A stretch of DNA of 64,000 bases from a virus (Duplodnaviria; Caudoviricetes), in IMG/VR virus record IMGVR_UViG_3300009031_000221, positions 160,001-224,000 of that record, one strand, 5' to 3'. The notes below the pieces were generated by a model. That model worked only from the letters and a program-made list of their open reading frames with translations. It was not told where the DNA came from and made no database searches. Both the position numbers and the translations under genes were made by a program. Below, piece by piece: positions 1-64,000 of the stretch. Each line of letters begins with the position of its first letter. The first letter of the stretch is position 1.

Positions 1-460
1 AGAGATTCTGGAAAGTCACCCGCTGAGGAATCGACCCCAAACCAGCCTGAATGATGACCGTGTGGTTAGCTCCCACACCATTAGGCGTATCCTCGGCAGA
101 TGATTTCAGATAGACGCCCCCAAGGCCCACTAGGAACACCCCATTACGAGATATGGTGATGGTTTCTTTGTAGACCCCTGGGAGAATCAAAACCGTGTAG
201 GGGTTCAACTCACTAGCCCCAGCCGGGATTGCATCAATGGCTGCCTGAACGGTTGTGTATGCAGCCCCCGCCCCGGCCTTGCCTACTACCAATGTATTCT
301 GAACGGACTGGAATCCAGCCAATTGTTTGATGGTAATTCCACCAGGAATCACAGCATCCACAATCTCGATAGACCCGTCCGCAGCCTTGCGAATAAGGCG
401 AGTCCCCGTTGCACCGGGTTCAATTTGGACTTGATCTACTAGTATTGGATTCTGTGCCAT
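1..460 (-). CDS. Partial gene (runs off the window): pectinesterase-like/parallel beta-helix protein, probably tailspike or structural
   Basis: Not in the ORF track. Manual translation from ATG at 460 is open to base 1: MAQNPILVDQ...GAAYTTVQAAIDAIP...VLILPGVYKETITI, the typical start of a beta-helix enzyme. Confidence 0.7.
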   Translation of the reverse strand, partial: MAQNPILVDQVQIEPGATGTRLIRKAADGSIEIVDAVIPGGITIKQLAGFQSVQNTLVVGKAGAGAAYTTVQAAIDAIPAGASELNPYTVLILPGVYKETITISRNGVFLVGLGGVYLKSSAEDTPNGVGANHTVIIQAGLGSIPQRVTFQNL

Positions 461-466
461 TGTTCA

Positions 467-730
467 TTAATCCCAAAGGTAATTTGAGTCTAGCTGCTTG
501 TGAAATTCATCCCAGGCCTTCTTGACATCATCCAATTTGGCCTTGAGTACCTTGTCTCCCTTGGTGACGGAATCCTCAGCAATAGCATCAACCAAGGCAT
601 ATAGACCATCGCCACAATCATAGTACTTCTCACGAATCCTATGACCTTCGACTTCCTTCTTACCAGCCTTGGCAGCCGTTACCAGTCCGATATCCCATTT
701 GCGTTCTAGTTCATCCATGGTCATCCTCAT
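467..730 (-). CDS. Hypothetical protein
   Basis: 87 aa ORF packed between neighbours on the same strand. Confidence 0.6.
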   Translation of the reverse strand: MRMTMDELERKWDIGLVTAAKAGKKEVEGHRIREKYYDCGDGLYALVDAIAEDSVTKGDKVLKAKLDDVKKAWDEFHKQLDSNYLWD

Positions 731-1410
731 GCAAACACGTCATAGCCAACCGTAATCGTTTCCCCTGTCTGGAGGGTGTATCCCACAAGGATAGTGAAAC
801 CGGTCTTGGTCGGATTGATAACCCGGGCCTCGAAGAAACCACTAGGGGATAGAAGCACTCGATAGTTTGCTGTCTGGAATGCCGCGGCAAACGTCACTGC
901 CTTCTGGCTGCTATCCGCATCTGTGATAATCACGGTGCCCGATGTTGTGCTGGCCTGCTGCGTAGCAACAAGCACAACATAGCTGACGATTTTGGGGCTG
1001 GGGACAGAACCATAGGCAGAAGCCACGGTCGCACGAAACCCTGTTATGGTTGGGTTCTCCATGACAACAAGAATGCCATCAGTAGTAGAGAATACAACTC
1101 GGTAATTGGTGTTGTTCAATATTCCCGGGGCAATTGGGACATCCTGATATGTCTCCCCCGTGAATGTAATATCCCCAGACGATACTGCAGTTTCGGATTG
1201 TGTCTGAACAACCACGCCCTTGGCAACCGTCATATCATCAATCACGAATTGCGGGACGCTAGTCAAAGCATCCTGAATCAATCCCCGTGGACCCCGAATA
1301 TTCCGAATCGATACAAGCCCCTGAGAGTCCAATACCACATCAAAGTAGTAGGACTGACCTCCAGAAGAAGACGTGTACGTCGTTACAGACTGGGAACGGG
1401 ACAATGCCAT
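727..1410 (-). CDS. Beta-rich putative structural/tail-associated protein with two similar C-terminal repeats
   Basis: Thr/Val-rich; repeats NNTNYRVVFS...PTITGFRA and QTANYRVLLS...PTKTGFTI. Confidence 0.5.
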   Translation of the reverse strand: MALSRSQSVTTYTSSSGGQSYYFDVVLDSQGLVSIRNIRGPRGLIQDALTSVPQFVIDDMTVAKGVVVQTQSETAVSSGDITFTGETYQDVPIAPGILNNTNYRVVFSTTDGILVVMENPTITGFRATVASAYGSVPSPKIVSYVVLVATQQASTTSGTVIITDADSSQKAVTFAAAFQTANYRVLLSPSGFFEARVINPTKTGFTILVGYTLQTGETITVGYDVFA

Positions 1411-1725
1411 TTACCACACCCCCGTCGTCTCAAAGCCCCGAGCTTCTAGCCATACGTTCAGCGACATCAAGGCGTCTTTATTGGATGACCATACCTCGAA
1501 CCCATCGAAGTCTTCCTTGACCCCCATATCAGGGAGTGCTTGAAGACCACTCATCGCGACTTTGCCATCCCGAAAAGCCCGAAGTAGGTTGGGGAGGTTC
1601 TTGAATTCAACAGCACCATAGAGCACACGAAGACGGTATTCAGCCTTCGCGACTCGCCCAACCCATCGGCGGGCGACACTTCTCGCCATAACTACGCGCT
1701 TTTCACTGTCATTTGCTTTTGGCAT
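1411..1725 (-). CDS. Hypothetical protein with N-terminal RSVARRW/RVA motif (putative virion-associated)
   Basis: ORF; motif shared with the 32.5-54 kb proteins; class B promoter motif upstream. Confidence 0.6.
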   Translation of the reverse strand: MPKANDSEKRVVMARSVARRWVGRVAKAEYRLRVLYGAVEFKNLPNLLRAFRDGKVAMSGLQALPDMGVKEDFDGFEVWSSNKDALMSLNVWLEARGFETTGVW

Positions 1726-1759
1726 GAATGTACCTATCGTTGCCCTACGAGGCGGACGT

Positions 1760-1777
1760 GATAAGTCATTTACCGAA
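1760..1777 (-). promoter_or_regulatory. Class B phage promoter motif TTCGGT-N7-TTATC
   Basis: Minus strand TTCGGT aaatgac TTATC, 35 nt upstream of the 1725 start; same spacing at six other sites. Confidence 0.55.
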
Positions 1778-1785
1778 AACGCGGA

Positions 1786-2391
1786 CTAGCAAACGCAACA
1801 CATCATCCGGTCGTTCCAAGCGGGACGCTGAACTTCGCGGAGGATGTTGAGGTTTGCGCTGATGTAATCGAATACCGCGACGTATTTCGCAAATCGGGCA
1901 TTACTTCGCATTCGGCTTAATGACCGGAGGAATCGGTGCCGTACCAACCCTTGACTTACATTGAGTTGTTTGGCGACTTCTGATTGGCAAGTGGTCTTCC
2001 ACATCAGTACCATAATCTGTACGTCAAGTGGGTCACTCAGGAATCCAGCCATATCCTGGACTAAGGCACTTTCTTCTACACGGGGGATACTCAGGAGAAA
2101 ACGAATACGGTCGGCGGCACGGGCGAGGCGGTAACAGACAGTTGGTTGGGACACTCCGAACATGGATGCGATATCTGTTTGCCGGAGTCGCTTGAAGTAG
2201 TACAAGTCCACAAAGTCCGCTTCCCTAGGTGGCAACATGTCTACTACTGAACGTACCCTATCTATCTGTGCATTATCCTCTTCACCGGGTTCCGAAAATA
2301 TGGAGTCCATATACGAAATGCCGTCCTCCTGGGAGAATCGACTTTCCATATCCGAGGGATCAATTGTATGGTGACCAGACCATGATTGCAT
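1786..2391 (-). CDS. Sigma70 region-4-like transcription factor with two HTH units
   Basis: LPPREADFVDLYYFKRLRQTDIASMFGVSQPTVCYRLARA and a second HTH QSEVAKQLNVSQGLVRHRF; no clear region 2. Confidence 0.75.
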   Translation of the reverse strand: MQSWSGHHTIDPSDMESRFSQEDGISYMDSIFSEPGEEDNAQIDRVRSVVDMLPPREADFVDLYYFKRLRQTDIASMFGVSQPTVCYRLARAADRIRFLLSIPRVEESALVQDMAGFLSDPLDVQIMVLMWKTTCQSEVAKQLNVSQGLVRHRFLRSLSRMRSNARFAKYVAVFDYISANLNILREVQRPAWNDRMMCCVC

Positions 2392-2449
2392 GGAAACCTC
2401 GCATTCTAGGTTATGCTAAAGCCCAAAAAGCACAAGGTTTTTGCCACAT

Positions 2450-3010
2450 CTAATGGTCATTCATGTCGTCAGAAGACCGGGTAGCCTCTAAGAACACAAT
2501 AGGGATTGTCGCTACTATTTCAATAGAACGCAACTTGATTCGTACAACCGCGGTTTCCCCGACCACTATCATGACCACGCCATCAAGGTTCCGATAGGCA
2601 CCATTGATGACCCTGATATTTTCCCCGTTCGATATGTCCGCTGCAATCATCTGCCGAAGTTGAGCGCGAAGTTCCTCAATCTTTGAATTCTGAACCACAT
2701 TGAGAGTTCGGATCTTGCCGGGAGTGGATATAATCTGATTCACGTAAGGTCGGCGTTCCAATGCGAAATACGTCGTATCGGGCAATCCTGCCCCCACAAA
2801 CACATAACCTTCCATCAAGTGGAGGGTGATCGTTTTGTGCCCTTTTGGATAAACCGCAACCGGAATGAATATTGGGAAGTCGGCGTTCACGCCTAGATCA
2901 TTACGAAGTGCTGACTCTAAATTGCCATCAACCACCTTGGTTTCCCCAAGATGGTTCAATTCAACGACTATCCAAGTTTGAGCGTCCCGTTGATCCAAGT
3001 GATTCCCCAT
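2450..3010 (-). CDS. NusG-family transcription elongation/antitermination factor (NGN + KOW)
   Basis: WIVV...IFIP...LMEGYVFV NGN pattern; KOW GENIRVINGAYRNLDGVV. Confidence 0.85.
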   Translation of the reverse strand: MGNHLDQRDAQTWIVVELNHLGETKVVDGNLESALRNDLGVNADFPIFIPVAVYPKGHKTITLHLMEGYVFVGAGLPDTTYFALERRPYVNQIISTPGKIRTLNVVQNSKIEELRAQLRQMIAADISNGENIRVINGAYRNLDGVVMIVVGETAVVRIKLRSIEIVATIPIVFLEATRSSDDMNDH

Positions 3011-4382
3011 CCCAATGAACTATTTGCATCGCCACTAAACTGCAAAACGTCGAAGGCTCTATTTCCGGCAACGCCCCCTTATTCCCCGGGGCGATAGAAA
3101 CCGCATCTGCCCGTCCACCTACTGCCTTCGGATTCGGCTGTACCTCGCCACCTTTACCTTTCGGTGGCGGTGATCCCAATTTACCCGAGTTATGCGCCAA
3201 AGGTACAACGGGAGCCAAATGAGTCTGGGTGGAAATATTGCTATCCCTAACAATGGCGTTAGACTCCATAGGGGTTCGATTCTGAACTACCAGAATTGGG
3301 GTGTCGCCAATGACGGAGGCTCCGCTATAATGCAGGCTGCCGATATCACACAGCAACATTGCCTCAGTGGGTTTCCCTGGGCGGCTTGCAAATCGAGCCG
3401 CAAACCCGATCAAATTCTGTTGCTGAGTCTGACTCAATGCATCCAAACGCCCCGCGTCAATGTAGGATGGGGATTTCAATGCCCCGATACCTACCTGGTA
3501 GGCTAGCATCGCCATGTACGCCAAACGTTCGTAGCATGTCGCAGGCGATGATCGTTCCAGTGCCTGCTTGGCGTACTTCATGGCTAACGGCAGGTCTTTA
3601 CCGATGTTCTCCAGGATGTCTACAAACATCAGGTTCAAGTCCAACCTGAGGTATTTGGCAACGTTATCCCTGTCAAGTTTCCCCAACATAGACACGCCTT
3701 CTACAGCCTTCAGCGCATCCCGGATATGGCATTCCGTAATCTCTGCTATGACTTGCAGCATGTCTAGATCATATTCAAACCCTTCCTTCTCACATATGGA
3801 AGCCAATCGCTTCGCGATCAATGCAGGAGTCACAGGTTGAATGACGAAGGTAGGGGCGCACCGACTGAAAATCGTCGCCTTCATCTTCTCGGGTTCCGTT
3901 GTACAGAAAATGCAGATCAACCGCTTTTCTTGGGTGCCAGGAATTACCTCTTCCAAGGGTTTCAACAAGGCATCCAAGGCGTCCTTGGATAGTTGGTGCG
4001 CTTCGTCAAACAGGTAAATACGGCGTTTGCCTGAAAACGTCGAGTACTGAATTTCCTCAGTAATCTTCTGCACGTCCGCTTTGCCTGAATTTGTCGCTGC
4101 ATCTACCTCAACAAAATCCAAGGACGCCCCGGTATCCAGGATAGTCCTGCACGAATCGCATTCATCGCAAGGATCGCCTGAAGGCAAAGGAGTCGGGCAC
4201 ATCAACGCTCGAGCCATAATACGGCCCAGTGTTGTTTTACCCGATCCAAATGGACCCGCAAACAAATACGATTGATGCAATGACCGTCCTGTGGAAATGA
4301 ATCTCCGCAGGATAGTGATAATTGCTTCTTGGCCTAACACATCATCGAATGTGCGAGGACGATATTTCGTGTCTAACGACAT
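2961..4382 (-). CDS. dnaX: DNA polymerase III clamp-loader subunit gamma/tau
   Basis: KYRPRTFDDVLGQ, Walker A GPFGSGKTT, Zn module CDECDSC, EVDAATN, DEAHQLS, SRC motif. Confidence 0.95.
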   Translation of the reverse strand: MSLDTKYRPRTFDDVLGQEAIITILRRFISTGRSLHQSYLFAGPFGSGKTTLGRIMARALMCPTPLPSGDPCDECDSCRTILDTGASLDFVEVDAATNSGKADVQKITEEIQYSTFSGKRRIYLFDEAHQLSKDALDALLKPLEEVIPGTQEKRLICIFCTTEPEKMKATIFSRCAPTFVIQPVTPALIAKRLASICEKEGFEYDLDMLQVIAEITECHIRDALKAVEGVSMLGKLDRDNVAKYLRLDLNLMFVDILENIGKDLPLAMKYAKQALERSSPATCYERLAYMAMLAYQVGIGALKSPSYIDAGRLDALSQTQQQNLIGFAARFASRPGKPTEAMLLCDIGSLHYSGASVIGDTPILVVQNRTPMESNAIVRDSNISTQTHLAPVVPLAHNSGKLGSPPPKGKGGEVQPNPKAVGGRADAVSIAPGNKGALPEIEPSTFCSLVAMQIVHWDGESLGSTGRSNLDSR

Positions 4383-4416
4383 GATTTCCTTCTACATCGA
4401 TGCCAAATGTCTAGCA

Positions 4417-4881
4417 CTAGGGGGCCTTGGATCCGAAGATATCCTCAATGAGCGAAGGAGTCGGGGCGGCACCGGAAGTACGCCACAAACCATGCCGCTC
4501 AATCTCACCCTTGTAAAACGACACGTCAGGCGGAACCACTGAGAACTTCATGTTCCCGTTGGACTTGTTCTCCTCCGCACGGCACCCGCACAGATGATGG
4601 TCAAGCAATGCCACACGTTCAGCATCGCTCAGGGTGCTCCACGTATCCGCTGCCAAGGTGATGATGAACTTGTACTTCACGTCACCCAGGACGCCAAACA
4701 GTTCGGATGCCTTGGAAGTCTTACCCGCGATCTCTACGTCACCCTGAATGGCTGCCTTCTCCTTGAACAGGACGGCGATCTCATCATCGCACAAGGCCAA
4801 ATTGGGGTGATACTTGGCAATCAGATCCTGCATCGTTGTGATGACATCCGTTCCCGCCTTCCAGTATTTTGCGTCTGACAT
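4417..4881 (-). CDS. Putative phage metallopeptidase-family protein
   Basis: FIITLAADTWSTLSDAERVALLDHHLCGC resembles the HExxH-type phage metallopeptidase family (HH in place of HE); start at MSDAKY has GGAG RBS. Confidence 0.6.
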   Translation of the reverse strand: MSDAKYWKAGTDVITTMQDLIAKYHPNLALCDDEIAVLFKEKAAIQGDVEIAGKTSKASELFGVLGDVKYKFIITLAADTWSTLSDAERVALLDHHLCGCRAEENKSNGNMKFSVVPPDVSFYKGEIERHGLWRTSGAAPTPSLIEDIFGSKAP

Positions 4882-4891
4882 TGAATTCTCC

Positions 4892-5656
4892 CTATGAAAA
4901 TGCAGCTTTGATTGCTGCGACACCACCATGATCCCAAATCTCGCCTGGGTCTTTCCCACCTTTGTAGGGGACTTCCCGGCACTTCAATCCGACTCGATTG
5001 AGTACAGCGAGTGCACCGTACCGTGTCTTACCCGTTTCAGGGTCTTTCGACCCTACTGAAATCATCTTGTTGGTAATTCCGTCCTTCACATTCGGCAATC
5101 CTGTCGCCTTGATGCCAGTTGGGTCATGATCATAAACCATATGGACAGTGCCTTTACAGAATCTCCGCAGGAATTCTACATGCGTATTGGACAACTTCGC
5201 ACGTACGGTCGATAGAACAGCATCCGTTGATGGCACTGCCCATTCTAACGGGCACTTGTCAAACAGCCCCTCGCATATCCACACGTCACCACCTGCCCAT
5301 ATGGCAGGCATCGCCGTTCGTGTCCCCAGGAAGAACGGAATCCATTTCGCCTCAGGAAGGCGGTAATCCTGGATATTCTTCTTGTGGATATTACGTGCCT
5401 CAAATCCAATCAGCTTCCCACGAGGCGAACGTACCGGGCATATCAAATAGCCGTTTAGCTGCTCCCCGTATTTTCCGTATTTAAGCGCAAATTCAGCATC
5501 GGGGATAGGTTCGGGCAATGTTCGCCATGTCACCATCCCTTCTCCAAGGATGGTGCTTTCCTTGGCACCGCGTCCAAGGAGATACCCTTCAACCTCTTCG
5601 GTCAGGGTAAACGAACTTAGGATAGGTTCTAGCCAACTCACTACGCACCTCGGCAC
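4892..5656 (-). CDS. DnaG-like primase (TOPRIM core, no obvious Zn-binding domain)
   Basis: PVRSPRGKLIGFEAR, WICEGLFD, VYDHDPTGIKA, KDPGE. Confidence 0.85.
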   Translation of the reverse strand: MPRCVVSWLEPILSSFTLTEEVEGYLLGRGAKESTILGEGMVTWRTLPEPIPDAEFALKYGKYGEQLNGYLICPVRSPRGKLIGFEARNIHKKNIQDYRLPEAKWIPFFLGTRTAMPAIWAGGDVWICEGLFDKCPLEWAVPSTDAVLSTVRAKLSNTHVEFLRRFCKGTVHMVYDHDPTGIKATGLPNVKDGITNKMISVGSKDPETGKTRYGALAVLNRVGLKCREVPYKGGKDPGEIWDHGGVAAIKAAFS

Positions 5657-6213
5657 ATAGCAAAACCACGACTCGGATTATGTACGGCAATAGCTACTGC
5701 CGTTGGGGACAAGTGGACCATCATCCCCACAAATTGCCGATCAGTTGGAACGATGATGGCACAATCATCGGGAATCCATGCTGACATACGCACCCTATGG
5801 CCAATGTTCTTCTCCAACAACCAATCCGGATGCTTCTTGGTTGGGCCACTTGCATGCCCAACCAAGATGTCCAGCTGCCCCATGTCATAGGAGTCAACGT
5901 GGTCAATCGCCGCTGCAACGCCCGCCTCTGTGAATGGGTGAGCGCTGCCCCACTGAAGCTCCAAAGATCGATTGTAGATGGCCTCTGAGGCCTCCCAGAA
6001 CAAATCTCCGGGACGTACACCCTTACGGACAGCAGCCTTGATAGTGGGGATGGTTCCTTCATGGGGGCTGTCAACCCACATGAATCCTGTGGTGGATGAT
6101 ACAAGGTAGGGAACCGTTTGGGGGTCTACGTTGAATTCCAAAATAAGGGGTGTGACCCCCTTCCGACTCATAGCATCGGGTTTAACCCGAATCACTTGAA
6201 GGAGATTACTCAT
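5641..6213 (-). CDS. Hypothetical protein
   Basis: 190 aa ORF overlapping both neighbours in operon fashion. Confidence 0.7.
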   Translation of the reverse strand: MSNLLQVIRVKPDAMSRKGVTPLILEFNVDPQTVPYLVSSTTGFMWVDSPHEGTIPTIKAAVRKGVRPGDLFWEASEAIYNRSLELQWGSAHPFTEAGVAAAIDHVDSYDMGQLDILVGHASGPTKKHPDWLLEKNIGHRVRMSAWIPDDCAIIVPTDRQFVGMMVHLSPTAVAIAVHNPSRGFAMCRGA

Positions 6214-6692
6214 TCTACAACCTCAGAAAAAGGTTCCATTTCAGCTTCAATCTGACGAACTTCCTCAGCTACGTCTACCCCATCCAAAACCCACATCAGG
6301 GCTGCCACGTCAGGATATTGAGAAGCGATCTTGCCCCGGTCATTGGAGGACATCAATTCACGAAATGCCGTCTTAACTTCTTCCTTGGTGCGGAAAGGTT
6401 GGCGACATTTGCATGCACGAGCTTGATTAATACACCCGGCAACCCGCGTATCACACACCTTTCCCCTTGGGGAGTTCTCCTTGATGGAACCCTCATAGCG
6501 GCAAATCCCGATCTTCTCCGAAGATCCTCCAATCCCAGTCAGATGATTGTAATAGCACGCCTCGGGGGATTCGCGAAAGTTGTCCCGAATCTCCCGTTGC
6601 AAATGCCTGAACAATACCTGCTTCAACTGTTGGCGAATCTGACTCGGAGATCGAGCGCCATTGTTATCAATTGGGTCCATGAGATTCTCCAA
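6210..6692 (-). CDS. Hypothetical Cys-containing protein
   Basis: ORF in operon; five or more Cys. Confidence 0.7.
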   Translation of the reverse strand: MENLMDPIDNNGARSPSQIRQQLKQVLFRHLQREIRDNFRESPEACYYNHLTGIGGSSEKIGICRYEGSIKENSPRGKVCDTRVAGCINQARACKCRQPFRTKEEVKTAFRELMSSNDRGKIASQYPDVAALMWVLDGVDVAEEVRQIEAEMEPFSEVVE

Positions 6693-6694
6693 GG

Positions 6695-7330
6695 TTACTT
6701 CAGCACCTCGAACTTTGCGTGCCCATTCTTCTTGGTAATTCGGTAAGCCTTGTCCGCAGCATCCACCATCGATGAATTATGCGATACCAAGAGAATATCC
6801 ATATCTAACCGTTTGCATAACGTCGATAGGAAATTCCCCATATTCGTAACATAGTTGTTGTCAAATGCGGGTAATGATTCATCTAACAGAAGTAGAGGGC
6901 GTAACCCTCGGCGCATGACGATGATGAGTCGCAACAACACAGACTGTACCGTTGATACAGCCCCCCCAAATGCGTCGTTGGACAACCCCTCAACCTCTGC
7001 GCCACCTGGATGCGTCTGCATGGTGATAAGGTCAACGGATACCTTGCCACGCTGTACTTCAACCTGAGCCTTGACCCTGATGTCTTGGTCATCAAATACA
7101 GCCTGCAAACCTTCGGTTTGTAGCTGTTCTACGGCCTGAACACCAACTGTCACTTCCTGGTCGATTAGCTGTCGTAGAAATGTTTCTACCGCATCCAGAA
7201 GAATGCCTTCCCCCTCTAATCGAGTAATGTCCTTCCGCACGCCACCAAGGCGTGCTACGGCATCATCTCGTAGAGTGCGAGCCTTTTCCAATGACGCACG
7301 CAAGGAGGCATAATTCGCGGATACCGACAT
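6695..7330 (-). CDS. Rad50/SbcC-family ATPase, C-terminal half
   Basis: Short coiled coil, signature-like AFGGA, Walker B LLLLDE, D-loop LPAFD, H-loop LVSH; no Walker A. Confidence 0.85.
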   Translation of the reverse strand: MSVSANYASLRASLEKARTLRDDAVARLGGVRKDITRLEGEGILLDAVETFLRQLIDQEVTVGVQAVEQLQTEGLQAVFDDQDIRVKAQVEVQRGKVSVDLITMQTHPGGAEVEGLSNDAFGGAVSTVQSVLLRLIIVMRRGLRPLLLLDESLPAFDNNYVTNMGNFLSTLCKRLDMDILLVSHNSSMVDAADKAYRITKKNGHAKFEVLK

Positions 7331-7331
7331 C

Positions 7332-8513
7332 CTACCACAACAAGCCCGCAAGCACGTGAACGTACTTGTCGCCGCCCTCACCCTTGTCATCCGCAAACAT
7401 CGGACGTTCAACGCGGATGTACCGATGCTTCTTCTCAGTGATCACGTTGATTCCCAACGTGATCGTGTCCGAAGTCGAACAACCCACCGTATCAATGATG
7501 TGGAGAAGATGGTCAGCGCTAACCGGAAAACCATCCTTCGGGATTTCGGGTGCCGTTGCCACATTGAGAACTGCCTCGCACTTCACCGAAACTACGGAAG
7601 GCTTGCCGTTCTCATTCTGCATCGATACCAAAAGGGGTCCGTCCTCATCGGGCAGGCTCAAGTACAGGCGCGAATCCTTCTTCGCAGCACCCGCCTGATT
7701 GGCCTCAACCGCACGCTTCAAGGCGTCCGTGTTGACAGTCCAAGTCCGTTGGTCTTCCGAAGGAGGAGGGCTTAGGTTCGGGTAGTTTGCCTGATAGCGG
7801 GTTTCACCGTAAGTCGCTCCATCACTCCGCTTCATGAACAGATTGCGGTCACTCTCCAGGATTTCGACATCTCCTTCACAGGATGCCAAGAATCCCGCCA
7901 AGCACGGCACGTCCTTGCTATGGATCCGCAAACCAGAGCTTTCCAACCCCACAACCTTGAAGAAGGATACAACGGAACGCTTATCCGTGGCCGTCACCAT
8001 CCCATTACGCACATCGACAACAACTGCCTCAGGCATATTGCTCTCGTCCAAGGATGCGAAGTTCCGTGCGCTCTTCAACGCAAACGCCAACCGACTGGCA
8101 CTCAATGAACCCTTGGAAACGGATTTCTCCAATGTCTTGTCCCAGAAAACAAAGTTCTGGGGATCCAAGGAACGGAAGTTCTGAACGTAGCTCCCGGTAT
8201 CGCACTTCACGTCGCCGCCGGCCTGCGGTTCCACCACCACAGCGGCGTCGCCAATCGTACCAAGCCACTTCTTGATCCGCCACCCCTCAACGGTGAAGGG
8301 ATCGCCAACTTCCATCACCTTTGCTTTGACTGGGCATGATGCGAATACCCGTTGGTGAGAAGTCAATACCTCAACCTGTTCCGCATCCTTGGGAGAAATA
8401 CGAAACAGGAAGTGCGAAGTAATATCGCCTTCGGTTGAAGACATCGCACCGGATACCGTCTGGAGTGCTTCCAAAAGGTCACTTTTTGCTACCTGAAACT
8501 TCATCATTATCAA
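7332..8513 (-). CDS. dnaN: DNA polymerase III beta sliding clamp-like protein
   Basis: MKFQVAKSDLLEALQTVS start, VTATDKR, YQANYPNL, clamp-like length, replisome context. Confidence 0.7.
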   Translation of the reverse strand: MIMMKFQVAKSDLLEALQTVSGAMSSTEGDITSHFLFRISPKDAEQVEVLTSHQRVFASCPVKAKVMEVGDPFTVEGWRIKKWLGTIGDAAVVVEPQAGGDVKCDTGSYVQNFRSLDPQNFVFWDKTLEKSVSKGSLSASRLAFALKSARNFASLDESNMPEAVVVDVRNGMVTATDKRSVVSFFKVVGLESSGLRIHSKDVPCLAGFLASCEGDVEILESDRNLFMKRSDGATYGETRYQANYPNLSPPPSEDQRTWTVNTDALKRAVEANQAGAAKKDSRLYLSLPDEDGPLLVSMQNENGKPSVVSVKCEAVLNVATAPEIPKDGFPVSADHLLHIIDTVGCSTSDTITLGINVITEKKHRYIRVERPMFADDKGEGGDKYVHVLAGLLW

Positions 8514-8782
8514 CGATCTCCCATGTATGGAGTAAGGGTTTGTTCCGACGCATCAATCCTGTTAGCAAGATCCTGCGTTAGGGTCTCGTAACGGCGAGTC
8601 AATTCCGTAATCGTCGCCTCTAACTTCTCTGGGGGCACACCCCGTTTCCGGCAATCATCTTCAACTAGGGACAATTCAGCCCTAGCAGATTCCAACCGCC
8701 CCTGAAGACGACTAGCCGTCTCTCGTACCCGATCCCGGCGTTTAACCAGTTCATCTAGTTTCACACGGCGTTCATCTACCAT
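8510..8782 (-). CDS. 90 aa coiled-coil protein (possible third Rad50 piece)
   Basis: Heptad-rich along its whole length. Confidence 0.6.
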   Translation of the reverse strand: MVDERRVKLDELVKRRDRVRETASRLQGRLESARAELSLVEDDCRKRGVPPEKLEATITELTRRYETLTQDLANRIDASEQTLTPYMGDR

Positions 8783-8813
8783 TTATTCCTCCGTCAGGTA
8801 TTTACCCGACAGA

Positions 8814-9851
8814 TTAGGATTTTGATCCACCGGACATCGAAAATGTAGTAATGCCGTCAGATGCCTCAAATAGATCCGCATTTCTAGGGCCACGCCTGTT
8901 GCCATCTTTCTGGGTTTGGCGTTCAGGGCAAACCCCTTCATATTCACAGTATTTGCATGTCTTAGGAGTAGGCTTGGGCTCAAACTTCTTCTTATCCATA
9001 CCCTTCATGGCATCGGATGCCCGTGCTGCCAAACCCTTGAGATCATCCCGGGTAAATGGAACCCAATCCACCCCTTCCTCACAAGTCCCTGTTGGAAGCC
9101 CCTCATTATCCAAAATGGGAGTCCCGTAAGGATACCGGTAATATACGAACCCCAATCGATCAGGTAATTTCTGATATGTCAGGTAAAACAACAAGGCATA
9201 CCAACGCAATTGGTCAGGATCCGTATAGGTCAATGTGTTCAACCCTGTCTTGGGATCCTTGTATCGTTTGCTATTTTTGCCGTCGAGGATGGTGACACCC
9301 GTATCTTCCCTACGGATAATCATGTCAGCACGCCCGCCAACAGGCGTATACTTGTTGACGTAGCCAAGCAATTCTACTTCCGCCTTGGCATAGGGACCAA
9401 GGAGGCGATGCTGCTTCAACGTCCGCATGTATCCAAGGACGGCATCGTTGACAAGCTTTTCCAGGTCAACACGGTCCCCCGCCATACGCCAATCCACGTA
9501 TTTCCGTGCTAATTCAAATCGAAATGTTTCGTTCGCCAATTCTAGCAGGCGACGCTTGAGCGTCTCAGGATCCAATGAACGCCATAGCTCATCATTGTAG
9601 AATCGCTCAATGGCATATTGAATTGCGATACCTAGGATTGCATGATGCTCCGACTTCCTCGGAATGGGTTTGCCATTGAGGTCAACCGTAGGTATGGGCT
9701 TCTTACGCCCTGGTCCGCCCCCTACATCAATATCCCCCCAGCCTTTCGACCACAGGTATTTCTGAGGGCATTCCTCGTACACGCCCAAACTGGACCAGTA
9801 GAGGGTGTAGGATTTCTTCTCACCGGGATTCCAGGCCATTACACACTCCAT
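8814..9851 (-). CDS. PD-(D/E)XK nuclease of AddB/Cas4 type with 4-Cys Fe-S staple
   Basis: YEECPQKYLW, GRADMI, ILDGKNSK, DQLRWYAL, CKYCEYEGVCP. Confidence 0.85.
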   Translation of the reverse strand: MECVMAWNPGEKKSYTLYWSSLGVYEECPQKYLWSKGWGDIDVGGGPGRKKPIPTVDLNGKPIPRKSEHHAILGIAIQYAIERFYNDELWRSLDPETLKRRLLELANETFRFELARKYVDWRMAGDRVDLEKLVNDAVLGYMRTLKQHRLLGPYAKAEVELLGYVNKYTPVGGRADMIIRREDTGVTILDGKNSKRYKDPKTGLNTLTYTDPDQLRWYALLFYLTYQKLPDRLGFVYYRYPYGTPILDNEGLPTGTCEEGVDWVPFTRDDLKGLAARASDAMKGMDKKKFEPKPTPKTCKYCEYEGVCPERQTQKDGNRRGPRNADLFEASDGITTFSMSGGSKS

Positions 9852-9922
9852 AGTGAATGGCCGTCAACGCACGAGGGCAATTGACGGCCATTCACTCTAC
9901 CCTCGAACAAGGGACGGAGGTG

Positions 9923-10177
9923 CTACAGGGCTTCCGTCCACGCCTTCGATGCGTGGAAACGAACGACCGTACGTGCCGGGATATCGAGGGTCGCACCCGT
10001 CTTGGGGTTGCGGGCCTTGCGTGCCGGGGCGGTCTTGATCTTGAAGGTTCCGAACTTGTACAAACTCAGCGAACCCGCACCCTCGTCGCCAGTCTTGGGG
10101 GCATTGGCCTCCAATTCACGCTTGATGATTGATGCCGCTGCCTTGAGGGTTTCCGTATCTTCCTTGCTAAGTGCCAT
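9923..10177 (-). CDS. HU-family DNA-binding protein
   Basis: FGTFKIKTAPARKARNPKTGATLDIPARTVVRFHAS. Confidence 0.9.
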   Translation of the reverse strand: MALSKEDTETLKAAASIIKRELEANAPKTGDEGAGSLSLYKFGTFKIKTAPARKARNPKTGATLDIPARTVVRFHASKAWTEAL

Positions 10178-10285
10178 GGTCATTTTCCTTGTGAATAGAG
10201 CCCTCTCATGGACTCATAGAAAATACCCATTAAATCCGAAAAGCGATCTAGCATTATGCGAATGCAATGATGTTTTTCAGATCAA

Positions 10286-11203
10286 TTATCCACGCCACCC
10301 AGGAGGGGCAGGAACAGCAGGATATGACGCAGGAAACGGATTGGGAGCCTTCGGTGCCATTTGCACATCGTCGATAGGAACTCCCCATGACTTCAACCTT
10401 TCACGAGTTGCATACCGCAAAGAAACCACCAATGCCGGAGAAGTCGTGGCACGAGTAAACGAAGTGCTTGAAGTGTGGAACTTGGCTTCGTGACCATAGC
10501 CCGTCCCCACATCTACAGGCGCCGCTGCCGCGGACGCCATGAAAACACTATTCACATTGCATTCCACACTCCGTTCATTATCCGCGAACATGCCCACACA
10601 ATCATGGTCGTTACCCGTGTTCAGGCTATCGACAACATTGTTGGCGGTTTCACGCATGGACTTGGTATTAGCAGAATCAACCCGCCGCCCACGAAGCCGC
10701 ACCTGACCTCCAAAGTTCAGAGAATCGGGCGGGCAATTCGTGGTGCTTGTGGTGCTCGAGTAGGTGTACTTCCATACCGGAGTTGCCACAGGATAAACCG
10801 GCGTTGGCGGAATGAACCAAGGAACTGTCGTTACTACCTTCTCGTCAAATACGGCGACGCCAATAACGCCAACATTGTTGGTACCCTTTCCCGTCTGGGC
10901 AGAATAGCTTCCACCCTGCTCCGTGAACAGAAACTGTGCAACCGAAGAATCCGTACGACGCCATCCAGGAATATCGATGGTTTCCCAGGGACGCAGGACA
11001 TAACCCTGACCGTCAATCCCCGCAGACTTGCCATCCAATACATTAACGCCATCCACAGAGATGACAGCCAAACGCCTACTCGCAGTATCGTTACGCAACC
11101 GGATGGTGTATGCCCCTGACTGAGGGGCCTCTACGTAAACCTGCCCGTTATGCGTTATCGTCTTCAGCGTCCGATTCTTCTTCCCAATGATCTCTACTTG
11201 CAT
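10286..11203 (-). CDS. Hypothetical protein (beta-rich N-domain, Pro-rich tail)
   Basis: Long ORF, VISVDGVNVLDG...NVGVIGVAVFDE. Confidence 0.7.
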   Translation of the reverse strand: MQVEIIGKKNRTLKTITHNGQVYVEAPQSGAYTIRLRNDTASRRLAVISVDGVNVLDGKSAGIDGQGYVLRPWETIDIPGWRRTDSSVAQFLFTEQGGSYSAQTGKGTNNVGVIGVAVFDEKVVTTVPWFIPPTPVYPVATPVWKYTYSSTTSTTNCPPDSLNFGGQVRLRGRRVDSANTKSMRETANNVVDSLNTGNDHDCVGMFADNERSVECNVNSVFMASAAAAPVDVGTGYGHEAKFHTSSTSFTRATTSPALVVSLRYATRERLKSWGVPIDDVQMAPKAPNPFPASYPAVPAPPGWRG

Positions 11204-11205
11204 AG

Positions 11206-11895
11206 CTATTTCTCCTCTTTGAAATGAGCCGGGAACGCCTTCCGCTCCTGCTCAAGTTGCACCAATACATCACGTTCCCCATAACTATTCATAGGGTACT
11301 GAAGGTAGGGGTATTTTTTCACAGCATCTGCCGGAAAAGGATCTGGCCCGGGGGGTTGCACTACCGGGGGCCATGACCATTCCGCAGGATCTTTTGGACG
11401 ATTAGCATCAAGGCAAGCGTTCTTTCGGGCTCGATCCTTAGAGTTATCATCTGAAGTGCCTAAACGTAAATGGTCTGGGGATATACATCCGGGAGTGTCA
11501 CAAAGATGGCATACCACCCAACCAAAAGGAATAGGTTGCCGAAAAACCATATAACTCAGACGATGAGCCCTATAGGTATTTTCCCCCACCCGAATGGTAG
11601 GGTACTGCATTGGGTCTGCCCCGGGCCGAATCCAACAACCTTTTGACGGTCGGGCACCAAACATCTTATTCAACGATGCGATGCTAATTGCAATGTCTGA
11701 TTTGGGAACCCGAAAAAATTTCTCTCTCATTATGGAGCTGATTTCGGGTTCTGAAATCACGACACGATCTTCAACCACAGCATTTAGCAACTCCGTAACA
11801 AACCCTGTTCTAGTCATACCAGCGCGGCCGGCACACCAGTCAATTTGGTTGAGGAGGCTTTCTTCGACTTTCAGATTTATTGGTACCTGACTCAT
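11206..11895 (-). CDS. HNH endonuclease with N-terminal ribbon-helix-helix-like domain
   Basis: VPINLKVEESLLNQIDWCA...TRTGFVTELL (RHH-like); RAHRLSY...VCHLCDTPGCISPDHL...N (HNH). Confidence 0.8.
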   Translation of the reverse strand: MSQVPINLKVEESLLNQIDWCAGRAGMTRTGFVTELLNAVVEDRVVISEPEISSIMREKFFRVPKSDIAISIASLNKMFGARPSKGCWIRPGADPMQYPTIRVGENTYRAHRLSYMVFRQPIPFGWVVCHLCDTPGCISPDHLRLGTSDDNSKDRARKNACLDANRPKDPAEWSWPPVVQPPGPDPFPADAVKKYPYLQYPMNSYGERDVLVQLEQERKAFPAHFKEEK

Positions 11896-11931
11896 GTGTT
11901 ACATGATACGTACGGTGTAACACTATGTCAA
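11896..11931 (-). promoter_or_regulatory. Sigma70 promoter TTGACA-N17-TATCAT overlapped by an 8-bp inverted-repeat operator
   Basis: -35 at 11931-11926, -10 at 11908-11903; GTGTTACA (11896-11903) / TGTAACAC (11916-11923). Confidence 0.8.
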
Positions 11932-11938
11932 GGGGTTT

Positions 11939-12742
11939 TTACATCCAATTCGTATATTCTAATTTCTCAACTAATTTGCCCATATCGGCTCCATAGAACC
12001 CGGCAGCATTCATGCACCCCACTTCAATTACTCGTAATCCCTCGGGGGTATCGGCAATATCCATGACATAAGCACGGCAAGGAGACCACAATTGGGCAGT
12101 TTCCTCCGCATAGGAAATCACATTATCATCCATTTGCGGGGCGTGAACCATATGGGATCCAATTCCAAACAATGCCCTTCCCCCCATCTTGTAGAGGGAT
12201 GACGTAATCACCTTACCATCCAGAATCCATAGGCGATACTCACGATGAATTGCCTTGACCCTACTGGTCATGACCATAGTTTCGCCGCACAACGTTCCGC
12301 CGTTATCGGCACCGTGCGTTAGGACACGATCCCGCCACTCCACAAAGGAAGGCCAATCCTTGACCTGCCCGTTGAAGGACTTGGAATCCAGTACGGGGCG
12401 AATGAAGAACGGCTTGATCTGTTCCGGGACTTCATCGAACCGAGTTACGATACTATCCCCATTGAGCATACGGGCGCCCCAGTGCCCGCGTTGGATCGTA
12501 TAGTCCAGGTTTGCGTTGTCGAATGATCCAGGCGTCCAGCCCCGTTCTCGTGCGATTCTAGCCATGGTATATGACCCCATGACAATGACACGCTCCTCCG
12601 TAGGAACCGGATCGGGCACAATGCCTCCTCCGAACGGAAGTACCTTGTGAATGCTATAGGGCAACCCAAAGCGTTCCAGCACATCTACAAGACGGTGAAA
12701 CCCTTCCTCCTGAAACATATTGTCTTGAAGAATCCAGTACAT
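11939..12742 (-). CDS. ATP-grasp domain protein (DUF4343/R2K-like)
   Basis: FFIRPVLDSKSFNGQV, EYRLWILDGKVIT, YVMDIA...VIEVG. Confidence 0.8.
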   Translation of the reverse strand: MYWILQDNMFQEEGFHRLVDVLERFGLPYSIHKVLPFGGGIVPDPVPTEERVIVMGSYTMARIARERGWTPGSFDNANLDYTIQRGHWGARMLNGDSIVTRFDEVPEQIKPFFIRPVLDSKSFNGQVKDWPSFVEWRDRVLTHGADNGGTLCGETMVMTSRVKAIHREYRLWILDGKVITSSLYKMGGRALFGIGSHMVHAPQMDDNVISYAEETAQLWSPCRAYVMDIADTPEGLRVIEVGCMNAAGFYGADMGKLVEKLEYTNWM

Positions 12743-12808
12743 ACGTTTCCAAGATAATGGTGTAAAGCAGGGGTCTAACTGTATGACGTGTCAAGGGAAT
12801 CCCGGCAA

Positions 12809-13018
12809 TTAAATACCGGCGCCATCCTCAAAGTTCGCGTCATACCTATCGAGAGTCATCGGGTCAAGGAGTCTTCGGGTCTTCCAATCAACCCTTGCCA
12901 TGAAAGGTTCATCAGGGCATGGGCGAGACATCAGGTTTTGGAATGGAATAATTCGTCGAGAGGGTTCCTCCCACGGGCGGCGCCGGATGCCATCATCATA
13001 ATCACCATTCAGATCCAT
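12809..13018 (-). CDS. Small hypothetical protein
   Basis: 69 aa ORF with GGAGG RBS, fits the gap. Confidence 0.5.
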   Translation of the reverse strand: MDLNGDYDDGIRRRPWEEPSRRIIPFQNLMSRPCPDEPFMARVDWKTRRLLDPMTLDRYDANFEDGAGI

Positions 13019-13031
13019 GAAATCCTCCTAG

Positions 13032-13649
13032 TTATCTAGGCACATAGACATATCCCAAGAACTCCGGAGGAACATGCTCCGTCAACCACACGCCATTCTC
13101 AGAACAGTAAAACTTATGCCCGCTTGCGAGCATTGCCTTGGCATCTACCCGAAATACGATCGGGGTTCCATGCCGCATGCCCACGGATGAAGCGGTAGCG
13201 GTCTCAGCAGCCATATGGACGTGCTGCCGCTTCATCTTCTTCAGGCCTTCCTTCATGATCATAGGAACGGCATTTGGATAGGTGCCGTGGTACAACACGT
13301 CCGGAGGTGTGACGGGCACGAGACCCAAGTCCACAGGGAAGCTGTGACCTTGACGGGCTCGAATCCGTTTCCCATCTTCCGATATGGCGAATCGTTGCTT
13401 GTTGTTCGTGGCTACAATGTCATTAATGATCGGTCGGGTCAATCTGCCATGCGACCCACGAATCAAGGCGTCAATGTCCACCCATCCTTCGGCATCTGCC
13501 GTGACGTTGGCTGCGGATGGATTGTGCCGAAGCACAAGGCACATGAACAACCCTGCCTTTTTGTCTTCCCGGGACGTAAGGCCCATGGGATCCACGTTGG
13601 GGTTGAACGATCGCATTTCTTTGATGTCATCTTCCAAAGGCGTCTCCAC
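13032..13649 (-). CDS. kptA: RNA 2'-phosphotransferase (Tpt1/KptA)
   Basis: LVLRHNP, KQRF, IRARQGHS, LYHGT, RQHVH, NGVWLT. Confidence 0.95.
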   Translation of the reverse strand: METPLEDDIKEMRSFNPNVDPMGLTSREDKKAGLFMCLVLRHNPSAANVTADAEGWVDIDALIRGSHGRLTRPIINDIVATNNKQRFAISEDGKRIRARQGHSFPVDLGLVPVTPPDVLYHGTYPNAVPMIMKEGLKKMKRQHVHMAAETATASSVGMRHGTPIVFRVDAKAMLASGHKFYCSENGVWLTEHVPPEFLGYVYVPR

Positions 13650-13706
13650 ATCCAGTTTGTGCCGATGAAGTTCGGATCCGTTAGGGGGATTCTAGGATGC
13701 TCATTT

Positions 13707-13958
13707 TCATTGCTTCTTTTCCAACGTAGCGGCGATCATCGCATCAACATCTTCCGTGGATTCAATGAAACGGACTGCCGGGGCATCATCGGGATGGATA
13801 CGCACTCGCCGCCGATAGGTTGCCTGATAGGGCGGGATAATCCCTGGATCTCCGGCATTTCGGAACTGATGCAATAGTACATCCCAATACGTGGGTTTCT
13901 TACATGTCATCGTCACAGGCTTTGGCATGGAATTCTTCAGGGATTCTTCATCGCTCAT
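13707..13958 (-). CDS. Hypothetical protein
   Basis: ORF between kptA and PNKP; start uncertain. Confidence 0.5.
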   Translation of the reverse strand: MSDEESLKNSMPKPVTMTCKKPTYWDVLLHQFRNAGDPGIIPPYQATYRRRVRIHPDDAPAVRFIESTEDVDAMIAATLEKKQ

Positions 13959-14934
13959 CGTCATCCCCAAAGAAATCACTAGCCCACCGAAACTGGAAAC
14001 CGCACCGCTTCGCGAAGGTCGCGTCACTGGTCATGTCCCCCACGTAGATGCACTGGGCGGGGTCCAACTTGTAGGTCTCGATGTGGGTCACACCCATGCC
14101 AGGCATCGGCTTGCGGAGGAACGTCTTGGGCACGCCAGCCGCATCAGGAGCATACAGGTAGTGGATCGCCAAACCCAAACCCTTGTTGGTAAACTCGAAG
14201 CATGCCTGAGCATTTGCATCGGAAACGTACTTGGGATCCCCAAGATCCTTGGAACAACCGGACTGGTTCGACGCACCCAGCAGCAGGTAGCCCTGTGCCA
14301 CGTACTTGCGAAGGATATCCGCCCGACCAGGAAGTACCCGCACGTCACCGACATGCTTGGGATACTTGTCTCCCGAAATAGTCTCCCGAAGCGTCCCGTC
14401 GTAGTCCAGGATAATCGCCTTGTTGACATACTCCGGTCCAAGATTGATCTCAACGAACACGGGATCCACGGAGGTGAAACCCTCGCTACAAGTCGGTTCC
14501 TGAACCTTCTTCCAATAGGCAAAGGTCGCCGCCGGCGGAAACATGTTGTCATCGGTCTTGCCGATCGTCTTGTACTCCGCCTCAGTCAGGATATGACCGT
14601 AGCGCTGCACTTGCCGACGCGATGCGAAGAACTGGGCCTGATCCGGGGAAGTCATCAACCACATGATGCGGATGGGCAACCCCAACTTCTGTGCTTCCTC
14701 GATAACAACCTGCCGGCTCTCCCGTGTCGCATAGACGTTGTCCATGACGAACGAACGCTCGCCGGCGGCATGCGCCATACGAAGAATGGAGTAGCACTTA
14801 TCCTTGGCACTCAAACCGCCGCCAATATCATCCCGGTTGATACGGGCATATCCCTCAGCAACCAGTGCCTTGACGTAGGTAGACTTGCCGCCACCGGGCG
14901 GGCCTGCAACGAGAACGATTTCAGCCTTGGGCAT
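13948..14934 (-). CDS. Polynucleotide kinase/3'-phosphatase-like protein (P-loop kinase + HAD)
   Basis: GPPGGGKST, RINRD, MDN; HAD DYDGT, SNQSG, RKPMPGM, YVGDMTSD. Confidence 0.85.
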   Translation of the reverse strand: MPKAEIVLVAGPPGGGKSTYVKALVAEGYARINRDDIGGGLSAKDKCYSILRMAHAAGERSFVMDNVYATRESRQVVIEEAQKLGLPIRIMWLMTSPDQAQFFASRRQVQRYGHILTEAEYKTIGKTDDNMFPPAATFAYWKKVQEPTCSEGFTSVDPVFVEINLGPEYVNKAIILDYDGTLRETISGDKYPKHVGDVRVLPGRADILRKYVAQGYLLLGASNQSGCSKDLGDPKYVSDANAQACFEFTNKGLGLAIHYLYAPDAAGVPKTFLRKPMPGMGVTHIETYKLDPAQCIYVGDMTSDATFAKRCGFQFRWASDFFGDDDER

Positions 14935-14970
14935 GTGAACATCCTTCGGGCATACCTCGCCCTGTGCCCC

Positions 14971-14997
14971 ATCTACGCATGTAGATCAAGAAGTAAG
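14971..14997 (-). promoter_or_regulatory. Class A phage promoter motif CTTACT-N12-TGCGTAGAT
   Basis: Exact spacing shared by six copies; 37 nt upstream of the PNKP start. Confidence 0.75.
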
Positions 14998-15261
14998 TCC
15001 TCTTGACAAATGGCGGATACTCATGACGCACAGATCTTCGGGAAGCCCCCAGTGCCCGCCACAAGTTATGTACGTAACCCCGACCAGCATCTCCCGTCCC
15101 GAATAGGTATCCGTATCGGGATCGTACTCGCGGAGTTGTAGCGCATCCCCGATACGGAAGTCCCTATCGTCCTTGCGGATTTCATAGCACTTGATCTCAT
15201 CCCATACTGCCTGAAAAGGCGCAGGCCAGGTTTTGAGCGTATGTGTTCGAAGCGGGGACAT
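14986..15261 (-). CDS. ASCH/DUF3850-family protein
   Basis: HTLKTWPAPFQAV...YEIRKDDRDFRIGDALQLREYD. Confidence 0.85.
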   Translation of the reverse strand: MSPLRTHTLKTWPAPFQAVWDEIKCYEIRKDDRDFRIGDALQLREYDPDTDTYSGREMLVGVTYITCGGHWGLPEDLCVMSIRHLSRGLTS

Positions 15262-15263
15262 GA

Positions 15264-16247
15264 TTACAACTCCCACACGGTGCCCTCAACAGCAAACTCG
15301 ACGATGCCCGTGTAGCCAATCTCGATGGCGTAAGCCCGGGCATCTGCCAACATAGCATCCAGCTTGTCGTCATCATGCTTCGGATCAAAGTGCCCGATGA
15401 CGCACCGCTTGGCATTGATCGCCTTGGCCAGTTCCACACAACGCCGAGGGGTGCCGTGGCCAAAAGTCTGGCACATGCCAGCCAGTTGTTCATAGGTGTA
15501 CTGCCCATCCGACACGAAGATGTCAGCGCCCTGAGCGTGCTTGAGGATCTCCTTGTTCATGAACATCAAGGGCTCATCGTCCGTGCAGTAGACGAACACT
15601 TCACCCATGTACTCGATCTTGTAGCCCAGGCAACCATCTGGATGGTTGAGGGGGATCGTAGTCACCTTGACCCACCGCTTCGGGTCGTTCTTCAAGGATG
15701 CGGGCAAGGTTTCGTGAGTCAGGCCAATGTATGCATCGGGGCACATGACAATCTTGTCGTTCTCGTCCAGGTAATACCAGAACGATTCCGAGAACTGCCG
15801 CTGATGTGCCTTCGGGTAGACCTTCTTGCAAGGCATCGAACCGTGTGCTACGGGGAAGTGCGGCGAGGATTGCTGATGAGACAGCAGGTTCTCAACCGCA
15901 TGCTCCACGTCATCCTTGCTTTCCATGCCCGCCGGGGCAAACCCGTGGAAATGGAATGTATTGGATGCGATGAAGAAGGGGACGAAGAATGGCCCACCCT
16001 GGATGTGATCCCAGTGCCAGTGGGAGATCAGCACGATATGCTCTTTGCCAACCCCACGTCCTGTCCGCATGAAGTTGTCCCCAATGACGGACAATGCAGA
16101 CCCCATATCCAGCAGGAACGAGAATGGCCCCGCCTCAAGATGATAGGATGACGTGTTGCCGCCATACCGCAACGTGGAGAAACCAGGGCGGGATGGGGAA
16201 GGGATAGAACCGCGATGCCCGCCACAAGTAACCTTCATATAGCTCAT
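15264..16247 (-). CDS. Metallo-beta-lactamase-fold hydrolase (RNase Z/phosphodiesterase-like)
   Basis: SHWHWDHIQG, LNHPDG, YCTDDE, DGQY, GHGT, GHFDP. Confidence 0.9.
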   Translation of the reverse strand: MSYMKVTCGGHRGSIPSPSRPGFSTLRYGGNTSSYHLEAGPFSFLLDMGSALSVIGDNFMRTGRGVGKEHIVLISHWHWDHIQGGPFFVPFFIASNTFHFHGFAPAGMESKDDVEHAVENLLSHQQSSPHFPVAHGSMPCKKVYPKAHQRQFSESFWYYLDENDKIVMCPDAYIGLTHETLPASLKNDPKRWVKVTTIPLNHPDGCLGYKIEYMGEVFVYCTDDEPLMFMNKEILKHAQGADIFVSDGQYTYEQLAGMCQTFGHGTPRRCVELAKAINAKRCVIGHFDPKHDDDKLDAMLADARAYAIEIGYTGIVEFAVEGTVWEL

Positions 16248-16282
16248 GATGCGTCCTTTAGGGAGATCGATCCCTCTAGGTA

Positions 16283-16309
16283 TGCTACGCAATCCAATCT
16301 AGAAGTAAG
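16283..16309 (-). promoter_or_regulatory. Class A phage promoter motif (CTTACT-N12-TGCGTAGCA)
   Basis: 36 nt upstream of the MBL start. Confidence 0.7.
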
Positions 16310-16310
16310 T

Positions 16311-16823
16311 CTAGACGTGGATCCCCTGTTCATTCAGGACGGACAAATCCAACGTCCAAGGATGTTTAGATCGCTTTTCCCACAACGCAAAGGCTTCTAC
16401 AACATGGTTCTCAGCCTGATCCCGCCGCCAGTTGTTCACTGCTTCCAAGTGCTCAATAGCCTGCCGCCGATTGCCTCGCATCTGGGTCAACCCAAAGTGC
16501 TTGACCTGATGGCATCGAGGGCATAGAGCAATGAGGCGGACGAGTTTCTGTATATGGCTCGCATCATCGTATTCCCATACTTCATGGCATTCAACAGGCC
16601 AATTGAATCCCTGATCGATACCTTTCCCACCGCATATTTCGCATTGGTAATTGGCCAACTTGTAGCTGTTCTTCCTAACCCGATCCCATTCAAGGGTTGT
16701 CATTCGGGACCGAAGATTCTCGAACCATGCAGTTTTTGGCACTAGTTCAATGGTCAACGGTTCGCCTACTTTTGCAACACCTTGGGGTGCGTCATCTTCG
16801 CCCCCCATTTCAAATGGTTTCAT
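16311..16823 (-). CDS. HNH endonuclease-family protein
   Basis: CEICG...VECHEVWEY...LCPRCHQVKH. Confidence 0.85.
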   Translation of the reverse strand: MKPFEMGGEDDAPQGVAKVGEPLTIELVPKTAWFENLRSRMTTLEWDRVRKNSYKLANYQCEICGGKGIDQGFNWPVECHEVWEYDDASHIQKLVRLIALCPRCHQVKHFGLTQMRGNRRQAIEHLEAVNNWRRDQAENHVVEAFALWEKRSKHPWTLDLSVLNEQGIHV

Positions 16824-17791
16824 CTTGCACCCGCTCGCTCAAGGTAATGGATGGTGCGTTCCCTGATTGGATCCGAGATGTTTTCCACTTCCCGCACCAA
16901 ATCCAGAACCGAACCTTCCTCCCGCATATTCAATGTTCCCTTCAGACGTTCTACGACGGCATCCATCGTAGTCTGACGGGCCTCCATACGTGCCTTACCC
17001 GCAATGTTGAAAATCTCCTCTGGGGGAGCTACCTTAAGCGCTATCTTCTCAAACGTCACATTGTCTGGGGAAAACCGCATCACCACGCAGGAGGGTTTGC
17101 GTCCCATATCATCCTGGGAAATTGATCCCCGTGACATACTTCCAATATTGACAACAACCTTGCCGGGAGCAATTTCAGTGACACCCTGATCTTTATGCCA
17201 ATGTCCAAAGCACCAAACATCCGGGTCTAGATTAGCAAGTTCCTTGTAGCTGATGATGTCCTCAGCCTCAAACATCGATCCGCCAGTGGGTGACGCCAAG
17301 CAGTGTGCAATCACTACCAATCGATCCTCGTCCTTCTTGACGATCCCCGTAAATCGATTCATGTCATAGCGAGTGCCATGGTAGGGAATCCCTACAACAC
17401 GAACCTTGAACCCATTATGAACGAACACTGCCTCATATTCATCATAGAGACGTTGAAATACACCGGACTCGAATAGAACCGCTAAGGGGCTTTCCGATAA
17501 ATACTCCATGCTGCCATATTTCACATCATGGTTGCCCACGTTGCCAAATACAGGGCAAGGATACGCGGCATGAGCCGCCGCAACCTTACGAACAAGGTCA
17601 TGCGAGTTCCTGCCCGGGGATTTGAGATGGAAGAAGTCTCCGCCATCCAATACCGCATCGGCCTTGACTGCTCGAGCGATAACGCCAACCTGGGCAATCT
17701 TGCCTAGAATTGTTTCTGCCCAATCATCAGTACGGGATTGCGGGGCTGTATCAGCCATGTGAATATCAGTGCGCCATACCAAAGTGACCAT
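16820..17791 (-). CDS. SbcD/Mre11-like metallophosphoesterase
   Basis: TDIH, GGDFFH, GNHD, IAH, FGHWH; adjacent to the Rad50 N-half. Confidence 0.85.
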   Translation of the reverse strand: MVTLVWRTDIHMADTAPQSRTDDWAETILGKIAQVGVIARAVKADAVLDGGDFFHLKSPGRNSHDLVRKVAAAHAAYPCPVFGNVGNHDVKYGSMEYLSESPLAVLFESGVFQRLYDEYEAVFVHNGFKVRVVGIPYHGTRYDMNRFTGIVKKDEDRLVVIAHCLASPTGGSMFEAEDIISYKELANLDPDVWCFGHWHKDQGVTEIAPGKVVVNIGSMSRGSISQDDMGRKPSCVVMRFSPDNVTFEKIALKVAPPEEIFNIAGKARMEARQTTMDAVVERLKGTLNMREEGSVLDLVREVENISDPIRERTIHYLERAGAR

Positions 17792-17800
17792 ATTGCCCCG

Positions 17801-19027
17801 TTAATGTCCTACGTGGTCTTCCGTTGCTACACGACCGCACGTTGGACATTCATCCATTCCACCAAGGATGGTGGCAATATCACTACCCGCTGCATTCAAA
17901 TTCGTTTCACTAGATGCCAATTCTTGTTCCAATGACGCAATATCCTGAATTACCTTCGCCCAACGAACATGAATATCATCCAATGCCGTCAAGGTGTTCA
18001 GCATCTTCTCAACGTTGGATGCATCCAAATCCTCGATGGTAGGCAACCCAGCCAATTTCCGCACTGCATTATTGGCAGCATTCAATCGGTTATGAAGAAC
18101 CCCATAGGAATCAATATCGGAAATCACAGATTTGATTTCGGTTACGGAGTCATCATTAGGTACATCTATGGTTTCTACACCGTCCAATTTTGCTACGGCA
18201 TTTGTCGCATTGACCAATCGAGTACGAAGCCCAACATGCTGGTCAATACTTCCGGCAACGTTCTTGATAGGATCAATGCAATCATCGCCAGGGACATCGA
18301 TTAATTCGACCCCTTCCAATCGAGCGACGGCATCCCGTGCATCCTTGAGTTTATCCCGAAGGGACGTAAGGGTTTGGATGGCAGTGTATAGCTTGGTTGC
18401 CTTGGTGATGTCCGCATCAATGGCGTCAATCGTTAAGGCAACCTCATCCAACCCATTGTACTTCTGAACGGATGATTCCAAATTCGTCTGGTCAATCAAC
18501 CTAACTTTCAACTCCGAGGACGCAGCCCTACGGTCAGATTCCGCCATCCGTAGAGCTTCATTCAACTGTGAAACACGGTTTACATCTGCCACGGCATCCG
18601 CAAGGACAGAACCAGGTTCATTCAGTAGAAAAACTTGGCCAGTGAATTGTGGAGCGAATTGGGGCCATATTTCTCTGCCGCCGGCGATAATGGGGCGGAC
18701 GCCAAGCGCACGAACTTCATCCGGGACACCTTGTCCTGGGTAGATGGGTTTGCCCCCATCTATGATGAACGTGGGCTTATCGCCCGCCCCTTTACCTTTC
18801 TCCCATCGCAGGGTATGCCCATCGGCAAATTTCAATTCCACCACAGACTTGGTTTTGCCGTGCCGGATGAAGGAATTGCCCCGGGTATTTTGGAAGGCCC
18901 CGCGAATGGCCCGCATGAGGGCGGATTTACCGCTATTATTAGTCCCCGTAATAACGGTAAACCCGTCCACTTCGACATCCACGTCAAGTAACGATTGAAA
19001 GTTCTCGACGTGGATGGTGAATGCCAT
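17801..19027 (-). CDS. Rad50/SbcC-family ATPase, N-terminal half ending in a zinc hook
   Basis: VENFQS, Walker A GTNNSGKS, Q-loop PQFTGQ, long coil, terminal CPTCG; no Walker B. Confidence 0.9.
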   Translation of the reverse strand: MAFTIHVENFQSLLDVDVEVDGFTVITGTNNSGKSALMRAIRGAFQNTRGNSFIRHGKTKSVVELKFADGHTLRWEKGKGAGDKPTFIIDGGKPIYPGQGVPDEVRALGVRPIIAGGREIWPQFAPQFTGQVFLLNEPGSVLADAVADVNRVSQLNEALRMAESDRRAASSELKVRLIDQTNLESSVQKYNGLDEVALTIDAIDADITKATKLYTAIQTLTSLRDKLKDARDAVARLEGVELIDVPGDDCIDPIKNVAGSIDQHVGLRTRLVNATNAVAKLDGVETIDVPNDDSVTEIKSVISDIDSYGVLHNRLNAANNAVRKLAGLPTIEDLDASNVEKMLNTLTALDDIHVRWAKVIQDIASLEQELASSETNLNAAGSDIATILGGMDECPTCGRVATEDHVGH

Positions 19028-19029
19028 GA

Positions 19030-20301
19030 TTAATCCTCAACAGATTCCGCGGGCTTAGGATCCGCCAACAGGAGATCCAAATCCCCCAAGTCGTCATCCT
19101 CCGCAGCTTCCACTACAAAGGTGCCAGGAGCGGCAGAGAAGGCAGCAATAGCAGCAAGGTACAATTCATCCCACGCTCCTTCAGCGGCCTTTACCTTGCT
19201 CTTGAATTCATCCATGCCGCAACCCTTGATCAAGTCCCCATTAGGACGTTCCCAAGAGTACCATGCCCCCGACTTCTTTACGATACCGTGCGCCGAGGTA
19301 ATGTCGATGATGGAACGAATATCATCAATTCCCTCACCAAACCGGATGTAGAAATCCGCAGCCTTTCCCTGGGAAGCCGAAACCTTGCACTTGTCAATGC
19401 GGCAACGGACAGTTTGACCAACCATTGCCTCCTCAACCTTGTGGACAAGGGCGTTGTACTCCTTGCCCTTCTCCTGAGCAATGCGCTTGAGGCCCATGCG
19501 AACCTCAGAGTAGAACTTCCACGCCTCGCCGCCCTGTGCTTGCGTATCGTCACCACCGTAACCGGTCATACCAATCTTCTTCCGAAGCTGGCTAATGCCG
19601 ATGACACACGTTCCCGTGCGGTTGATGACATTCTTGAGTTCAGGCAACACCTTGGACCACTTGGCGGCATTCAAGCCGATACGTCCCATTTCGCCCTTCT
19701 CCGCAACTGTCTGCTCAAGGGATGCTTGAGGCACACCGGCTCCTACAGAGTCGATGACAATCAGGTCTACACCCGCCTTCGCCATCGTCCAAAGGATTGC
19801 CAAACCCTTTTCCAGGGACTCCGGTTGAGCCAACAGGAACGAATCGGGATCATCCAAAGGAACGCCCAAGGACTTGGCATACGCCACGTCAATGGCATTC
19901 TCCCAGTCGATGTAGCATACCGTCCCACCCGAAGCGCACACCATTGCCGCTGCCGTCAAGGCTACCGTGGTTTTACCCGACGATTCCTGTCCGTAGAGGT
20001 TGATGATGCACTTACGGGGAAATCCAGGGCACGGACGAACGTTGAACCGATTCAACCGTCCGCCAATGAGGTAATCCAGGATGATGGATCCCGTGGGCAA
20101 GTGAGGACGGGAATGCCGAATTGCATCCTCGTCAATTTCCACGAAGGATTCATCCTTGGGAAATGCCTTGGTAATGAGTGCTCTGGCTTGCGACAAAGAA
20201 CTCTTCTTGTTCGTGACGTTAACTTCAGTCACAGTCTTGGGAATTTTGCGAGGGGGCATATCAGGACTCCTTAGACCAGCAGAAAAACCGCTCGTCCTCA
20301 C
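19030..20301 (-). CDS. recA: RecA recombinase
   Basis: GQESSGKTT, YIDWENAID, IVIDSV, ISQLR, GGEAWKFYSEVR, KKSGAWYS. Confidence 0.97.
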   Translation of the reverse strand: MRTSGFSAGLRSPDMPPRKIPKTVTEVNVTNKKSSLSQARALITKAFPKDESFVEIDEDAIRHSRPHLPTGSIILDYLIGGRLNRFNVRPCPGFPRKCIINLYGQESSGKTTVALTAAAMVCASGGTVCYIDWENAIDVAYAKSLGVPLDDPDSFLLAQPESLEKGLAILWTMAKAGVDLIVIDSVGAGVPQASLEQTVAEKGEMGRIGLNAAKWSKVLPELKNVINRTGTCVIGISQLRKKIGMTGYGGDDTQAQGGEAWKFYSEVRMGLKRIAQEKGKEYNALVHKVEEAMVGQTVRCRIDKCKVSASQGKAADFYIRFGEGIDDIRSIIDITSAHGIVKKSGAWYSWERPNGDLIKGCGMDEFKSKVKAAEGAWDELYLAAIAAFSAAPGTFVVEAAEDDDLGDLDLLLADPKPAESVED

Positions 20302-20917
20302 GATAAATAATCCCCTTCTTCACAGTATCGCCTGCTTTGGCGCCCCGTTGGAAGGTATGGATTTCGGTGAACTGCTTTGTTTCAGCTACCGTCAAATCAT
20401 CAGGTTTCAACAACCCATCATGAAGCGACCAGAATCTACCTGCGATTCGGGCTGCCCAATAAGCATCCGCCTCGTTGTGATTCCACACGCCTTTCTCGCC
20501 ACAGTCTGTCTTCGCGGCTTCTACCATGTCAGGTTTCATCATTTTCCACCCTTTCGGGCGAGCCAGGAATGCATGTGCATGTGACTTGATTTGGCCTGGG
20601 GAGAAAAACACTACATCCATCTTGGCGGCTTTGAGTGCCTCGCAATTGTAGAGGAATAACCCATACAACCCCTCAGAGTACATCTCGTGAAATACCGGAT
20701 ATTCAACCCCAATACGATGCACCCCATATTCAACACCCATTTTCTCTACAAGGGTGCGAACACTTTCCCGCAAATCGGTATACCGATCTATGAAAAGGGT
20801 TTTGGATGACGTTTGAAATCGTCCCCGTGCAACACAACGGGCAAGTCCCGTCGCGTCCGTGTCATGAACTGCCCAACCGAAATTGGTAAGGGACGGGTCA
20901 AAGCCCAGGACTCGCAT
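20261..20917 (-). CDS. RuvC-like Holliday junction resolvase
   Basis: VLGFDPSLTNFGW, IGVE, NEADAYWAA. Confidence 0.85.
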   Translation of the reverse strand: MRVLGFDPSLTNFGWAVHDTDATGLARCVARGRFQTSSKTLFIDRYTDLRESVRTLVEKMGVEYGVHRIGVEYPVFHEMYSEGLYGLFLYNCEALKAAKMDVVFFSPGQIKSHAHAFLARPKGWKMMKPDMVEAAKTDCGEKGVWNHNEADAYWAARIAGRFWSLHDGLLKPDDLTVAETKQFTEIHTFQRGAKAGDTVKKGIIYREDERFFCWSKES

Positions 20918-21009
20918 AATAAGCCACCATGACTTATGGGGATTGAATATCGGAAACCCGTAGGAGGGCAACCCATTGAGGAACAGGTTGCCCTCCTACT
21001 ATCAGGGGC

Positions 21010-21753
21010 TTAGGAATCGAGGAGGTCGTCCACAATTCCGTCGATCTCACCCGTAACCATGGTGTCCGTGGGGGACGAAGAACCACCGCCACCACCAATC
21101 GATCCGCCGCCGCCACCGCCAGCCAACTTCTCGCGAATCTGCTGGATAGTCATTTCGCGACCAACGTGATCGTTGATGTTGCCGGAAATCATCTGCGCCT
21201 TGGAAATCATGTCACGCACGATCGTCTCAGCCTTCGGATTACCCATCAATGCCCGAAGCAACGAATCCTTGCAAGGCGTGAAGGTCATCTTCTGGAAGTT
21301 CGCGTCCGAGCACGAAGCCGTGAAGTCATGGTTGCTGAAGGGGAACTCGTTGTGAATCTGAACCAACGACTTGTATTTATCACCGGAGAACACCCAAGGC
21401 TGAACCTCAGCATCACCCGCGGCCAAACGGCTCTTGTCAATGATGCCGCTCTTATCGGTCGGCCACACGACAATTACCGAAGCGATACGAGTACGGGGGG
21501 CTTCGCCGCCAGCCAACTTGGTGTATTCCGCACCCTTGTTGACGATGTACCCGACGTTCGGGATGTAATTCGTTGACGCCCGAACGAAAAACGGGGCTTG
21601 TGTATCCAAGTCGGGCTTGCCATCATCCAGACCCTTCCACCAAATGAAGGAGATCCGGTACGTACGACCCGCTTCCGCCTTGAAGGGCTTGGACTTGCCG
21701 CCGAGATTGCTGTCATTTTCCCCGAACGAAAACTGCTGAAAAGTGCTACTCAT
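21010..21753 (-). CDS. Single-stranded DNA-binding protein (phage type)
   Basis: Aromatic-rich core, Gly linker, acidic C-tail (IVDDLLDS), next to recA/ruvC. Confidence 0.65.
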   Translation of the reverse strand: MSSTFQQFSFGENDSNLGGKSKPFKAEAGRTYRISFIWWKGLDDGKPDLDTQAPFFVRASTNYIPNVGYIVNKGAEYTKLAGGEAPRTRIASVIVVWPTDKSGIIDKSRLAAGDAEVQPWVFSGDKYKSLVQIHNEFPFSNHDFTASCSDANFQKMTFTPCKDSLLRALMGNPKAETIVRDMISKAQMISGNINDHVGREMTIQQIREKLAGGGGGGSIGGGGGSSSPTDTMVTGEIDGIVDDLLDS

Positions 21754-21852
21754 GGTTATTGGTACTCCAGTTGTGTTAAGACGGATGAGTCATTGTTGGA
21801 CATTTCCCGTCAATTTGTTTTACCCATTTGCGGGGGATTACGATCCCCCTAT

Positions 21853-22887
21853 TTATCGAGGATCCTCGAATATTCCGAGAATGGCATCAACATCGATGTC
21901 ATCCACAATCTTCGCCAAGTTGGGCTTGGCACGAGGAACCAACCCGCTGATTACAACTTCATCCAGGAATTCATCCACTTGATCGGTGGAAGTAGTGCTA
22001 GGCAAATCCGTTGTGACATCATTTCCACCATCCAACATATCACTCGCAGAAACTTCGGAAGAAGCCTCAGGAGATACTGACACAACTGCAATCTCTACGT
22101 CAGTAACGATATTATTCGATGGATTTGCGGGGGCCGGAATTTCCGGGGTATTGAGAACCACCTGGGGTTCTACAATTTCTGGGACAGACATGACAAGGAT
22201 CTCACCGGAGGGATCTTCCAGATCCTCTGGATCATTCCATGTCCCGGCTTCCCGAGACAACTTGATTTCCCCATCCACGTCACGAAGGAGGTTATCCAAG
22301 TCAAGAACATCATCGCCTGTTGCCCGCTGGGCGGGCGAACCCTTGATGTCTGGGGCGTAGGGCACCTTCGTACCCCAACGGCCTCCAAGGCCAATCTCCT
22401 CACTGCACAGCCGCATCTGATCCCGCAACCGACCTTCCGTATCTTTGAGGTCAGCACGCTTGGCCTTGATGACAGCCATGACGGCTTCAAGGTCTTCAGT
22501 TGCGATATTCAAATTGTGTGCGTGCATAATCTCATCGCGAAGTTTGCCCGAGGCAATTGCTTCCCGATCCGATACACTACGACCCGCCCGAGTTGTTGGA
22601 TCGTTGGCAAACAAATCCTTCTTTGCAAGATCCAAATCCGTCAATGCCACCCGCAATGCCCGCCGAGTTGCTTGAAGCCGCCGGGATACATCCAGGAACA
22701 ACTTCTCACACCTATCAAGCATTCTCCGGATTTGTGCCGTTTTGCTATTCAACCGTTTAGGGCCAAAGGGAAGGGGATCATCATCCAATTCCACAGAGAG
22801 TTCCCCTAACACGTCAAATACGCGATCGGCTTCCTCCTGCGGGTATTCCATTGAACCCCGAACAGGGGTGTCAGGAATGTCAGCCAT
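21853..22887 (-). CDS. Coiled-coil protein with long acidic tail (possibly UvsY-like mediator)
   Basis: N-terminal coil, D/E/P-rich C-half, adjacent to SSB; function is inference. Confidence 0.45.
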   Translation of the reverse strand: MADIPDTPVRGSMEYPQEEADRVFDVLGELSVELDDDPLPFGPKRLNSKTAQIRRMLDRCEKLFLDVSRRLQATRRALRVALTDLDLAKKDLFANDPTTRAGRSVSDREAIASGKLRDEIMHAHNLNIATEDLEAVMAVIKAKRADLKDTEGRLRDQMRLCSEEIGLGGRWGTKVPYAPDIKGSPAQRATGDDVLDLDNLLRDVDGEIKLSREAGTWNDPEDLEDPSGEILVMSVPEIVEPQVVLNTPEIPAPANPSNNIVTDVEIAVVSVSPEASSEVSASDMLDGGNDVTTDLPSTTSTDQVDEFLDEVVISGLVPRAKPNLAKIVDDIDVDAILGIFEDPR

Positions 22888-23312
22888 TACTTGCCTCCAT
22901 TTCCAGTCCCGGTGCGAATGAGATCCGCCATCAACCGAGTATAATTGTGCTTGATTGCACGGGTTGCTTCTTCGTACTGCTCAGGGGACATATTACCACC
23001 AGCCATCGCTTGGGCATGTGCCGCACAGTCTACTTGCATCCCCAACATCAATGCTGCCAAACGCCCTTCACGCAAGGTAAGTCCCCCAGCATTGATCTTC
23101 TCCGGGGCATCCCCATCCTGAGCCGAAACCAAATCGGCACCCATGCCGCCTGCATCATCTTGAATCGTGTCCCAAGCCGCCGAAAAACCCGCATAGGAAT
23201 CCCCACGCTGACCCTTCACTGACCGAGTAACCACAATCTTTGTGATCTTGATTGCGCTCCGAATATGAGCCGTTGCTGCCTTGACCAATTCTACATCATC
23301 ATTGAGTGCCAT
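22887..23312 (-). CDS. Hypothetical protein
   Basis: ORF; start MALNDD has GGAC/GAGG-like RBS. Confidence 0.6.
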   Translation of the reverse strand: MALNDDVELVKAATAHIRSAIKITKIVVTRSVKGQRGDSYAGFSAAWDTIQDDAGGMGADLVSAQDGDAPEKINAGGLTLREGRLAALMLGMQVDCAAHAQAMAGGNMSPEQYEEATRAIKHNYTRLMADLIRTGTGNGGK

Positions 23313-23349
23313 TTTGTCCAGCCTCCTACGGCGGTTATTGCATTTCCTT

Positions 23350-25686
23350 TTACGCAGATTTCGGAGTTTGCGATCCACCCCATCCCAGTAAACGATCCCG
23401 AAACATTGTGTTCCGCAAGTCTTCCGTATCATTTAGGACTGCTACCCCTAAGGCACTGTGCGTCCCGATAAGAATAACCTTTCGTTTCGCCCGGGTAACT
23501 GCCGTGTAGAGAAGGTTCCGCTGCAATTGATGCCGAAATCCATCCACAACAGGCATTACAATAACGTCATATTCCAATCCCTGGGCCTTGTGGACTGTGC
23601 AAGCGTATGCCAATCGAATAGTTGCCCCTACATTCTTGAATGGAATATACACAAGGGTATCCCCATCCCCGAAGATTTTGACCTCTACTTCCTTAGCCTT
23701 GCGATCAATTCGGTTGACCTTGCCAATATCCCCGTTGAATACCTTCAATGTGTAATCATTCTTGACTACCATAATCCGGTCATCCTCACGGATAGTACTG
23801 TCCCCAACCTTCATTTCCTGTGCCCCCCGTCCAGCAGGATTCAACAAATCCCTAAGCCGGGCATTGAGAGCGGTCACACCAACAGGCCCCCCATGACGTG
23901 GGGACAGAATCTGAAAGTTGGTACGCTTTTCATAGAGTTTCGTGGCCAGTTGGACAATAGCATCCGCTACCTTTTCTTCGCCCTGGATTTGAATCAATCG
24001 AAAATCTGGGGATGTCGTATCCGGAATTTCCCCTCGGTGAATGGAGTGCGCCGCATAAACAATGCCCGAGGTATCCTTCTGCCGAAAGATCTCTGTCAAG
24101 CTAACTACAGGGAATCGGTTGGAACCAATGAGATCCCGTAACACGTTGCCTGCTCCTACAGAAGGCAACTGTGCAGCATCCCCAACAAACACCATCCGAC
24201 AATCAGGTCTCGTACATGCCATGAGGCGGTAAATGAGGTGCTGATCCAACATGGAGGCTTCATCCACTACAACAACATCTGCGGGATAAAAGTTGCTAGG
24301 CGCCCCATAACCCCAATCCTCATCCCCCTCAGACCCGTTCGTAATCCCGTCTGAATCGCCTACAATGCCCGCATAAGTGCTTTCCCGTTTACTATCGGAA
24401 GAACCCTTCGCCGAGAATGCCCGATGGATTGTATAGGCACTAGCTCCAGTCCGGGCACCCAGGTTCTTTGCCGCAATCCCCGTAGGCGCACACAGTAGAA
24501 ATGGAACCCCCATATCCTTGAGGATGGATACCACCGCCAACATGCACGTCGTCTTTCCCGTCCCAGGCAATCCCGTAATGATGGATACAGGAGTTGCCAG
24601 GGCATTGATAACACCCTGCCGTTGGGCCTTGGATAATGCCAAATGGGCTGAACTCCCCCATTCATCTACAGCAGTTTCAACAACCCGAATTAGTTTCGCC
24701 CGTTTCTTCTTGGAAGCCTTCTCAGTGGCAACCCCTACATTAGCCAATCGTTTCATGTAATCAGGTTCATCTCCGAATACAGCGGTTTGCATCCGGGTTT
24801 CCATGAATTCCGATGATTCCTTTTCCATCCTCCATGCCCAGGGATCATAGATTCCCTTGAACCCAGGACGAGTATCCCGATCAATAACCAGAATCTTGTC
24901 CCGATGGCATTCAGCAAGTGCCTTGGCAAATGCATCATTCGTAACCTCAGGCACAAGCATTTGTACTTCGGCATGCATCTGTCCGGTGGTCATGTACAAA
25001 TGCCCAAAGGACTTCTGATTCTTGCAAGCGTGAATGACGGCACCCTTGAGCCGCAATGGACTTGTCGGATCCAAACCTAATCGTCTAGCAATCTCATCCG
25101 CATGCTGGAATGTGATTCCATCTACACGCACCAATTCCCAAGGATTTGTACTGAGGATCTTTTCAGCGTCATCCCCAAACAATGTCCACACTTGCTTGAC
25201 CTTACCGGAAGCCAACCCCAAATCATTGAGGAACCCCAAGGCCTTGAAGTATGCCTGAACGACTTGCCACCGCTGCGTAATGTGCATCGCTACAAAGGAT
25301 GTCACCCCAGGAGCTTCCTCTAGCCGCTTCTGGTCGCTCAGGGCATTGATGAATTCGGATTCGCCAAAGTGCGCCCGTACCTGCTGAATAACCCGTTCAC
25401 CAACACCATTTGAACACAGTGCCCGCTCTGCGGATGCCGGATCCCACGAGGTCTTGATGACAGGCGCACGGGAAATCGCCAACTGAGGCCCGTATTCTTT
25501 ATGGTTTGACCAAGTAGCATCAAACCCAAACCAAGATCCTACCTTGATCGCCATGCCCGGAATGTTGCCCCGAACGGCTACGGATTCCGCAGACCCCGTA
25601 TCATCCAGAACCATTCGCAATATGTAGAATGCCTGTGCAGGGTTATCATAAATGATTGAATGGACACGACCAGAGAAATAACTCAC
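23350..25686 (-). CDS. recD2: RecD2-like SF1B helicase
   Basis: N-terminal OB/HhH domains, GLPGTGKT, VVDEASM, GDAAQLPSVG, IFRQ, LAYACTVHKAQG, LLYTAVTRAK. Confidence 0.93.
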   Translation of the reverse strand: MSYFSGRVHSIIYDNPAQAFYILRMVLDDTGSAESVAVRGNIPGMAIKVGSWFGFDATWSNHKEYGPQLAISRAPVIKTSWDPASAERALCSNGVGERVIQQVRAHFGESEFINALSDQKRLEEAPGVTSFVAMHITQRWQVVQAYFKALGFLNDLGLASGKVKQVWTLFGDDAEKILSTNPWELVRVDGITFQHADEIARRLGLDPTSPLRLKGAVIHACKNQKSFGHLYMTTGQMHAEVQMLVPEVTNDAFAKALAECHRDKILVIDRDTRPGFKGIYDPWAWRMEKESSEFMETRMQTAVFGDEPDYMKRLANVGVATEKASKKKRAKLIRVVETAVDEWGSSAHLALSKAQRQGVINALATPVSIITGLPGTGKTTCMLAVVSILKDMGVPFLLCAPTGIAAKNLGARTGASAYTIHRAFSAKGSSDSKRESTYAGIVGDSDGITNGSEGDEDWGYGAPSNFYPADVVVVDEASMLDQHLIYRLMACTRPDCRMVFVGDAAQLPSVGAGNVLRDLIGSNRFPVVSLTEIFRQKDTSGIVYAAHSIHRGEIPDTTSPDFRLIQIQGEEKVADAIVQLATKLYEKRTNFQILSPRHGGPVGVTALNARLRDLLNPAGRGAQEMKVGDSTIREDDRIMVVKNDYTLKVFNGDIGKVNRIDRKAKEVEVKIFGDGDTLVYIPFKNVGATIRLAYACTVHKAQGLEYDVIVMPVVDGFRHQLQRNLLYTAVTRAKRKVILIGTHSALGVAVLNDTEDLRNTMFRDRLLGWGGSQTPKSA

Positions 25687-25687
25687 T

Positions 25688-26194
25688 TCAGGCTCCCTTC
25701 TTCAAATGGTCTTGCAAGTTCGCCAGCAAATCCCGCAAATCCCTTGCCTGAGCCCCAAGTGTTTCAACCTGATCCGGCGTAATTGAACCTAGAGAATCTC
25801 GCATAGCTTCTACATCAAATACGGACGCGGCAGCTACCCGTGCCTGATGGCCATCCAACAGGTTGAAAGGGATCATGACTCGCTTACCATCCAATTGTTC
25901 TACCCACCACTGCCCATCCGTTTGGCCTAGCCAACCACGGGCTGTCACGTTCAACAATCGATCAGGATTTTCATGATGCCCAGCTGGGCAAGGGTTTGGT
26001 TGCCACATGCAGCAACCACCTCCCCACTTCGATGAATCAATAGGAATTGGGGGCAAATAATGAACAGCTAGATGAATGTCTTCGCCAATCATCGGACGGA
26101 GCATTTCATCTACGAAATCGCCCCTATCCGTCTGAAGCTTTCCATCCGACTCGTAGAAAAGCCCTTCCATCAAAATAGTGTGAAACGCGCCCAT
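25688..26194 (-). CDS. Hypothetical protein
   Basis: 168 aa ORF with GGAGG RBS. Confidence 0.65.
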   Translation of the reverse strand: MGAFHTILMEGLFYESDGKLQTDRGDFVDEMLRPMIGEDIHLAVHYLPPIPIDSSKWGGGCCMWQPNPCPAGHHENPDRLLNVTARGWLGQTDGQWWVEQLDGKRVMIPFNLLDGHQARVAAASVFDVEAMRDSLGSITPDQVETLGAQARDLRDLLANLQDHLKKGA

Positions 26195-26242
26195 GGTACC
26201 TCCGCAATTGAAGTACCCTATTTGAGGGCTAAATGAGGCGAG

Positions 26243-29200
26243 TTATTTGGGAATGGGCAACATGCACTTATCGCCCTCACAGAACTTGTCATCTGTATCG
26301 TGGGCATTTTCATGGAATACTAACGGGGATATGCGGGCTGCCATTGCCTCGTACTGATCTTTCGTAATCGTCTGGTACGGGGGGCATACGTAGCCGTGGT
26401 CCTCTTCCAACAAGGGCAACATGGAAATGCCCTTCAAGCGCGTCTCGAATGATTCCAAGCAAGCCTTGATATCGCCGACCTCAGCCTTGTTGAATGTCAC
26501 CGTGGCGGATACCAAGTTGTCAGACCAATGTGCCTGCATGTCAGCGGAATTGACAAACTGCTCCCAAATGGAAACCTCTGCCTTGCCCTTGACGAAGTAA
26601 GGTTCCTTGATAGGAAATGCCACAACCGAAGTCTGATCCGCATAGACATCCGGGAACACGTCGTAACCTGCATCCCTTGCGGCCTGACACAACGGGCTCT
26701 GGTTCGATACCCGAATGTGCCGAATGTAGTATTCGCTATGTGGATAGTGGATACCAGGGGTCGCTCCGCACAACAACGACACCGTGCCCGAAGGCTTCAC
26801 AGTGGTCGTCTTGATGGACAACGGAATTCCCAACCAATCGGAATACGTGCGATCCAGTTTCTGTACATAGCCGTAGCCGTTGTCACACCACTTGAGGAAT
26901 TCACGCCGACCGAACTTCTGCATCGCCTGAACAATGCCGCTCATTGAAGCGCCAATGCGCCTATTTCGCGTCATCACGGCATTTGCCCGTACGTCATGCG
27001 TCGGAATCAAAGTGACCGTCTTGGCGTAAAGGTACGCCATCTTCAACGTACGCTCGAAGTCCTCGTAGGAATCATGGTGCGCCGGATAGGTTTCTACCAA
27101 GTTGCACTGGTAGGTCAAAACGTTTCCAAACACCGCCATGTGGTTATCAGGTTCATCAAAACAGTAAGTGGTATGCAATCCAGGCAGTTTAACCACACTG
27201 ACAATCTTTTGCTTTCGGGCACGGTCAATGCACATCCCTTCCGGGTGTGCATTGTTATTCGCCGTCCGACCCCCAAACCGTGAAGCCTTCTTGATCCGTG
27301 TAGGAATGATGGAACTTTCAAAACTGGGGATCTGGCAATACCACATGTCGTAATTGCGAATCCCCAAATTGGTTTCATCCCCAGCATTCGCAAATTTGCG
27401 AATCGTGGCGTGATTGATGCCTACACGACGCAACAGGATTTGCAGATCCCGCATCTTCGGTTCCGTCCCGTAGATACGATAGCCTTCCGTTGAAGTATCT
27501 TTATTTACGATAGTGCCGTCCGTTTCAATCCAACCCGCCACGAATTCCAGAATACTAGCCCGATCAAAACCAAACACCCGTGAAGTCAATCCATTGGATT
27601 TGTCATTCAATGACACGGCTTCATCAATATCCAAAAGATCATGCAGGGACAAACGATTTACGGGATCCGTATAGCCTTCAAGAAATTGTGGTTTCATCCA
27701 CAAACCTTGGACATCGAGATCTTGCAACTTGATTTTGTCCCCACACACCAACACGCGGGGATAGGCGTAATCCCCTCCCGACAGGTTAGGTCGATCAATG
27801 TAGCCGTCGCCGACGAACAACCCAATCTCAAATGCCAAAGGATCGTGTACACCAACAATCGATTTGTCCATATCAAACCCGATAACTTGGGCACCCAAGG
27901 TCAAATCCATGGTGTCAACCCGACGAAAAATACGTTTCCCGTCAGGCTTCACATGCCAACCATGATTGGACGTGCAATCCAGGTAAGATCCATCGGTAAG
28001 GGTTACCCTGAAAAGTTCCCGGTTTTCCCCAGTGATACGAGGTTGAACATTAGACCAACAATCGCCATTCCATACTTCCACGAACTTCCCGACTAGATCT
28101 CCGATTTTTGCCACATCATCTTTCAACTGAATATAAGTATCCGAGCTTACACACAACTCAAATGACTCCAGCCCTTGTTCCCCACAAGGATTCGTTCCCG
28201 CAATACGCCAGTCCTTGTTGTCCGGAAGATCATTCATCCGACCAAACTTCCGGGCATTGTCCAACCAAACAACTCCAGGCTCCCCATTGACGGAAATCGA
28301 ACGGGACAATTCCGTATAATCCATGCCAATATAGCCAAACACCGAGTTGTTGGAAGCCCAACGACGGTCAGCCAAAGCTGCTTCATCTTGCTTGAGGTTC
28401 ATGAATGAAACATCATCCACTTCCCCAAACATGATCTCCGCCGTCCGACGAATTCCGCCAGCAACCACGGCTTTGCCAATGTAATTGAAGATGTCCACAA
28501 TCTGCGTTGATAGAATACGGTAGGAAACATCTTCCACAGGGCGTTGGATGAAAGCATTCGCCAAACCAATAGTCGCCCAATCATCCGTTGTGCGGGCATC
28601 AAATTCAACACTTGCCGTATTGGGCAACAACAAGTGCGTGAGGTTGACAACCAAATCATGCAAGGGCTTCGGCCCAGATGCCGTTCCTCCAAATGTCTTG
28701 AGGGGTTCCCCACGACCACGAACCTTCGAATAGTCAACGGTCAAAGGATAGGCGCCCTTTCCCACGAATGAATTCAGGACGGTACGAATCAATTCCACCC
28801 ATCCTTCCCGCGTGTCATCCACAACAAAGGGTTCCGCCGTGGTCTTGGGGATGATCAACTTGACCTTGCCAGCCCCTCGAGTATCCCCACCAACGCCGAC
28901 ACCCAACATGGACATATCCATGAGGAACGTGAAAGGCCCCGCGAAATCATCCGCAATATTGTCCGACGAAACAAATGCGCAATTCTGAAGGGACGCAGAT
29001 CCCCGCTGATATACAACGTCCGTTCCCATTACCGCCAATCCACGACCGGGAGGCGTGAACTTAAATTCCCACATGCGACGAAACATATCCTGTGCCGAAT
29101 GCTGTGCCTTCGAATCATTCCAGGGTAGCCCCATTTGATGGCAATGGATCTTCTGGATGTTGAAACACCCCTCGACCACACGTTGACACGTCTGCCAAAA

Positions 29201-29365
29201 CTCCTCGTTCCCACCATCTGGAAGGGCACGGGCATACGTACGAACATAGGTGAATTTCCCTAGTGGTCCCCACTTTGGCTCAAGGCCTCGGAATTCATCT
29301 ACAAATCCCGAACTCAAAGAAAACTGACGAACCTTGCGGCCTTCTACGGAGTGATTGAATATCAT
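26243..29365 (-). CDS. nrdJ: Class II (B12-dependent) ribonucleotide reductase, monomeric type, with intein
   Basis: FTPPGRG, LQNCAFVS, GGIRRTA, NPCGEQ, TTVKPSGTVSLL, C-terminal CxxxxC pair. Confidence 0.93.
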   Translation of the reverse strand: MIFNHSVEGRKVRQFSLSSGFVDEFRGLEPKWGPLGKFTYVRTYARALPDGGNEEFWQTCQRVVEGCFNIQKIHCHQMGLPWNDSKAQHSAQDMFRRMWEFKFTPPGRGLAVMGTDVVYQRGSASLQNCAFVSSDNIADDFAGPFTFLMDMSMLGVGVGGDTRGAGKVKLIIPKTTAEPFVVDDTREGWVELIRTVLNSFVGKGAYPLTVDYSKVRGRGEPLKTFGGTASGPKPLHDLVVNLTHLLLPNTASVEFDARTTDDWATIGLANAFIQRPVEDVSYRILSTQIVDIFNYIGKAVVAGGIRRTAEIMFGEVDDVSFMNLKQDEAALADRRWASNNSVFGYIGMDYTELSRSISVNGEPGVVWLDNARKFGRMNDLPDNKDWRIAGTNPCGEQGLESFELCVSSDTYIQLKDDVAKIGDLVGKFVEVWNGDCWSNVQPRITGENRELFRVTLTDGSYLDCTSNHGWHVKPDGKRIFRRVDTMDLTLGAQVIGFDMDKSIVGVHDPLAFEIGLFVGDGYIDRPNLSGGDYAYPRVLVCGDKIKLQDLDVQGLWMKPQFLEGYTDPVNRLSLHDLLDIDEAVSLNDKSNGLTSRVFGFDRASILEFVAGWIETDGTIVNKDTSTEGYRIYGTEPKMRDLQILLRRVGINHATIRKFANAGDETNLGIRNYDMWYCQIPSFESSIIPTRIKKASRFGGRTANNNAHPEGMCIDRARKQKIVSVVKLPGLHTTYCFDEPDNHMAVFGNVLTYQCNLVETYPAHHDSYEDFERTLKMAYLYAKTVTLIPTHDVRANAVMTRNRRIGASMSGIVQAMQKFGRREFLKWCDNGYGYVQKLDRTYSDWLGIPLSIKTTTVKPSGTVSLLCGATPGIHYPHSEYYIRHIRVSNQSPLCQAARDAGYDVFPDVYADQTSVVAFPIKEPYFVKGKAEVSIWEQFVNSADMQAHWSDNLVSATVTFNKAEVGDIKACLESFETRLKGISMLPLLEEDHGYVCPPYQTITKDQYEAMAARISPLVFHENAHDTDDKFCEGDKCMLPIPK
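27107..28153 (-). mobile_element. 349 aa intein with LAGLIDADG homing endonuclease, ending in Tyr-Gln
   Basis: Starts CVSSDT after ESFEL; block B DCTSNH; GLFVGDG and GWIETDG; ends VLTYQ before CNLVE. Confidence 0.9.
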
Positions 29366-29425
29366 TGAAAAAACCTCTTTCCTACTGTTTGTTGAAATTG
29401 TCTATGGGGGGTGCGTATCAAAAGC

Positions 29426-30445
29426 CTACCGACACAATTCAAGCAACCGGGCAACTAATCCGGTCCAAGGGTCGATATGGCCATTCAGAACACCGCGTCG
29501 AGATTCCGCAATCACCCGAATCAAATTTATTACATCATCGGGCTTCCATGCACGTACTTCGGGCAACAATGTTTTCTGGCAGAACCAAGGATTCATCCCC
29601 AACTGATTTGCAATATTCTCGGGAGATATCCCTTGGTCTATCAATACAGATAGATGAAGCCACCCTACGGAAGGTTTTTCGCTCTTACCATCGGCCTTGC
29701 GACCTAGGGCGATGGATTCCATGTATCCGCAAAGGCCCATAATCGGATCCTTCACAGATTGATTCACACGGTCTAATGCGGAAGCCATACGCCGACGATT
29801 CCGTGATACCAACGCATCCTTGACACTATCGAAGGACACGTCCCCAATAGCGGACATCACATCCCGCAGTTCCTCTACTCGGATCGCATCCACCCCTCGA
29901 GCATCTGCCAACATGGCAAACTTCTGAATCTCGAAGGCTAGAAACCCATAATCCGTACCACAGCGCTTCACAAGCGTCTGTGCAATATTCTCCGCCATGG
30001 TCTTCTTCAACCGAAGAGCTTCCTGAATGCAGAATTCAGTTGCCATCTTCGGCAGTTCCCACTTCTTGTCCGGGAAGGGATAACCTTTGTGCGCCTTTGG
30101 ACCCAAGCTACCGACAAACTTGCCGAACTTGGTATTCATCTTGGGGTCGTTCTGGATGTCCAGCAACAGCATCACATTGGAAGTCTTGTCATCCCGATGT
30201 TGCTCTAGCATTGCCAAATCCGTTTTCTCGGGATTACGGATTACTACTAGCAAGGGGGTGTCATCAGCAAACATCCCCCCGCCTTGAGTCAAAGCTGCCT
30301 GAACTCCTGTTACATCGTCACCATCCACAGTTTGGATGCGCCAACCATTTTGACGTTGAACATCAATGGTTGAAGCCACCTGACGACGTTGCAAGAATTC
30401 CATTGCCCCGGAAATGGCAAATATGCGGGGCATACTAGCAGCCAT
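29426..30445 (-). CDS. holA: DNA polymerase III delta subunit-like
   Basis: Inactive AAA+ layout, TLVKRCGTDYGFLAFEIQKF, collar helices; context. Confidence 0.75.
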   Translation of the reverse strand: MAASMPRIFAISGAMEFLQRRQVASTIDVQRQNGWRIQTVDGDDVTGVQAALTQGGGMFADDTPLLVVIRNPEKTDLAMLEQHRDDKTSNVMLLLDIQNDPKMNTKFGKFVGSLGPKAHKGYPFPDKKWELPKMATEFCIQEALRLKKTMAENIAQTLVKRCGTDYGFLAFEIQKFAMLADARGVDAIRVEELRDVMSAIGDVSFDSVKDALVSRNRRRMASALDRVNQSVKDPIMGLCGYMESIALGRKADGKSEKPSVGWLHLSVLIDQGISPENIANQLGMNPWFCQKTLLPEVRAWKPDDVINLIRVIAESRRGVLNGHIDPWTGLVARLLELCR

Positions 30446-31053
30446 TAATCCCCCACCAAAGCTACAATGATCTCAGCCATAAAGGGATTCTTCCACAAGG
30501 AAACCTTCCGAAGGCGCTCCCACAAAGCCCGATGATCAGGATTATCAATCGTTGTAGCCAATACTTCTGCCAACGATCCCAATAGCTGAACCTCACGCTT
30601 CTCAAATGCCCGGGCGGTATCTACGATGGTCATGTAGTCCCGCTTTCCCACTGCATCCACAATCTTGAAACTTCCTGCCATCAGGGTTTCATCATCGTCT
30701 ACACCCAAGGCATTGACCCAACGATCCATGCAACGAGACCGAATGGTCATTGTTACCCCGCCTAGATCATTCGCCCACATAATGGGTTGCAAATAATCCC
30801 CACGGAATTCCTCGATAGATTTGAGGAGCACGTCGGATGCCTTGGGGTTGGCCTCATCCATAGGCCCAATGATAATCACCCCCATGAGATCTCCCACGGG
30901 AACCGACATCATCAAGTCCACTATGTGCCTAGCATCATCAACCTTTAGCCCGTCATCCCCAATAGGAGGAGACACAAGTCGCCCTAAGCGAGCAGCCTCA
31001 TCAATAGCTGCTCGCTTAGCTCCGGGTCCATGAAATAGTACACAGGATGACAA
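30445..31053 (-). CDS. holB: DNA polymerase III delta-prime subunit-like
   Basis: LFHGPG, LKVDDARHI, DEANPKASDVLLKSIEE, TIRSRC; probable TTG start at 31053 with GGAGG RBS. Confidence 0.75.
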   Translation of the reverse strand: MSSCVLFHGPGAKRAAIDEAARLGRLVSPPIGDDGLKVDDARHIVDLMMSVPVGDLMGVIIIGPMDEANPKASDVLLKSIEEFRGDYLQPIMWANDLGGVTMTIRSRCMDRWVNALGVDDDETLMAGSFKIVDAVGKRDYMTIVDTARAFEKREVQLLGSLAEVLATTIDNPDHRALWERLRKVSLWKNPFMAEIIVALVGD

Positions 31054-31103
31054 TTGGAACCTCCACAATAGCAAATACCCAAAGCCAGGGATTACCCAGC
31101 CTA

Positions 31104-31319
31104 TTAGGTATTGATGTGGAATGTCCCCTTGCACGTCAGGCAGCGATACCGGACAGCCTTCCCTCCTCCAGTAGGAATGAAGGATCCATCTGAAGAAGAC
31201 GCATTAGCGTTCCTTTCAAATACTACCTCACATTGATTGCCTTCACATTCTTGACCCGAGTCTCCATGACGGGCACGGCACTTAATCCAAACAACTTTCT
31301 TCTGTGGTTGGTCGCTCAT
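31104..31319 (-). CDS. Small zinc-ribbon protein
   Basis: Several Cys ending in CLTC; GGAGG RBS. Confidence 0.65.
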   Translation of the reverse strand: MSDQPQKKVVWIKCRARHGDSGQECEGNQCEVVFERNANASSSDGSFIPTGGGKAVRYRCLTCKGTFHINT

Positions 31320-31340
31320 AGATCCTCCAATTAGCAGGCA

Positions 31341-31814
31341 TCAGCCTTTCGTAATTCTACCCGTAGGAACGTAACCCTGATCCTCTAGCAACATCCCAAT
31401 CGCTACTGTTAGCTTTCCTATTAGGCTGTCGTAATCCCCGTACCCAATACTTGCTACGTTTCCTTGTAGCCTAAGATTGTCCCGTAATGTAGTTTGGATC
31501 TCCACTCCCAGGTCGTAACATTTTCCTGTTAGCTGATTTGGTACCGATCCCGATCCTATTACATAGGGTGCTCTCCCAGGATCTGTCACAGTTAGTATTG
31601 GTATGATTACCCATTGCCAAATGTTCCACTGTATCTTGAATGGGAAATATACCTGATCCCCATCTCTCAATGGTTTCCCAGTAGCCAAACTCACAACCAC
31701 CCATTCTGAAGGTGCTGCTCTTGTTGTCCCAGGAAAATCTGGTATTGCCCGTCTCGCTAATAGGTAAAGACACCCAATAGCCAAATGCTTCGCTTCTTGT
31801 ACAGGATTTCCCAT
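31341..31814 (-). CDS. Hypothetical protein
   Basis: ORF with GAGG RBS and class B motif upstream. Confidence 0.65.
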   Translation of the reverse strand: MGNPVQEAKHLAIGCLYLLARRAIPDFPGTTRAAPSEWVVVSLATGKPLRDGDQVYFPFKIQWNIWQWVIIPILTVTDPGRAPYVIGSGSVPNQLTGKCYDLGVEIQTTLRDNLRLQGNVASIGYGDYDSLIGKLTVAIGMLLEDQGYVPTGRITKG

Positions 31815-31837
31815 GGTATACCTCATCAAGGAAGTAC

Positions 31838-31855
31838 CATAAGGATTCCACCATC
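31838..31855 (-). promoter_or_regulatory. Class B-like motif GATGGT-N7-TTATG
   Basis: 24 nt upstream of the 31814 start. Confidence 0.4.
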
Positions 31856-31924
31856 AAAAAGGCATAGCTCGGCTAAGGCCTAGAGGCCAGAATGGATCGG
31901 ATTTTCGCTTAATTCGATGGTGGC

Positions 31925-32039
31925 TATAATGATGATGACGTAGATAATGAGGATAATGAACAGTAGAAGGATAATGAACAGTGTTTGTATTTGAATCATG
32001 TAGATGTAAATCAATACTACGGGACTCCTACGGAGTCCC
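31925..32039. repeat. AT-rich direct repeats (ATAATGA x4; GGATAATGAACAGT x2) plus 8-bp palindrome
   Basis: 14-mer at 31951 and 31969; GGGACTCC-tac-GGAGTCCC at 32021-32039. Confidence 0.7.
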
Positions 32040-32507
32040 TCTACCTACAAGATCCTCTTATCTAGAGAATCTGTCCCGTAGGAAAAGGGATTGTCCAAAG
32101 AACAGGTATCAGCCTTATTGGGATTCATCAGCCTTCTGAATCTCCGGGCTATACCCTCGCCTCCGTTCTAAGCCAAAGCCTGGAATGAGGAGGAAACCGC
32201 TTCGCGGCCTACCAACCTGAGAGGGAGAAGGTGACTCCCCGCAAGGAAGGTTTTTTGGTTTTCCCCTCGGTAGGGGAAGTATCTAAGTCAGAGGACGCCC
32301 ACATAACTCAATGGTGTTCCTACTTGTTACCAAGCTGCTTACCTTCGAGAAGAACTCCGGGACTGGAATTCTCAACTAGACCTCCGAGTTATGAAACCCA
32401 TCGTTGAACCTCCTAAAAGGATACCGTTGGGAAACAGCGAACCAGAGCGGTAGAAGCACTCGATCCTCGCACAGAGGATCGTGACCTAAACATCGAACCG
32501 GCTGCAT

Positions 32508-32545
32508 AATGGACTTGATCCCTAGTAGGAGTCAAGTCCATTTTG
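32508..32545. terminator. Stem-loop AATGGACTTGA...TCAAGTCCATT downstream of gene 32560
   Basis: 11-bp perfect stem; T-run only on the plus side. Confidence 0.45.
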
Positions 32546-32559
32546 GCAGCGACATCAAA

Positions 32560-33768
32560 TTAACGGCACAATAGAACTGGAATCTGATCGAGAGCCTGAC
32601 GTAGGGTAAACATGGAAGCTACACGGTGGGCTGCAGCGCTAGTCTTACCCATGTCTTCTTCGATGGCTTCGATCGCATCAGGGAGATCTCCCTCAAACCC
32701 TTCGGACTCCATCTTGTAGGCAAGCGCCTGCGATAGAGCCCTATTAGCCTGCAACATAGCGGAAAATTTAGGCCAAGCCTTCTTCCAATGATTGCTATAG
32801 AATGATCCCTTAGCTATATGTGTTAGAAATGCCATGTCGTTGAGATCGGGAATTCTCCCAATCTTGATTCCACGCCTATTGGTTTCCGCATCAAATGATG
32901 CCTCCAATTCCTGCTTCCACTTATCGAATCCTTCGGTATCTCCTGGTAATTCTGGATTCTTCCCTATAATTTCCATTATCCAATTGGATTTAAGGGTGTT
33001 GTAATCAATGTTACTAGTGACGATATCTAGCCATAGGGTCATGGGCTTGGAAATGCTAAATGCTTCACGCATGACTTCTTGGATTTTCCTAGAACCTGGA
33101 TCAGTACCGTGAATCAGGTTGCCTAATAGGAAGTCCGCACTGCTCTGGCTGGGCTTCGTATCCGAGAAGTCGATAACGGCTCCCTCATCATCCGTAGGCA
33201 TTTCGCTTTCAAGCCGAACGCTCTTGTTGTGATCGCTGACTCGACGAATGAACAATGCCCCAAGGGCTCCACGGGCAAGTGCCTCAGGCAATTCGGTTCC
33301 ATCCAGGATTTTGTTACGAAGGTGTTTGCCCATCTCATAGGCAGGTCGAAGGCGTTCCTTTGGTGAATCCGCCTTGAGGGGAACGCCCATGATGGCATTG
33401 TTGAATACGTCTAGCGGCTCAAGTCCCTTGATGAGGGGGTACTTGATGATCGTCCCCTTCAGGATCTTTTCTAGAATGATGAACATCCCCGATGATTCCG
33501 GGCTGAACCATGCCGGATTCACTTTTTGCTCCCGCAAGGTACGGCTTGCCTTGGCGAGTCCAAGTTTGCCTTGCTTCCACCAGGTATCTAGTGGGACGCC
33601 TGCAGCACCCTCTAGAACCTGTGCCCGTAGCATCTGGTCATACAACTGCTTCTCGTTGGCAACGATCCAACGTGCTGCTAGCCGGATTTGAGGTCGTTGT
33701 TCAGGACTTGCGTGTGCAAAGTCATTCCGAAGTTGCTGAAGCGCTAGACGGGCGATCTTGATGTTCAT
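32560..33768 (-). CDS. Hypothetical protein with R-x-A motifs at both ends
   Basis: IRLAARW near the N-terminus, SAAAHRVASMF at the C-terminus. Confidence 0.75.
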   Translation of the reverse strand: MNIKIARLALQQLRNDFAHASPEQRPQIRLAARWIVANEKQLYDQMLRAQVLEGAAGVPLDTWWKQGKLGLAKASRTLREQKVNPAWFSPESSGMFIILEKILKGTIIKYPLIKGLEPLDVFNNAIMGVPLKADSPKERLRPAYEMGKHLRNKILDGTELPEALARGALGALFIRRVSDHNKSVRLESEMPTDDEGAVIDFSDTKPSQSSADFLLGNLIHGTDPGSRKIQEVMREAFSISKPMTLWLDIVTSNIDYNTLKSNWIMEIIGKNPELPGDTEGFDKWKQELEASFDAETNRRGIKIGRIPDLNDMAFLTHIAKGSFYSNHWKKAWPKFSAMLQANRALSQALAYKMESEGFEGDLPDAIEAIEEDMGKTSAAAHRVASMFTLRQALDQIPVLLCR

Positions 33769-33808
33769 GGCATAATCCTGGGCCTACGCAGGCCTATCTG
33801 GGGGATGC

Positions 33809-33826
33809 TATAGGCCCGCAACCGAA
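33809..33826 (-). promoter_or_regulatory. Class B motif TTCGGT-N7-CTATA
   Basis: 41 nt upstream of 33768. Confidence 0.5.
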
Positions 33827-33858
33827 TAGGGAAGGGGGAGCCCGTCGATTTTGAAGGG

Positions 33859-33886
33859 TTGACTTTTGAGCCGGGAATGGTAAAGT
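33859..33886 (+). promoter_or_regulatory. Sigma70-type promoter TTGACT-N16-TAAAGT with extended -10 TG
   Basis: Upstream of the plus-strand sigma gene. Confidence 0.6.
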
Positions 33887-34059
33887 CGTTGCATCATCCA
33901 ACGGAAGGTCGGGGGATGAGATTCTGCCCTACAACCTATACCATCTAGTTTGATTCAACTTTCCTGTGACGGTACCACGCTCAAACGAGCCTTGTTCTTA
34001 CCCGTCACGATCAACGCCAAGACGCGCCCTCTAAGCAGGCTGCGTCCCTGGAGGACAAC

Positions 34060-35196
34060 ATGAGTGCATCCCTTCCCCAGTTGGGGAATTTGACCTTTCG
34101 CGATCCATTGCTTCGCATTCTCGGTATCGCAACCCAACTGACTCCCAACGTTTTCATTCCCTTCAACGATGACTTGATTCACCAAGTCATCGCGGATGCC
34201 GGTTTTGATCTCGACAACCTCGCCCAGTACGGAACCCCGGAACAGGGTTGGAATCTGTCAAATCAGACCAAGCCCGCCAGTTTGGTTCGCCGTGTGGCAT
34301 TGTGCTACCGATTCTCACATAAGATCAACGTCCCCCTTACTGTCGCCGGCGGAACCCGGGGTCAGTGGGCATTGACGGAAGCCGGAGTGGAAGCGGCATT
34401 GGATTTGCTCCTCGAGGATTCCGTTCTGACTGCCCCTCAGGTTGTCCAGGATGCCCCACACGCCCCGATCTTCGTGGAAGCGCCTATCGCCCCGGTCGTG
34501 GTCGCGGAAGCGCCTAAGGCTAAGCGGAAGCCGAATGTCACATCGAACTTCTTGGGTCAACGCATTTCAGAAACGGGCGGGGACAAAGGCACCCTGATGT
34601 CTATCATGCGTCGTGCCGTGATCAAGCACCTGCCCGTATCGCATACGGCTGGAATTGTTGACGATCACATTCAGAACTGTTTCTGCCGGATGATTTCACG
34701 GGACTCTCTGGCAAATCGTTTGGAAGAAGGCGGGGTTATCAGCGATCATGCATTGGCAATGTTTGCGGTTCGGGCTGGATTCACGGACATCCGAGATTCT
34801 GCGACCGACCCGGTATGCCGGGAACTCTATGGCGCCCGTACTGAAAAGGAACGGGACAATGGCGTGGTCCTTCCCCCGTCTACGGACAAGCGGGTGACTT
34901 GGTCTACGGATGAAGGCGAATCCTCCGTATGGTTGACCATTGCGGATGATGCGGCTGGCCCTGAGGACATCGTGACGTTTCAACGGATGTGGGAACGGCT
35001 GGAGAATACCATTCGGGTCAAGAAGCCGCACGTCAGCGAACGCTACATCAACATCCTGCGGATGCGTATCAACGGATGCACGATGAAGGACATTGCCGAA
35101 AAGGAAAATGTGTCCCCTTTCCGTGCCGCTGCACTCATGGCTGAAGTTCGCCGAGTGTTGAAGAGCGCTGTGGACGGGAACAGCTTGGCTATCTAG
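34060..35196 (+). CDS. ECF-like sigma factor with N-terminal Mrr_N-like winged helix
   Basis: FRDPLLRILG...QWALTEAG (Mrr_N-like); VDDHIQNCF...AMFAVRAGFTDIR (region 2); ILRMRINGCTMKDIAEKENVS (region 4). Confidence 0.7.
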   Translation: MSASLPQLGNLTFRDPLLRILGIATQLTPNVFIPFNDDLIHQVIADAGFDLDNLAQYGTPEQGWNLSNQTKPASLVRRVALCYRFSHKINVPLTVAGGTRGQWALTEAGVEAALDLLLEDSVLTAPQVVQDAPHAPIFVEAPIAPVVVAEAPKAKRKPNVTSNFLGQRISETGGDKGTLMSIMRRAVIKHLPVSHTAGIVDDHIQNCFCRMISRDSLANRLEEGGVISDHALAMFAVRAGFTDIRDSATDPVCRELYGARTEKERDNGVVLPPSTDKRVTWSTDEGESSVWLTIADDAAGPEDIVTFQRMWERLENTIRVKKPHVSERYINILRMRINGCTMKDIAEKENVSPFRAAALMAEVRRVLKSAVDGNSLAI

Positions 35197-35552
35197 AGCG
35201 CGTCCCATGCATCTTCAAGATCTTCTTCGGAGGGGACATTAGCTGCCATCTCAGCTACCACCTTCGGATCGAGTACTTGACCTCGCATCACAAATGAATC
35301 TGTCTCCGCCATACCGACCATGTCGAACACGCCCTCATCCGGCACCTTCATGCCGGTATGTGCTAATTGGCGTACGAAGAACAATATGACGTGACGTGCC
35401 TCTGCCATCGTCAACCCATCCCCCAATAGGGAATCCACAAATCTCTGAGTGTTTGCTGCAATGGCCTTTGACCACAACGCTTGGCCCGCAAGTTGGCGAA
35501 CGTAGATTTCCCATTCTTGTAGAGTCTTAGGGTTCATGGTTTTTCCTTCCAC
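35193..35552 (-). CDS. Hypothetical protein
   Basis: 119 aa ORF convergent on the sigma gene. Confidence 0.65.
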   Translation of the reverse strand: MEGKTMNPKTLQEWEIYVRQLAGQALWSKAIAANTQRFVDSLLGDGLTMAEARHVILFFVRQLAHTGMKVPDEGVFDMVGMAETDSFVMRGQVLDPKVVAEMAANVPSEEDLEDAWDAL

Positions 35553-35857
35553 CTAGGGGACTTGGTTCCATTTACTTTGATGGAATCGATATAATCGGCT
35601 CCATCACCATCGAACCCTCCAATAGATTTGGGGTGCCATTTGCCATCTATTAGAGATCCATAGTCGCCATCAGGGTCTACCAATCCACATGAATGCCCTA
35701 CACTCCCACACCATTGGAGATAGGTTAGGATCTTGATAATTCCTTCTGCCCCCTCTCCGCCTTCGCGCACAACTTCGATGGTTGTTGGATTTTTCAGGGT
35801 GCGTCCAGCAATGTGGTGCATCCAGCGCTTTGTGACATTGGCTACTAGATTTTTCAT
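35534..35857 (-). CDS. Hypothetical protein with N-terminal VANVTKRW motif
   Basis: Overlaps the SNF2 stop (ATGA). Confidence 0.6.
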   Translation of the reverse strand: MKNLVANVTKRWMHHIAGRTLKNPTTIEVVREGGEGAEGIIKILTYLQWCGSVGHSCGLVDPDGDYGSLIDGKWHPKSIGGFDGDGADYIDSIKVNGTKSPRWKEKP

Positions 35858-38800
35858 GCCGCTCCTGGAGGAGCCGAACGACCTGAATAGGGGGAAGCGG
35901 CTAACTCAAGCATCTTGCGATCCAACTTCATCACAGATGCCTGTTCTTTGGTCAAGGATGACCACTCCTCTCCTAGTGCAAACCCTTGAGATTCCTTGAT
36001 GATAGCGTCGAACAGATCGGCACTCATTTCCTGGAAGGCCTGACGGATTTGATCCAACGTCGCATCGAATTCGTTCTTGGTTTCCTGATATACGGTATCG
36101 AGAGTGATTTCGGTGACGGGGCTGTCCTGTCCTTGACGCCATGCTCGAGCCGTCCGTTGCTTCATGGACTCCGCATTCCAAGTATCCCGGTCAAGGTGAA
36201 TCACGGTATTGAATGCCTGGAGGTTTTGCCCATACTTGTAGCTATTGCCTAACAAGGTCAAGGATTTGATCCCCGCGTCGGGAGAAATGATCTCCTGAAG
36301 GGCAAACGTCTGCCAGTCCCCGGCAGAATACTTGACGTTATCAGGAGATACGGGCAAGTCCATATATCGACGATAGGACTTCTTGACGAAAGGCAACTTG
36401 ATGCGTTCTAGCCCTTGCTTCTGTGCAATGTAGGCATCCGCTTCCCCTGGTTCACGAAGAATCTTGCGAACGACGTCCTCATCCATGCGAAGAACAACCT
36501 CAGTTAAAGGATTTCCTCCATCGAATATGTGGATTTCATTGTCAAGTGCTAGGGCATGTTTGCCCCCAACCCGTTCTGCCATATGGCTTGCGGACATCCA
36601 ACAGAACTTCTTGTCATCGCTGAATAACAAGGTGCGGCTTCCACCTTTGGAACGTTCAAGTCGCTTCTTGATGATGTCCTCTGCACTTTGGATCTTTGGA
36701 TTCCCTACACGGTCAGCTATAGCCCGTAGAACATCGGGTTGCATTTTGGCTTTCCAGAACGCCAGTATACGGGCAAGCACGGCAGGGACAGGACCGGAAT
36801 CCCCTTTGGCATTAACATATTTCCCTGTCTCGATCATGTTCGCAATACTACGCAATGCCACGTCCGGGTAATTGGATAGATCATTCATCAACTTCATGAC
36901 AGGTGCGAGCTTCGGCGCCGTTAGCATGACCTCCATTTCTTTGGAGGCTTCTGTAGGTTTACCTGAACCAATGTCCCGGTCACGGAAGGACTTGACCATG
37001 GTACCTAGGGCTGCCGCAAATTGCTTTGTCACGCCCCGATATACCTGTTCAACCGATGGATCCATTGTAATGGCTTGTGTGCCATCGCGAAGGGTCTGAA
37101 GAGGTGTTTCTCCTGCAACAATGTCTACATCCTGCTTATCCCCAAAGAACACATTACGGCGGACCCACACTGCCAAGTCTCGCTTCGTATTGGGGTTTTG
37201 CTTCACCCCAAGGATACGCCCGCCAACCGTTTCGCAATAGCGTTCCCGGAATTTCCGCATTTCTTTGTTGTTAGCCTTGGCTATGGGATCATCCCCATTC
37301 AAGGTCTTGTTGTTGCAAACGGCAGCTAGGATATATGCCTCCATCGGATCGGAATCGATAGGTGAGGCAGTCATGCAAATCTTGTGCGGGTGCCATAGCT
37401 GAAGGGCGGGTTCAGCCTTTACGGAAGGCGTTTTACGGCTCTTGGAAAGTAGCTCCTGTGCCTCATCAAAAAACACTGCTACATAAAGGGCAGGATCCCA
37501 AGGGTTTTCCATCCAGAATTCTACACTGGATATTGCTTTCGGGGGTTTGCCTGACTTGACAGCAGTCTTGAATTCCGTGTAAGAAATCCGATCCGTTCGG
37601 GATATAATCGCTCCCGCATCGGAAAGGAATGTTCGCATCTCTTTGGTCAAATTCCCCTTGAGCCCTGAAGGACATACGTACAGGAATCGCCCATTGGTAT
37701 GAATGACAGATCCATCGGGCTTCGTATAGGAAGCATTGTCATCCGCCAAACCATCCCGAATCATTTTCTGCATGGTCGCAATTGCGGTTAGGGTTTTACC
37801 TACCCCGGTATCAAGACCACATACGCCCTTGTTGCCGTTGGCATCAAGCCAAGCTAATGCCTGCTTTTGCTTGGTGCTCAACACAACCGGGCTCATGCCC
37901 CCATCGCGATTCTTACGGGCAGTCTTGAATCCCCCGATGCTATCCGCAGTGTAATAGCCGAGATTGGTTCGTGCCGTGGCCTGTTCTGCGTATGCCAAGT
38001 CCTTGTAATAATCCTGTACCTGTTTGAGGGCTTCCGTAGAAAGCGCCATCCCCTTCAGGGCATCCAGAACAAGTCCGAAATCCTTGGGATCAAAGAAGAA
38101 CCCTGATGCCCGAGTATCCGTCAAGGGAACCCACTCAATGGATGGAACACAACCCTTCTTGGAATACCAAGATTGAGAATTGCAGGACAGGAGCTTCATA
38201 GCATCCCGTAATTCTGCCATTGCTGTCGTATTTGGAATCCGCACATACAAACGATTGGATTGTGTCTTAAGGGTTTCCCCGTCAGGCATTGTGCGAATAT
38301 CGTCCGGGGTTCCTACGGATACGTAGGGTTCACGGTTTCGAGCGTCGATCTTCCTGGGGCATGCCTTGGATTTCCCTTCTACCGGGTCATAGGAATAGGC
38401 AGTGCCTTCTACCATGCGCCCCGTTTCATTGACTACATCGTCAAGTAGACATCCCTTGAAACGCCCGCTGATGATAACCTTGACCGATGTGACGTGAGGA
38501 TTATCACTATCAATAGCCAGGGGTTTACGACGGACAGGGAATATCCGGGTCATTTGACCCTGCTTGGCCTTGTCATCCGTGATGGATACCATTTCTACAG
38601 GCCCAACGAGCCCGTCAACGTCCTCATCCGATAGGGTTCGGATATTTGCTACCGGCAATGTGGAACGATTATGTGCTCGGCTAAGAATCTGATTGGCCTT
38701 GTTGACGGCAGTACGACGGTCAATGAATTCTCGAGGGGTCAGAATGGAACCGTCCAAGTCGTAGACGTGCTTTTCCTGGGTTTCCGGATCAACCCCAAAC

Positions 38801-39474
38801 AGAACCTTACGCCCTGCGAGGAATCCTTCACGAGCCTCTAGCTTGCCGCCATAGGTGATACGGCGTTTGATGGTAGCTGTGATTTCATCTAGTTCCTGAT
38901 TGTGCCGTGTGATGAGGTCATACGCTTCAGGATTCACGTCACGGATCTTTTCAGCCTTTTCTTGCTTCGGACCCATTCGCCTGAAGGTTGCCCACTTCCG
39001 GCGTCCTGTTTGACGGGCATTGATGTAGATCCCCTTATCTCGTGCCGCGGCCTCAATGATGGGGACGAGGATGTTATTGATCTTCATCCAGGTCAGGCTG
39101 TCATCCACGCGCCCGCTAGCCAAACGCCCAAGGAATAGGCTCAAGTCCGTTCGGCTCTCCGCAATCATATTGACAACAAGCGGGGACAAAGGACGGCCAT
39201 CAAAAGGACTTGTTACCTGAACAAGCCTATTTGCCGCCATGATGTACTGCTGCTTGATATCACTAGGGGCGGGTTCGCCAAGTTCAATCCGTTTGAGCAT
39301 TGGATAAAACTCGAAGAATTCCAATCCTCGCTGAGTGAAAGTTCGGCGAAACCGATCCATCAAGGATCGGGGAATCAGATTGTCTGCTACGAGTTCGTCC
39401 CTGTCATCCAGTTCGGGAACAGGGTCATCCTCTGCCGCGAACTTCAACAGAATCTCGGTGGCAACGTCGTGCAT
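35854..39474 (-). CDS. Large SF2/SNF2-type helicase-like protein, possibly virion-packaged
   Basis: LDTGVGKT, FFDEAQ, MTASP, GQNLQ, KQRTARAWRQGQ. Confidence 0.85.
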   Translation of the reverse strand: MHDVATEILLKFAAEDDPVPELDDRDELVADNLIPRSLMDRFRRTFTQRGLEFFEFYPMLKRIELGEPAPSDIKQQYIMAANRLVQVTSPFDGRPLSPLVVNMIAESRTDLSLFLGRLASGRVDDSLTWMKINNILVPIIEAAARDKGIYINARQTGRRKWATFRRMGPKQEKAEKIRDVNPEAYDLITRHNQELDEITATIKRRITYGGKLEAREGFLAGRKVLFGVDPETQEKHVYDLDGSILTPREFIDRRTAVNKANQILSRAHNRSTLPVANIRTLSDEDVDGLVGPVEMVSITDDKAKQGQMTRIFPVRRKPLAIDSDNPHVTSVKVIISGRFKGCLLDDVVNETGRMVEGTAYSYDPVEGKSKACPRKIDARNREPYVSVGTPDDIRTMPDGETLKTQSNRLYVRIPNTTAMAELRDAMKLLSCNSQSWYSKKGCVPSIEWVPLTDTRASGFFFDPKDFGLVLDALKGMALSTEALKQVQDYYKDLAYAEQATARTNLGYYTADSIGGFKTARKNRDGGMSPVVLSTKQKQALAWLDANGNKGVCGLDTGVGKTLTAIATMQKMIRDGLADDNASYTKPDGSVIHTNGRFLYVCPSGLKGNLTKEMRTFLSDAGAIISRTDRISYTEFKTAVKSGKPPKAISSVEFWMENPWDPALYVAVFFDEAQELLSKSRKTPSVKAEPALQLWHPHKICMTASPIDSDPMEAYILAAVCNNKTLNGDDPIAKANNKEMRKFRERYCETVGGRILGVKQNPNTKRDLAVWVRRNVFFGDKQDVDIVAGETPLQTLRDGTQAITMDPSVEQVYRGVTKQFAAALGTMVKSFRDRDIGSGKPTEASKEMEVMLTAPKLAPVMKLMNDLSNYPDVALRSIANMIETGKYVNAKGDSGPVPAVLARILAFWKAKMQPDVLRAIADRVGNPKIQSAEDIIKKRLERSKGGSRTLLFSDDKKFCWMSASHMAERVGGKHALALDNEIHIFDGGNPLTEVVLRMDEDVVRKILREPGEADAYIAQKQGLERIKLPFVKKSYRRYMDLPVSPDNVKYSAGDWQTFALQEIISPDAGIKSLTLLGNSYKYGQNLQAFNTVIHLDRDTWNAESMKQRTARAWRQGQDSPVTEITLDTVYQETKNEFDATLDQIRQAFQEMSADLFDAIIKESQGFALGEEWSSLTKEQASVMKLDRKMLELAASPYSGRSAPPGAA

Positions 39475-39489
39475 AGGTTCCCCTGATTT

Positions 39490-41670
39490 TTAGTCTTCCC
39501 AGATGATCCAATCTTCAACGGTCTTGGGGCCTACCGAAGCGGTCTTGCGTTCGGCATCTGGATAGCTGGAATGAAGCATCTTGGCGTAGACACAACCCGC
39601 CTGCTTCGAGTGTTCCTTGAGGAACCCTGTGATCAGGTTATGTGCATCCGCCTTGCGGCTATGCAAATCAGATGTCATTGTACCGGCATTTTCACGGACA
39701 CTCGAGCATGCATGAAGCCCTAGGCTCGCGGTCTTGGTGGAATAGCCGTAGAGGCCATACTTCCGTGCAGCAACCTTATCAATGGGCTTACCCACATCGG
39801 CGGCTACGCGGAGTTCTGCCAAGCGCATTGTCGATGCAATCCTAGGGCCAATGCTCTTCATAGCTTCCACGAGGATCTTGGCAGGCAATGAGTTGCTCCG
39901 CTTTGCATGCGCCGCAAGGAATGGTGCAACGTTCTCATCCTTCTTGTAGGCAGCCTTGGCAATCTTCGATGCCATACGGGTCAACTTGCTAATGGAACCT
40001 TCGCAGCAGGACTGAATCGAACGGGTGAAACCGTAGAGTCCTGTAGGGGCAACTGCGGCAACCTTGACTCCATTGATCTCATCCCATTGAGTTTCCAATG
40101 CCGTCTTGAATTGATCCGCATGTTCCTTGTTCTGCTTCTTCCAATCTGCCGCGTCCTCAGGGCTCATGTTTTCCGTTGGGTCGGCGGGCTTACCCTTCTC
40201 GAACTTGCCTTCCTTGGCGTCATTGTCCTCTTCGGATGCACGGAATGGGAATGGTTTACGGCTAGGCTGCTTGGGTGCGGGGCCTTGCTGCGTTTCGGGC
40301 TTCCGGAACCTTGGTAGAAGCGTGACCTTCAATCCAGCCCTACGTCCGACAGCCAGTATTCCAGGGGTGGCTTCCTGAAGTGCCCCCTCAGGAAGCTCTA
40401 GGTGAACAACGGTTTCCCGTTGCAACCCCTGCATTTCCTGACCCCGGGTCAAAGGTGGGCTGTACTCAGGGCTAACCACACGGATAAATCCATCATCATG
40501 CGGAATCCCCTCATCATCCTTGAATGGAAAATCGAAACCCATGAGGTCGTTGATGGTGTCCCGATTGAAAGGCTTGTTACCTACGAATGAAAAGTAGGCA
40601 TGTTCAACTTTGTGCGAATATCCCGCTTCCTTGTGCTTGTCCTTGACAACATCTTTGTACTTCTCGGTATTGGCTTCCCACGCTTTGCATTCCGATTCGT
40701 CCAAATTATCAGGACAACCCTCAGCTAGCATTTCCAATTCCGCAATCGCATCCGAGGCACGTCGATCTTCCAATCCCGGAATCATTGATCCTTCGCCTTC
40801 CTCATCCCGTGGGTCGGCGTAATCAACATCCCCTTCGTTCCAAGTGGCTTCCTTGAACTTATCCTTGTATCTGTCCGTATTGGCTTCCCATTCTTTGCAT
40901 TCGGACTCATCCAAGTTGTCGGGGCAACCCTCAGCCATGAATTCCAATTCTGCGAACTCATCATTTGCCAATCGATATTCCATTCCAGGCATCATAGATC
41001 CTTCCCCTTCCTCATCCCGGGGGTCATCGAACTTGTCGATTTCACCTTCGTTCCAAGTAGCAATAGGGTCCAACTTGTTGGGACCACTATCGCCCTTTGT
41101 ATTTTCATCCCCTGCCTTCTTGCCCTCGTAATACAACGCGGCAAGTCTATTGGCGGCATGATCTTCCGCAGTGAAATACTGTGACGTAGGCATGGTGCAA
41201 CTCTCTGCTCCAGGGTTCTTGTACTTGCAGTAGATTGACCATGCGGTTGCCCAGGCCTTAGCGTCATCATAGTCCGGATTCGATTCCTTGACTTCCTTGA
41301 CGTAGCGCTCAACATCCGCAGGGATGTCCCCAATGGCCAACTTGGAAAGGGCGAAATGTGCTGTATCTACGCTGCCATACTTCGATGATTCATCATGAAT
41401 TTCCAACTTGTCCCAACCTAATTTGGCTACAGCCTTTTGCAGTTTGTCCTCAGCCGTATAGGACGGTTCATCGCCCTTGCCCAAGACGGTGAATTGATAA
41501 CGGTGTTCTTTATCCGCGGCGGTCTTGAACTTGTCCCCATGTAGGTCATTCATTTCCTTCCACTTCTTGGCATCCTCGGGAGACATGTTCTGAGTAGGGT
41601 CGGCGGGAACGCCTTCTTCAAAGCGTGCAATCCGCTCAAGTTCCGTCATCAGGGTGTTGCTGTCATTCAT
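39490..41670 (-). CDS. Acidic modular protein with duplicated cassettes delimited by K/R-x-A (putative head internal protein)
   Basis: Duplicated PADPTxNMSPEDA, TWNEG...GCPDNLDESEC and GLYG[FY] modules. Confidence 0.75.
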   Translation of the reverse strand: MNDSNTLMTELERIARFEEGVPADPTQNMSPEDAKKWKEMNDLHGDKFKTAADKEHRYQFTVLGKGDEPSYTAEDKLQKAVAKLGWDKLEIHDESSKYGSVDTAHFALSKLAIGDIPADVERYVKEVKESNPDYDDAKAWATAWSIYCKYKNPGAESCTMPTSQYFTAEDHAANRLAALYYEGKKAGDENTKGDSGPNKLDPIATWNEGEIDKFDDPRDEEGEGSMMPGMEYRLANDEFAELEFMAEGCPDNLDESECKEWEANTDRYKDKFKEATWNEGDVDYADPRDEEGEGSMIPGLEDRRASDAIAELEMLAEGCPDNLDESECKAWEANTEKYKDVVKDKHKEAGYSHKVEHAYFSFVGNKPFNRDTINDLMGFDFPFKDDEGIPHDDGFIRVVSPEYSPPLTRGQEMQGLQRETVVHLELPEGALQEATPGILAVGRRAGLKVTLLPRFRKPETQQGPAPKQPSRKPFPFRASEEDNDAKEGKFEKGKPADPTENMSPEDAADWKKQNKEHADQFKTALETQWDEINGVKVAAVAPTGLYGFTRSIQSCCEGSISKLTRMASKIAKAAYKKDENVAPFLAAHAKRSNSLPAKILVEAMKSIGPRIASTMRLAELRVAADVGKPIDKVAARKYGLYGYSTKTASLGLHACSSVRENAGTMTSDLHSRKADAHNLITGFLKEHSKQAGCVYAKMLHSSYPDAERKTASVGPKTVEDWIIWED
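40624..41061 (-). repeat. Tandem intragenic duplication, 213-nt (71 aa) period
   Basis: TWNEG codons at 41047-41058 and 40834-40845. Confidence 0.85.
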
Positions 41671-41711
41671 GGTGTGTTCCTCAGGTTCCGATCGTCTACT
41701 TGGGGTTATTG

Positions 41712-41729
41712 TATCAGGTGGCTACCGAA
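41712..41729 (-). promoter_or_regulatory. Class B motif TTCGGT-N7-TGATA
   Basis: 42 nt upstream of 41670. Confidence 0.45.
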
Positions 41730-41737
41730 TCCCCGGA

Positions 41738-43762
41738 TCAAACGGGGACAATGGAGGTCTGGATTTTAGGAACCGCCCATCGTGCAATTGCATTCTTGGC
41801 GGCGTTCATAGACAATTTAGTTGTTATTTCCGCAGGGATGGTGATTCCAAATTGTCCTTCGAGCCCATTCAATTCACCTTTGACAGTGTTCATGATGGTG
41901 GGACTCCGCCCAGCCAATCCCGATAGCTTCTGAGCCAATGTCATGGATGGAGTGTACGGCCCTGCCCATTTGGACTTCCCCCAATGAGGAGAAAGGACAA
42001 TTCCCTTTCCTGGCATGAATGCCGGGGATGCACCTTCCGGGGGCAGAATTCGGTATTGCAATACAAGGACTTTCCCTTGAGGGAGCAAACGAACGCCCAA
42101 GTTATGTGCGGGAAGCCACCAACCCATAGGCCCCTTGGGGAACCGTACTGCATTGGCATTCATGTATGTGATGAACTCATCCGTAGGAGTACGGGGTGCC
42201 GTATCTGCTCCCCACCAAGCATCCGCAACTCGCATGGAAGCCAAACGCGGAGATTCCGGGCGCTTCAAATCATCCGTCCCTTGCTCATGCAGGAACTGAT
42301 TCTGCAACCGTCGCATTACGTCCGTGCCGCCGGCGAGGGGTTCATCATAGCCATGGTCAATCTCGTTGGGGTAGATCGGCTTGCCCCCAGGATTGCCTGA
42401 GTAGGTTGCTAGATGAATGTGTGATGGCACATACATATTGGCCCGCGGAAATACGTTTGCCATGGATTTGGATTTATCCTTTTTCCACCATTCCATAGTG
42501 TCGTGTACAAGCGCTTCTGCAACTGCAAAGCTACTAAGGGGATCCTTGTATCGCCAAACTTCATCATCCGGGGTTTGTACGAATACCACGTATTCATAGC
42601 CATGAGTGATTGGGTCGGATTGATCCCCATGAGCATTGTCTTCCGTAATACGGAATGTCAAACTTGTGACGGTGCCTTTCCTATCCCATTGTCGCGTGCC
42701 ATAGCCTGTAGACTTTTCAACCCAATTGAGCTTAGGGTTGACATTAGGTTGAAATAGTTGCTTCTTTGCGGGGGTAACCGGAATAGAAGCGTCCCGAAGT
42801 GCGGCTAGCATAATGCCTTTGACATCGCCATGATCTGATCCCGCCAAGTGTGCTTTGAATCCCCCTGGAATCATCGGGTCAGGGGTGAAATACACGTCTA
42901 CCGTTTGGTCAAAATCTGACCTAGGATCCGCTTTTGGATTGTCCAAGATAACCGTGAACCCATTATGCGGTGACCCCTTCAAGGTGGAATCATGGAACGC
43001 ATGCATGATTTTCTTAGCTGTATCTGCATCGACTCGAAGTGTAAGGTTGTCTAGCGTCGCGCCTGCTACCTTATCGGCAGATTCTTTGTCTCCAGGGCGT
43101 TGCTTGTGCTTTTCCTTGCGGCTACGTCCCTTGTCAACATCCTTTTCACGATTCTGATGCCCGCCGGCGCCCCAACCACGTGTGCCACGTTCCCGTTCGT
43201 AGGGATTGCGCGCAGGATCAAGTTGTACCGTTTTGCTGTCTTTGGTTGAGGCTACCATTTGTCGTCCTTCAGGGCTGATCTCCCGTTCTACCGCCATCGC
43301 CGGCCTGCGAACAAGGTAATTGTCCCACTTTTCATACCACTTGCCGTAAAACTCTGCCTTGGGCACAACACGGACAAGTTGGTCAGGGTCAGGGATATTC
43401 GGGTCGGCTACATAGACATTGTCGTCGTCAACGTCATAAATAACGGAGGCATGTGACCAGGGCCTACCTTCAGGGTTCCACGCAATCATGACAGCAACAC
43501 CGCGATCTGTATATGCCTTGACTTGAGCCAAGGTTGCAGGGCATATCAATGTGGTGCGTGCCCCGAAGTGCTGTGCCGCTGCAAATGCCTGTTCCCAAGA
43601 TGCACCCTGCATTGGGGCGGCTCCCATGACTTTGTTGACATCATCTTCCCCCGCATTCTGAATATCGAGGGCCTCCAAGCACATCGACAGGCTAGTAGCC
43701 ATGCAAGTGTACTGCGACCGTTGGCGCTTGGGATTGAGCGGTGCCGAAGCGGATTTATCCAT
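41738..43762 (-). CDS. Multidomain protein with N-terminal C39-like cysteine peptidase
   Basis: QRSQYTCMATSL, WSHASVI, VYVADPN; later R/K-x-A motifs. Confidence 0.8.
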   Translation of the reverse strand: MDKSASAPLNPKRQRSQYTCMATSLSMCLEALDIQNAGEDDVNKVMGAAPMQGASWEQAFAAAQHFGARTTLICPATLAQVKAYTDRGVAVMIAWNPEGRPWSHASVIYDVDDDNVYVADPNIPDPDQLVRVVPKAEFYGKWYEKWDNYLVRRPAMAVEREISPEGRQMVASTKDSKTVQLDPARNPYERERGTRGWGAGGHQNREKDVDKGRSRKEKHKQRPGDKESADKVAGATLDNLTLRVDADTAKKIMHAFHDSTLKGSPHNGFTVILDNPKADPRSDFDQTVDVYFTPDPMIPGGFKAHLAGSDHGDVKGIMLAALRDASIPVTPAKKQLFQPNVNPKLNWVEKSTGYGTRQWDRKGTVTSLTFRITEDNAHGDQSDPITHGYEYVVFVQTPDDEVWRYKDPLSSFAVAEALVHDTMEWWKKDKSKSMANVFPRANMYVPSHIHLATYSGNPGGKPIYPNEIDHGYDEPLAGGTDVMRRLQNQFLHEQGTDDLKRPESPRLASMRVADAWWGADTAPRTPTDEFITYMNANAVRFPKGPMGWWLPAHNLGVRLLPQGKVLVLQYRILPPEGASPAFMPGKGIVLSPHWGKSKWAGPYTPSMTLAQKLSGLAGRSPTIMNTVKGELNGLEGQFGITIPAEITTKLSMNAAKNAIARWAVPKIQTSIVPV

Positions 43763-43807
43763 GAGGATCCCCAGGCCGAAAACAACGTGGCCTATTGAGG
43801 GGGACAT

Positions 43808-43825
43808 CATAGGAGGATCATCGAA
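43808..43825 (-). promoter_or_regulatory. Class B-like motif TTCGAT-N7-CTATG
   Basis: 46 nt upstream of the MDKSAS start. Confidence 0.4.
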
Positions 43826-43831
43826 ACTTGA

Positions 43832-44089
43832 TTAGCAAATATCGGCGGGTTCTTGAGGGGCTAGAATTAGGGGCCATTCTGTATCGGATTCCCCGACTTC
43901 AAGTCCAAGTTCTACTCCATCAACTATGCCTTGTTCATATCCGGTCTGTAGCCCCATGTGATATGCCATCGTGAAAGCATCTTCTGCTCGGTCAGGCATA
44001 TGCACAACAGGCACGGGCTTATGGAGCATTGCTAGAAATCGATTCCAAATCCGGTCTTTTCGAGCATTTAGTATTTCAAAGGCATTCAT
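43832..44089 (-). CDS. Hypothetical protein
   Basis: ORF with GGAG RBS. Confidence 0.6.
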   Translation of the reverse strand: MNAFEILNARKDRIWNRFLAMLHKPVPVVHMPDRAEDAFTMAYHMGLQTGYEQGIVDGVELGLEVGESDTEWPLILAPQEPADIC

Positions 44090-44090
44090 T

Positions 44091-44531
44091 TTACTCCCCC
44101 TCTGTAGGAGGCCTGTGCTGGAGTGCCACCATGGTCATCATCTCATGAATGGTATCCGGGACTATAGCTGGAATGGTTGTCACAAGCATCTCTGTACAAG
44201 CGGCTGTCAATTCCTCTCGCATTGCAATTTGAGCCGCATCATCCCCAGCTAGATATCGAATAATCAGATCATTGTCCCGTGTCATTGCCGTCAGGATGCA
44301 CATATAAGCTTCCCGACGAAGTGCCTCCACAAGGAGTGCATGTGCTATTGCTCGAGTCCCCTTACCAGGCCATGAATCAAGCAATTCAGCATCGGCGCTT
44401 GATGCGGGTGTTTGATAAGACCAAATATGCCCCGTGAGATCCCGACATATCCGTACATTCAATGCGACGGTAGTTCCGGTAGGATGTTGTCCTGTAGGAG
44501 CCCATAATGCATCTGGGGGGATATTGCTCAT
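44091..44531 (-). CDS. Hypothetical protein
   Basis: Coupled to the groEL stop. Confidence 0.65.
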   Translation of the reverse strand: MSNIPPDALWAPTGQHPTGTTVALNVRICRDLTGHIWSYQTPASSADAELLDSWPGKGTRAIAHALLVEALRREAYMCILTAMTRDNDLIIRYLAGDDAAQIAMREELTAACTEMLVTTIPAIVPDTIHEMMTMVALQHRPPTEGE

Positions 44532-46174
44532 GGTTCATCCCGGAGTACGATTGCCGTTTCAACGGTGAGGATAGTAGCCGCCACGGATACTGCCGCTTTG
44601 ATTGTAGCAAGGGCAACAGCGGTCGGGTCCATAATCATGGGATCCACGGAAAAGTCCCGATAGGTTTCGGTCAAAGCATCCCATCCAACCCAACCGTATC
44701 CTGGGGTGTTCAAGTCATCGACTTTTGACCATGCATCCAGGACGTTGTATACAACAACAGTGCCCTCCTCACCGGCATTGTTGGCAATGACTTCAAGGGG
44801 ACGCATCAAAGCACGACGGACAATATTGCGCCCGTAGTCTTCCGCCGTGATACAATCCTTGTTCTGATATGTCCCCGTGTTGTTTAGCCTGATCCCATTG
44901 GACAATGCCGATGCTGCCCGCAGATAGGCGATTCCGCCTCCAGGCACAACACCATCGCGAAGAGCGGCACGGACGGAACCCAGGGCATCCTCAACACGGG
45001 CACGCCGTTCCTTGAGGGCTACTTCAGTAACACCTCCAATCTTGAGGATTGCCATGCCGCCAGACAACTTGGCGAGGCGTTCCTTGATCCGGTCACGGTC
45101 ATAGTCCGATGCGGAATGTTCTACCTGAGCCCGAAGGGTTGCAATTCGATCTTGTACGGCTTCCGTAGCCTCATCATGTGCAATCAAAAGGGTAGACTTG
45201 GGTTTGAATGTGATTTTCCGGAGCGACCCAAACCATTCAGGGTTCCATACCGTATGATCCAGCCCCGCATTAGGATCTACAAAGGTAGCTCCCGTGATAG
45301 CGGCAATGTCTTGAAGGTATTCCTCTTTACGGAACTGCAGCCCCGGTGCGCCAACCGCTACGGACTTCATGATATCCTTGACATCATTGACAACCATGGT
45401 TGTCAATGCGTCCCCTTCAGCAACCATGCAGAATACAACCAAAGGATTGTCGGGCCACTGGCTTGCAACCTCGAGCAAGTCCTGTACGTCTTCCAATGTA
45501 CGCAGGCGCCCATGGATGACTGCTACTAGAGGGTTGTCAATGACACGCTCGAGTTGATCCCCAAGGAATGCATCGCTACAAGGGCCTTGATCAAGCTCCA
45601 TGCCTTCTTTGAATTCCAGGGTGACTTCCATCCCGACACCATCTTCGATGGTTACGGTTCCGTCCTTGCCAACCGCCATGCATGCTTCCGCCATATTCTG
45701 TGCAACTTCTACGTCACCATTGCTGGCGAGCATTGCAATACGTTCAAGGTCGGCTTGATCCTTGATTTGATGTGTCATCCCACGAATGGCATCCATCGCC
45801 AAATCACGTGCGGCGAACATCCCACGGACGAGACCTCCAGGGTCTTGACCGCATGCAATCATCTTGTGCCCTTCCTGAAGCATTGAAGCCGTTAGGACTG
45901 CAACGGTTGTAGTTCCATCCCCAACCTCATTGTTCACAGCGATGCACGCTTCCTTGAGCATTTGACATCCCTGATTTTCAATGTGATCCTCAAGGGATAC
46001 TTCACGGGCTACCGTCACACCATCCTTGGTGGCAAGCATTCCGGCAAAGCGTTCCATGATACATGTGCGTCCGCCAGGGCCATAGGTGACTGCCACCGCT
46101 TGTGCGATCTTGTTCGCCCCCCGAAGTAAACGGGTTCGTGCGTCATTTCCGGTATAGATGTTTCGTGCGCTCAT
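44528..46174 (-). CDS. groEL: Chaperonin GroEL-like
   Basis: TYGPGGR, TKDGVTVA, GDGTTT, ERLAKLSGG, GVVPGGG, IMDPTAV. Confidence 0.97.
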   Translation of the reverse strand: MSARNIYTGNDARTRLLRGANKIAQAVAVTYGPGGRTCIMERFAGMLATKDGVTVAREVSLEDHIENQGCQMLKEACIAVNNEVGDGTTTVAVLTASMLQEGHKMIACGQDPGGLVRGMFAARDLAMDAIRGMTHQIKDQADLERIAMLASNGDVEVAQNMAEACMAVGKDGTVTIEDGVGMEVTLEFKEGMELDQGPCSDAFLGDQLERVIDNPLVAVIHGRLRTLEDVQDLLEVASQWPDNPLVVFCMVAEGDALTTMVVNDVKDIMKSVAVGAPGLQFRKEEYLQDIAAITGATFVDPNAGLDHTVWNPEWFGSLRKITFKPKSTLLIAHDEATEAVQDRIATLRAQVEHSASDYDRDRIKERLAKLSGGMAILKIGGVTEVALKERRARVEDALGSVRAALRDGVVPGGGIAYLRAASALSNGIRLNNTGTYQNKDCITAEDYGRNIVRRALMRPLEVIANNAGEEGTVVVYNVLDAWSKVDDLNTPGYGWVGWDALTETYRDFSVDPMIMDPTAVALATIKAAVSVAATILTVETAIVLRDEP

Positions 46175-46236
46175 GTTCCAATCCAAGGCAAGCGTGCCCA
46201 CATTGGAACAATACCCCGAAAAGGTGATCGGTAAGG

Positions 46237-47034
46237 CTACTGATAAGCTATGCGACCGATCCAACGTCCTGCAACACGGGATGCCGAGGAATTAGATGCT
46301 AAAACTGGAAATGCCCGATAGAATTCCTTGACCGCTTTCTTCCATTTGCCCGGTGCCAGCTTTTTCCACACTGCCATTTGTATGGAAGCAGTCCCTGCAA
46401 TCAATTTCATCAGGTAATCCCGTTGGTCCTGATCCTCCTCCACCCCTTTCAGGTGCTTCCGGGCTTGATTGATTATGTCGTTCAGTTGGGGATAGAATTC
46501 CACGTCATCCAATAGGTAATTCTCTTCGTAGGTCCTGCGGGAGTCATAAAGCTGAAGTGCCTGACTATGCTGGGGTGTCATGATGTGCTGGGAAGGCATT
46601 CCCGGTCGGGGAGCCACTGAATCCGAAAGCTTTGCCAAGTCCGCCATGAAGGACTGGGTTACGTGCTGTAGCTCATGCCTGACATCATCCGATAACCTAT
46701 CTACATCATGTTTGTATTTGAAACGCAGTATGATCGTCAGGTTATGGGTTTTCGGATCCCAAGTACCGGTTCCACGATCTTGAGCCTTCGCCACTCTCAC
46801 GATGACTTTGATAGCCTTCCATTCAGGGGGTAACTTCTTCAACGATTTGATTAGCGGGGATTCGGCATATCGCCACCCGATTAGATCCATTGGGAAAGTC
46901 CGAATTGCGGACTTGTTCATATTGGGTCCGAAGGCAGCCCGCCAATCAGCGTTTGCAGCCAACACCCATTCCGTGATGTCATTGACCATCGCGGGAGGAG
47001 GTTCTAGAAGTCCTGCATCTATTGATATGCTCAT
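46237..47034 (-). CDS. HExxH zinc-metallopeptidase-like protein with C-terminal RVAGRW motif
   Basis: VRHELQHVTQ...EFYP; SSASRVAGRWIGRIA. Confidence 0.65.
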   Translation of the reverse strand: MSISIDAGLLEPPPAMVNDITEWVLAANADWRAAFGPNMNKSAIRTFPMDLIGWRYAESPLIKSLKKLPPEWKAIKVIVRVAKAQDRGTGTWDPKTHNLTIILRFKYKHDVDRLSDDVRHELQHVTQSFMADLAKLSDSVAPRPGMPSQHIMTPQHSQALQLYDSRRTYEENYLLDDVEFYPQLNDIINQARKHLKGVEEDQDQRDYLMKLIAGTASIQMAVWKKLAPGKWKKAVKEFYRAFPVLASNSSASRVAGRWIGRIAYQ

Positions 47035-47243
47035 ATATCACTAGGAGGTTCGTGTGTTAGCGGTTCTAGCACGGAACTGAACTGAGGTGCATGAACCAGG
47101 AACGCGGCAATGCGTCGCCTCAGCACCCCGTCATCCGGAGGTCGACAACATGTCCCGGTAATCTGCTTCCGATACCTGCCTAGCTCAGGATTGGCACGGA
47201 TGACTGCCACGAACTGAGAGTAGAGTAACGTGATCGTATTCAT
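47031..47243 (-). CDS. Hypothetical protein
   Basis: Coupled ORF. Confidence 0.5.
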   Translation of the reverse strand: MNTITLLYSQFVAVIRANPELGRYRKQITGTCCRPPDDGVLRRRIAAFLVHAPQFSSVLEPLTHEPPSDI

Positions 47244-47857
47244 TAGGACACATAGACCAAGCAGCCAAACTTCCCGTTTTCCTTGCGATGAAACGTGAAA
47301 ACCAGCAATGAATTGATGATTCGGATGTTGGTGAATGGATCCGATGTCTTGAAAGCTAACTTCAAATTTGCTTGCCCGTCATCCGCACGGAAGATATGCG
47401 AATCAATGATGTCATCCACAACAATGTTGAATCCCGCTAGTACGTCCCAGGCAACGCTGTACCCTTGTTCCGCCTTATCAAAGGACTTGTTCTCATCTAA
47501 CCCTGCCAATCGAAACGCATTCCCAATCTGTCGTTTGATCCTTGGGTCCATCCGGTTAGGGGAAGCAGCAGTTCTCCCGGATGCAGAAGCTTCTACATCA
47601 AGAGATCGAGCGGCATGATCTAAAGTTCCCGTAGCCCGTTGCATGACATCTACGACTTTGTTAACATGGCCATTATCGTCAGCGATGGATCCGTAACCTT
47701 CCCCATGCCCACCTGGATGTCGTGCCGTCAATACCAGTACGGCATTTTCGATCAGGTTGTTCGCTTCACGGAGCTGATCCGCAGCCCAGTGAAGGTTATC
47801 CCTATCAGATGTATCCGCTTTTAGGTATCTAGTGGCTACTCGTTGGAATGATTTCAT
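47243..47857 (-). CDS. Hypothetical protein with N-terminal RVATRY motif
   Basis: MKSFQRVATRYLKA, internal RTAA. Confidence 0.7.
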   Translation of the reverse strand: MKSFQRVATRYLKADTSDRDNLHWAADQLREANNLIENAVLVLTARHPGGHGEGYGSIADDNGHVNKVVDVMQRATGTLDHAARSLDVEASASGRTAASPNRMDPRIKRQIGNAFRLAGLDENKSFDKAEQGYSVAWDVLAGFNIVVDDIIDSHIFRADDGQANLKLAFKTSDPFTNIRIINSLLVFTFHRKENGKFGCLVYVS

Positions 47858-47890
47858 CTTGTCCTCTCATGACGTACACCATGAGGAGAG

Positions 47891-47908
47891 GATAAGCGGG
47901 CTACCGAA
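47891..47908 (-). promoter_or_regulatory. Class B motif TTCGGT-N7-TTATC
   Basis: 34 nt upstream of 47857. Confidence 0.55.
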
Positions 47909-47986
47909 ACACGGATCCATTTGGTGTCATTTCTATAGGTTATGTAGAAGGGCGAAAAAAAAACGACTCGAGGGCTGGATGGTAGA

Positions 47987-48013
47987 CTTACTATTCGATT
48001 GGGATGCGTAGAT
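47987..48013 (+). promoter_or_regulatory. Class A phage promoter upstream of the tRNA leader
   Basis: CTTACT attcgattggga TGCGTAGAT. Confidence 0.75.
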
Positions 48014-48020
48014 AGAACAC

Positions 48021-48049
48021 TTGACAGCCGCACCGTGGAGGTGTAGGGT
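48021..48049 (+). promoter_or_regulatory. Sigma70 promoter TTGACA-N17-TAGGGT
   Basis: Perfect -35, 17-nt spacer, TANNNT -10. Confidence 0.75.
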
Positions 48050-48074
48050 GTTCAATGTGAGGACAAGAAACGTG

Positions 48075-48179
48075 ATGAAGACCTTAACCACATCCTTTAC
48101 CGAGCGCAGTACCGTGACAAAGGGCGAGTCCCTTACGTCATGGTATCTGTTGTCGCCCGAGGGGGTGGGAGGTCGCTGA
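48075..48179 (+). CDS. 34 aa leader peptide MKTLTTSFTERSTVTKGESLTSWYLLSPEGVGGR (putative attenuator)
   Basis: GAGG RBS at 48059; overlaps the antiterminator strand; codons match the downstream tRNA anticodons. Confidence 0.8.
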   Translation: MKTLTTSFTERSTVTKGESLTSWYLLSPEGVGGR

Positions 48180-48202
48180 ACGATTGAATCGTCTGCACCT
48201 TG

Positions 48203-48243
48203 AAACCCTCTCCGGCAACGCCCGAGAGGGTTTTCGCGTTTCT
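48203..48243 (+). terminator. Intrinsic terminator/attenuator hairpin
   Basis: AAACCCTCTC (48203-12) / GAGAGGGTTT (48224-33), inner GGC/GCC, followed by T-rich TCGCGTTTCT. Confidence 0.85.
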
Positions 48244-48244
48244 A

Positions 48245-48281
48245 GGGCCTTCGCGGCCCGCTGAACTTTGACAACTGAATA
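48245..48281 (+). promoter_or_regulatory. boxB-like hairpin plus rrn-type boxA-like element
   Basis: GGGCC-ttcgc-GGCCC then GAACTTTGACAACTGAATA, resembling rRNA-leader boxA. Confidence 0.6.
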
Positions 48282-48342
48282 CGTTGTATCTTCGTGCCGG
48301 GGACACCCGTCTTAGGACGTAATGGTGTCCCCGGCACGCGAT

Positions 48343-48426
48343 GCCCGGGTGATGAAACTGGTAGACTTCCCTGTCTCAGAAGCAGGGGCTCGTAAGGGCG
48401 TGCGGATTCGACTTCCGCCTCGGGCA
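48343..48426 (+). tRNA. tRNA-Leu(CAG)
   Basis: Cloverleaf, loop CT CAG AA, long variable arm, A73. Confidence 0.9.
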
Positions 48427-48452
48427 CTATGGTAGATTTGGCTACCGACAAC

Positions 48453-48535
48453 GGGGGTATTGGGCAGGTGGTGAGCCCAATTGACTGTAAATCAATCGCC
48501 TTTCGGCTGTGGTAGTTCGATTCTACTTGCCCCCA
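48453..48535 (+). tRNA. tRNA-Tyr(GTA)
   Basis: Loop CT GTA AA, long variable arm. Confidence 0.9.
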
Positions 48536-48543
48536 CCTAATAG

Positions 48544-48572
48544 TTGACAGGCTTGCGAAACTCCCATACCAT
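48544..48572 (+). promoter_or_regulatory. Sigma70 promoter TTGACA-N17-TACCAT for the HNH gene
   Basis: Directly upstream of ATG 48578. Confidence 0.75.
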
Positions 48573-48577
48573 GAGGT

Positions 48578-49117
48578 ATGAGAAATACGCCCTATCCCGA
48601 GATACCTTGTGAATACTGCAAAAATCCTTTTTCCCCAAAGGATCCTCGATCCCGGTACTGTTCGCTATCTTGTGCCGGAAAGGTCGTTGGTCGTCGTCGG
48701 ATTATTTCTGATGAAACAAGGGTTAAAATGGCAGTTGCCCGGAAAACCTTCTGGGATAATCACGATAATCCGCAGAAGGGCAATCCAGACCACGCTCAAG
48801 CCGTGGGTCAAAGTACAAAGGGTAAATACAAGAAAAACCCGGCATCTATTTTGGATCTCAGTTCTCGCACGGTGCGTAAACTGTTACAACGGATCAATCC
48901 TGGGTGCTCAAGATTCCAATGTGGATGGAAAGAAGGTATAGGAGACATTCACCATATCAACGGGAGGAAGGTGGCAGATGCAAATGGGCACTGGAATTTA
49001 TCCTATCTATGCCCTAATTGCCATCGTTTAGTACATGAAGGCAAGGTTCCCAAAGATGAATTGGTCACAATTCAAACCCAATTGGGAGAAACTTGGTTCG
49101 ATCATTATTACGGGTGA
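48578..49117 (+). CDS. HNH homing endonuclease within the tRNA array
   Basis: CEYC...YCSLSC; DIHHING...NLSYLCPNCHRLVH. Confidence 0.88.
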   Translation: MRNTPYPEIPCEYCKNPFSPKDPRSRYCSLSCAGKVVGRRRIISDETRVKMAVARKTFWDNHDNPQKGNPDHAQAVGQSTKGKYKKNPASILDLSSRTVRKLLQRINPGCSRFQCGWKEGIGDIHHINGRKVADANGHWNLSYLCPNCHRLVHEGKVPKDELVTIQTQLGETWFDHYYG

Positions 49118-49129
49118 TCGAATCCCCAC

Positions 49130-49210
49130 GGCACCATTGAGCAAAGGCCGCTCGTGACTCTGTAAAAGTCATCTTTCACCGGGGAGGTGGTTCGATACCA
49201 CCTGGTGCCA
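49130..49210 (+). tRNA. tRNA-Tyr(GTA), second copy
   Basis: GGCACCA/TGGTGCC acceptor, loop CT GTA AA. Confidence 0.85.
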
Positions 49211-49263
49211 CCCCGGGTTCCTGGACTAATCCGAAAGGTTCAAAATCCAGGAACCCGTATAAT

Positions 49264-49356
49264 GGATCCGTGGCCGAGAGGCTTATGGCGCTCGTTTCGA
49301 AAACGAGATGTCGGTGATGAGCCGGCACACAGGTTCAAATCCTGTCGGATCCGCCA
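49264..49356 (+). tRNA. tRNA-Ser(CGA)
   Basis: Loop TT CGA AA, long arm, G73, CCA. Confidence 0.92.
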
Positions 49357-49423
49357 ACGTCTGCTATGTTGCAACAGGGAAGCAATACCTCCGGGTATGT
49401 CGGGTTCGAATCCCGAGGCGTTA
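49357..49423 (+). pseudogene. Degenerate tRNA-like element
   Basis: Intact T-arm TCGGG-TTCGAAT-CCCGA and partial acceptor; no valid anticodon arm. Confidence 0.5.
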
Positions 49424-49427
49424 TTAT

Positions 49428-49517
49428 GGAGATGTGGCCGAGCCCGGCTTATGGCGTCAGTCTTGAAAACTGAAGGGTGTAAAAGCTCCAGGGGTTCGAA
49501 TCCCTTCGTCTCCGCCA
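49428..49517 (+). tRNA. tRNA-Ser(TGA)
   Basis: Loop CT TGA AA, G73, CCA. Confidence 0.92.
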
Positions 49518-49529
49518 GTGTCTAACCAA

Positions 49530-49622
49530 GGAAGCGTACCCAAGTGGTTAAGGGGGCGGTTTGCTAAACCGTTAGGTCGTCTAGAAAACGGCGCGTGGGT
49601 TCAATCCCCACCGCTTCCGCCA
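49530..49622 (+). tRNA. tRNA-Ser(GCT)
   Basis: Loop TT GCT AA, G73, CCA. Confidence 0.92.
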
Positions 49623-49631
49623 GTGTCCGAT

Positions 49632-49719
49632 GTCATCGTGGGGAAATTTGGTAGACCCATTAGCTTGAGGTGCTAACGCTCGCAAGGGCATACGGGTTCG
49701 ACTCCCGTCGATGACACCA
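49632..49719 (+). tRNA. tRNA-Leu(GAG)
   Basis: Loop TT GAG GT, long arm, CCA. Confidence 0.9.
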
Positions 49720-49826
49720 GTTCATAGGATAAGTGTTGAACATATGTGTGAAGCGGGCGCCCGTAAATCACACGGATAATCCGTCCTGATAGTATCGGGA
49801 AAATTCAGGTCAAACCCTGATGAGCT
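49720..49826 (+). ncRNA. tRNA-like structured RNA with an expanded middle
   Basis: GTTCA/TGAGC closing stem, T-like arm TCAGG-tcaaac-CCTGA, two internal 6-bp stems. Confidence 0.45.
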
Positions 49827-49831
49827 AAAAT

Positions 49832-49923
49832 GGAAACGTCGTCTAGTGGCCGAGGGCACCCGCTTGGAAAGCGGGCGATCATGTAAAAGTGGTCCGGGAG
49901 TTCGAATCTCCCCGTTTCCGCCA
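49832..49923 (+). tRNA. tRNA-Ser(GGA)
   Basis: Loop TT GGA AA, G73, CCA. Confidence 0.92.
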
Positions 49924-49935
49924 GTGTGTAAGAAT

Positions 49936-50007
49936 GCCCCTATCCGCTAGTGGTTAGGCGACCGGATTCTCAATCCGTCAACATCGGTTCAAATCCGATT
50001 AGGGGCA
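49936..50007 (+). tRNA. tRNA-Glu(CTC)
   Basis: Loop TT CTC AA. Confidence 0.88.
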
Positions 50008-50020
50008 CTGAGTAAATAAT

Positions 50021-50091
50021 GGGTTGGGTGCTGGGCACGGATTGGTCTCCAAAACCGATCTTCGAGGGTTCGATTCCCTCCCTTCTCGCCA
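50021..50091 (+). tRNA. tRNA-Trp(CCA), atypical
   Basis: Loop CT CCA AA, normal T-arm, CCA; very small D-arm and two U-U mismatches in the acceptor. Confidence 0.7.
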
Positions 50092-50092
50092 T

Positions 50093-50235
50093 GAGGGGTA
50101 CGCCAAACGGATTGGCACAAGCATTGAAAACTTGAAAACAGTAAACATGCTTCACAACTCGTCAACATTCCTTCGGGAATGCCGACAATCAGTTAAGCAC
50201 ACACGCAATAGTAGGTTCGACTCCTACACCCCCCA
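50093..50235 (+). ncRNA. 143-nt tRNA-like RNA with about 75-nt insertion in the variable region
   Basis: Acceptor GAGGGGT/ACCCCCC, D-stem GCCA/TGGC, T-arm GTAGG-TTCGACT-CCTAC, internal UUCG hairpin. Confidence 0.6.
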
Positions 50236-50421
50236 CTAATTCGGATCCGGCAATGATTCAAATAGGATTTCACCGTCCTCGCGGAGCCATGCAATGACAT
50301 GACCCGAAAGTACTAGATTAATCAATGCCTGATCAATTTCAGGAGTAGCTGAAGGTGGCAAGGCCCTTAGATGGGCAACGGCATCTTCTACGGAGATAGG
50401 TTCAAGAGTCAAAGGGGGCAT
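50236..50421 (-). CDS. Small protein encoded antisense inside the tRNA array
   Basis: 61 aa, GAGGTG RBS, fills a tRNA-free gap exactly. Confidence 0.6.
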   Translation of the reverse strand: MPPLTLEPISVEDAVAHLRALPPSATPEIDQALINLVLSGHVIAWLREDGEILFESLPDPN

Positions 50422-50450
50422 ATCGGCACCTCAGAGATATTGTACCATAT

Positions 50451-50524
50451 GCTTGGGTAGCTCAGCAGGTAGTAGCACTAGACTGAAAATCTAGGTGTCG
50501 TCGGTTCAATTCCGACCCCAAGCA
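50451..50524 (+). tRNA. tRNA-Phe(GAA)
   Basis: Loop CT GAA AA. Confidence 0.9.
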
Positions 50525-50538
50525 CTTGAATTGTAAAT

Positions 50539-50614
50539 GCTTCATTAGCTTTGATGGTCAAAGCGTCGGCTTGAAACCCCGAAGAATTCCGTTCGATACG
50601 GAGATGGAGCACCA
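50539..50614 (+). tRNA. tRNA-Phe(GAA)
   Basis: Loop TT GAA AC, C-C mismatch closing the anticodon stem, CCA. Confidence 0.8.
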
Positions 50615-50690
50615 TCGAATGTCGTAGTTCAACGGTAGAACTGGGACTGAACGTCTTGCATGAGGGATTCAATCGCCCTCCGCATTCGAG
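50615..50690 (+). pseudogene. Degenerate tRNA (Phe-GAA-like)
   Basis: Acceptor and D-arm present, weak anticodon stem (loop CT GAA CG), 9-nt T-loop. Confidence 0.55.
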
Positions 50691-50693
50691 TTG

Positions 50694-50762
50694 TTTGGAA
50701 GTGCCCGGTGGCAGGGCGGCGGTGTGATACCGTGTGGGATGGTTCGATTCCATCATCCAAAG
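50694..50762 (+). pseudogene. Degenerate tRNA with a 5-nt anticodon loop
   Basis: D-arm GCCC/GGGC, stem GCGGT-gtgat-ACCGT, intact T-arm. Confidence 0.55.
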
Positions 50763-50769
50763 TTTCTAA

Positions 50770-50842
50770 GCCCGGATAGCTCAGTTGGTAGAGCGGAAGC
50801 CTGAAGAGCTTCGCGTCGGCGGTTCAACTCCGTCTCCGGGCG
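50770..50842 (+). tRNA. tRNA-Phe(GAA)
   Basis: Loop CT GAA GA, canonical cloverleaf. Confidence 0.92.
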
Positions 50843-50847
50843 CTGAT

Positions 50848-50932
50848 GGGGATGTGGGCTGTCAAGGAGAATTGGCACATCCGGCAGACTTAAAATCTGC
50901 CGCCTTTGAGGGTTCGAATCCCTTTGTCCTCA
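50848..50932 (+). tRNA. tRNA-Leu(TAA), atypical
   Basis: Loop CT TAA AA, short variable region, enlarged D region. Confidence 0.65.
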
Positions 50933-50947
50933 CTGTAGTGGTAAAAT

Positions 50948-51021
50948 GCTGGGGTAGCCCAATTGGCAGAGGCAATAGGTTTAGGCCCTATACGGTGTGG
51001 GTTCGAATCCCATCTTCAGCA
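50948..51021 (+). tRNA. tRNA-Leu(TAG), short variable arm
   Basis: Loop TT TAG GC, 5-nt variable loop, A73. Confidence 0.85.
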
Positions 51022-51033
51022 CTAGAACACTAT

Positions 51034-51108
51034 GCAAGCGTAGCCCAATTGGCAGGAGGCAACAGTTTCAAAAGCTGTGCAGTGTGGGTTCGAATCCCAT
51101 CGCTTGTA
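51034..51108 (+). tRNA. tRNA-Leu(CAA), short variable arm
   Basis: Loop TT CAA AA, 5-nt variable loop, A73. Confidence 0.85.
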
Positions 51109-51120
51109 CCGTAACTTAAT

Positions 51121-51204
51121 GCAATCGTGGCGGAACGGTCTACGCAGGGGTCTCAAAAACCCCCGGTCTAAAAAACCTTGTGAGTTCGAATCTCACCGAT
51201 TGCA
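51121..51204 (+). tRNA. tRNA-Leu(CAA), long variable arm
   Basis: Loop CT CAA AA. Confidence 0.9.
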
Positions 51205-51237
51205 CTTTCAATAGTGCGGCTATTAGCCCTACATGAT

Positions 51238-51885
51238 ATGGCTACTATTCCATCAAAAGAGCATTTAGCTAATCTATACCAGATCCTTTCGGATTCGGCA
51301 ATTGCCGAATCCTTTTCGGTAAGTCCTGCGACTGTTCTCCGTTGGCGGAGACATTACGGCATTCTATCTAAACCGAGAGGTCCAAGGGCGATTTCGGGGC
51401 AATTGAGTTTCCGGGATATATCAGACGAGGCAATCAAAGCAGCGATCCCAATGTGTTTCTCAGTGATGGAGGTATGCCGTAAAGTCGGTCTATGTGAAAC
51501 GGGACAAGGGCACACCAAAATGAAAGTGAAGATTTCCCATCTAGGGGTAGATACTTCACATTTTGGAACACAACACCCTCGTACATTAGGTCTGAAGGGA
51601 TACCAGCAATCCCTTCAGAGCCTATTAGTTGAAGGGTCTATTGCCCAGTCCAACAAGTTGAAACAGAGATTGCTGAAGGAGGGCATTCTGGCAGAAGAAT
51701 GTTCTCAATGTTATTGTTTGCCGGTATGGTTAGGCAAGCCCTTGACGTTGCAACTTGATCATATCAGTGGTGATTCTACGGATAATAGATTGGGTAATCT
51801 TCGTCTCCTTTGCCCCAATTGTCACTCGCAAACGGTAAACTATGCGGGTAGAAACAAATCTAGATCAGATAAGGCGCATCCATGA
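51238..51885 (+). CDS. HNH homing endonuclease with N-terminal HTH
   Basis: IAESFSVSPATVLRWRR; LQLDHISGDSTDNRLGNLRLLCPNCHSQT. Confidence 0.9.
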   Translation: MATIPSKEHLANLYQILSDSAIAESFSVSPATVLRWRRHYGILSKPRGPRAISGQLSFRDISDEAIKAAIPMCFSVMEVCRKVGLCETGQGHTKMKVKISHLGVDTSHFGTQHPRTLGLKGYQQSLQSLLVEGSIAQSNKLKQRLLKEGILAEECSQCYCLPVWLGKPLTLQLDHISGDSTDNRLGNLRLLCPNCHSQTVNYAGRNKSRSDKAHP

Positions 51886-52577
51886 ACCGAAATTTCCTTG
51901 TCCCAGAAATCAAGCAACACGCTAACCAAGACGAACAGAAGTTGGAACAACAACGGGTTGATGCCGTTGTGATTGCCATCGACCCTTGGTTCCGTGAACA
52001 GTCCGCATTGACGGCGCTTGACTACATGGAAGAAATGGGCATTGCCAACGTGGCAGCAGCCCCGGTCATGGTAGCCCGAACCGGAACGGCTCAAGGAGAA
52101 TTCCAGAAGCGGTTGGAAAGTCTGGCGGACATGAACTTTACTACCGTTACGGAATACCACGAATACCTTGACGAGATTGTGCATCGTCGAGAGAAGGGGT
52201 CAACCCTGATTCAGTGGGAATCGGAAAGCCTCGTCGGCTTCGTAGACCATGAGAAGGATTATCGTGTTGTGATTGCCATTCAGGATATTCGTCGCAGTCG
52301 TAGAGAAGCGAAGAATGACCCGCGTCTCATGGAAATCTACGAGAGTTTGGCCAAGCCCCTCCACCTGGAGGATGCTGCCGCAGTAATTGGTTCTAGCTGG
52401 TCTCCCGGCACTCGAGCATACATCCTTGGCCCCGCTGAGTACGGACTTCAGGCGGGATTCATCGATGACGATGTTGTGCAAACACCTCTTACGAATGATG
52501 TGTGGGACTCGGATTCGATTGTAGGTTCCTTCGCAAAGGAAGTGCCTGAGATTGGCGGGGAACGCCCCGTGAGATAG
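51882..52577 (+). CDS. Hypothetical acidic protein
   Basis: 231 aa, coupled to the HNH stop. Confidence 0.7.
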   Translation: MNRNFLVPEIKQHANQDEQKLEQQRVDAVVIAIDPWFREQSALTALDYMEEMGIANVAAAPVMVARTGTAQGEFQKRLESLADMNFTTVTEYHEYLDEIVHRREKGSTLIQWESESLVGFVDHEKDYRVVIAIQDIRRSRREAKNDPRLMEIYESLAKPLHLEDAAAVIGSSWSPGTRAYILGPAEYGLQAGFIDDDVVQTPLTNDVWDSDSIVGSFAKEVPEIGGERPVR

Positions 52578-52581
52578 CCAC

Positions 52582-52653
52582 GCCGTTGTAGTTCAGTGGC
52601 AGAACGCGACTTTCGTACAGTCGATGTCGGGGGTTCGATTCCCTCCTACGGCT
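52582..52653 (+). tRNA. tRNA-Thr(CGT)
   Basis: Loop TT CGT AC. Confidence 0.88.
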
Positions 52654-52726
52654 CTGTTGACAAAGCTCGTGTACCATGTGTACAAGGAGTTCCGGTGCCG
52701 TCCTTACAAGGGGCGGCACCAGCGTT

Positions 52727-52799
52727 GCCCGCATAGCTCAGTTGGAAGAGCACCTCATTTGTAACGAGGTGGTCGGGAGTTCGATTCTCTCTGTGGGCA
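52727..52799 (+). tRNA. tRNA-Thr(TGT)
   Basis: Loop TT TGT AA. Confidence 0.92.
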
Positions 52800-52811
52800 C
52801 TGTTTCTATAT

Positions 52812-52883
52812 GCTTCAGTATTTCAGTGGCAGAAGCCTTCCTTGGTAAGGAAGTGGTCGTGGGTTCGATCCCCACCTGAAGCT
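52812..52883 (+). tRNA. tRNA-Thr(GGT)
   Basis: Loop TT GGT AA. Confidence 0.9.
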
Positions 52884-52893
52884 CCGTTTCTAA

Positions 52894-52966
52894 GGCCTTG
52901 TCGTCTAACGGTTAGGACATAGCCCTCTCAAGGCTAGAACGCGGGGTTCAAATCCCCCCAAGGTCA
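52894..52966 (+). tRNA. tRNA-Glu(CTC), second copy
   Basis: Loop CT CTC AA. Confidence 0.88.
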
Positions 52967-52986
52967 CTTAAACCCTAGAGGTAATC

Positions 52987-53532
52987 ATGTCCATTCTTGC
53001 AGTTGATGTGTCCTACCAAGAGGATGTTGCCCAAGTCGCGGGCGTCCTGATTGAAAAATGGGAAGACACTGCAATCATTCAATCACACGTATTCACGATG
53101 CCCTGTCCTGCCCCCTATGAACCTGGGGCATTCTACAAGCGGGAACTTCCATGCATTCTAGCTTTGTTGGATCGCATGAAGGCCCCAGGGGTGATTAATC
53201 CAGAAAAGCCCGACTTCATCATCATTGATGGCTATGTGGACTTGGGCAAAGACCATCCCGGTTTGGGAAGGCACCTAGTAAATGCCCTCGGGCATGCCAA
53301 TGTCATTGGGGTTGCCAAGACAGCATTCAAAGATGCTCCTCACAAGGAGTGCCTTCGTGGCAAGAGCAAGAATCCTCTGTACATTACATCTGCCGGGGTT
53401 AGCGTGCACTTGGCAGATGTAGCTATCCGACTCATGCACGGACCCTATCGCATCCCCACTATTCTCAAGGAAGTAGATAGGCTAAGCCGCAGCCCAATGG
53501 AAGTGGCCCGGACGGACGAGGGGCTGGTTTGA
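52987..53532 (+). CDS. nfi: Endonuclease V family
   Basis: AVDVSY, YEPGAFYKRELP, IIIDGY, GLGRHL, IGVAKT. Confidence 0.9.
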   Translation: MSILAVDVSYQEDVAQVAGVLIEKWEDTAIIQSHVFTMPCPAPYEPGAFYKRELPCILALLDRMKAPGVINPEKPDFIIIDGYVDLGKDHPGLGRHLVNALGHANVIGVAKTAFKDAPHKECLRGKSKNPLYITSAGVSVHLADVAIRLMHGPYRIPTILKEVDRLSRSPMEVARTDEGLV

Positions 53533-53587
53533 AAACTAGCATGATGCGATAAGCGTCACAAGGGTTCGATTCCCTTTGCTTCCGCCA
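53499..53587 (+). pseudogene. Degenerate tRNA-Ser(TGA) overlapping the 3' end of nfi
   Basis: Long arm, T-arm, G73, CCA; anticodon loop not 7 nt; 5' acceptor/D region irregular. Confidence 0.6.
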
Positions 53588-53607
53588 GATACAACGTATT
53601 CAGATGA

Positions 53608-54117
53608 TCAATGCTTTCGCAGCAATGGCACAATATGCTTACGGAGTTCTGGTTTAGCCGTAGCGAGGCGGATCAGGTTATGCCGCAGGCTAGACGCCAT
53701 GAAGTCCCGATTGCTAACACCATGATATTTACTAGGGTTCGACGAATATTCTGCGTTTTCCCGTAAATCTTCTAGCGCATCCTCAAATGCTTCATGGGCT
53801 TCGCGTTCACTGACGGCCTTTTGCATGGCTTCGCGAATTGCGGATTCTAGATCCTTCGTGAATTGCGGCGTGTCCTCTCCATTATCGAAGACCTCTTCGA
53901 CGGCATCCGATTCAGATTTAGCGGATGTCAGGTGTTTGGCTACCTTGTCTAGCATCCATTCTGTTGCATCAAATCCATGGAAGAAGACCCGCCAGCCCTC
54001 CCATCTAGAAGCTGTGTCGGTTTCCCTCTGGATCAAAGGAATGATGGCAGCCTTGAACTTTGGGTCGTGAGGCAAGGCACGTTCAAGGGCAACAATGGTG
54101 GGATCTGGCTGTGGCAT
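53608..54117 (-). CDS. Hypothetical protein with C-terminal LRHNLIRLA...PELRKHIVPLL motif
   Basis: ORF with GGAGG RBS and class B-like motif upstream. Confidence 0.7.
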   Translation of the reverse strand: MPQPDPTIVALERALPHDPKFKAAIIPLIQRETDTASRWEGWRVFFHGFDATEWMLDKVAKHLTSAKSESDAVEEVFDNGEDTPQFTKDLESAIREAMQKAVSEREAHEAFEDALEDLRENAEYSSNPSKYHGVSNRDFMASSLRHNLIRLATAKPELRKHIVPLLRKH

Positions 54118-54141
54118 GGTATTCCTCCAACGACAAGTGCC

Positions 54142-54159
54142 GATAGAAGGAATACCATA
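54142..54159 (-). promoter_or_regulatory. Class B-like motif TATGGT-N7-CTATC
   Basis: 25 nt upstream of 54117. Confidence 0.4.
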
Positions 54160-54163
54160 AGGG

Positions 54164-54607
54164 CTAGAGCAGCTTCAGTAGCCCCGTGATCTTATCGATG
54201 GATTCGGCTTCTGCGGGACCGATTGCCAAGGCAGTCCAAGTCGGGACGCCATGGAACTCTGTGAAGCCGCTGTCTTGGATAGCGGCACAGGGCAAGCCCG
54301 CGGCCAGGGCAATGTCTCGGAGGGCGAGGAATTCATCTTCCGATCCAATCCCAACGCAAATCTTGGTGAATGAACCGTCTAGCCATTGCTGCATGGCGGA
54401 TGACATACGCAGCATGAATGCCCGTTCCTCATCTTCCATGAGTTCGGCAGTCTGGCAAAACGTGTAGCCTTCCCATTTACGGTTGGCAAACCCGTAGCTC
54501 CCGGCATCCAACAGAACCTTCATGCTGGCATGTGCTGCCTGAGCGCACATCTTGCCCTTACGCATGTTGAGATCCGTGCGAAGTACGATGACCTGTTTTA
54601 CTGGCAT
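54164..54607 (-). CDS. pth2: Peptidyl-tRNA hydrolase, Pth2 family
   Basis: KQVIVLRTDLNMRKGKMCAQAAHA, KICV, IQDSGFTE, TALAIGP. Confidence 0.95.
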   Translation of the reverse strand: MPVKQVIVLRTDLNMRKGKMCAQAAHASMKVLLDAGSYGFANRKWEGYTFCQTAELMEDEERAFMLRMSSAMQQWLDGSFTKICVGIGSEDEFLALRDIALAAGLPCAAIQDSGFTEFHGVPTWTALAIGPAEAESIDKITGLLKLL

Positions 54608-54613
54608 GGTGTC

Positions 54614-54898
54614 CTAATCGTCGGTAGAGAACCGGTATGAATATTCAGAGGCTAGCTGAAATACTTCATCCCGTTCTTCTTTCGTCAGGTCTACTGATTC
54701 CCTCGTATCCACGCGAGTGGTTGCCAATGGAATCAGTATACCGGGGCTGGCCGCAGTCAGCTGAAAGCTATCAGGGTAACGGTATTCAAACGTTGCTTGA
54801 ATGGTTGGGGCGTCGGCTTCGAGGGATTCCCTCTCGAATTGCACTGACACAATGGTACGCTTGTCAGCTGAGCGTGAGTGGGTTGTATGTGATCGCAC
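54614..54898 (-). CDS. Hypothetical protein
   Basis: GGAG RBS; class A promoter upstream. Confidence 0.6.
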   Translation of the reverse strand: MRSHTTHSRSADKRTIVSVQFERESLEADAPTIQATFEYRYPDSFQLTAASPGILIPLATTRVDTRESVDLTKEERDEVFQLASEYSYRFSTDD

Positions 54899-54921
54899 TG
54901 GTAGACTCCTGTATGATATCT

Positions 54922-54948
54922 ATCTACGCATCCTATCGTTGAAGTAAG
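54922..54948 (-). promoter_or_regulatory. Class A phage promoter
   Basis: CTTACT tcaacgatagga TGCGTAGAT; drives orf54898-pth2. Confidence 0.75.
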
Positions 54949-55334
54949 CCTGCGGTTTGTTCGCGTTGGATTGCATCTGGCCCCTGATTCAGATCGAGGC
55001 AAATCTGATCAATGGCTGCCAATACTTGATCTCGATTAGAACCCGTAGCGATGGAAAACGACAACCCTTTATAGTTGTTTGCCATAATCCGGTACAGCGG
55101 CCTATCATAGACATGGTACCTGTGCCTGCCTGTCCACTGGTAATCTTGCTTGCCCAGCCACATGATCAGGACGCTGACTATACCGGGCTTGGACATGAGG
55201 GACGCCGTCTTGGATACGTACCTATGAACATCCATCAAGCGCTTGACGCTATCATCATCATTGAAAACGAAGTTGAGGATATCGGACATATCGCGTGATT
55301 CCAATCGTTCCGTATTGTTCTTCCAAGTACTCAT
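54933..55334 (-). CDS. Hypothetical protein
   Basis: Coupled to the vWA stop. Confidence 0.65.
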   Translation of the reverse strand: MSTWKNNTERLESRDMSDILNFVFNDDDSVKRLMDVHRYVSKTASLMSKPGIVSVLIMWLGKQDYQWTGRHRYHVYDRPLYRIMANNYKGLSFSIATGSNRDQVLAAIDQICLDLNQGPDAIQREQTAGLLQR

Positions 55335-58117
55335 TTTGACGTGTCCTTTACGATCTTGCCTCGCTTGGTTGCCTGCATGTCTACGATCTCATTCATCTTC
55401 GCAAGGAGGAGTTTGGGGAAGTCTGCCATCGAAGCCGTCCAAACGGAATCGCTGAATGTGGTCTGTACGTACTGTGCCCCGTATCCAAGGCCAACGCCAA
55501 TGACGTTAATCCCTGCTTCCTTCGCCAAGCGGACTTGATACTTGATGACTTCCATGTGCCCCCAGTCCGGGCATCCATCGGTAACTACAAACAAGAACCT
55601 ATGCGCTTCCTTGCGAAATGACAGGGCATTGAGGGCATATTGAACCCCATCTGACATGGGGGTTCCACCAAGAGCTTTCGTGTTTGCAAAGCGCCACCGC
55701 ACGGCACGGAACTTCTCATTGAATCCCTTGAAGATGTCATAATCTACGGAGGCCGACCGGTGATATTGGTCTTCTTCTCCGGAAGGGATAGCAAACCCAT
55801 GTGCCCCATTGCGGAATCCCAGTGCCAGTGTCGGGCAGTTCATTGCGTCAAGAGGTTCAACCAGTGCTACCATGATGCGAGTGGCGTCCTTCCGCAGAGA
55901 AGACATTGACCCGGATTCATCAAGAACTACGGCACATGCCATGGTCATGTCAACGGTTTCCCCGCGACGATCAAATGCCCGCCTTGGCTTCATACCGCAT
56001 ACGAGGGCAGATTTCGTATCTACAAGGTATCGAGAAGATAGACGTTTGCCCTTCTCAACGCCCCGGGAGGTGCCCGTCATTTCAATGGAACGGATCATCG
56101 TACGCAACCGCGAGCGCAAGTATGCGATTTCCGCCTTGACAGACTTGATGATAATGTCCGCGGCGGTCTTGTCTCCTTCGATTCCTTTGGCTGATGGAGG
56201 GACTACAAGGGCCTGATCCATGGATGTATCATAGGGACGCCAAGGCGCCTCGCCTACTTCAACATCATCTTCTTTGTCCGTCGCCGCATTGACACCCTCC
56301 TCGAGGGCGGTTCCTGCATCCTTCAGCCCGGTTCCTTCCCCATTCTCTGCCTGTGCAAGCGCATCATCGGCAAGGCTAGACCAATCATTGTCTACCTCGC
56401 CGGAGGTATCCATATGCCCGCCTGCACTCTTGCCCCCGTAACCGTCCTTTAATTCATGCGAATCATCTTGGGCATTGGCGGGATCATGCCCTTCTGGATA
56501 TTCATTGTCGTCATGCCCGCCCCCATCTCCGCTAGGTCCGTCCCCGGTCGTGCCTTTCCCATCGGCGTCGGAACCGGATTCACCTTCACCCTTGCCTTCG
56601 CCTTCACCATCTTTGCCTTCACCCTCGCCTTCACCTTCGCCTTCCTTATCACCATCTTTGCCTTCGCCCTCGCCTTCGCCTTCGGATCCTTCAACACCTT
56701 CGGATCCTTCACCGGAACTGTCTTTGCCGGGGTCATTCCCTTTCGATTTATCGTCTCCGGGTTTGTCACCATTTTCATTGCCGGGTTCCTTCTTACCGGG
56801 TTCCTTCTTACCGGGTTCCTTCTTACCGGGTTCCTTCTTACCGGGTTCCTTCTTACCGGTGCCCGATCCTTCATCAGGATCGGATTTATCCGCTTTGGAC
56901 CCAGACCCGCCTTTGCCCTTGTCACCTTTGCCCTGTTGAGGTTCCGGATCGCTAGGGTCAAGATCATCATCATCAAATCCATCGATGTCAGGGACACCGG
57001 AATTATCAGGATCTTTGGAATCCGGTGGGGGTGGCTTGGGGGGTTGCTTCTTCTTGGGCTTCATGTCGATTTCTTCTTGCCAACCACATACGGTGCAAGT
57101 AACCGTGCCTTTTCCCTTGACTTGTCCCCCGTGACCATCGGAGACAGGACGTACCTTGAGTTTGGATCCGTCCGCCCCGCAAGCAGGACAAACGGTTTTC
57201 CCGTCCCCGGGGTCACCATCATCCCCTTGCTGTTCATCCTCGTTGCTATTGCTCAACTCCGCCAGTGTGGAAATAACATCCATGGCAAGGCGGAGGCATC
57301 CGGTATCGTCCGCAATAGTTAGGTCAATAGATTCATCCAGGAAAGGAGTCAACGGCCCATCTAGGACGATATTTACCGCCTTGAGGTTATCCTTACGGTA
57401 ACGCTCAATCGCAATCCGTTGCTTTTCGGTGTTGTAGCCCAGTCCGAAATCTCGGAAGGCTCCTGTTAGGACAGACAACGCTCCAGGCTTGCCGCCATGA
57501 CCACGAAGATTTGTTTGGGACTCCTCCTCCTGGAAGAGGATGTAATCCTGAAGGTCATGCATCTTGGTGTCAATGCCTTCATATTCCTCACGTCCTCGGC
57601 GTTCAATGCGGATGTCCTCAATGATGTTAGTCCATTCCAGCAATGCCTGGACGTACTTGGACCAGTCCTTGACCTTTGCCCATCGTGCAAGAATGTCTTT
57701 GGTCAGTTCATTCGGTTCCAGATTACGCTTGCACGAGTACTTCGTGTGCAATGCCTCATGGTATGCCCCGCCTACCAGTGCCATCGCTACTCGTTGCGGT
57801 AACACGTCCGGAGTGTTGGCGATGACAATCTCTCGGTCACGGGGGGCGATCTGTTTGGCGTTTGCCTGCACAATCCATTTGGAAACATCCACCTTAGTAG
57901 GTGTACATTTCGGATGTGCCTTGGCCCAGCTGCACATGATGTCAACAAGAAATCGGAGAGTCCAACGATCCTTATTGTAGAAGCGATGGCCTTTAGATAT
58001 AACGCGAGGCGATGCGGAACCCAGGATTCCCAAGACCGATGCCTTATGGGTAGCCCGGTAATTGGCACCCTTTTCTACGGGTGCAATGTCGCGGGTATCG
58101 CCGGGTTGAATGTGCAT
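55331..58117 (-). CDS. CobT-like vWA protein (HEALH domain, CxxC pair, G/D/E-rich linker, vWA)
   Basis: YHEALH, NIIEDIRIE, CPACG/CTVCG, MIDAS LDESGSM, GGTP, VVTDG. Confidence 0.88.
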   Translation of the reverse strand: MHIQPGDTRDIAPVEKGANYRATHKASVLGILGSASPRVISKGHRFYNKDRWTLRFLVDIMCSWAKAHPKCTPTKVDVSKWIVQANAKQIAPRDREIVIANTPDVLPQRVAMALVGGAYHEALHTKYSCKRNLEPNELTKDILARWAKVKDWSKYVQALLEWTNIIEDIRIERRGREEYEGIDTKMHDLQDYILFQEEESQTNLRGHGGKPGALSVLTGAFRDFGLGYNTEKQRIAIERYRKDNLKAVNIVLDGPLTPFLDESIDLTIADDTGCLRLAMDVISTLAELSNSNEDEQQGDDGDPGDGKTVCPACGADGSKLKVRPVSDGHGGQVKGKGTVTCTVCGWQEEIDMKPKKKQPPKPPPPDSKDPDNSGVPDIDGFDDDDLDPSDPEPQQGKGDKGKGGSGSKADKSDPDEGSGTGKKEPGKKEPGKKEPGKKEPGKKEPGNENGDKPGDDKSKGNDPGKDSSGEGSEGVEGSEGEGEGEGKDGDKEGEGEGEGEGKDGEGEGKGEGESGSDADGKGTTGDGPSGDGGGHDDNEYPEGHDPANAQDDSHELKDGYGGKSAGGHMDTSGEVDNDWSSLADDALAQAENGEGTGLKDAGTALEEGVNAATDKEDDVEVGEAPWRPYDTSMDQALVVPPSAKGIEGDKTAADIIIKSVKAEIAYLRSRLRTMIRSIEMTGTSRGVEKGKRLSSRYLVDTKSALVCGMKPRRAFDRRGETVDMTMACAVVLDESGSMSSLRKDATRIMVALVEPLDAMNCPTLALGFRNGAHGFAIPSGEEDQYHRSASVDYDIFKGFNEKFRAVRWRFANTKALGGTPMSDGVQYALNALSFRKEAHRFLFVVTDGCPDWGHMEVIKYQVRLAKEAGINVIGVGLGYGAQYVQTTFSDSVWTASMADFPKLLLAKMNEIVDMQATKRGKIVKDTSK
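56781..56855 (-). repeat. Perfect 15-nt tandem repeat x5 encoding (GKKEP)5
   Basis: CCGGGTTCCTTCTTA at 56781, 56796, 56811, 56826, 56841. Confidence 0.95.
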
Positions 58118-58137
58118 TACATAGGCCTCCAGGATGT

Positions 58138-58164
58138 ATCTACGCATCCTGTCCTGAAAGTAAG
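58138..58164 (-). promoter_or_regulatory. Class A phage promoter (vWA side)
   Basis: CTTACT ttcaggacagga TGCGTAGAT. Confidence 0.75.
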
Positions 58165-58179
58165 CGGGAACGGGTAGGA

Positions 58180-58206
58180 CTTACTTTCAGTCAAGGGTGC
58201 GTAGAT
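58180..58206 (+). promoter_or_regulatory. Class A phage promoter (MoxR side)
   Basis: CTTACT ttcagtcaaggg TGCGTAGAT. Confidence 0.75.
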
Positions 58207-58231
58207 AGGACAGCAAGCAAGCGGAGGCTAC

Positions 58232-59470
58232 GTGAGTGCAACGAATCCAAATAGTATCCCATGTCGTGAGTGCGGGATAGAGGTACTTGATTACCTCCCC
58301 AATCACTTGACAGAGCAACATGGGATTTCCACGGAGGTTTATACCGTTAGGTATCCTGGGGCTGTGACGATCTCCCAGCGTTTGCTGGATCGATTTGCGG
58401 CCCTCAAGGTTCCTCGTCGGGAAACCCCGAGGCATCCCAAAGACCTGACGATTCCTTTCGCTAACATCATATTCCCCGTCAACCCGGATGTTGAAGAGGA
58501 AGCTTGCCTCCCTTTGCCTGACCAGTACCGAATCCCGAAGCACGGATCTCTAGGGGAAGATGTGCAGCACGTTGCCATTGCCCTCAAGCACCGTCGGTCG
58601 ATTTATGTATGGGGCATGCCCGGTACCGGTAAGGACGCACTGTTTCACGCATGGTCAAGTCTGACTCGCACCCCGGCAATCATCCGTCAAGTCCAGCCCG
58701 GAACCGATATTGAATCATGGTTTTTCAGCCGTGGGTTCAATACCAACGGCACCGTATGGGAGGAAGGCGAAGTACTCAAGGCATTGAGGGATGGCTATCT
58801 TGCATCCCAGTATTCGGATCATATCCGTGTCAACCGGCGGATTCCTTACATGCTATTGCTGACGGACTTTGATCGTGCCGAACGGGATCAAGCTGAACAT
58901 CTCCGGTTGGTTGGGGACAGTATTCAGGGACGTGTTCCTGGTCCCGCTGGCAAAGTGTACAAGGTATTCGGTGGAACCATCATCGCCGCAACGGGAAATA
59001 CCGCCGGCGGGGGCGATGAACGGGGACGCATGATCTCCGCGAACCCTCTGGACGCATCCCTGTTGGAACGCTTTCAACGGAAAATCCAATTCCACTACAT
59101 GAGTTGGGAGGATGAAGGCCCCGTTGTTCGTGCCAAGTTCGGCCCATTGTTCCAACGGTTTCCTACAGCGGAACACAAATGCCGCGAAGTTACCAAGGCT
59201 TTGCGTGATGCTGTCGTGAATGATGATATTCATGGCGAATTCAGCCATCGTGCTTTGTGTAACATCTTGAGCCATGCCTCGGATATCGTAGAAGAGAACC
59301 AGGGCAAGGCTTTGCCGAAGAATCTTTTGGGGGTTGCATCCCGCGTTTGGATGGATGGTCTTCCCGATGAGGATAACCGTTTGGCGGCAAAGCGTCTTAT
59401 TGATCCTCACTTTGCATCTTTGGATGACGCTACCCCAGCAGGTATCAAGCCCACAGGACTTCGCAAATGA
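58232..59470 (+). CDS. MoxR/CobS-like AAA+ ATPase with N-terminal C2H2-like finger
   Basis: CRECG...NHLTEQH; GMPGTGKD, LLLTDFDR, ATGNT, PLDASLLERF, FSHRAL. Confidence 0.88.
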   Translation: MSATNPNSIPCRECGIEVLDYLPNHLTEQHGISTEVYTVRYPGAVTISQRLLDRFAALKVPRRETPRHPKDLTIPFANIIFPVNPDVEEEACLPLPDQYRIPKHGSLGEDVQHVAIALKHRRSIYVWGMPGTGKDALFHAWSSLTRTPAIIRQVQPGTDIESWFFSRGFNTNGTVWEEGEVLKALRDGYLASQYSDHIRVNRRIPYMLLLTDFDRAERDQAEHLRLVGDSIQGRVPGPAGKVYKVFGGTIIAATGNTAGGGDERGRMISANPLDASLLERFQRKIQFHYMSWEDEGPVVRAKFGPLFQRFPTAEHKCREVTKALRDAVVNDDIHGEFSHRALCNILSHASDIVEENQGKALPKNLLGVASRVWMDGLPDEDNRLAAKRLIDPHFASLDDATPAGIKPTGLRK

Positions 59471-60381
59471 CAATGACAACCCCTCCAAATTTGACGGCAA
59501 AGGACTTCCGCACTCCACTTCTCAAGGTGCTCGGAATCCTATCGAACTTCAAGGAGTCCGTTGAGGTTCCTTTGGATAGTACGTACGACCCCATCTTCAC
59601 CATGATGGGCATTGCACGTACTGAACATCTGGAGAAGCGAATCCAATGGGCTTTCAATGAAATGAAAGGCTCAGGGCTTGCGGTAGGTAGGCGTGCCAAG
59701 TGGGCTCTCACACAGCAGGGTGTAGACGCTGCACAAGGCCTTGTAGCCGCTTCCACGCCAATTACCGTCCCCATGCCTGCCGATCCTACATCAGACGATT
59801 CTACGGGCAATCCTGTGGCGTCTGTCGGGTATCACCCAGACCCTTACATTCGGCACTTGGCGTTGAATGACCATCCGTGCCTTGGATTCTTCACGTCACA
59901 GAGCCCCATTTGCTCGACTTGTCTTGCCCGTTTGGAATGCATGAATGCCATGGCTGCCAAGCTTGCGGGATTGGCTTTGGAGATTGTTCAGGAAGAGGCT
60001 ATTGCGGCGGAGAACGCAAGGCGTGCTGCTTTGCCTCCCCCTTCAATCGCTAGTGTCGTAGCAGGGTCTGTAGGCCCGGCGCCAGTACCGGGCTTTGCGG
60101 GAACGACGGTAGCATCCGCGGTAGCCAACGGCACGGCTAACGTTGGAACCAACGGTAATGTTGTGGTTGCGAAGACCCCTGCAAATATGATGGTCACGAA
60201 CAAGATTCCCGCCGGCGCCAAGATCATTCCGATGACTTGCCAAGCTCAGGCTTTGTGTGCAGGTTGCCGTGTCAACATCGACTTGGGGGCTGATGCCGTA
60301 TGGGTTCGGGGTACTGGTAACGGCGGCAAGTCCTCTGATATGTACCACAAACCATGCTATGAACAGGCGAGCCAGAACTAA
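59467..60381 (+). CDS. Mrr_N-like winged-helix protein with Cys clusters
   Basis: DFRTPLLKVLG...RIQWAFNEMK...KWALTQQG; CLG...CSTC...C; CAGC...HKPC. Confidence 0.65.
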   Translation: MTMTTPPNLTAKDFRTPLLKVLGILSNFKESVEVPLDSTYDPIFTMMGIARTEHLEKRIQWAFNEMKGSGLAVGRRAKWALTQQGVDAAQGLVAASTPITVPMPADPTSDDSTGNPVASVGYHPDPYIRHLALNDHPCLGFFTSQSPICSTCLARLECMNAMAAKLAGLALEIVQEEAIAAENARRAALPPPSIASVVAGSVGPAPVPGFAGTTVASAVANGTANVGTNGNVVVAKTPANMMVTNKIPAGAKIIPMTCQAQALCAGCRVNIDLGADAVWVRGTGNGGKSSDMYHKPCYEQASQN

Positions 60382-60382
60382 C

Positions 60383-60877
60383 ATGAAAGTACCTGCAACA
60401 CATGCCGAAACAATTCGGCAAGCCATCCAATCCATGGGGAACATGGATCGGGAAGTCGCGAATGAGATCCCGAAGATGCCTAAGGAGGATCTTGTCATCC
60501 TTGGGCAACGGCTATGGTGGCTCATCAAACGGGCGACTCGTACCCTCGATCCTATCAAGGCACGCTTCCGCGAATTGGCAATTCAACAGGCATCGGGTGT
60601 CGCAGGCAACCAACGATTTGAAGCTACGGATGGATCTCACTGTATCGTGGTTATTCAGAACGTAACTCCAGTAGTTCGCAAGGATTCCGATATGGCTAAG
60701 TTGCGGGCGTCAATTGGGGATGTCCTGTTCGATCAATGCTTTGATACCGTCACTGTGTATAAGCCCAAGAAGAATATTCAAGAACTGGTAGCAGGTATGC
60801 CGCCAGATAACGCCAATTCCATCATGTCCATCCTGGATATGGCTGATGGAACCCCAAAGGTAATGTTCAAGGACTGA
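60383..60877 (+). CDS. Hypothetical protein
   Basis: Start directly after the upstream stop. Confidence 0.65.
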   Translation: MKVPATHAETIRQAIQSMGNMDREVANEIPKMPKEDLVILGQRLWWLIKRATRTLDPIKARFRELAIQQASGVAGNQRFEATDGSHCIVVIQNVTPVVRKDSDMAKLRASIGDVLFDQCFDTVTVYKPKKNIQELVAGMPPDNANSIMSILDMADGTPKVMFKD

Positions 60878-60887
60878 GGAGGTCATC

Positions 60888-61571
60888 ATGATTTTGCTAG
60901 AGATTTTCGCATTCGGTACTGTAGGCTTCTGGGCCTTGTGTGCTTTGGTTTGGATTTTGTTGACGGCTGCTGTGGAGTTCGAGAAGCCCGGGCTGGCGAC
61001 GTTCTCCTTGCTGGTAGCATTCGGGGCATTGTCCTACTTTGGCATCATCGACGTTCAGGCCTTGATCTCCAATCCTTGGATGGTGGTCAAAGGCGTCAGC
61101 GGCTACTTGCTGGGCGGACTCATTTGGGCGGCTTGCAAGTGGGTGTTTTACGTCCGCTCCGTTGGCAGGAAGTATGATGATGACAAGCGGCAATTCCTGG
61201 AGTCTCAGACTCCTCCAATTGAAGGGATGAATATCCCTGATGACTTCTTGGAGAAGTGGCAGCAGCACATTCGGTACCGCCCTGAAATCAAGAAGCCCAA
61301 TGCCCGCAATAGCAAGGCACGCATCATGACCTGGATGGTGTACTGGCCTTGGTCTTTCGTATGGACAATGATCGATGATCCGATCAAGAATGCGTTTCAC
61401 AGTATCCTGCACTGGACTCAGGGCATGTTCCAAAGGGTGTCCGATCAGTTGTGGGGCAATCGTGATGAGGACTTCCGTGCCCCTCCGCCGAAGAAGGCGG
61501 AACCTGTTCCGGAAGAATCCCCAGATGGATATCCATCCCAGTACCCGACTCGTCAGTATCGGGGTCGTTGA
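60888..61571 (+). CDS. Membrane protein (about 3 N-terminal TM helices)
   Basis: Hydrophobic stretches; GAGGAGG RBS. Confidence 0.75.
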   Translation: MILLEIFAFGTVGFWALCALVWILLTAAVEFEKPGLATFSLLVAFGALSYFGIIDVQALISNPWMVVKGVSGYLLGGLIWAACKWVFYVRSVGRKYDDDKRQFLESQTPPIEGMNIPDDFLEKWQQHIRYRPEIKKPNARNSKARIMTWMVYWPWSFVWTMIDDPIKNAFHSILHWTQGMFQRVSDQLWGNRDEDFRAPPPKKAEPVPEESPDGYPSQYPTRQYRGR

Positions 61572-61579
61572 GAGGTGAT

Positions 61580-62728
61580 ATGAGTAAATGGTCTTGGCCT
61601 TTGCCTAACGTTGTCCCTTGGCAAATCCCGTCAACATTGCATTACGACGGATTTGCATACCAGAGATCCCACGGGATCAATACGGGAGTTGACCTGTATT
61701 GTCCGCTGGATCATCCTGTGTGTGCCGTGGAAAAGGGAATCATCACCGATATTTTCCAACAGCCCTGTTGTGGATCTACCGTGATGGTTGAAGGCGCAAC
61801 GGGGGTGATTGTTTATGGCAACCTCAATCTTGGGCATGTTCAGGTTGTAGGCCAACGTATCTCCCGTGGGGACACCCTGGGTTCCGTAGACTCTCGAGGG
61901 AAGCGGCTGTACATCGGTCTCTATGATGCCGGATACCGCAGCCGTCCTTCCCCATGGACAACATGGGAGGATAAACCTCGAGAGTTGATGGACCCTACGC
62001 CCTGGTTGCGGGAAGCGTGGACTCGTGTAACCTCCAGGTTTCATCGGGACGGCATGCCTGTACCTATGGATGTTGGACCCCGTAAGCAGTTGATGCACGA
62101 GTTGCAAAGCCATCCGATCTGGCATTATCCCGTGCTCGTGCAAACCCCGCCCTCAGGCAATATCGAGGATCATTGGAAGGAACCCGACAATCCGGATCTT
62201 CGTGATGAGGGGTTCAAGCAGCTATGCGAACCCGGGCCTGATTGGATCGAAACCATGGAGGATTACGGTGGGGGCATGAGCGAATGCCTTTGCTATGACT
62301 TCGTGTACGTTGACCCTACATTGGAACGGATTGTCGGTAACCAAGGGTGGGATAAGGATTGCCGAAATACGGACTTCCGCGTTTGGATTGAAGGCGGTGG
62401 TTGGGACGATCAATCCAAATGCGATTATGGAATTGCACCTGAAGGGGGTTGGACGGAGTACAACAAGTGGATTAGTTGCCACGACACGGATCTGGATTGC
62501 GGCGCCCATACGATGGAGGACGCACTTCTGGAGTTGGCAGTCCGCGTTATTTGGTACTACGGCACGGATGGGAAAGAGCATCGTCCAGATGTTCCTGAGA
62601 AGTGTGGTGGAGACTTCGACCCGAATGACAAATCGAAGTGGGTGAACCATTGCATGGATGCCGGGGATGGATTTTGCTCCAAGTGTGGCTATCTGATCCA
62701 GGATCGGATCTCGGCAGAAGACGAATGA
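61580..62728 (+). CDS. M23 peptidase-like N-domain (degenerate) fused to an acidic Trp/Cys-rich domain
   Basis: WPLP...NTGVDLYC...PVCAVEKGII...GQRISRGDTLG...LYIGL. Confidence 0.65.
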   Translation: MSKWSWPLPNVVPWQIPSTLHYDGFAYQRSHGINTGVDLYCPLDHPVCAVEKGIITDIFQQPCCGSTVMVEGATGVIVYGNLNLGHVQVVGQRISRGDTLGSVDSRGKRLYIGLYDAGYRSRPSPWTTWEDKPRELMDPTPWLREAWTRVTSRFHRDGMPVPMDVGPRKQLMHELQSHPIWHYPVLVQTPPSGNIEDHWKEPDNPDLRDEGFKQLCEPGPDWIETMEDYGGGMSECLCYDFVYVDPTLERIVGNQGWDKDCRNTDFRVWIEGGGWDDQSKCDYGIAPEGGWTEYNKWISCHDTDLDCGAHTMEDALLELAVRVIWYYGTDGKEHRPDVPEKCGGDFDPNDKSKWVNHCMDAGDGFCSKCGYLIQDRISAEDE

Positions 62729-62988
62729 CAGATTCAAACAAGTTCGCCAAATTGCATGAAATCGGTTATACCGTACAAGTAACTTGTGGGTTATGTATCC
62801 ATGGGGACTTTGGAGAATCGGGTAATTGGGGTGGTTGCACCCTGCACAAGGACGATTGCATTAGGCGTGTATGTCCAGTTCTGGGGCTAACCGTACTCAG
62901 AATGGGCAACTGCTCGAATGGTGTGTTCGATCAGATCCTTGTGGAGAAGCTTGGTTCCTATCAGGAGCTTGTCAAATGTCGAAAATAA
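62725..62988 (+). CDS. Small Cys-rich protein
   Basis: TCGLCIHG...GGCTLH...GNC. Confidence 0.6.
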   Translation: MTDSNKFAKLHEIGYTVQVTCGLCIHGDFGESGNWGGCTLHKDDCIRRVCPVLGLTVLRMGNCSNGVFDQILVEKLGSYQELVKCRK

Positions 62989-63203
62989 CCCCGCGAGACA
63001 TCGCAGAATCTGTAGCTGGATTGCGTGATACCGCCAAGGATCTACGGTCAGCCGCCGCCACTTCCGTTCAGGATGGTGGCGCGGCTGGCCCCGTCGTAGT
63101 CATGCGAATGGGTGCCGTGATGAATCACGCCGCCTACCTGGATCAGGTGGCGAATGAACTGACGATGTTGATCCCGGATACGCCGATCAAGCCGCTGAAG
63201 TAG
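62976..63203 (+). CDS. Hypothetical protein
   Basis: GGAG RBS, overlaps the previous gene. Confidence 0.55.
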   Translation: MSKITPRDIAESVAGLRDTAKDLRSAAATSVQDGGAAGPVVVMRMGAVMNHAAYLDQVANELTMLIPDTPIKPLK

Positions 63204-63822
63204 CCTTCAGTTCATTGAAGCGGGCGATAAAGGCCAGCGCTGCAATATCTGATGGCAAGAATTGTACCTTTAGATGTGCCACGGCTTCCGGGATGGTAGG
63301 GATTCCCCAATTGTCATTCGTAATCGAAGGCATCGCGGCCTTCTCAAGCGCCAAGGCAATGACATCCGCCGCCTGAACCTCAGGATAGGTGTAGAAGTCT
63401 GTCCCATCGCTCAAGGCTTTGGATACGGCAAGGTTGATACGGCGCTCCAAATCACCCCATGTGATGATGTCGCCATTCTTCATGACGACCTTGATGAACT
63501 TCCGCACCGGGGCTTGAATGTCGTGTGTGTATGCCTCACATGCGTCATGGAGCAATCCCGCCAGGGCGACTCCGGACTCAGGCCACAGAATGTCGATGAT
63601 CTGTGAAACCAGTACACTGTGTTCTGCTACAGTGATTGGCCCAATCTGTCCGCCATATCGGAATTTGTATGACAGCCCGTAAATAATGTCATCTAGATGA
63701 ATGGCTGATGCCTTCGGTTCCATGACGTTGAAGTATGCGCCAGAATGCGTCGGAATGCATCCGTCATACTTCGCAGGCCTACGAAAGGACTGAATGATAG
63801 CAGATGGGCGAATTGAACTCAC
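63187..63822 (-). CDS. HD-domain phosphohydrolase (5'-deoxynucleotidase-like)
   Basis: RYGG...TVAEHSV, GLLHDACEAY, VQAADVIAL. Confidence 0.9.
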   Translation of the reverse strand: MSSIRPSAIIQSFRRPAKYDGCIPTHSGAYFNVMEPKASAIHLDDIIYGLSYKFRYGGQIGPITVAEHSVLVSQIIDILWPESGVALAGLLHDACEAYTHDIQAPVRKFIKVVMKNGDIITWGDLERRINLAVSKALSDGTDFYTYPEVQAADVIALALEKAAMPSITNDNWGIPTIPEAVAHLKVQFLPSDIAALAFIARFNELKATSAA

Positions 63823-64000
63823 AGTATCCTCCTAGAAGCGAGGATACGTGACCCTCGGAAAATCTACCTTACCCTCGGGGCCAATGCTTTGTATCACATT
63901 GGCCCCGAGAGTGGTAGTCCTTCCGGGATGATTTACGGAGTCAACGCCCCGTGCCAGTACTGGATGGAACCGAAGTAATCCATCCAAGACTTGGGCATCG

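Follow-up and report, generated by a model that had tools for sequence, protein, structure and literature searches.

The closest described systems are the leader-peptide attenuators of enterobacteria, among them trpL, hisL, pheL and leuL, and the multivalent leaders of ilvGMEDA (Ile/Leu/Val) and thrL (Thr/Ile). T-box riboswitches, which in Firmicutes precede aminoacyl-tRNA synthetase and amino-acid genes, are leaders that sense tRNA. An attenuator-like sequence may lie upstream of the Escherichia coli tRNA-Phe genes (pheU/pheV), but this is unconfirmed and serves as a lead only. In the literature searched, control of tRNA genes by a leader peptide is not described for either phages or bacteria; an earlier note on the locus studied here had likewise known of none, and that statement holds to this extent. 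How phages control large tRNA arrays, and how organisms match tRNA synthesis to codon-level demand, remains a general gap. We describe here a region in front of a phage tRNA operon that is likely to be a ribosome-mediated leader-peptide transcription attenuator, a reading inferred from sequence alone.

The window, the whole stretch of DNA analyzed, is 64,000 nucleotides long and comprises positions 160001-224000 of a virus record of 536,053 bp, rated complete by CheckV. Its source DNA is present only in groundwater metagenome runs, and no RNA run contains the phage; expression data are absent because the phage is uncultured. The whole genome encodes 68 tRNA genes and a tmRNA. The array under study, defined with ARAGORN, Rfam, and Pfam, occupies 48343-53586 on the plus strand and contains 21 tRNAs and one odd tRNA-like gene with a four-nucleotide anticodon, with 16 anticodon types represented. 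It is composed of Leu (six genes), Ser (four), Thr (three), Phe (three), Tyr (two), Glu-CUC (two), and Trp, with no other amino acids, and Pfam finds HNH and EndoV genes interspersed among the tRNAs. The tRNAs for the remaining amino acids are located in two minus-strand arrays further along the genome. Minus-strand genes lie on both sides of the plus-strand array, and the interval 47858-48342 is therefore a divergent control region; a GroEL homolog is found at 44528-46264. We looked for an extra leader ahead of the Thr/Glu tRNA group at 52582 and did not find one. A hairpin at 51291-51312, returned by a terminator scan, falls within the HTH region of an HNH gene and was judged incidental. A DNA similarity search of the region against a phage collection gave no match, and a search with a 204-residue neighbor protein returned only its own contig.

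Two promoter-like signals precede the leader. The first, at 47982-48015 on the plus strand (GTAGACTTAC ... GCGTAGATAG), would feed the leader and belongs to a motif, CTTAC-N12-16-GCGTAGAT (starting here at 47987), that has about 100 copies in the 536-kb genome, mostly 40-70 nt 5' of start codons. It also precedes the leaders of two related contigs introduced below, L017 and L020, and we infer that it is the phage's own common promoter-like signal. The second, read on the plus strand at 48021-48049, is sigma-70-like, with TTGACA (48021-48026), a 17-nt spacer, and TAGGGT (48044-48049). A strict promoter scan omitted this site, and its -10 element must therefore be considered weak. The arrangement of TTGACA, a spacer of 16-17 nt, and TAnnnT nevertheless keeps its position in the homologous units whose upstream sequence was read. 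A putative ribosome-binding site, GAGGAC (48059-48064, plus strand), lies 7 nt 5' of a GTG at 48072 and 10 nt 5' of an ATG at 48075; most homologous leaders are preceded by similar Shine-Dalgarno-like motifs. The promoter and ribosome-binding-site assignments are made from sequence alone, and the host, hence its promoter and Shine-Dalgarno rules, is unknown. The leader ORF itself (48072-48179, plus strand) runs for 34 codons from the ATG at 48075 to the TGA ending at 48179, with the in-frame GTG at 48072 as a possible start that aligns with the GTG starts of two homologs. Its sensing part, codons 2-27, consists almost entirely of Thr, Ser, Leu, Phe, Glu (GAG), Trp, and Tyr codons.

An attenuator should have an intrinsic terminator between the leader and the regulated genes, and one is predicted here: a hairpin, AAACCCTCTC...GAGAGGGTTT, at 48203-48233 (dG -18.5 kcal/mol), followed by TCGCGTTTC. 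Its 5' arm and loop (region 3) occupy 48203-48220, and its 3' arm followed by an interrupted U tract, TTTTCGCGTTTC, occupies 48221-48243 (region 4), both on the plus strand. A strict consensus terminator scan omitted this hairpin because its loop and U tract fall outside the rules of the scan. An attenuator should also have an antiterminator that excludes the terminator and whose 5' strand can be masked by a ribosome at the stop codon, and this layout is found in all twelve units compared. In the window, that strand is region 2 (48148-48174, plus strand), made up of the last codons of the ORF, whose two alternative pairing partners are region 1 and the terminator 5' arm. Within it, TGTTGTCG (48148-48155) pairs with 48213-48220, and GAGGGGGT (48159-48166) pairs with 48205-48212. 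RNAduplex selects this same duplex as the best pairing of the ORF to the terminator arm (dG -21.8, ORF nucleotides 74-93, 10 nt before the stop), and 11 of the 13 stem nucleotides in region 3 are shared with it. The 201-nt leader region as a whole folds far better than shuffled sequences (z = -5.6). In its minimum free energy structure, region 1 (48080-48097, plus strand, within codons 2-8) pairs with 48159-48174 as an anti-antiterminator, and the terminator stands apart. These alternative pairings are shown by computation; that RNA polymerase terminates or reads through here is an inference without RNA data. An Rfam cmscan of 46000-55000 at E <= 1 gave only tRNA-type matches and nothing in 48021-48342, T-box and known leader families included.

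We modeled a stalled ribosome, at equilibrium, by leaving free to fold only the RNA from 12 nt beyond the A-site codon. Without a ribosome, the probability of the terminator is 0.86; the region 1:2 pairing was looked at in the window only, not systematically in relatives. With a stall at codons 3-25 the probability of the terminator is 0.02-0.30, except for a value of 0.69 at Trp23, and with the ribosome at codons 26-34 or at the stop it is 0.95-0.96. The model thus predicts, for this window, the classical logic of an attenuator. Codons 25-27 are the only exact cognates of Leu-CAG, Leu-CAA, and Ser-CGA, and a stall there may favor termination because these codons are so near region 2.

Most of the layout claimed in the earlier note withstood this analysis. 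Every coordinate held for the 34-codon ORF at 48075-48179, the hairpin at 48203-48233, and both 8-nt pairings; promoter motifs are present at both sites it gave (47987 and 48021), the second with a weak -10. Its 16-bp antiterminator, mutually exclusive with the terminator, held, as did the outcome it had expected of ribosome-constrained folding in this window; its caveat that stalls at late codons (W23-S27) may cover segment 2 stands for codons 25-27. Its proposal that GGGCGA and TCGCCC form the 1:2 pair was not supported, the predicted anti-antiterminator being the pairing of 48080-48097 with 48159-48174.

Relatives of the phage were found through GroEL, by searching viral contigs and a large protein collection with contig look-ups; at E <= 1e-100 there are 771 GroEL homologs. 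Nine related megaphage contigs (L003, L004, L011, L017, L018, L019, L020, L021, and L088) carry a syntenic array with a like set of amino acids; in another, L022, the leader is identical to that of L011, and so is the tRNA order. GroEL proteins of the nine are 47-75% identical to that of this phage, and L088 is visibly AT-richer. In L012/G004 and L089, whose GroEL is more distant, a syntenic array was looked for and is absent. The units of the relatives share one order of elements, namely a TTGACA and TAnnnT promoter, usually a Shine-Dalgarno-like motif, the ORF, a terminator, and a tRNA array of the Leu/Ser/Tyr/Thr/Phe/Trp/Glu type that begins with Leu-CAG or Leu-GAG. The leader ORFs, each on the minus strand of its locus, lie at 6836-6931 in L003, 5876-5977 in L004, 8597-8698 in L011, 6974-7075 in L017, 7453-7545 in L018, 7498-7596 in L019, 4317-4409 in L020, 6428-6535 in L021, and 8579-8671 in L088. 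They are 29-35 codons long and rich in Thr, Ser, Leu, Phe, Trp, Tyr, and Glu, as in the window, and their stop codons lie 23-31 nt before the arm of a terminator hairpin of -18 to -33 kcal/mol. We designate these leaders, together with that of the window, A-type; they can be aligned as peptides and share a core, e.g. TTFSE...LSSWYLL.PE. Across the ten diverged genomes, the frames use three different stop codons. The ORF and its conservation are shown by these computations, while its translation is inferred.

One alternative explanation is that the region is an untranslated structured 5' leader, acting as a processing or stability element or as a small RNA, in which the open frame is incidental. 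The folding score against shuffles and the long stems found immediately 5' of the first tRNA speak for it. Against it stand a frame kept open for 29-35 codons in ten diverged genomes, with Shine-Dalgarno-like motifs, three stop codons, and a stop always 23-31 nt from the terminator arm. It is codon identity that is conserved, not nucleotides, with Ser codons exchanged between TCN and AGY and Leu codons between TTR and CTN, and no Rfam family matches the region. We therefore regard an untranslated leader as very unlikely, and return to the attenuator.

The pairings that such an attenuator would need are shared by the related units. In all eleven units for which duplexes were computed, the strongest duplex of the 5' UTR and ORF with the terminator 5' arm is formed by the 3' end of the ORF and stops 0-10 nt short of the stop codon; dG values are -16.6 to -29.2 vs. 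-18 to -33 for the terminators. In all twelve units, 8-12 of the 10-15 terminator-arm nucleotides are shared with the antiterminator, and the final stretch of the ORF nearly repeats the terminator 3' arm. Regions 2, 3, and 4 vary jointly: where the window has CCCTCTC, L019 has CCCTCCCC, the AT-rich L088 has TCCTTCGG, and the B-type units described below have GGCCGGGCACC. This covariation was read from the pairs listed for each unit; a MAFFT alignment was out of register between units and was left unused. Footprint folding finds three units (L020, L018, and the B unit of G001) that switch like the window. In the other seven of the eleven, the terminator is favored wherever the ribosome sits, and covering region 2 gives merely a small step. 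For these seven, a kinetic, co-transcriptional advantage of the antiterminator, with region 2:3 pairing before region 4 is made, must therefore be assumed. A kinetic advantage of the antiterminator is likewise assumed for trp.

Between the terminator and the first tRNA lie further plus-strand elements, at 48245-48338, recognized from sequence and comparison: a small hairpin at 48245-48259, a motif CTTTGACAACTGAAT at 48266-48280, and a long stem at 48293-48338 that abuts the first tRNA. The motif has four close copies in the genome, all within tRNA arrays and on the array strand. It is kept in most relatives, takes the form CTTTGAAAAC in L017 and L020, and is absent from L011. By sequence alone, it resembles the boxA of rrn operons and may be a site for NusB/NusE. 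In most relatives the terminator is followed by a T run, a short spacer, and GTTT; the U tract is interrupted in the window and in many other units, and is canonical in several (seven U in L003, nine U in the B unit of G001).

These elements bear on a second alternative, in which translation of the leader does report on decoding but acts on something other than intrinsic-terminator read-through, such as Rho access, maturation of the precursor by RNase, or recruitment of an antitermination complex to the boxA-like site. The interrupted U tract in many units, the boxA-like motif and processing-type stems after the terminator, and the terminator that persists at equilibrium in seven of eleven units all favor it. 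On the other hand, the three-way covariation of regions 2, 3, and 4 and the fixed position of region 2 at the stop are what a terminator/antiterminator switch needs, and several units do have canonical U tracts, including those of L003 and G001. A different output is accordingly judged very improbable in comparison with a transcription attenuator.

The match between leader codons and array anticodons was scored under wobble rules in which G34 reads C or U, C34 reads G, U34 reads A or G, and A34 reads U, C, or A. The random background was a set of 20,000 equal-length coding windows from 388 long ORFs of the phage's own genome. In the leader of the window, array tRNAs read 22 of the 33 sense codons that follow the start, vs. 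a genome background of 0.31 (P <= 5e-5). All 16 anticodon types are covered with wobble, and 11 of 16 by strict Watson-Crick pairing (both P <= 5e-5). Coverage by the unit's own leader is 15/15, 13/13, 16/16, 13/14, 18/18, 16/16, 17/17, and 17/17 in other A-type units, 22/22 and 28/29 in the B-type units, and lower, 9/11, in L088; all or all but one of the anticodon types are readable in ten of the eleven scored units. Compared with random windows, the P value of full coverage ranges from 5e-5 to 5e-4 in A-type units and is 0.004 and 0.0007 in the two B-type units. Arrays read a fraction of 0.52-0.79 of the codons in their own leaders, vs. backgrounds of 0.24-0.36, with P <= 5e-5 for most units. 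The ten A-type leaders (the window and nine relatives) are not independent samples, because their peptides are homologous. When the peptide is held fixed and synonymous codons are redrawn, support is modest, with P = 0.03-0.24 per unit and a Fisher combined value of 0.001 across units that are not independent. Within the leaders, the array reads 253 of 319 codons of the sensing part and 23 of 66 codons of the structural 3' end (P = 5e-12). The codon match is lost over the final five to seven codons because the end of the ORF nearly copies the terminator 3' arm.

Leader codons also follow differences among the arrays. The array of L011 includes Arg-ACG, Arg-UCG, and Arg-CCG but no Glu tRNA, and the L011 leader has CGC, CGA, and CGG and lacks GAG. 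Arg-CCG occurs in the L003 and L004 arrays, and CGG in both leaders. Glu-UUC stands beside Glu-CUC in the L018 and L021 arrays, and GAA beside GAG in their leaders; L021 has a Met tRNA in its array and an internal AUG in its leader. A UGG codon in the L011 leader pointed to a Trp tRNA that ARAGORN had missed and that Rfam found. When leaders and arrays were re-paired at random, uncovered anticodons averaged 5.1, vs. 1 observed (P = 0.004), and fewer codons were decoded than in the true pairs (P = 0.003). Between the window and its closest relative, L017, most codons that differ in the sensing part are replaced by others of the sensed set, and the succession CTG-TTG becomes TTG-CTG. The covariation is imperfect. 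The Arg-UCG tRNA of L019 has no codon in the L019 leader, the leader of the window has two CGC codons and its array no Arg tRNA, the L021 leader has CGA and CGG without an Arg tRNA, and the L011 leader has Asn and Gln codons without matching tRNAs.

Codon match and covariation are thus shown by computation, and the corresponding claims of the earlier note fared well. It had counted a cognate codon for 15 of 16 anticodon types; the match held, with the count revised to 16 with wobble or 11 by strict pairing. The randomization check that it proposed came out in favor, leader codons co-vary with array anticodons, if imperfectly, and the stems show joint changes across related units, antiterminator and terminator arms changing together. 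Homologs that keep the hairpin without a codon-matched ORF, which it had named as a refuting outcome, were not seen; all nine contigs keep the ORF.

The phage's own genome has a second unit, outside the window, ahead of an array that begins with His (G000 259618-259785, equivalent to L015 16618-16785, minus strand). This B-type unit comprises TTGACA with only a weak -10, AGGAG, a 55-codon ORF, a terminator, the CTTTGACAACTGAAT motif, and a long stem. Its leader is non-homologous to the A-type leader, and its codons, for Gly, His, Arg, Gln, Lys, Val, Ala, Ile, Pro, Met, Glu (GAA), Asn, and Asp, correspond to the amino acids of the array behind it (His/Asn/Pro/Gly/Ile/Gln/Arg/Lys/Asp/Ala/Val/Glu-UUC/Met). 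A second B unit occurs in G001, a complete relative (L013 17641-17793, minus strand); the B array of G003 is truncated by the contig end. The A leader is mainly read by array A and the B leader by array B, both in the phage's own genome (Fisher 3.9e-5) and in G001 (7.5e-6). A scan of viral contigs for the B-type pattern (GGTGCC, a gap, and GCCGGGCACCGA) returned 65 stretches, all chance matches except G001 itself.

The two types of leader allow a third alternative to be weighed, in which the ORF is the gene of a conserved small protein, rich in Thr, Ser, and Leu, and has a promoter and terminator to itself, the array has a downstream promoter with CTTTGACAA as its -35, and the codon match is a by-product of composition. 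In support, the A-type leaders are alignable peptides with a common core, and a TTGACA-containing motif lies 3' of the terminator in most units. It is possible that this conserved CTTTGACAA is the -35 of a promoter bypassing the terminator. However, the downstream TTGACA lacks a -10 element in every unit inspected. The non-homologous B leaders have a complementary composition and yet cover 22 of 22 and 28 of 29 of their own anticodon types. The changes between the window and L017 fall mostly within the sensed set, and CTG and TTG, though swapped in order, are both retained. Complementarity to the terminator arm dictates the C-terminal sequence, which changes as the arm does. It is very unlikely, in our view, that a conserved small protein accounts for the ORF.

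We return to the attenuator and set out how it would work; translation, termination, read-through, and the physiological trigger are all inferred, as there are no RNA data. Transcription would start from the sigma-70-like promoter at 48021-48049, from the phage motif at 47982-48015, or from both. A ribosome would translate the 34-codon leader, in which every downstream anticodon type has at least one codon among codons 2-27. When decoding is quick, the ribosome would reach the last codons or the stop and cover region 2 (48148-48174), the terminator at 48203-48233 would form, and the tRNAs would not be transcribed. When any sampled codon is decoded slowly, the ribosome would stall upstream, keeping region 1 unwound and leaving region 2 free to pair with the emerging terminator 5' arm, and RNA polymerase would read through into the 21 tRNA genes. 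In the absence of a ribosome, region 1 would pair with region 2 and the terminator would form. The second, similarly designed unit (259618-259785, minus strand) would control the His-first array. Because the products would speed translation of the leader, the circuit would act as a negative feedback loop adjusting the supply of just these tRNAs. In nature, decoding might be slow because codon usage differs from that of the host, because host tRNAs are lost during infection, or because of anticodon nucleases; each is possible, and no data bear on the choice. The earlier note had named host tRNA depletion or anticodon nucleases as the trigger, which is pure inference.

A bolder reading also appears likely. 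A clade of megaphages would control a near-complete tRNA set through two or more complementary test ORFs, each sampling essentially every isoacceptor of its own operon and driving a terminator/antiterminator switch. The resulting product feedback would be self-tuning, and would also report losses of host decoding, whether through tRNA cleavage, depletion, or codon-usage mismatch. If this is true, it would be the first attenuation system known for tRNA genes, and the first leader that is a multiplexed codon panel rather than a run of a single amino acid. It would explain the sorting of phage tRNA genes into arrays by amino acid, each array being one regulon with one sensor. It would also provide a natural, compact, multiplexed sensor of decoding speed, usable as a reporter of tRNA availability or of anticodon-nuclease activity. 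Swapping one leader codon should shift which tRNA shortage opens the operon, a prediction that can be tested in a cell-free system.

Of the known systems, the T-box riboswitch resembles the proposed phage switch in sensing the state of the tRNA pool and in choosing between terminator and antiterminator. A T-box, however, binds one uncharged tRNA through a specifier codon and the T-box sequence, without translation, whereas the phage unit has an ORF of many codons that is predicted to be translated; the specifier loop, T-box sequence, and stem I that mark RF00230 were not detected here by Rfam cmscan. The enterobacterial leader attenuators are closer. Like them, the phage unit has a short ORF, predicted to be translated, with regulatory codons, an intrinsic terminator, and ribosome position as the signal. 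The 5' strand of the antiterminator likewise overlaps the end of the ORF. Region 1:2 pairing, predicted here for the window only, may enforce termination without translation. The phage unit is nonetheless not a plain member of that class, because the genes it would regulate are those for tRNAs, with HNH and EndoV genes among them, and not genes for biosynthetic enzymes, transport, or synthetases; ribosome-mediated attenuation would, if the reading is true, reach beyond amino-acid metabolism to the translation apparatus. Where enterobacterial leaders use runs of one to three amino acids, the phage leaders sample seven (A-type) or about fourteen (B-type), usually with at least one codon for each isoacceptor. 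The products of the phage unit would, in contrast to those of the enterobacterial operons, act on the sensor itself by speeding its decoding, and the system is encoded by a phage, in which two complementary units divide the tRNA genes between them.

The genome (536,053 bp) encodes a second leader-terminator unit, which lies outside the window on the minus strand (G000:C1:259394-260200, corresponding to positions 16394-17200 of locus L015 from the same genome). It includes a 55-codon ORF at genome 259618-259785, and the unit is located upstream of a 27-tRNA array that begins with tRNA-His. The codon sets of the second unit's leader and the window's leader are complementary. A third tRNA array (genome 224559-234659) has no leader of its own, and carries only a phage promoter motif.

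This phage-specific promoter-like motif, found at 47982-48015 and at about 100 other sites genome-wide, has the layout (G)ACTTACTTTC, about 9 nt, then GCGTAGAT(A/G); downstream of it there is usually a small hairpin, along with a ribosome-binding site of sequence AAGGAAC. The motif probably represents the phage's own promoter class.

Between the terminator and the array, the region 48266-48338 contains the motif CTTTGACAACTGAAT and, after it, a 15-bp stem that adjoins the first tRNA. The genome holds four close copies of CTTTGACAACTGAAT (208266 on the plus strand; 259472, 253728, and 234474 on the minus strand), all four of which lie inside tRNA arrays and are oriented with the array strand. 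Most related megaphage contigs retain CTTTGACAACTGAAT, with the variant CTTTGAAAAC in L017 and L020; among the relatives compared, a motif of this type is missing from L011. The element may be boxA-like, or may instead be the -35 region of an internal promoter. In the complete relative G001, the terminator of the second-type (B) unit is separated from the boxA-like motif by an HNH gene.

In the minimum free energy fold of 48050-48250, the start-codon region of the leader (48066-48075) pairs with approximately 48233-48242, the U-tract region immediately 3' of the terminator. Such pairing might block initiation on terminated transcripts, or could be incidental.

The tRNA genes of the window's array are interrupted by inserted genes for HNH endonucleases and for a homolog of endonuclease V (48578-49117, 51214-51885, and 52987-53532); the insertion at 48578 is served by a separate sigma-70-like promoter at 48544. 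Far from the arrays, the genome encodes a suppressor-type tRNA (G000:C1:483473-483562, minus strand) whose anticodon, UUA, reads UAA. A phage tmRNA (genome 225791-226190, minus strand) lies within the minus-strand array, and tmRNA also occurs in L003 and L004, inside or adjoining the array that follows the syntenic leader. A tRNA-like gene with a large insert (50093-50235, about 150 nt) has counterparts in L018 (4251-4403), L017 (3687-3839), and L004 (3422-3573), where Rfam tRNA matches extend over about 150 nt; this element is conserved within the arrays of several relatives. The tRNA-like gene at 53498-53586, to which ARAGORN assigns a four-nucleotide anticodon (tgaa), resembles tRNA-Sec only weakly, its Rfam match of 32 bits falling below threshold.
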